The position numbers and the translations under genes were made by a program. Below the pieces are notes generated by a model that did not search any database, was not told the origin of the DNA, and saw nothing but the letters and a program-made list of their open reading frames with translations. A stretch of 62,964 bases of DNA, the filler included, from Collodictyon triciliatum (lineage: Eukaryota): assembly GCA_043381765.1 (NCBI GenBank). It is 7 parts of 7 records of this genome, joined end to end, with 100 filler letters (N's around TTAATTAATTAA, not from the genome) between each part and the next. Parts side by side here need not be neighbours in the genome. Positions count along the whole stretch, not along the records: positions 9,655 to 17,780 come from JBHJMP010002677.1; 6 more parts are not named here. One strand, written 5' to 3'. Below are positions 1-62,964 of this stretch, piece after piece. Positions within the stretch are counted from its first letter, which is position 1; every line of letters begins with the position of its first letter.

Positions 1-29
1 ACACACATGAGTTCAAGTGAAGGTGCAAG

Positions 30-139
<110 letters not shown>

Positions 140-185
140 GAAAGCGTTCGTTTGATATACTTATTCTGTCCTAGTCTTTCTTTAG

Positions 186-3100
186 GGTAAAGTTCATGTA
201 TAATGACTTTTTTATACATAGTGGGAAGCGAAGCCGTTCGAGGCTTTGGATTGCGTGACTGCACTGTTACTGTATCATGTGCTGCTGTTGGTGAATACCA
301 GTTCAATAAGTATATGGCTTTGTACTTGTCCAATGGTCAGTGTAAAAAATGATACATAATAACTTTATTTCTGATATTTATTACAAAATCGCGATTTTAT
401 GTCCTATTTTCAAGTTTTGAAGTATCGCAATCATATATAAATTGGATTCAAACTCACATTCCAGTTGTGAATATTACAGATAACTTAATTTTTCGATACG
501 TGGGGAAGGCGGGATTACCAGTGGTGAAGCAGCTGAAATGGTTCAAGGTAATACAAAAGCTTCAGTCATCTTTATTCAAAATGCCACAATTTTCTACCAA
601 CAATAGGAGAAAGCATTGATTATGTTTCAAATTAAAATAGAAATACATAGCTAATATTTTATTTTGGCAGGACCAATCGAAAAGAATCGTCTCCATGACA
701 TTCAGTCATGATGTAGATTGGTTTTTGTGCATTTCCACAGATTGCTCAATCATCATTCTACCTACACAACTCATTCTGCGCCAAGATGCCTCCGTTGAAC
801 AGTACTCTACAAACATACCACGAACTGCGCAGCCAATGTCACCTGCACGTTCGATTGCACCAATTGCGATGTATGTAACTCTTTATCCATTTTTTAAAAC
901 AAATATTTCCAAATTGTAATTTATATTAAGAAATTTGGGAATCGGAACAGGACATCCACATTTGAGGAAGAGGACAAGGCTAATACAAGATCAAACGCTG
1001 ATAGATGGTATTGTAATCTATAATGCAAAATCAAACTTAATCATAGTTAGAACATAAATTTATAAGCAATATTTTTTCTCTGCTGAACCCCAATTCAAAA
1101 TTACAATAATGTTATTTTCTTTTGAATATCGTTTTTCATATACTCAATCGTAGGAAATTTCCTTCTTTGTTAAACTTCGCTCGCAGCCAACCTGTACCAG
1201 AGTCAAATGTAATCAACTCAATATGTATCATTACTATTACTAACCATTCTCGAATAAAGGAAAAAACTATTACTAACCATTCTACTCAAAGATATAAAAA
1301 ATTATGAGAAATGCAACACTTATTCAATAAATTGAAAGACATAAAAATATAATGGCATATTAACACAAAAAAGATACCAGCAAAAAAGCCATCTCCGTGG
1401 AGCCATAATGATATTACAATTATACCACCTACCCCAACTCGTGTTGGCACTATAACTGGTTGTCGCTGGTGGCCGTGCCAAAGTGGAGCTGATTATGGTA
1501 GCATAACTTTTGTTTCGTATATCAAGCGAATCTCCTGGAGTTTTTTTTTTTAAAAAAGTATTTACTCAATTTTAACATTTTTTTTTTATTATTATTATTC
1601 TTTGAGCGCAGTGCTGACCGCATCTGTCGAAGGGATTTTAATGGCAATAAATCTGCAAACACATTCTGAGCATATTTTGTCTCGTGTGAAACATCCAATA
1701 GCATCATTTGGATTAGTTACCGATCCCAAAGATAATTATAAGGCAACACTAGCACACATACATTGATGTATTTTTATTTAATGTTCATCTTAAGGCCAAT
1801 ATGCTGGTCAACATTTCCTCATCTATGAAAACCACATATATATCATAATTTGCTTTTCTGTTTGTATTTTGTTTAAAAATACACACAAAAAAAAAAGGTT
1901 TAATCATACATATCACTGATGGACTAACTTTTCATATCAGATGCTTCTAATCCAGACAAAAGGTGGAGGATGCTTTCGACTCCTTTTAGAAGCCCACATG
2001 AACGGAGGGTATGACAACATCATTCAAACGCCAACTCGTACTATATTTTCCACGACTCCCTTAGCCAAATTTCCACAGGTATGTGTTGCATAATTTCTTG
2101 AAGTTAATGGCAATTTAAAATTACCCTCCATACACTTTTCCAGTCAATCTTAGATTATTCTATACCGGCCCTTTTTTTTCTTTTTCTTTTTTCTCACGAT
2201 TTTACAAAACAAATGGACCAGGCACTCACAGTGACCAAGCAAGAAATCCATCAACAACCTGTCTTTGGTAATTCAGCAACAAATATGTATATAAAAGATA
2301 AATGAATTCGGCGGGGGTTTCAATCATTGCCCGGAATCTTTAAGAAAGTTATTGAATAACGATAAAGTCATGCATATTTTCGAGTCAGAAGAACCAAACA
2401 AAAGAAATGCGCTTATGTTACCCTTTCATCGATTGTGATGTATAGGTGTATATCAGCCTGGTAACAACAAGCTTGAAATATACGATGAGGACCTTAACAA
2501 ATACCCTCTGTTTGTGTATCATTTGCCAAACGGAACACTGCAGTATCATGTTACCGAGAGATTCATCTTTGTTGTCTGTAAAGGTGGTTGGTTTATATTG
2601 CACAAAATCATGAATTTCTTCCTTTTTTTTTTTAGATTAACATATTGTAAGTCTCATTTTCTAAAAATTGAACGATACTATAAACATTAGATCAGCATGG
2701 CGAGAAGATTGTGGTGATATCCAATTTGATTGCAGGAACATCATCCGACCAAAGTCATAAATATTCAAAAGCGGCATACCCTGGTTCCACGATAATCATT
2801 CATCTCTTCTCTTTTGTTTCGATGGACTTCTATATGGCAATACGTATCCTATTTCGGTAGTTTCGGCCCATATTTAAGAAAACTCATTTGAACTCCGTAT
2901 CTCTAGCTGGAACTCCGACAAGACAACAAATTGAATCTGTTATGCAAGAATTTCGTATTCATGGTAATCAGGTTTAGTTACCTTTCGACAATATGTATCA
3001 CTGAGTTAATGGCAAAATAAATTAATTTTTCCCCCAAGAAACTTATTTTTCTGTTCATCGTCAAATTAATATGTTCTTACAAGAAATAAAATAAAAAAGA

Positions 3101-4920
3101 CACATAATTAAGGATGTGATATACTCTATCTTACCGCATTCCACTCAGTTAATTGTGGTTTACATATTTTAAGAGCGTTTTGGGTCTTTTTCGAGCACCA
3201 AGAAAGAATAGATTGGCGTGAGTGGATTTATAATCCTTTCATTTGTGTTTATGATCATTTTTTCTCATTAGGAGACTTATTTTTCAAAAAAAAATAATGA
3301 AAAATAATTATAGCGAGGGCTCATCTGAAAATGTGTTCCTGGAAGGTGTATATGTGTGGCTCTCTGATGGAATATACGAACTTCGACCAAAAGTATGACA
3401 CACAATCTTTTCATACACTTTCATAATATTTTCTCAATTATTTTTTGTTTACTTAGCAAACACCTGAGCTGATATTCAAACGCTTGGTTATGGATGGGCA
3501 CGATGTACACGCAGAATCTTTGGGGAAAACAATAGGACTTGACCTGTTGGGGCTATATGAGGAGCTTGCAGACGAAACTTTCGAGCGGGGAGATTTCGAT
3601 AGAGCCTTACAGTAAAATATTTCATTTTCTAAAATATTTACAAATTCCTAATTATCTAAAAAATAATTTCTCTCTTTTCATTTGCTTTTATCGGCAATAA
3701 TTGTATAAATAACACTACAGGTTGTACAACCTATCCAATGTATCAACCTCAAAATTGATATTCAAATTTATTGAAAAAGACCGACTTGATGTTGTCATGT
3801 CAATATTGAAGAAATTATTATCTGATCGAGAGGGTTAGTTATTCATCTGAGATTATGCACTGGCGATGTTGCACCTAAATAATTTATTTATATTGTCTAG
3901 CTCTTCCCATCGCATTGTCTCGAAAACTATCCGATGTGACCCTCCGCTGTTACATTTATATGCTTTTGTCCACGAGTTCGGAAAAAGAGGATTACGTAGT
4001 TACTTTTATTACAATTATTAATCAAATCAGACCAAAACATATTAGATGCACACTATAGTTATTGGAGTAATACTTGTTTTCTTTGAATAAAAAACAACCA
4101 GGTAATTTTTTTCTTAAAAACCAGGTACAGAAAAGGAATGAATTTGCATCGTTCCTTAGGGAGAATATCGATTACAACGCAGCCAGTGCTTTAATTCATT
4201 TGATATCTGCCGGACTTAAAGATCAGTTTCTCAACGTAAATGGAAAGCCCAATCATTGAATATATTTTAGTATTTAAAAAAAATTGGCTCACAAGTTCCA
4301 TATAAAAATTGGCAAATAAAAGGTTGCACATTATCGTGAGTTGATGCCTAGGGCGTTGAGTATGTTGGTCAATAGAGGAAACCTGAAGATTGGTTCAAAT
4401 GAATTGGGTTATTTATTGGTATATGGGTTATTCTTTATTTTTATGTGTGTTTTCTTTTCAAAATGTGTGAAGCAAGCGAATAAGGAAAAAGAAATAATTA
4501 TCCTATACTCTTCAATATCATAGGAAAAAGGGTACGGGGATCTCCTTCAGGTTTCTGCTGATGGAATTCTCTTGGATTGTTTAAGTGTATCGAAGCAGTT
4601 GCAGGTTGGTATAAACTCCAAACAAGCTGCTTTTCTAAAATTATGTAACTATCAATCTCATTTTTAGAATTCAGCATGATACATCTGAAAAATGTATTAT
4701 AGGTTATAATGGAGGACGTTCGAGGTGTTACATCCCATTACAATAGACTAAATAACTTACTTCCACTACTTCAAAAGAGAGAGTTGGTTAGTCTATTCCT
4801 TTCTTTATAGTTTTTAAAAAAAATTCAATTCAAATTTCATTTTCTTGAGGAAACATCATAAGAAGCATTCTTTTATTCTCAGGTGCTATCTCTGTTTATA
4901 AGCATTATTATTATTACTGC

Positions 4921-4980
<60 letters not shown>

Positions 4981-7900
4981 TACTATTACTATTATATGGT
5001 GCACCACCCGATGCTCACAGTTTCTCAAAAGGGCACTCAATAAATTAAAGCCAGTAACAATTTTTCACCCAATACCAGGGATACTCTATCCAGTACTATA
5101 TGAAAATAATTTATAATGAATCTTATTGACAAGTACAGATGGAACTTGCAAATTTTCTCGACCCGAACGGAAAATCCTTCCCTCAGCTCGCACAGAAGCT
5201 TCACGAAGATATCACGCGTCGCTTTGGCGAGACGCAGCCGTTAGTGGAGTTGGAAGAGGTCCTTTTTTTTTATTTTTTAATTAAAACCTTCATTCCGTTT
5301 CAATTGTAAATTTATCTTTCAGAAAATGTACCCATGTGCTCACCGATATTCAAAATACCCATCCTGATGCTTAGAAAGTACCTTTGCGAGTCGATGCTTT
5401 GGTTGAGCTTTATCTAAGTGTTCTTCTTGCCTGCTCTTCGATTCATCAAGATGAGCCCATGCAGCCTTTTCTCCAAGCACCACAGCTCCAAACTCCCTCT
5501 ATCGACCGAATCGGTGCGCCAGATTTCTGTAATTTTTTTCTTACTTAACTGCCTTGATGGTATCTACATCCACATATACACAAAAATTATACATATTAAC
5601 ATATTTACAAAGAATTTTTGAACTAATAAACCTGTGAGAGTTAAAATCTCTAAAAAATAACAAATGATTAATTAATACCATCAGCCAGCAAACCAGAAGA
5701 AGGACCAAAACCTTGCCGTATTAGTTGTGGTTGGGCACATAGTGCGCTTGTGACAAGTACAGAAACACCTGCTTTATCCTTATTTCTTGACTATCGCTAC
5801 ATTTTAAAGTAGCCTATCGTCAATTTTACAATCCCTACCTCAATATGCGTTCTTCATCTTCAAGAAAGATTTATACTCAACTATCGTTACAGCAAAAGGT
5901 GCTATATACACTACTGGCTCAAATGACTTTGGACAGTTGGGACACGGAAATACAAGAGCGTATTTACAATTTACCAGAGTGATGAGCTTGAAATCAACAA
6001 AGATAGTCGATGTTTGTTGCGGAGCAGAGCACACAATTGCCCTAGGAGGTTCTTTACTTATATATTGTCTCGCTAATATATAGCTGAAGAATCACATTCT
6101 TGTCTTTAAATATGAAGGCTTTCGAATGATATAGTTTGATGATGAATTCAGACAATATCATTCTCCAGATAACGGAAATGTGTATGTTTGGGGTCGTGGG
6201 CAGCACGGGCAATTGGGACTGGGCTTACCTTTCCACCAACACGTCCCTCGGATTCTTGACCCTGCTTTGTTCAATGGGAAAGTAATCGCCGTCACGTGTG
6301 GCCATTATCACTCTATTGTGTTGACAGGTTTTGTTTCCTAGAACTATACATTAGAGTGCAACATTAAATTGTTTTTGTGCGCTACATCACCAAAATCTTT
6401 ATCTACATTTAATTATAAGGATGTACATTTTTAATCAACGAACCCACGGAACAGAAAAGGGATGCGTGTATTCATGGGGTTCAAACAGCCATGGACAAAT
6501 AGGCATTGGAGCAGGAAATAGAAAAGCATCCTTCTCGGAAACACGCAGTACAAGTCGGCCGGGGACTGTGACCGAAATACGGCTTCCTATGAGCCCCGAG
6601 CCAAAAAGCGTTGATTTCAAAAACGACCAACTTTTTCCAGTTCATATAACGAACTTGGATGGGCGTCATATTGTCAAAATAGCTGCCGGGTTCTGTCATT
6701 CTGTTGCACTTAGTGGTAATTTTCATTATGAACAAATCTACTCATTCCAGTTGTCAATTAATGAAAGACGGTCTTTGAAATCATCTCGATTTATAATTTT
6801 TTGCATTTCACCTTCATCTTTTCAGAAAATGGGGATATATACAGTTGGGGTGGCGGTCAATCTGGACAACTTGGATTGGGTTCAACACGAGACCAATACG
6901 CACCCCAAAGGATTGATACTGGAGGGAAGAGATTTGTGTCTGTTTCATGCGGAGCTTTTCACACCATCGCTCTGACAGGTTAGTTCGTATTGCCTATAAA
7001 ATACTCATCAAAACGCTCGTAAATTATCTCTAAATAAATGTTTCTTTCTTCTGCTTCGGTATTTATCAAGCAACCAAGAAACACTTTTGATTTACTGATT
7101 ACTTTTCCTCTTTTAATTTTTTTTCAGATATCGGGGGAGTTTACACATGGGGAAAGGGCTCAAAGCACAGACTTGGACATCCCGAAAATCTTGCAGACAC
7201 AATCGTGCCAAAATGGGTGGCAGGTTTACGAGGAGTTTTTGTCCATAAGGCTGCGTGTGGACACTACCACAACATGGCGTTTTCCATGGGTACTCTACCA
7301 ATAACTTTATGGATTTAATTTTCATTAGAGCATTTTCCTTTCCATTTTTCTTTCTTTGTGTGCAAACAAAATATACTGAGCACACTCATTACACAACTTT
7401 GTAGACAGACTAAACTTTGTTTTATATTTCAATAATAGAATCAAGCGAGCTGTTTGTTTGGGGAGAAAACTCTGCCTCTCAACTGGGGATTGGCGTCACT
7501 GAAAATAAAACTGTTCCGACAGTTTCTTCATTTTCATTCCCTGCACCCATAAAAGAGCTGTGCTGTGGAGAAGAATATTCCTTTGTTATCCTAGGTAAAT
7601 CCTGTGAAAGTGTCGGCTCTTGAGTTGGCATTTCGATTTCTGCACCAGACTTTTACAGACACCGTGCTATAGATGTTTATGAATATTGACATTATATTCA
7701 TGGCTTAAGTGATACATGCAATTCAGAAAACAATGAACTCTATTCTTGGGGGCGCGCTGATGGTGGGCGTCTTGGGTTGGGGTTGGTTAGTTTGTCCTCT
7801 ATGGCAAACCCTGCATCTGTAGATCTTTTTTTGGATGGTCCGATTCCTTCTGGATTACATTTCGAAAGTCAGACAGGAAATAGTTCTCTAGGTTTGCTGA

Positions 7901-9428
7901 TTCATCGAGTCTTTCTCTGTTGTTAAACTAGTTGACTTGTACATTAGTTTTTTTGTGATATAGAGATTGCAACCAGGCTCTTCATATCCATTCATTTTCC
8001 TTTTCCCTTTCTTTCCCTCATATTGTATTTTTTTTTCCATTAACCTTTGAAATGAATTTTCATATAAATACTTATTTCGCTTTTTTTAGTCTATGGACAA
8101 AAAGCTTTGGAAGAGTGCCTCCGAGATAGATTTCGGTTTTACAGGCCAACTGTCATGTTGCGTAGATGCTTCGACTGGGTGAATTGGTCTGCAGCTTCCA
8201 TCGTAAGATAGAATCTGAACCAAACCATCGCTTTTCCAACATAATCAACATAACTTCACTAATTCCATGTAAGACACATTCACAAATTACTGCGTAATGT
8301 ATTTTTTTCCGTGTATTGTTACAAAGTATTGTAAGGTATGGATATATAGTTTCCTCTATACTATAAATACTAACATGTTTATATGCCCCATGATTACGAC
8401 ATTTAGATATATGAACAGATGGAGGATTGGCCAGAAGCATTAGAATGTAAATTGAAGGCAATAGACCAAGAAAGCCAAGAGTCAAGAGGAAATCAAATCA
8501 CTGAGGAAAGTATTCAACCAATATTTTCATTCCTTTCCAGGACGAAGAATGACGAAGGTCGTACTAGAGTTCTGCTTCAGGTAAAAGAAGGGAAAGAAAA
8601 AGAACCGGCAAAAATACGGATTATTTGCTGAAGCCTCTTGTTTCTTTTTGTTTCTTTTTAATTTTAAAGATGTAAATATACACCGATGATGCTTTTGACT
8701 ACGTTCAATAGTTAGCAACCGAGTAAATATGAAACAAAACACATTTTTGATTCCTTCTAATACGAGGACTTTAAAACCACTTTATTTCAATAGCTTTTCA
8801 AGTTCTGGAAAGCAACTTCGCTTCCTATTCGCCACCTAGAAAAGTTCCTGCTGGACCACGCAGACTCTCTCATGGTCTGTCTTTTCAAAGAGTGGTTATA
8901 AAATATCGTGGCATATCTACGCTTTTCATTATCATTTTTATCTTTTCAAAACTGTTCATAACTTTCCTACAACCGGAAAATATGATTATCATAACTGGGG
9001 CATGACAGATTCCCATGGCCGCACTATTTGACTTGCCTGAGATGACGGCGCTGCCTTTTTCACCTAATCTTCAGTTCAGAGTCGCATCTTTTATTCTTTC
9101 GAACATGCCGGACCAAGTAGATGATGGTCTGTCTCTATAGCCCAGAACAGAGATACTGCGGCACTGATTTATGTCATTTCTTTATATCTGTTCTAGTATT
9201 GGCCATGAAGATTATATTATGACTATCTGCAAAGGCGATGTATGTATATGAAAAGGTAAACTGATTTTTTCCTCTCTTTTGCATATCAAAGGGCAAATCC
9301 CACATGAGCGTCTCTGGACAGAAATCAAGACCAACCTCGAGAAGGACATCGACCTGCGCACCCGACTGACCATTCCTTTGGTCACCACGCAGGCCCTCAC
9401 ATCCGACTCCACAACCCCGGAAGAATCA
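186..9428 (+). CDS. Multi-exon RCC1-repeat protein, claret-like architecture (N-terminal beta-rich region, alpha-helical middle, RCC1 propeller, helical C-terminus); partial at both ends
   Basis: GT-AG exons give RCC1 repeats at ~5680-7860 (IYTTGSNDFGQLGHG, VYVWGRGQHGQLGLG, VYSWGSNSHGQIGIG, IYSWGGGQSGQLGLG, LFVWGENSASQLGIG). Upstream exons include GCRWWPC, MLLIQTKGGGCFRLLLE and EELADETFERGDFDRALQLY. The last exon (LWTEIKTNLEKD) ends at a GT donor before the spacer. The RCC1 call is firm; the claret-like label is from recalled architecture only. Confidence 0.8.
1233..1283 (+). mobile_element. Micro-insertion CGAATAAAGGAAAAA with a perfect 18-bp TSD (intronic)
   Basis: ACTATTACTAACCATTCT (1233-1250) + CGAATAAAGGAAAAA + ACTATTACTAACCATTCT (1266-1283). 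Confidence 0.8.
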
Positions 9429-9554
9429 GTAAGGCGCGTTAAATGTAATTACCTGAAGAGCCAATTATATCAAAAAAAAAAAAAAAAAAAAAAAAAGGGG
9501 GAGGGGGGGAAAAAAAAACAAATAAAATCTTAATATATTTAGCGTTGTTTTTTT

Positions 9555-9654
9555 NNNNNNNNNNNNNNNNNNNNNNNNNNNNNNNNNNNNNNNNNNNNTT
9601 AATTAATTAANNNNNNNNNNNNNNNNNNNNNNNNNNNNNNNNNNNNNNNNNNNN
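9555..9654. other. Artificial contig spacer N44-TTAATTAATTAA-N44; also at 17781-17880, 28320-28419, 38846-38945, 49368-49467 and 59890-59989
   Basis: Identical 100-nt layout six times, with stop codons in all six frames; a separate plain N gap lies at 47788-48056. Confidence 0.97.
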
Positions 9655-10712
9655 GGAATTTTATAAATAAAAAAAAAAAAAAAGATTTTTTTTTTTTTTT
9701 TTATATTTAAATTATAAAAAAAAAAAAAAAAAAAAAAAGCTTAGAACTTATAATATCATTTTTGGCTCGTTGCCATGAAAAGTTGGATCTCAATTTCATT
9801 TGATCGAATCTATATTTAGGTAATATTTTAAAGGGAAAAAACCTTTGCAGCAAGCATCACATCTTCATAGTAGTTTGTGTATGTCCATTTTTTCCATTTC
9901 CCCTCGGCTTTTACGCACAAGGCGTATGCAGACGGATATCTAAGAAAATGGATCACTATACTTTCGATAATATATTACAATAATTGTAGCTTGTAATTGA
10001 TCTCGCCGATGTTCTGATTATGAGCAGTTTGTATAAAAAAATACGACGAATCAAGAGTTACTTCTCCACTGTCTGGCGAAAAAACTGGGGTACAGTCAGA
10101 GACTCAGACTCTGGCAGTTTCGAACGCTGTGGTCTTGGTGGCATTTTCTCAGTATCAATCCAGTCGCTTCAACTCCTTTGCTCGCCTATCCTTCTTCTCT
10201 CGGCCGGTTACTGAATGTTATGAACCATTAGACTTTTTATTGAACTCTTGCGCTATTTTTTACAGCCTCGGTCAAGTCCGGGTCCACATGGCACGCGAGA
10301 CAGAAACCCCTGGCTGGGCATTGGTCTTTGACTCTGGCATCAATCGCCTATCCAACCCACGAAACAGCATTGGCTTTATCATACGCGGGCTTGAACGCGG
10401 TTTTGATTTAAGGATGGAGTCAAGGGTTGGAGCGAGCCGGCGAATCAGTTTTGCCGCGGAATATAACTCACTGGCCCACGACTGCAAGTTGTCCTGTACC
10501 ACTGCTTTGCGCATGGTCAGAAACTTGTTCCGCTTTAGCTCCCCCAACCTGGCCGGTTTGACACATTCGCCCGCGCTCCGTTGCGCCGTTTTTCTCCAGC
10601 TGGAAACGCGCTTGTTGGGAATGAACCGAAGAGGAAGTGCCGATTTTGGTAATTTCAATATGTGGAATATATAATATTATTCATTTTTAAAACTTATAGT
10701 CATCAATTTTAT

Positions 10713-10873
10713 ACATGTTTTAATTATTTTTTTCCTTTATTCGATTCAAAGTGCAGTGAGGCTATGCCATACAAAGGGGCGAGATAGCTGCGCCAGGAAG
10801 AGAGCAAACGCCAGTAGAGAAGACGCTGCTGTATTGGACGATGCTTTCAAGCGTAGTAAACATATTTTAATTA
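10713..10873 (-). mobile_element. 133-nt poly(A)-tailed retroposed insertion (10727-10859) with a 14-bp target-site duplication; longest copy of the micro-insertion family
   Basis: On the minus strand it ends ...CACTGCACTTTGAATCGAATAAAGGAAAAAAA. Flanked by ACATGTTTTAATTA (10713-10726) and ACATATTTTAATTA (10860-10873), one mismatch. Confidence 0.75.
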
Positions 10874-10903
10874 AAATTTTGAACTTATATATGATATATG
10901 TAA

Positions 10904-12942
10904 CTAGAAGGGGCATACAAATCTTTCGAATGGTAAACTTTGTGCGCAAGTATCCAAGGTCTCACCACTTTTTTCACAGAGGTCGTGTAGTGGTGTAGGC
11001 TGCCAGGAAAGACCCGACAGCCCGTTTCTTTTAGAGGAACGTGTATGCATATTTTGAAGGATTAAAAAAACTTTCTTGAGTATATTCTTTGCGCTGTTAA
11101 AGTCCCTTGTCAAGAATACACTTTGTTTGCTTTCTGAGCGATTGCATTCTTTACATATGATACATCTAAACACTTTTTTAGTATTTCCTTTCAGTATCAT
11201 ATATTCCAGTTCTTTTTTCGCAGTTGCAGCACATTTTAAAGGTTCTAAATTCATCCACACTAACTGCTTCAAAACGTTTGGATAGTACTTTTCGTAATCC
11301 TCCTCCAATTGTTGGCATAAAATGTTTCATCGGGGATTTTCTGCTCCAGTCTCCATACGCCAGTATAACATCTTTGGCAAATGTCTTTTCGACTCAGTCC
11401 ATAAACAATTGCTAACTTCTTTTTGTGTTAACATACTGTCTCCATCTCATCTTTCAAAAAGTTACTTGTTCATAAAATCTGGAAAACTCTATCTAGTATC
11501 TTGATTACATAGATACATATTTTCGAAATTTTTCATAATCGACCATGCATGAATTATGTTAACTCAGTTCTGCCTCTAAATCGATTAAAGATACTCTTGA
11601 TGTCGAATAAAGGAAAAAAAAGATACTCTTGATGTCTCAAACCGCTGGTTCTCTTCAAAAGTCATGGTACCAAAATAAACAGCACTTTGTAAACATGTTG
11701 CCATGCATAACCCTGAAGCATTTTACTTTCCTTTTTTCTCGCGCAAGAGTATTTTGCGATTTTCAAGAGATTTGCTATCTCTTCTTCGGTGGGCCGTGTA
11801 ACGTAATTTCTTACCTGTCTCATCCACCATGTAAACAAAATTAAACTTACCTGCGTCCACTCTGTCTACATTTTTTTCGTCTCCAATAAAGATAACTGCT
11901 CTTCGGAAAGTTCATCTATATAGACATATTCTTGGTTTTTGATTATATTTGAATTTTGAATTTGAAACACCTCTCTTTTCAAATAGTAATGACCCCGCCA
12001 AGCCGTCTGTTTGTATCATGTATTTAAAATTGTAGTCTCTTTGATGAAAGACCCTCTTCTTCATTTCAAAGAAGTCGTCGCATAGTGTCTCTTTGCATCC
12101 TGATATATTATATATTAATGATATTTTCCAGACAATACTAATAGACCTATCAAACATGCGGTATCTAGAGTAACATGACACGGTATATTGTTTGTTATTA
12201 TAGAGATTGGCTGAAACAGTTTGGTTCCAATGTCCTCAAAAATGCGATTCATGTAAATCAGACATGGACTGTACTTATTTGGATTGGCTTTGATGTCCAT
12301 TCGATATCTTTTACAATATCGCCGGGAATGATACCATGCAAATGCGTTATAGCCCATCCTTTATATGTTGTTTTGGTATTTCGGGTTTCTTGAAGATGAC
12401 TCTTTTTTTTTTTCGTAACTCTGCCTTTTAATAGCTTCCGTCATATTCTCATCTTTAGGAACTGTTTGATTTATAAAGCGTAGTAACCTATTTACAAAAT
12501 GTTCCTTCATGTTATTATGGTAAGCTGTTAGCATTTGCATCCCCAAGTACGGTAATACACGAATCAATCTAACCAACGGAAAGCATTCTTCTCGGGACAA
12601 AAGGAATCGGAATTCATTGAGATAAAAAGTCATCTTGTCATCTCTCATATCTGGTTTTTTTTTAAAACTTGCGGTTGTATCTTGTGAAACTATTCCGACT
12701 GCCTTTAAAGAGTACGAGAAACAAATTTTACCGATTGTTGGGAGTTGTTGTGATTTCAAATGTAACATCTCGCATACAGATAAGTGTCGGTAACCAAATT
12801 ATGACACAATAGACCCGTATCGTCGATTTTTTTCATAGTCATTCACATTCTTAACAATCGACTTCAGAGATGTTTTCAGATTTCGATAGTGTGGTTTTAC
12901 AGACTTTAGATTCTCAAACTGAAGACGTTTTCTTTTCTTCAT
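10904..12942 (-). pseudogene. Decayed Fanzor1 (eukaryotic TnpB/Cas12-related RNA-guided RuvC nuclease) of a mobile element
   Basis: Across frameshifts: MKKRKRL...LKTSLKSIV; TAYHNNMKEHFVNRLLRFIN; DIKANPNKY..LIYMN..KLFQPI..IPCHVTLDTACLI; YNFKYMIQTDGLAGSLLF; RuvC-I VDAGKFNFVYMVD then KLRYT; ILAYGDWS..MKHFMPTIGGGLRK; RuvC-II VSVDEFRT.KMCCNC; CKEC zinc knuckle; RuvC-III TRDFNSAKNI. Several frameshifts and in-frame stops. Confidence 0.88.
11587..11636 (+). mobile_element. Micro-insertion GAATAAAGGAAAAA with a perfect 18-bp TSD, inside the Fanzor
   Basis: AAAGATACTCTTGATGTC (11587-11604) + GAATAAAGGAAAAA + AAAGATACTCTTGATGTC (11619-11636). Confidence 0.8.
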
Positions 12943-13780
12943 CTGAAAGTCTCTGTTTTACTTTTTCCTTTAGAAAACTACCGATTTTTCAAATTTAATA
13001 AAACGTTAGTCAATCAGTCAATAATAAAAACTGCACAAAATCAATTTATGTAAAATTAAGCATCTACCGAGACTTTCAAAATATGCGCTTTGTGGCAAAC
13101 AAACACTCAAAGTTTTTTATGCAAGTGATTTGTGGTAAAACGCTGAGGGCCGATTCGGCGAGTTCGAAAGGACGGCCGTATAGTTATTGTGGCTGAAAGT
13201 CAACATATCGGCCCCAAACAACATGATTACCGCCGCAAGTGTGGATAGTATGCTTTTTTTGAAATGTGTGTTTGGTGGCAGGTTTATGGTGTGGGTTCTG
13301 TCTGAGCCAAGACAAGGGCTCGTTTGTAATCTTTGAATTATAATGATAATATTGTATAATGGATAATAAAATATAAATTGATTACAGGAATAGAATGAGG
13401 TTGTTAAGAGTTTTGAACCTTGAGAAGGGCGGGATGACCGTGTGGTTATTCGCCTCCGGGTAGATATTTGGCCTCGGGACCAAATCCAGTTCAGGGCCTC
13501 TGGTAGTTGCAGCTCTTCAGAGCTGTATTTATTCTCAGCCCTCTCAGGTGCATAGTGATGAACCACGAATCCCACTTCCGTACCAAGCCGGCCTGCACCA
13601 TTATCCGACACACGTTTCTGCTTTCAACCAAGGCGCATACAACTACGTCTGACTGTAAAAAAATCTAAACCCCCTTCCTACCCTTGGGTCGAATAAGGAG
13701 AAAAAAATATTGCGCCGTGTACACATACCAAAATCCTAATATATGATAGATTGGAGACAGATCTCTTTGTTGCGCATCTG

Positions 13781-16700
13781 ATGTCCCAATCTGTCAAAAG
13801 TCCGTTGTGCGTTATGGCCTTTGGGCGTTTGTGGCATTCAATGCAGAAGCGCGTCAGGCTTTTCGGAGGTGTATCGCCAAGACCATTCCCTGAGTCCACA
13901 ACAAAGATTGTGACCGATCCCCTGCGGCGAAAGGGATGCGTTTGCCATTTTTCTTCGACACACAACCGAGTTCTCTCAACTAAACTCACCTTTTGTGGCC
14001 CACTACGTTGCTGTCAGCTCCGCGGGATAGCAAGATGCTTTGTTGTGGAGGAAGAAATGACGCGGTAGGGAAATATACTCTTCGCTGGCGGGCTAAGTCT
14101 CTCGTTTTGCTCTTGTTTTCTTTTTCTTTATTTTTCTATTTTCATTTTACTCCGACCAACAAGAAATTGAAGAGGAAAAAGAAATAAAGATGTCTTTAAA
14201 AAATAAGACAACATTCTCATTTCGGCTTTATTTTGATGTGTGTTAGAGAACACTTTTTTTTTATTTTTGTTGGATTGTGGCACTAGATTATTCATTTAAT
14301 GGGTGCGTTTTTTTTTTTTTTTTTGTTTAGAAGGGAGACACACCGGCTGGTGGCAAGGGTGGAAGTGCCAACCTCATTCAAAAGTAAGGCTTATCAGATC
14401 AATATCATCATTCAGTCTGCATAAAATGGCTCTCTTACAGGAAAATATTTATTCCAACGAAAAATCAGGTGAATACTGTGTTTTGTGTTTAATGGTTTCC
14501 TATTTGTAGTAAGGTATCATACAAAGGCTCAGAATACCTATATGCCGTTCACTTGGCTTGTGTAGCAGCCAATGATCCTTGTGAGGACAGATTCCTACTC
14601 AACCCAAAGGATTGTATCTACGGGGTTTGTTTCTATCATCATAATATACTTTACTACTTAATTTAATTAATTTATTTAATGTCCCATTTTAAATTTTTTT
14701 ATCAATCATATGATAGTCATTTACTCGTTAGACGAAAAACATTCTTATTATGATTTTTTGAATTATTTTTCCTTATTATAAAAAAGACCGCCTTGAAAAT
14801 CATGCGGAAACAAAGCTAAATTGCATTTTGTATTGATGCGATAATATAAGGTCTTTGATGGTCACGGGGGCGCGGATATTGCTGAATGCTGTACGACGAT
14901 GATGAATAGGCACATACTCAATGAGCTTTCAGAAGCACCGACAAACGTTTGTTTTCCCAAAGGAATCGAAATATACCGTTGGTTCAACAGATGAAATAAA
15001 ATATTTCAGTAAATACCAGTGCTTGTCAACAACCTCAATTGGTTATATATACAGGGAGAGGAAGACATCCACCGTGCTCTAGAACAAGGATTCATGAAAA
15101 CAGATAGAGAAGTACTCGATACATTTGTCCTGCAAGACCCTCACGGCAGGATGGCATTTATTGGCTCATGCGCTCTCGTGGCCCACATACGAGATTCCAC
15201 CATATACGTATCTAATAGCGGGGATAGCAGGTTGTCAATGAAATGTCATAATCCTTCCGAACGCATTTGATTTATTATTATGATTATTATTATGATTGTT
15301 ATTATGATTGTTATTATGATTGTTATTATGATTGTTATTATGATTGTTATTATGATTGTTATTATGATTGTTATTATGATTGTTATTATTATGATTAATT
15401 TTATGATTATTATGATTATCCCTCGGTCCTGCACAAAAGTTGAAAGGAAGAATAAAAAAATGATTATTATGATTATGATTATGATTATGATTATGATTAT
15501 GATTATTATTATGATTATTATGATTATTATGATTATTATGATTATTATGATTATTATGATTATTATTATGATTATTATGATTATTATGATTATTATTATG
15601 ATTATTATGATTATTATGATTATTATTATGATTATTATGATTATTATTATGATTATTATGATTATTATGATTATTATGATTATTATGATTATTATTAGCG
15701 ATCTCCTATCACAATCCGACGAGCATATTTGGAATTTCACCATTCTGCCTTACACTGTTCGTATACAGAGCTGTTTTGGGGTATGTTTCAGGCGGAGCAC
15801 CCCAATGCAAGTGGTTATCCACTGACCACAATGCTAGCAGTGAATCAGAACAAAAAAAGGTGATCGAGCGCTCTGGTGATGAGAATGCTATCCGGTAACT
15901 CTCTGTCCATCTACACACTGAACGAAATGAGTTTCCTCGGAACATTACTACATATAAAAAAATCAAAATTTATTATTTTTTTCGGCGGCAAAAATAGACT
16001 TTCCCCATTAAACATGATGCTTGGAACAACGTCTGCACCAAAGCGAGTGGCTGGAATTTTGCTTGTTACTCGCGCCATTGGAGATGCTTATTTAAAAGTA
16101 ATTATTTTCCTACCCATCATTTCTGTTTCATGTCAGATAAATATATTTTGTTTGAAAATCATTCTCACATGTGCACTTAATCCTCGTGTAAAATTGATGA
16201 TCTTCAATCCGGGCATATAATTTGGGCATGCAAACTAAAAAATATATGTACTTGTATCTTAACGTTCCTATAAATCAAAGCAAGGGGAGCTAGGAAACCC
16301 ATCAGAGAAGTCGTATATAACCGCCGAGCCCGAAATTATGTCTCATAAAATCACCGAGAATGATTTATTTGTCGTTCTGGCAACAGACGGGTATACATTT
16401 CCCCCATTTTATTTGCCAGCACGTACACATTTTTCAGGATATGATTTCTATATTTCAAAATGTAAAGCAAACAAATAATCATAATTCTAAGTACGCTATA
16501 TATCCACGTCCTATCGTTTAGACTCTGGGAGCATCTTTCTCCGGATGAAGTTGTGAATTTTATCTATGAGCACGGTGTGGATGACCAAGTTGCAACCAGA
16601 CTTCTTGAAGTAACATAATCTCGCACTCAACAAATAATATTGCCTCTTCACCTAGCTCTCGGCCTTGTTTGATAGCGGGCTGGCCAATAGATTCAAGAGG

Positions 16701-16878
16701 GAGATGCAATCGAACGCACCGCTTTCCTTTTAATATATAATAACACACACAGATTATGCTCAGAAAGGTGGCGATGAAGAGAGAGGTCCCTCTGGAGAAG
16801 CTTCTTACCCTACCATCCTCCGCAAGAAGAAATATGCACGACGATGTTACCCTGGCCATCATCTCCCTGAAGAAATAA
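13781..16878 (+). CDS. PP2C-family Ser/Thr phosphatase, pyruvate dehydrogenase phosphatase-like, with a probable mitochondrial presequence
   Basis: Exons encode AANDPCEDRF, YGVFDGHGG, GSCALVA...YVSNSGDSRAVLG, LSTDHNA, RVAGILLVTRAIGDAYLK, YITAEPEI, VVLATDGLWE and RRNMHDDVTLAII, with TAA at 16876-16878. Exon 1 is Arg/Ser-rich with few acidic residues (MAFGRLWHSMQKRVRLF). Start ATG is 13781 or 13814. Confidence 0.9.
15270..15697. repeat. Compound (ATT/ATG/GTT)n microsatellite in a PP2C intron
   Basis: Direct reading; source of the poly-Ile/Met ORFs. Confidence 0.95.
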
Positions 16879-17223
16879 TCACCCACACCAAACAGACGCG
16901 AGAGGTCTACAATCTCATGATAAAAAAATATGACACCATCCTCCCCTCAACACCGGATATTTCTACATCTGTAAATCCACAAAAGAAAAAACCGTTGCTT
17001 CTGCCAAATCATGCCGCGATTGCAAAGAAACGGCGGATTGGCTCGTTGCCAGAAAGTGCATTGCAAGGTTTATCGCCAGAGTCTGGTTGAGCAGGAAAGA
17101 CCGAGCGAGTAGCCAGTAATACCAACAAACAATATCTGTTAATTTAGAATAGTAGAAGTGAGAGAAAGAGAGTAAAAAAAGGTAGAAAAGAAAAAGGAAG
17201 TTCTATGTAATGTTCACAGCCTG

Positions 17224-17473
17224 CTATGCGGTGCCTCGTGCGTGAATCCTTGTCTTTTCTTTGGGCCAGGCAGCCATGATCCTTGTGGTATTGTCAAGGG
17301 TTTTAAAGGATTGGTCTTTGCCAGTCAATGTCAACGCAGCGGCCGCGATCGACGCCGCCACTTCGCCCGATGTCTTCAACGCCGCCGTCGCGTCCGGGTT
17401 CGTCTCTTGGCCAAAGCGGGGCGCCCTCTGGGTTTCTACAGGGCCAAAGTGCGAATGCCAGTCGCGAAGCGGA
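17224..17473 (-). CDS. Possible terminal exon of an unknown gene cut by the contig end
   Basis: GC-rich open frame after a TTTTTAAAG acceptor (PLRDWHSHFGPVETQRAPRFGQ...RIHARGTA*); no recognisable domain. Confidence 0.3.
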
Positions 17474-17615
17474 CTTTAAAAACACCTTGACGATGAAGGA
17501 CTTGATGATTGTCGGTTTTTTTTTATTTATGCTCATATTCTATGCTTTTTTTTGTTTCACTACATGCGATTGTGCTCATTTACATTCGTGTTTTGATCAA
17601 ACGAAACACTTTCAA

Positions 17616-17780
17616 GTTTATTTAGTTTATTTAGTTTATTTAGTTTATTTAGTTTATTTAGTTTATTTAGTTTATTTAGTTTATTTAGTTTATTTAGTTT
17701 ATTTAGTTTATTTAGTTTATTTAGTTTATTTAGTTTATTTAGTTTATTTAGTTTATTTAGTTTATTTAGTTTATTTAGTT
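17616..17780. repeat. (GTTTATTTA)n 9-mer tandem array at a contig end; (TTTTTATATG)n follows the spacer at 17881-17971
   Basis: Direct reading. Confidence 0.95.
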
Positions 17781-20072
17781 NNNNNNNNNNNNNNNNNNNN
17801 NNNNNNNNNNNNNNNNNNNNNNNNTTAATTAATTAANNNNNNNNNNNNNNNNNNNNNNNNNNNNNNNNNNNNNNNNNNNNTTTTATATGTTTTTATATGT
17901 TTTTATATGTTTTTATATGTTTTTATATGTTTTTATATGTTTTTATATGTTTTTATATGTTTTTATATGTTTCTTTTTTCCTTTTTCTTTTTTCCTTTTT
18001 CTTTTTTCCTTTTTCTTTTTTCCTTTTTCTTTTTTCCTTTTTCTTTTTTCCTTTTTCTATGCTTTTTTATTTAAGGAATGTTGTTGCTCTTGTGGACTAT
18101 TATCGAAAGTACAAGCGCCTGTTGCTGACCCCTGCGACCGGGGCTCCGTCAGCGCATGCGCATCAGAAAAGCCGTCGGTTTTCGCAAGCAGGCTCGGTTG
18201 ACACATCCAGATCCACTTTTTATTTCTTCGTATTGTTTTCTCGCAAACGAATATTCCAAATCAAGAAAAGAAACTGCCAAAATGCGATTCCCACATTCGG
18301 GTGCGCCGAGCTTTGAGGCAGGTTTGAGAAAAAACAACCAGACAAAGCGGGTTCGGGGAATATTCCGTGTCTTGGATGTTTGCAAACGGAGCCGCGTTGG
18401 TCGGTGCCGCAACTGCCAGAAATGTCATTTATAGAAGAGGAATCCGTTGAGTTCTCGAATTACAATAATGTTGCTATTTGTGGTAAATATTTTTCTTACA
18501 ATTTTTTTGGATTAATGCTGGCAGAATGTGGCCAAAAAAGAGACAACTTAGTGTTTTACGTAATTATGTTGAGATTATATACTATGCGATCCTATTCGAT
18601 TGTGTGAACTATATCCTATGCTGTGCAATATGTTTCCGCGCAGAAGCGACAAGCAGGGAAGTTACAAATGCGGTGGATTTGATGTATTCCTTGGTTAGGT
18701 GTGAAGATGAAGAGATAAAAAAACAAGCAGCCTCATTGGCACTCCTCGATAAGCTCTGCATTCGATTTCATCGGTAGTCGTGCCTATGGACACCTCGCCT
18801 GCCATGAATCGTGATTAAGTGAGAAAGTCTATCACCAAAAAAAAACTTTAAGTCCTGGGATAGGATACTAGAATATTGGCATTTCTGCACGCTCTGTGGT
18901 CGAAATAAAAAAAAAATATAATATGTTGAGATGGTTCTCAATAAGCAACTGATATAGCCTCGACCCTGCTCTGGCCAGTGAAGAGAAATGCCAAAAAAAA
19001 AAAAAAAATCAGGAATCAGTGAATACGCGGACCCTATGCCGGGCTGGTTGAATTCTCTCGATAATGCGAAGCCCAGCACAGAATGAACCTATTCCTACTA
19101 GTCTTTGGTATCGATGCATAAAAATTGGGGCTGAAAGAATTCGAATAAAAAAGACCTCGAAACTCCCAAAGAAAGAAAAAAAAAAAAAGAAAAGCAACCA
19201 TCTGGGTATAGGAAATAACCTATGGCTATCAGAAATAAGGCTGTTATGCCGTGTGATGAAGGCCAGTGTATGAAAAAAAAAAAAACAGCTCCACCAAGCT
19301 ATTGCTGTCATCGTTTAGACAACAAAAAGGTTGAAGTCCAACAACAAAAGGTGGTGGCTGGTTATGTTAAATCCTGTCGATATAATTGCAAATACTGTAA
19401 CAATAATAACCACAAAAAGGTGAATCTGTGGAAGGCAAGAGAAATTAAGTATTACAGTGCATAATTCCCACAAATGTATAAAACAAATCACAAGCCTCAG
19501 CTTCTATTGTGGGATTTGTGGTGTTCGCAATAAGTAGCACATTTTTGATCAAAGCGGCGATGCGTGATCCGGCCGAGTTTCTTGATGACCCTCTGCGTTG
19601 CTCATCCTGAGCGAGAAGCACAGCAGCCCAACGATACACTGCGGCAGCAGAGTGATCACTACTTGCCGGGCGCGTATGTGCTCAACCGGCTCCACATAGC
19701 CGATCAAAACCAGCCTTAGCTCTTTCTCTTTGGCTTCCTCATAACCCACACACCTCCAAGCCGAAGAACCAGAAACCCTCTGGCTTTTGTTTGGCGGCGA
19801 CCTTGCACTCTCCCTTCTATGTTTCTCTCAGCCTTGCTGCTCCCACTCTGCCTGTCCCTGATCTACCCTGGAATTTTTCTTTGGCGCACCCACTCTTTTT
19901 TTTTTTTTTTTTTTTGTCTTTTCTTTGCTCAAAACGCGCCCGTGAGTCAGCCACACAAAACTCGTGCCCCGCCTTCACAGCACCAAACCTTGAGAGAAAA
20001 AGGCTTGTGTCAAAGGGAGGGAGTCCTAACCAAGCACGGCTAAGCAGACCCTCAATAGCAGGGAGGCAGAAA

Positions 20073-23000
20073 ATGAGCCAGGATCTATACGACGAGTTTG
20101 GTAACTATGTCGGCCCAGAGATCGAGGACGAAGACGAATATGATCATGAGTACGATGACGACGAGAGGGAAATGGAGGACGAAGCCCGTCACGAAGAGGA
20201 AGAGTATGAGCGTCAGACCCATCCTAGTCAGGCCCTGATTCCTGCCGGTATTAGACTGCGTCACATACTCTGGTTATGATGTTGCTGTCGAGATATTATC
20301 TGTGTTGTCGCATTTTATTTTCCTGTCGAATAAATCCGTATTCTGTGTCCCTTTCTTACTTGCTCTATATCAGAGGTATCCAACGCGATTGTACTTCACG
20401 AGGACAAAAAGTACTACCCGACTGCCGAAGAGGTATCTTGCCAGTTTGTAGCGGTTAATTTCCGGCGGGCCTTTTATTAATATAAATGATAGATTACTGA
20501 AGCGGGGTTGTGTCTGCGGTAGTCCTAAATATCATGAGTGGAGGGTTGAGTTCAATTGCTAATATTTCTGTGAATTCTTGTTCCAGGTCTATCCCGAGGC
20601 AGAAACCCTTGTCCAGGATGAAGATACGATGCCTCTAAGCGAGCCAATTATCGCGCCCGTGAAAACAAAAAACTTTGAAATCTATGAAAAGACTATTCCA
20701 CAGACTGTCTACACAACGCAGTAAGTAGCTCGAACATCAAAATGTGTGTCAACAGGATTTGAATGTGAATCCTCTTTACGATCAAGTTTCGTCAACCCAC
20801 TTGGGCCTTTTTTTTTTTTTATAATTTATTTGGTCTAATCCGCTTATATATCTGGCACAAGTATTCATAGCTAATTGTATAATATCATTTTTCTCGTGAA
20901 TGTTAAGAAAAAACTCACAATATTCATTATCCATTTACTATATTGATTAATCTTTTTCAAACACTTAACATGAAAATTATTTTTATCCAGATATTTGAAG
21001 GATATTATGCGGTATCCTGAATTCTGTCGCAATATTGCATTGGTTGGACACCTGCATCATGGAAAAACTCTTTTTCTTTCTAATCTCATAGAAGAAACTC
21101 ACAAGATGAAGTGGGACCCCAGGAAAGAGGTATTTTTTTTCTGTAAATGACAGTAGCCTCATGTAGTATTAAGTTTTCAGGCAAACTTGTTCCTTGTCCA
21201 AATCGGCTCAACCTTGCCATCCTACTCGTCTCAAGCCTACATATTCGTGGTTAAAATTATATGGCCACACGACAGGTTTTATACACAGACTATAGACGAG
21301 ATGAACAGGACCGCGGATTGAGCATTAAATCATGTCCGATGAGTCTGTTGCTTTCAAACTCCAAAGGAAAACACTTTCTTTTCAACACATTCGACACTCC
21401 CGGCCACGTGAATTTCTCGGATGAAGTTTGTGCTTCTATCAGAATCTCAGATGGTGTGGTCATTATTGTTGATGCTGTTGAAGGGGTAAGTACAAAGCAA
21501 TATAAATTTTGATTTGATTTATTGTCCAATAAATAATCAAATATATTGCTCTCAGTTTTACCAGGGAATATAAGAATAAAAAACAATGTTAAAAATTCAT
21601 CACAGTTTTATTTACACATAAAAACATCTTTGGGTTTAAATATACATAAAAAACTCCCGCAAAATTCTAGGTGATGGTTCAGACAGAGAGATGTATCAAA
21701 TATGCTCTCCAGGAAGGCCTTCCAATTTGCGTTGTTATAAATAAAGTTGACCGACTGATTCTTGAGCTGAGATTACCTCTGGAAGATGCTTACTTCAAAC
21801 TAAGACACACTAGTAGGAATTTTCTTCAACGCACACATAGTTCAATTATATCTTATGGAAAGCATTAAAGCGCAAAGCCTTAACTTGAGAAAAGATGCAT
21901 AAATGCTGAGCATGTCCTATATATTGAGCGTGTCCTAAGGGTTACCATTGAATCTGAGTTCACGTGTACTAATACATTTTAGTTGAGGAAATCAACACGC
22001 TGTTAACACTATACTCTCATGGAACGGAGACTGCTCGCATTTCTCCTGTATTAGGGAACGTTTGCTTTTCCAGGTTTGAACATTACCCACTACAAAGTCA
22101 AGTATACTTGATTGAGATATCGATGATGGTAACCAAGAATGTTGCACAACTTATTTTTTACTAATAAAATTTTCCATCGAATTTCGTCACACAAAGCTCA
22201 CTCTACGGATGGTCATTCACCCTCAAGTCGTTTGCCGATCTCTACGCATCTACACACGGTACAAATTTACCAATACTTGAACCAGGATTTTTTTCCTTCT
22301 ATACAGCAATGGTAATTGAAATTGATAATTTGATCAGTCGGAGTCGATGCTGAAGAGTTTGCAAAAAGGCTTTGGGGAGATATCTACTATGATAGCCATA
22401 AGTCCACTTTCTCAAGAAAAGGTGAGCGATGATTTGAGGCACATCACTTTTCCCATCTGTTTCATCCATACTTTTCATGAACATGTCATAACAATCAGAC
22501 CTAGTTCGTACTCGTTGCAATCCTTTGTCTTATCGATCTATTTGTTCATTCGACACAGGAACGAAGAGAACCTTCATCGAGTTTATTCTTGAGCCACTGT
22601 ACAAAATATACAGTCTGACGATTGGTGAGGACCCTGACCAAGTTCGAGTACGTGTTTTTTTTTATCTCATCATGTTTCACCACTGTTCTTTTCATGAAAT
22701 ATATATCCAAACATAACGAACTGAATACTGTGGAGATAACCCTCAAATTTTGGAAATCAATTACAGGAAACATTGTCTCAGTTAGGAATATCACTCAAGA
22801 AGCACCAATATACATTTGATTCCAAGCCCTTACTGAGGGTACCTTTCAAAAATGATTTTACTCCAACATTTAACACTCTCTTACTCGTTCTCTAGAATCA
22901 GTTCGACATACATGATTTGTAGCCTTTTCTAGATATGAAGATATTTTCTTTCTAAATTGATTTTCTATCCCTTTCACGTAGCTTGTACTAGCACAATTTT

Positions 23001-26000
23001 TTGGCCCATCATATGGATTTGTTGACATGTGCGTCAACTTTTTCCCATCTCCTGTTGCAGGTGCCCAAAAGAAAGTAAAGTATTTACACATTTTCTAGAC
23101 AGTGCATGTTTCCCTCATGATGTGCTCTATTTATTGTCCCAATTCTCCTAATTTCACTGTGTTCACAATCCAATTTAAAGGTGGAAAGCACCTACACAGG
23201 TCCACTGAATACAGAGACTGCACAGGCGATGATACGCTGTGACCCGACTGGTGCATTAATGATGAACATTGTCAAGTTGTACTCGAAGCCCGATTGCAGG
23301 TGGGTATTCTGTTTCTGACAGTCTTCCCACATACACACAAAGGTCAATATTAAGCCAGCTTCCAGTTTTCTTTCTCATCTTGATAAACCTTAGTGGTTTC
23401 GATTCGTTCGGGAGAGTATTAAGTGGGACTATTCGGGTTGGAGACCGTGTGAAGGTTCTTGGAGAGGGATATACTTTGGATGATGAAGAGGATATGACGG
23501 TCCAGGAAGTTTCCAAAATATGGGTATTCCAGACAAGGTTATTTCCCCCTCAAACATATATTCCTTTTTTTTTTTTAAAAAAAAAAATCTCTCGATAGAA
23601 CTTCTGATTGTTAGTTCATTTAAATTGAAATGATGTTCGGGGGTTTTTTTTTCTCAATTGTGATGAGTATGCTTATACTAAATTATTCCATAGTTGGTGG
23701 CGGTGGTGGTGGAGAAATATTCATGAAATCAATTTATACATAATTAGGTATCGCATTGAAGTAGATGTTGCATATGCTGGGAACTGGGTTCTGTTAGAGG
23801 GTGTTGACGGGTCGATTATGAAATCAGCCACTATCACACAAGGTCGATATTCGCACTTGATTAATTTTTCTGCGTAATTCAGGAAAAGTCTGATTTTATG
23901 TTGGCGGTTGTGTGCACTTGCTAATAATGGAGCTAACCATATCTTGACCTCAATAGCGGACAGCGATGATGACGCTTTTATTTTTGCGCCCATAAGACAC
24001 AACACTTTATCTGTAATGAAAGTAGCAGTGGAGCCTATCAAGCCTTCAGAACTTCCCAAAATGTTGGAAGGTCTCCGTAAAGTGAACAAAAGCTATCCTT
24101 TACTCAGCACAAAGGTTGGTTACTATGCAACACTTACAGAAAGTGGTGCCTCTCAGTTCATAATCTTATAAAAAGTAATGCAAAAAAAAAAAAAGAAGTG
24201 TCAATAATAAATATGTGGATTCCATGCTCAAGATAGCATCGCTCATCAGGTCGAAGAGTCTGGTGAACATATTATTCTTGGGACAGGAGAAATCTATATA
24301 GACTCCGTTTTGCACGACCTTCGTAAAATGTAACTGTCCTACAGGGCTAATATTTGCCCCAATTTTTTTAATTTTTTTTCTTTTGGGCGTGTTTTGACAC
24401 AAGCCCCATTTTTTTTTCGTTCAAGGAAATTAAGAGCCATCCATCACGCAGGTACTCTGAAATTGAGATTAAAGTCTCTGACCCAGTTGTTTCTTTCTGT
24501 GAAACTGTTGTGGAAACTTCATCCTTGAAATGTTTTGCCGAGACACCCAATAAAAGGTTTTCAGACTTACTTATCTCTACTCTAGTGAATTTCGAGCTGA
24601 GAAATACTCATATGATATAGCATTCCGTAGTTGCCTCAACTAATGTATTCAAACAACCCCTAGAAACAAAATCACGATGATTGCTGAACCCCTCGAGAAG
24701 GGGCTTGGAGAGGACATTGAAAACAAAGTAGTAAGCATCAATTGGGAGCGAAGGCAAGGCCCAAATCAATTTTCGTTATGATGTCATAATTTTATATTTT
24801 CATATATTTTCTCTTTTTTTTTTCTGTCTCTATGTTCTCCATTCCAAGTATGAACGGCATACAATACATTCGATAGGAGAATCAGCGACTTCTTTAGAAC
24901 CAAATACGACTGGGATAATTTGGCATCTCGCTCCATCTGGGCATTTGGCCCGGAATCTAATGGCCCCAATATCATTGTGGATGATACACTTCCCTCAGAG
25001 GTCTCATCCATTTGAAAAAAAAAAAAGGATTAAAAGAGAAGAAAAATGACATTCAGGGATTTTCGTATTCCACCTACCAGGTTGACAAAGGGCTCCTCGG
25101 GTCAATTAAGGATTACGTCGTGCAAGGATTCCAATGGGGTACACGCGAAGGCCCTCTTTGCGACGAACGTAACTTTTTCCCTTTTCTTTTTGCTATTTTT
25201 TTATATCTAAATTACAGTATAACAGTTGCGACAATAATTTTGAGCCCTTCCTACCAACAAAAGACAAAAATCAAAAAACAAAAAACCTTTTTTTTTTTTT
25301 TTGTACGGAGAGCTCTTTGTTGAGTATATTTGTTCTTCTATTTACCCGTAAATGCAGCTATTCGCAACGTTAAGTTCAAAGTGATGGATGCAAGCATTGC
25401 ATCTGAGGCCATGTATCGCGGAGGAGGACAAATTATCCCGGTACGTCATCCTAAAAGCAAACGACAATTTTGTTATTACCTTATCATCTCGCCATCGCTC
25501 TTTCATTTTTTTCAAATGCTCTAACAAAATAAAATCTCATATCGTACGAAATTACCGATATCCTAATATCCATGTATGTACTAAGACTGCTCGTCGTGTT
25601 GCGTACTCTGCTTTCCTGATGGCAACACCGCGCCTGATGGAGCCCGTCTACTACGTGGAAATCATAACACCCGCTGATTGTATCACTGCCATCTACAACG
25701 TCCTGTCTCGCCGCAGGTAAAACAAAGTGCTATGCCACCCGACAGCAAGCCATCGTGCTTCATTTTCACTTCTCTGCGTGACACTGGCGTTTAGTGTGGT
25801 TCCAAAATACAAGACATCGGGTGTATTCCGCTGTGTGTGAGAGAGCCTCATGCGGTTCCTCACATTAATTGGAGTCTCTCACTGATAAAATTGCGTTGCA
25901 TTCTTTCTGTCTTTTCTGTAGAGGGCACGTCACCAGCGAAACGCCCAAACCTGGAACCCCGCTCGACATTGTGAAGGCGCTCATCCCAGTGATCGACAGC

Positions 26001-26609
26001 TTCGGCTTCGAGACAGACTTGCGCATCCACACCCAAGGCCAGGTAACACACTCACGAGAGAAATAGACAAATAGACAAATAGACAAATAGAGAAACTTAA
26101 TATGAATACAAAAGGATGTTGGAATGAACCCACAGCCCAACTTCAACACTTTCCCAATCTTTTCAGGCCTTCTGCTTGTCTGTCTTTGACCACTGGGCGA
26201 TCGTTCCTGGAGATCCACTGGACAAGGTTCATTCCCACCCAACAACATCTCAACCCACAGACCCAGCTCACAGACACTGCAAACACTTTAGAGCATCGAA
26301 CTCAGGCCTTTGGAGCCCAGCCCAGCACCTGCCTTGGCCCGTGAGTTCATGGTCAAGACTCGACGTCGCAAGGTTTAATCCATAATCCACAATCCACAAT
26401 CCACAATCCACAATCCACAATCCACAATCCACAATCCACAATCCACAATCCACAATCCACAATCCACAATCCACAATCCACAATCCACAATCCACAATCC
26501 ACAATCCACAACCTATGTGTAGGGGCTGAGTGAGGATGTCAGCATCAACAAGTTCTTTGACGATCCGCTCCTCCTGGAACTTGCTCGCCAAGAGAACGAC
26601 CTGATTTAA
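20073..26609 (+). CDS. EFTUD2: U5 snRNP 116-kDa GTPase Snu114/EFTUD2, complete, many introns
   Basis: [139 protein letters not shown] at 26607-26609. Confidence 0.97.
26377..26511. repeat. (AATCCAC)n 7-mer array filling most of the last EFTUD2 intron
   Basis: Direct reading. Confidence 0.95.
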
Positions 26610-26960
26610 TCGCGGCACAAGCCGGCATCTCGTGTGGCCCAAACGCTGCTAGGATACATCCCTGCACAGGTCGGCGTGCGTCTGCTCTGCATTTCAGTGG
26701 GAAACAGAGGATGTGTTTGCGTCTTGCCCAGCTGCAGGGGATAAAATCATTTTGATGAAGCAAGACCTCTCGGATTGGATTCCGTGTGATGTATTTTATG
26801 ATTGGGAATGGGATTGATGAGGAATGAAATGATAGAAAGAAGATAGAAGAGAGTGATAGATGATATTCACGACAAGGAAAAGGGAGAGAAAAACGAGTCT
26901 TGGTCGGGTTCGTTGACTCTTGCAAGGCGTCTTGGGCGACTCCGCTGTCGTAAGCCGAGC

Positions 26961-28134
26961 TTACTGGTCGTCGCCGAGCACTCCAAACATGTTGCTGGAG
27001 ATCGGTGCGGCCTTCGGCTTTGCGGTTTCATACCACGCCTCCACGCCAGTTTTCTGCCAGGCGAGAAAACAGCCTTAGACGCGTACCACTTTCAATCGAA
27101 GAAAGAAAAAAAGAAGATAGAAACATAAAAACAGGATGGTAGTATGTCAACCCATCTCAGTAGGTTGCGCACATACACATACCGATGGGGGCTTTTGTCG
27201 CAGGGCACTGTTTGACCACACTACGGCTCCCTTTGTGTCTGCTTGAGAGGGCCTACAGACATTACGATGGTCAATCAAGTGATATATATATGCACGGGCA
27301 CACCATGATAAATCATTTGGAAAGAGGGAAAAAATAACGGATCTAGATGAGGGTTAGAAGGAGCTACTTTTTGGTGACGGTTTCAGCGCCGAGTTTGGGG
27401 AACACCATCTCGCTGAGTTGAACTCCTTTGGTTTGTGGCTCTGCGGCGGCTTTGATTTGAATGGGTGTATGAGGGGCAGGAAGGTGGGGTTATGCACATG
27501 TTTTTGTCAGCGAAGGTTGATGGGGATTGAATTTCGTCGATGGTGGAGAATAGAGGGGAGGACTGTTGGCCAGAGGGTTTGCCACAGTCTTTTGCATAGT
27601 TGGCTGTATGCGTATTTACATCCATTACCCTCGCGCGTTGCGTTTGCCCACTTGGCCTCGGAACGCTTCACTAAAAAGGGTTGTAGTTAAAGGTTGGATT
27701 ATACTTTAAGTATGATAAAATGCTTTGGATTGTGGAGAAATAATTGTTTGGAGCGTTGAGGAAACCTACCTTCTTGTTGGGCTTGCTCCTCCCTGAATTT
27801 AGGGCGTTTTGTGTGTAGACAAACAAAGGACGAAGAAGGGGTAAAACAAAACAAAACAAAACAATAACAATATATTAGTATCATTCGAGTGTCGCTCCTT
27901 TAATCGAATAAAAGAAAAAATTATTCGATTATCACTTGCATTTTACTCTCGAGGCACGGATGAAGCCAAGGCTCATGTAATATCGAGTATATGGAGTTTG
28001 AGGAAGATATAATTAAGAGTTACGCACACCGAAGCGTTGGACGTAACGATGGTCTTTGAACCTGCGGTCACTCTGTTTTGTGCAACGTCGACAGAGGCAG
28101 TTTCTTCAACCCAACCCTGGCTGTCTACTTTGAC
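26961..28134 (-). CDS. Small low-complexity protein, CDV3-like motif order; 5' end lost at the spacer
   Basis: Seven short exons splice with consistent phases to VKVDSQGWVEETASV...EVKRSEAKWANATRE...EMVFPKLGAE...VWSNS...PISSNMFGVLGDDQ*. The family label is tentative. Confidence 0.6.
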
Positions 28135-28419
28135 CTGATAGGTGAAGTAGAGGTAAGGGAAACCGGGTGCATAAGAAAAAGAGAAAAGAGAAAAAAAGAG
28201 AAAAAAAGAGAAAAAAAGAGAAAAAAAGAGAAAAAAAGAGAAAAAAAAGAGAAAAAAAAGAGAAAAAAAAGAGAAAAAAAAGAGAAAAAAAAGAGAAAAA
28301 AAAGAGAAAAAAAAGAGAANNNNNNNNNNNNNNNNNNNNNNNNNNNNNNNNNNNNNNNNNNNNTTAATTAATTAANNNNNNNNNNNNNNNNNNNNNNNNN
28401 NNNNNNNNNNNNNNNNNNN

Positions 28420-28495
<76 letters not shown>

Positions 28496-28633
28496 AAAAA
28501 CAAAAAACAAAAACAAAAACAAAAACAAAAACAAATCAAAAGCTACCAACATAATTTTCTACCAAAGTCAGTAGATTTTTCATAAACCGTACGTTAACGA
28601 CTTGTCAATTTACTGAAATACAAAATATATTAG

Positions 28634-31600
28634 ACAGGTACTACAAAGATGAAACAGGAACTGGAGGTACTAAGGCAAAGACTCAAAGACAAGGACAACG
28701 ATTCGAAGAAAATGATGCAGTTACAATCACAAAAATTACTCAGAAGCGACAACGAGGTTCCTCTTCCCTGTTTTCCTTTTCCTTTCCTCTTCCTTTTTTT
28801 TTCCTCGTTTTTTTTCGTTTTTTTCGTTTTTTCGATTTTCCTTTCCTTTCTTATTCTTATCGTTTTCCTTCCATCCCCTTTTCTTTCTCTTTTATTTATT
28901 TTTAGACCTATCCTTGTTTTATTTTCCTTAAGTCATGGCATGATTTTACATACTGAACTTTTGCTAGATAATCTCCGAACTGACAAAAAAAATGACGGAC
29001 CAGCAGAACGAATTTTCCATATCCATCATAGCCATGCAGAAGCAGATAGAGTCGAAGGAACGAATGAAATGGGAAAAAACAATCGAAGACCAGCTACATT
29101 CACAAAGGGAAAAATATTCGTCTGTTACTCTTTCTAAAATAACATCGTGAAGAGACCATCCACCTTTTATGTGATATGAAAAATTAGTAATTCAAAACTA
29201 CCATATTATACTCTGATATTAAACCGATGGAAACAGAATTGAGCTATCAAATATATCCGAAGATTTCCGACTAGAAATCAAAGAATTACAAAGAGAGGTT
29301 GCTGAGAATGAATCAAGAGCAAATAAAGCCGAAAAGAAACTTAAAGAGCTCGTGTCCGCTGCAGAAGAGCGACTATATGTAAATAGAAAATTCAGTACAT
29401 ACTTACATCATCTAGTACAGAGTTGATGACAAATATAAATCGGGGGTTCTTTTAATACATTTATGACTACGGTTTCTTTCTTTCTTCCTTTGAAATCGAA
29501 TTGGATCAGATGGTGACAAAATTAAGCCGTGATATCAAGGAGCAAAGAGAGCGCTTTGAAGAAATCCTTCTTCGTAAGATAAAAGAGGACTTTGAAGGGA
29601 AACCATCAGATGGCCAATCAGTAGACCTTGTGAATGAATTGAGAAATCAAAAAGATGAAGAAATTCAGGTCCAACATACATATCCCCTTCTTAGTCAACT
29701 ATCCTAGTGCTCTTCTGTTTGGCTGACTCAACTTGCAAATAACTATAAAAAAAAACTTGCAAATAATTATATTTGCATTCATATTCAGGACCTGACGAAT
29801 AAATTAAGTGCCCGAGATGATGAGTTGGACCGGTTGAAGAATGAGTTGGATAGATTCGCTGAGAAAGGTATCCTTATCAACAATTCCACCATAGACGTTG
29901 CTTATACTTTTTCAATGAAACCTCGGTCATGAATCCGTAAGTCATGAAGGTTTTGATATATTTCAAAATTTAAAACTCTGTAAAAATCAGCGGAAGGCTC
30001 CAATATGAGTTCACTATCTGGTCTGCCCAGGGCTCGAAAGGGTGTTGATGCACATATTGTAGACAAAATAAAAGCTCAACTTGAAACAAGTTGTATGGCA
30101 TACGAGGTCGGAGAAGAACGGAATATATATATATATATTTATTGAATTGTATCATTCTTATCTCAAAAGAGAATATAAATCATTAGCGCATTTTTTTTTT
30201 AAAGGAACTGACGTTTCGGTAATCGCAATTTGATGACACGAATATTCAGGAATTGTGGTCGCGGCATATTGAGCTCTGCTTCAAGAAGGAAGATGTGGAA
30301 AAGACCTTGGATGAGGCTAATGACGAAAAGAACAAATTGTATGCCTGGGTAAATACCGTTTTCTTCATGGAGAGATGTATGTTTTGGTGCAAATATCTGT
30401 TGCGTCTGTCAAATTACTGACGATGGTATCGATCTTACTCAGAAATTTGGAGTGGAGAGCAAAATATCCAAGATTGAGGAACTCATGCTTGGGAATGGGC
30501 AGCATCATAACTTGGAAAAGCTAGATGGAAGTTCCTCATCGCTTCTCAGCAGAAGGAAATCAAGAGTATCCTTAATCTCTTCTTCGGGAGGAAAAGTGTC
30601 GAATCCAAGCACTCCTAGACTGACATCAAGGTCGCGGTCTCAGTCTATCGCCCAAACACCAACATCAGAGGGTGTCTTTAGTGAAAGATTGGACGAAATA
30701 CTCGGCGTGCTTCAAGTTGAAAGTGACCATACATTCAAATATAATTATGTACCATCATATTTGAAATTATCGTGAAAAGTCAATTTAAAGATACTTGGGA
30801 AACTCAAGTCAATATAGTTTGGTGAAGTATCTAGTTTCAAGCTTTTACTCGAATAGCTTACTTCAGCTTTTAAATAGGTGCAAATACTGTGTTTCATCAT
30901 CAAGAGGAAAGCAAGTCACGCTCCAGCAGCATATCTGGGCAACGTATATTTATTTTTATTCGTTTATTTATTTATCGGCACCTTTTCATTTTTTTGAAAG
31001 TATTTTCCTTTAAAAATAGAATATGTACAATCAGAATCAAAAGAATATCCACAAGGCTATCAAAGTCTGCACAATATTTTATTTCTTATTTTCTTATTTT
31101 TATTCGTTGAAAAGAAAGAATGTATATTATTTTGTACTTTTATAGATGCCAAGAACATCATCAACAAACGAGGTTCCTCTGGTGGGTCAGTTCCTTATCG
31201 CCATTCTTCTATTATCCAGCCTGGAATCCATAGAAGGGAATCAAACAGTAATCATCACGAGAAGCCAAACAGCATAACTGAAGAAGACGGCTTACTCAGA
31301 GAAAAGACTTTGTACCCCCACACCGAAATGAGTGAACTCATGAGCCAGAACGAAATTAATAAGGGAGAAACGGATAAAGTAGATGAAGAGAACGGTACAA
31401 GAGAAGTGAAATTGAGAAGTCGCCGCAACTCCATTCAGTATAACGATCCGACGAAGAAACCATTCGTACCCCTTTTGAATATGAACATGATGAAAGAAGA
31501 GAACAGTTTATCAGCCAAGGAAGATGAAATTATGGCTGAGAATGGAGGAAGCGGAGAAGAGAATATAGAAATTGCTGCCGACATTCCACATACAAGAGAT

Positions 31601-34404
31601 ACCTCTGCTGAACTCACATCTAAATCATCTTCACTTCGTCCTTATGATGGAAAACATGCCGAACTACCAGGCAGCGCCTCCAGTATGTCTATTGCTACAT
31701 CTGCACGTGAGACCGAAAAGCAAGGGTGGTTACACGAGCGTCTGTTTTTGTACAAAAGGATTGAAAATCTCGAAAATGAATTGATGGCAGCCAGGGGGCA
31801 GGTAATTTTATGTTAGATGATTAAACCCTCACAACGTTTCTTTGACCATCATTTCATTTTTCTCATAACATCACTTGCTTTTTGATATCTGAAGCATATT
31901 TTTATTAACCAAAGGTAAATCATCTCCATCGTACATTCAATTCAAGACAGCCAATGTCGAGCGTGAAAAAAAAAGAGATAACAACTAATGAAGTAAAAAA
32001 GGTTCATGAGGCTCTGCAAAGAGATATCGAGCTTCAAGAGGTGCATGCTAATATATTCGAACACTTTTTGGAGACGAAATCAATATCGCTTGTATATATA
32101 CCCTCAAGTCTTTGGATGTACTTGCGGTTTTTTTTTTTTTTTACAGTAAATATAGCTGATAAAAAAGCCTCCTAAAGAATTATACTTCGATATCATCAGT
32201 TCAATTTACGCTGGCTCAATAGGAGGAGACTTTGGCCAAATGGAAATTACTATGTATGGGACTGAAAAGAAGTGAGAGAATCAAACGCGTGACAGAAGCA
32301 CCCTCGTATCAGAAGCGAGTGAAAGATGAGCTAAGGTAAGGACATGTTTGAGATTTGTTATTAAAACATGGCTTATTTGGGGAAAATCCTGTATGAATAT
32401 TTCAATCTAGTTATTCTTTTTCCAGACTGACCACCGTCTACCTCATAACAACAGCAAAATGCCTGTATTTGATAGAGTCCATATTCGAGGGATATTTCAG
32501 AATGACAAACTTCGTGAAAAGATGAAATTTATCCAAGAAGAGAGACAGGCAAACACAGAACGAGTCCTAAATTCCATTTTGTTACTCGTTAGACCGACTT
32601 ATCCGAACGCAGGTTTTATATTCCTCATGTGTTGATAAATTTTTATCTGCAAAAAATACGACATATCATGCACATGCGATTCCGATTGTTATTGAGGGAT
32701 TGACACACTAATGTTGCTACGATAGAGTATATTCCTTTACCCAAGTCTGTAAATTCTGGTATAATAAACCTCAAATTCGGGTTCGTTCTTGATCAGAAAA
32801 TGCATATATTTTTCTTTCTTTAAACAAAAAAGTAATGATGTTCTCCTGTTGATTATACTGTTGACATGAAACCAAATAACAATGTTCTCCCGCTATTAGG
32901 CATCGTGATTCTAAGAGTATACCATCTCGGGCCAAACATTCGAAAATTGATGGACTTGTTAGTGAATTTACATATGTATCGAGCCATCAAAAAAATGCCA
33001 TAATTAAAACACATACTATTCAATTTAATGAACATTTAATTCTGCCAAACATTCCTGCCACACCTTTTATCATAAGACATTGTCATAAACATGAGCTAAA
33101 TGCATAATAGCGCTCCACCACCCCTGAAGAAATGAAACAATACCATCAGTTTATGGAGAATTATGACTCACTTCACCACGGCCTGATTGGAGCGGTTGAT
33201 ATTTCTCACTTTACAATATATATGTATTCTTCCTTGAGAATTAATTAGCCACAAGTATAAAAAGAAAAATGGTGTTGTAATTCAAATTATAAACTTCACC
33301 ACCAGGCAATTTTACAAGCCATGAAAAAAAAGAAATAATACTAATAAAATCCGTCATTTTTAATGCCTCATATCTTGTCCTCAACCTCACATGATTATTC
33401 TAGAACACATTTTGGTCGCAAGTTGCAAATAAGCCATCTGACGATGTAACTTTTCATTTTCCCAATCCTTACCTATCGTCCAATTTATTCGACATCTGCA
33501 TTACTGTTTTCCACCCCCAAGTTATTCTTCAGTAAAGGAATCTACAGGGAAGATATTACCATCTCTCTTTTTCTTTTTCTTTTTTCCTTCTTCGGATTGC
33601 ACAAAGTTTATTCAATCGATCGATACAGGAAACTGTCTCCATAAATTCATCGCATACCGCAAAACATCAAAAAATCGATGTTGTGGAGGGCAGCGGTACA
33701 CCTGAAGGAAAGGGTTCAGATCATTTGCAAAAACAGGAACAAACCCTGAAGACGCCGACACGTCCGAATTCATCCTGTGCTCAGACTCCACGCCCTCCGA
33801 CAAGTCGCCCGTCTACTGCACGCGGCTCACCCTCTCCAGCAGCAGGATTTCCGCGCCGTATTATCAAGGAAGTAGAAAATGAAGACCAATACAAAGAATT
33901 TCTTAATCAGCGAAACTCTTTCATATCTCCTGGTACAAACGCATTGAAGTTGGGAGGAGGTTTCAGCACGGATGGGTATCCACTCAATTTAAATATAATC
34001 CATGGTTTTTTTTTTCATTCGCAAATGGATACAGAGCTTTGTGTAAGGAGGAAAAAAAATTGGTATTCTTTGTTGGAATCCTTGGATTTATCAATTTGTA
34101 TGTGTAAATTCATCATAGGGGTTTATCCTATGCTGAAGGACGGTGAATATTTTCTGCTATCTATTATTTGGTCACAAATGCTTCTCCTTTTCTTCTTGTT
34201 CTTTTTCAATTTAGCGTTTGATTCCTAAAAACACTAATAAACTTATGCTGTTATTTTACTCTCAGATATATCCCACGCAAAACATCCTCAGCGCGTCCTA
34301 ATAGTGCTCCAAATCGATTGGCAAACACAGGTAGCTTAAAGGAGAAAAAAAATCTCGCCAAACTGAAAGTAAATAAAAACAAAGCAAATGTATTTGTGCT
34401 ATGA
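28634..34404 (+). CDS. Large coiled-coil / low-complexity protein of unknown function, 5'-partial
   Basis: Exons with heptad-like K/E/L content (MKQELEVLRQRLKDKD, ERLFLYKRIENLENELMAAR, KLREKMKFIQEERQANTERVL) and Ser/Pro/Arg-rich segments; ends KANVFVL-TGA at 34402-34404. Confidence 0.75.
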
Positions 34405-35520
34405 ACTTAAGCAGCCGCCATAGTCTTCTGTTTTGAAAACCTAAATCATTCCTCTGATGTCAGAGCCCATGCAATACACCATCAAAGGGCACCGAATAAC
34501 ACAATCCTCATCAGACAAGTAGGAATCCCCACCGAAATTACATGACTTGCTCATATTAACATCATTATGATTCCTTGGATATGCCATTTACACCATTTTC
34601 TTTGTTGGATGCAAGCCAAGCAATGTCGGAGGAACTCTAGCATGTGATACGAACTGACTTGAATTCTTCTGCAGAGCGGAGCTGAAAGATGTTTATGCAG
34701 CCAGCGACACCAAAAAGCCAATCAGACCGGGAGCGACAAAGTCATCAAAAAAGATTGATACGGCACCGCAAACGGCTTCACAATTGCTGCACGCACCAGT
34801 CCCTCCGTCTTCTCCAAGCACATCGCACGAGCCTCTGAATGAGTTGCTGTTGCCATAGAAGAATGACGATGATTCATTACATGTTCTTCCGTTCTTTGGG
34901 CTTTTACGGTCAAAATGCTTTCTCGGGCTAAATGTGTTGGAATGTTTATACTATGTATCGATTAAGAGAAATAAGAACACCAATATGCACGGTGGGTTGA
35001 TGGATATATTCCGTCGATTTATATTGATAAAGTATACTAAAATAAAGTTGATATTGACGAAAATTGGCGGAAAGAAACGAGCAGGACTCATAAAAATTGA
35101 AAAACAGGTGTCCCAGTCTCAAGTATCACATTCATCTAGATGTTATTCGCCACCACTGCAAATAAGCATGCATTTCAATGATTCTATCATTCTTTGTTTA
35201 TTTCCTGGAAATCGGTGATGATTCGATGCCATAATGTGTTATAGGGAAAGCAATTCTCATTTATCTGCCATGCTTCTGAGTGAAGGAAAAAAATTGGGGG
35301 GAATTGCACATGGTAAAACATGAGTAATAAAGTTAAAAATAATGAAGATGCATCAAAGTTAGCGGGGTAATTGGTAGCTTTCGCATCAAATAAACAGCAA
35401 CATGCAGCTTGGGTGATAAGCGAGGTTCAAAGCGAAGATTCAGGAGAAAAGAAGACGGAGAGAGAAGTCGTGATTTTTGTTCTTGTATTTGTTTTGTTTT
35501 CTCTTCCCACCACAGATAAA

Positions 35521-62784: not shown

Positions 62785-62964
62785 GTAAACATATACCATG
62801 TCTTGTATTATTATGGTATAATACTTTCTCCTTTTCTCTCTTCTTTTCTCTCTTCTTTTCTCTCTCCTTTTCTCTCTCTTTTTTTTCTCTCTTTTTTTTC
62901 TCTCTTTTTTTTCTCTCTTTTTTTTCTCTCTTTTTTTTCTCTCTTTTTTTTCTCTCTTTTTTTT

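Follow-up and report, generated by a model that had tools for sequence, protein, structure and literature searches.

A decayed Fanzor1 gene in the genome of Collodictyon triciliatum and the transposable elements that carry its relatives

The window analysed here is a stretch of 62,964 nucleotides from the protist Collodictyon triciliatum (assembly GCA_043381765.1), made of seven parts of seven records joined end to end with filler, and all positions are counted along that joined stretch. Its minus strand carries, at 12942-10986, the remains of a Fanzor1 gene. Fanzor1 proteins are eukaryotic and viral relatives of TnpB, zinc-finger nucleases with a split RuvC domain that are guided by an omegaRNA. 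The pseudogene is delimited by alignment to the protein P0003, by colinear pieces of a family profile and by matches to solved structures in the PDB. It is colinear with residues 1-642 of P0003, an intact relative of 648 residues, and 381 of the 632 aligned codons are identical between the two. That frameshift-aware alignment of protein to DNA was made with an in-house script using its own gap and shift penalties, so the break positions that it gives are approximate. Homology to P0003 stops near 10986 (residue 642 of 648), and the open frame continues to a stop codon at 10907-10905.

The motif set named in the first-pass annotation of this DNA (MKKRKRL, TDG, VDAGK, VDEFRT, RDFNSAKNI and two CxxC knuckles) is present in full on the minus strand. 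The start codon and the basic MKKRKRL occupy 12942-12922; a similar basic run is found in most relatives, with only K3 invariant, and in the relic's ancestor it would plausibly have served nuclear import. Fanzors are described in PMC10530073 as carrying nuclear localisation or N-terminal import signals. NNMKEHFV (12493..12516) is the relic's version of the most conserved N-terminal motif of the family, N[LI]KEHFV, and aligns with the corresponding helix in the solved Fanzor1 proteins of Guillardia theta (GtFz1, 9cer), Parasitella parasitica (PpFz1, 9cf0) and Spizellomyces punctatus (SpuFz1, 8gkh). The TDG motif at 12010-12002 is invariant across the 14 relatives introduced below. RuvC-I is represented by VDAGK at 11860-11846 (VDPGK in the family) with its acidic residue retained, RuvC-II by VDEFRT at 11258-11241, whose glutamate is matched by the family's invariant E and by D-E-F/Y-K/R-T-S in PpFz1 and SpuFz1, and RuvC-III by RDFNSAKNI at 11107-11081 (TRDLNSA in the family), again with the aspartate retained. 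The first zinc knuckle, CCNC at 11231-11220, is placed by both the P0003 and the family alignments, and a frameshift in an A run near 11216 parts it from the second, CIICKEC at 11164-11144. Among the 14 relatives, VDAGK, VDEFRT and RDFNSA correspond to the invariant columns D364, E555 and D604, and the knuckles to columns C562/C565 and C587/C590. The relic hence keeps the D...E...D RuvC motifs and the insert with two CxxC pairs between RuvC-II and RuvC-III, and its family profile resembles characterised Fanzor1 over the full length.

The assignment to Fanzor1, which had been made from motifs, is upheld by comparison with solved proteins. Two read-through translations were prepared, P0001 from 11636-11181 with X at six stops and P0002 from 12942-12118 with X at two stops. 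In the PDB, P0001 matches PpFz1 (E 2.2e-7), SpuFz1 (E 1e-4) and GtFz1 (E 1.4e-3), and P0002 matches GtFz1 (E 7.5e-6) and PpFz1 (E 1.4e-4). When P0002 was used to query a large protein collection, 14 proteins of 621-661 residues were recovered, the best being P0003 (E 3.7e-59), an environmental ORF and the nearest relative known. Their alignment, A1, contains an invariant DPG, E-x-x-T-S-K, two Cys pairs and R-D-x-N, and all 14 proteins bear the precomputed Pfam accession PF26935. At E 0.01 or below, the A1 profile finds three distinct sequences in the PDB, every one a Fanzor1: PpFz1 (E 3.5e-65), SpuFz1 (E 1.6e-60, profile positions 4-610 of 622) and GtFz1 (E 8.7e-48). No TnpB, Fanzor2 or Cas12 chain was found in the PDB at that threshold, where there may be no Fanzor2 chain to find. 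Pfam PF07282 (Cas12f1-like TNB) matches two of three scanned members, P0014 at 32.3 bits and P0005 at 24.4 against a cutoff of 26.3, and a Pfam search of eight standard-code ORF pieces of the relic itself returned nothing relevant. Against the six-frame translation of the whole window, the 14-relative profile matches at the relic locus only, in four colinear pieces (profile 3-370, E 1.5e-53; 285-418, E 2.3e-29; 415-553, E 1.3e-51; 538-605, E 5.4e-18). This likeness is far beyond chance, and the failure to match a RuvC-family profile that might have overturned the assignment was not seen.

Relative to P0003, the relic has undergone about 11 changes of frame and has acquired nine in-frame stops, four of them TAA (11725, 11561, 11507 and 11033), two TAG (11495 and 11414) and three TGA (11639, 11456 and 11396). 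The profile matches, taken frame by frame, independently demand at least seven frame changes. No intact, expressible reading frame is left, the longest open piece being 145 codons, and the motifs are spread over three minus-strand frames (stop-to-stop ORFs, 10904-12957). With the three RuvC acidic residues in different frames, no protein that has all three can be made from the locus. The relic is a dead, non-functional Fanzor1 copy, as the first-pass annotation had proposed; that annotation spoke of frameshifts, which are there, and the damage is heavier than it stated in that nine stops accompany them. Hypermutation of the RIP kind was considered and rejected, as the window and its siblings differ by almost as many changes in one direction as in the other (in public run X3, 124 T>C plus A>G vs 115 C>T plus G>A).

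The relic sits in a gene gap of about 4.8 kb. An RCC1-repeat domain match at 6355-6975 lies some 4 kb to one side as counted along the joined stretch, in which the record that holds the relic runs from 9,655 to 17,780. About 3 kb to the other side is a host-like ORF read by eye as PP2C, an exon that has no Pfam match. Two blocks, 10024-10674 and 13117-14068, flank the relic and are GC-richer (about 44% GC) with long ORFs on both strands, of 216, 134, 168, 123 and 111 codons, none of which matches Pfam; the 216-codon ORF (10024-10674) has no homologue among 1.84 billion representatives. The relic was also described as nearly intron-free in a genome of intron-rich genes. This description holds in that the frameshift-aware alignment to P0003 contains no intron-sized gap, whereas 860 bases of an EF-Tu-like host gene appear to be interrupted about three times by GT...AG introns, candidates picked by eye in place of a spliced alignment.

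Relatives of the relic are abundant in environmental DNA. A single-query search of viral and metagenome contigs with P0003 recovered no relative, and a scan that used the alignment as query detected relatives in 218 of 329 candidate stretches of giant-virus contigs (IMG/VR), many of them named GVMAG bins, and in at least 506 of at least 608 candidate stretches of metagenome contigs. Among the matches listed by that scan, no viral or metagenome locus exceeds 47% identity to P0003. The family is therefore not new: its members are heavily sampled, it has been assigned PF26935, and its profile aligns end to end with a solved Fanzor1. The earlier suggestion that a new Fanzor family from an unsampled lineage might be defined through intact siblings is unsupported as regards the novelty and the sampling, and survives as regards the existence of less decayed siblings, which are described below. 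A quick maximum-likelihood tree was built of 34 rows, consisting of the window read-through with X at the breaks, eight database proteins and 25 ORFs from viral and metagenome loci; one row was kept per 75%-identity group of 142 sequences, with five near neighbours added back. The window copy pairs with P0003 with support 100 on a stem of 0.89, and its own end branch (0.67) is longer than that of its sister (0.23). The pair lies among interleaved viral and metagenome rows, and since the tree is unrooted (midpoint root only) it gives no direction of transfer between virus and host.

The relatives occur within recognisable elements. In pairwise comparisons of the 66 viral elements whose ORF has 600 codons or more, with near-identical duplicates set aside, the shared DNA mostly extends from about 415-445 bases before the start codon to about 65-115 bases beyond the stop codon. 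A right-end motif of about 26 bases is sharply conserved in 27 of 29 viral representatives, and its exact inverse is found upstream of the Fanzor gene in 25 of the 29. Eight two-ended giant-virus elements measure 2370-2411 bp, with perfect inverted repeats of about 30 bp at their ends (L032:1056-3427, with similar spans in L019, L034, L051, L052, L060, L063 and L066). A conserved small ORF of 88-125 codons precedes the Fanzor gene and is present in 76 of 160 fetched loci; its product looks like a coiled coil. In longer elements the left repeat is followed closely by an opposite-strand ORF encoding about 340 residues, and five of the seven upstream ORFs that were scanned combine a helix-turn-helix with DDE_3, the IS630/Tc1/mariner type of transposase. 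Some longer elements also carry a cargo ORF between transposase and Fanzor, such as the 499-residue ORF at L025:4366-5862 (minus strand), in which the treble-clef zinc finger DUF4379 is repeated four times and the endonuclease-like DUF559 matches weakly. About 60-100 bases beyond the stop of the Fanzor gene in L043, one element's right end meets an inverted end, so placed that two elements lie end to end or nested, and in L030 a second copy of the right end follows the first at about 190-220 bases past the stop. These layouts suggest repeated insertion at or beside existing copies.

The last bases of the relatives' Fanzor gene, together with the stretch up to the right repeat, form a structured RNA of four helices. 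Across its 24 pairs, 93.9% of cells are paired, as compared with 46-57% when the partners are slid, and fourteen pairs vary on both sides, a count attained in none of 500 shuffles. A covariance model finds this RNA in 65 of 80 metagenome loci outside its training set, and these are spread over all main branches of the family tree. Of the 68 matches, 66 are on the strand of the gene, and those that were compared with the ends of the ORF matches begin just 3' of the ORF. The layout is as expected for the guide scaffold of a Fanzor or TnpB system, and a role in guiding cleavage is probable by comparison with published Fanzor work (PMC10432273, PMC10530073).

Next to this anatomy, the window copy keeps the gene body only: a 3' omegaRNA, inverted repeats and a transposase are absent from it and present in the relatives, the RNA as a structure. 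A search for inverted or direct repeats around the relic gave only A/T runs, and comparison of its two flanks with each other gave nothing. The end motif of the relatives has no match in the window with three mismatches allowed, nhmmer with the relatives' upstream and downstream DNA returned nothing significant against the window, and their small upstream ORF has no match near the relic. The covariance model of the 3' RNA, run over 9000-15000 with filters off, gave no significant match, the best (E 0.085) having broken stems and lying on the wrong strand, and tRNA and Rfam scans of the window were empty. It had been noted that no transposase is recognisable nearby, and a query specific to the family agrees, the relatives' DDE_3 transposase reaching at best E 0.73 by tblastn in the window and nothing by profile search. 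The 3' side does offer a hint of an edge. A contig of public run X1 matches the flank at 10700..10931 with one difference and stops at 10931, which would put that flank outside the repeated family, and the listed pieces of diverged sibling contigs start at 10932 or later. On this hint, the repeated unit would end only some 35 bases beyond where the stop is expected, and the guide region may be truncated in the window copy.

Taken with the anatomy of its relatives, the locus is very probably a decayed, non-functional Fanzor1 copy that arrived as part of a transposable element and whose ends, guide RNA and transposase have been lost or have decayed. With the window copy yielding no target-site duplication, element end or guide RNA, how it arrived is read from relatives of about 37-47% protein identity. 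In the proposed history, the Fanzor1 gene would have travelled in an element with a perfect inverted repeat of about 30 bp at either end, in a short form of about 2.4 kb with the small upstream ORF or in a longer form with an HTH plus DDE_3 transposase of the IS630/Tc1/mariner type just inside the left repeat. A structured RNA starting near the end of the gene and extending into the right repeat would have acted as guide scaffold, by analogy with Fanzor and TnpB systems, and the nuclease would have cut DNA matching the sequence beside the element end, presumably favouring persistence or spread of the element. One copy of the gene would then have landed between two host genes, lost its ends, its guide RNA and any transposase (or seen them decay past recognition), and gathered point nonsense mutations and small indels until it did nothing.

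These elements resemble systems already described. Fanzor1 genes in protists and giant viruses, and their association with mariner-type and other transposons, are in print (PMC10432273, PMC10530073). Proteins of the relic's family are compact (620-660 residues) with a basic N terminus, like solved Fanzor1. In the three solved proteins as in the family, the N-terminal helical region is followed by the TDG strand, the RuvC-I D, the RuvC-II E, the two CxxC knuckles and the RuvC-III D; the alignment of the family profile with SpuFz1 is end to end, and those with PpFz1 and GtFz1 fall into two to three stretches. These solved proteins are distant relatives reached by profile, a single 152-residue piece of the window scoring no better than E 2e-7 to 1e-3 against them. 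TnpB (of IS200/IS605 and IS607) and Fanzor2 likewise combine a RuvC nuclease and a zinc ribbon with a guide RNA from the 3' end of the element, and their partners are Y1 or serine recombinases in contrast to the DDE_3 transposase of the relatives studied here. The closest parallel is an integrated giant virus of Chlamydomonas reinhardtii, for which a preprint (bioRxiv 10.1101/2024.09.03.611062) describes Fanzor1 elements that include an IS630-Tc1-Mariner transposase, others made of Fanzor alone with a guide at the right end, and, in a host chromosome, a Fanzor fragment related to giant-virus copies. Judged by the description of their layout in that preprint, these elements have the same organisation as the relatives reported here, whereas neither end nor guide can be recognised in the window copy. 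On the Chlamydomonas precedent, the window copy is the same kind of object in another host.

The same precedent bears on a different origin, in which the relic would be a scrap of an integrated giant-virus genome and would not stem from a transposon moving about the host genome. The preprint (bioRxiv 10.1101/2024.09.03.611062) describes Fanzor1 passing between a host and the giant virus integrated in it, most relatives lie on contigs filed as giant-virus bins (the 218 of 329 stretches above), and viral and metagenome rows are interleaved around the clade of the window copy. However, the tree does not show which way transfer went, and no viral gene was found near the relic, where the flanking ORFs lack Pfam matches and the 216-residue one lacks homologues; its neighbours, at the distances given above along the joined stretch, are instead the host RCC1 exon on one side and the PP2C-like ORF on the other. 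Several diverged copies in sequencing runs also suit a dispersed repeat. An origin as viral scrap is on balance unlikely.

The evidence for those copies comes from contigs of four public runs from four studies, aligned on the relic stretch at a likeness of at least 80%, which span 28-30 of its 30 bins. In run X3, 393 contigs were placed, 54 at 99% or above, 68 at 95-99%, 144 at 90-95% and 127 below 90%; several diverged copies of the gene exist, the summed contig depth not being equal to copy number. Sense codons stand in sibling contigs at five of the nine stops of the relic (AAA, CAG, CGA, GAA and CGA, for K, Q, R, E and R), encoding the P0003 residue in four cases and a similar one in the fifth, and small indels occur in siblings at or near six of the frameshift sites. 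Less damaged siblings therefore exist in public runs, on contigs too short to judge any one of them intact. Public sequencing runs were also searched by sequence words, and among those listed none contained more than 0.09 of the words and none was an RNA run.

The siblings also weigh on the reading that the gene is really intact and that its breaks are assembly errors, introns or reassigned stop codons. The assembly is a draft, with 797 N in the window (joining filler included), four of the 11 frameshifts fall at A runs of 5-7 bases, and sibling contigs vary by one base at 11213, so some of the frameshifts could be errors of assembly. Such errors would not rescue the gene, given its in-frame stops, and at least seven frameshifts lie away from homopolymers. 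A variant genetic code was rejected as the source of the stops: all three kinds of stop are in frame, and the sibling residues K, Q, R, E and R fit no single reassignment, TAG taking the place of both Q and E of the siblings and TGA that of their R. Four host protein domain matches, moreover, lie within standard-code open frames, and host frames extend up to 272 codons under that code. The stops are private mutations of the window copy.

As for introns, a candidate is the segment 11726-11596, which starts with GT, ends with AAG and on excision would join two frames in phase, removing two stops and one frameshift. The segment (11596..11726) coincides with a variable insert of about 33 residues after RuvC-I that is present, in the family alignment, only in the window copy, P0003 and P0053. 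Both of these intact proteins keep the insert open and in frame, though its sequence is very divergent, so an intron is disfavoured and a variable coding loop fits better. An 18-base direct repeat occurs at 11636-11619 and 11604-11587, and one sibling contig is without 32 bases there. Taken as a whole, the reading of an intact gene is highly improbable, and the preferred interpretation remains that of a dead copy. That the host has co-opted the relic, for instance as a regulatory RNA or a truncated protein, has next to no probability: nothing favours it directly beyond matching contigs in one run guessed to be RNA, and against it stand the longest open piece of 145 codons, catalytic motifs in three frames, stops private to the window copy and the lack of any Rfam match in the window.

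Compared with solved Fanzor1 proteins, the sub-lineage of window copy, P0003 and P0053 is set apart by its extra loop of about 33 residues after RuvC-I, the window copy being in addition broken. The sub-lineage may differ from other relatives in its element ends or its partner. It is conceivable, though offered only tentatively, that the three represent a host-resident sub-lineage of the giant-virus Fanzor1/mariner elements, with the loop as a fast-evolving mark and with a changed or lost right end and scaffold, of which intact, active copies persist in a freshwater eukaryote. If so, the siblings would form a natural series from live to dead copies and would offer a direct case of exchange between giant virus and host.

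By itself the relic matters little, being an ordinary fossil for which the label of Fanzor1 pseudogene will do. Its presence marks this host genome as a past carrier of Fanzor1 elements of the giant-virus type, and the less damaged copies in public runs mean that a genome-wide search could recover an intact nuclease with its guide. The by-products of the family analysis, namely the element of about 2.4 kb with its 30 bp inverted repeats, the small upstream ORF, the DDE_3 partner and the covarying 3' RNA seen in 65 of 80 loci, may serve the mining of compact RNA-guided nucleases more than the relic does.

Some features of the window outside the gene may be recorded. Runs of N lie at 9555-9654, 17780-17880, 28320-28371, 38850-38893, 47790-48060 and 49370-49420, filler included in their total of 797, and are often found beside long microsatellites, among them a 12-base repeat at 15236-15500 and runs of trinucleotides around 49.0-49.4 kb. 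An element end at 10727, to which loose contig ends had pointed, was considered unlikely because the 24-base motif found there is widespread in the window. This motif of about 24 bases, containing AATAAA, occurs on the plus strand at 27087-27112, 27894-27923, 36417-36445, 44168-44191, 44382-44406 and 52194-52225 and on the minus strand at 10730-10753 and 41381-41406, against a chance expectation of 0.00 matches in the window, and may be a host promoter, a 3'-end signal or a tiny repeat. Around the first minus-strand site, 81 bases at 10728-10808 (minus strand) are 72% like 60325-60403 (plus strand), which lies just upstream of a dynamin gene.
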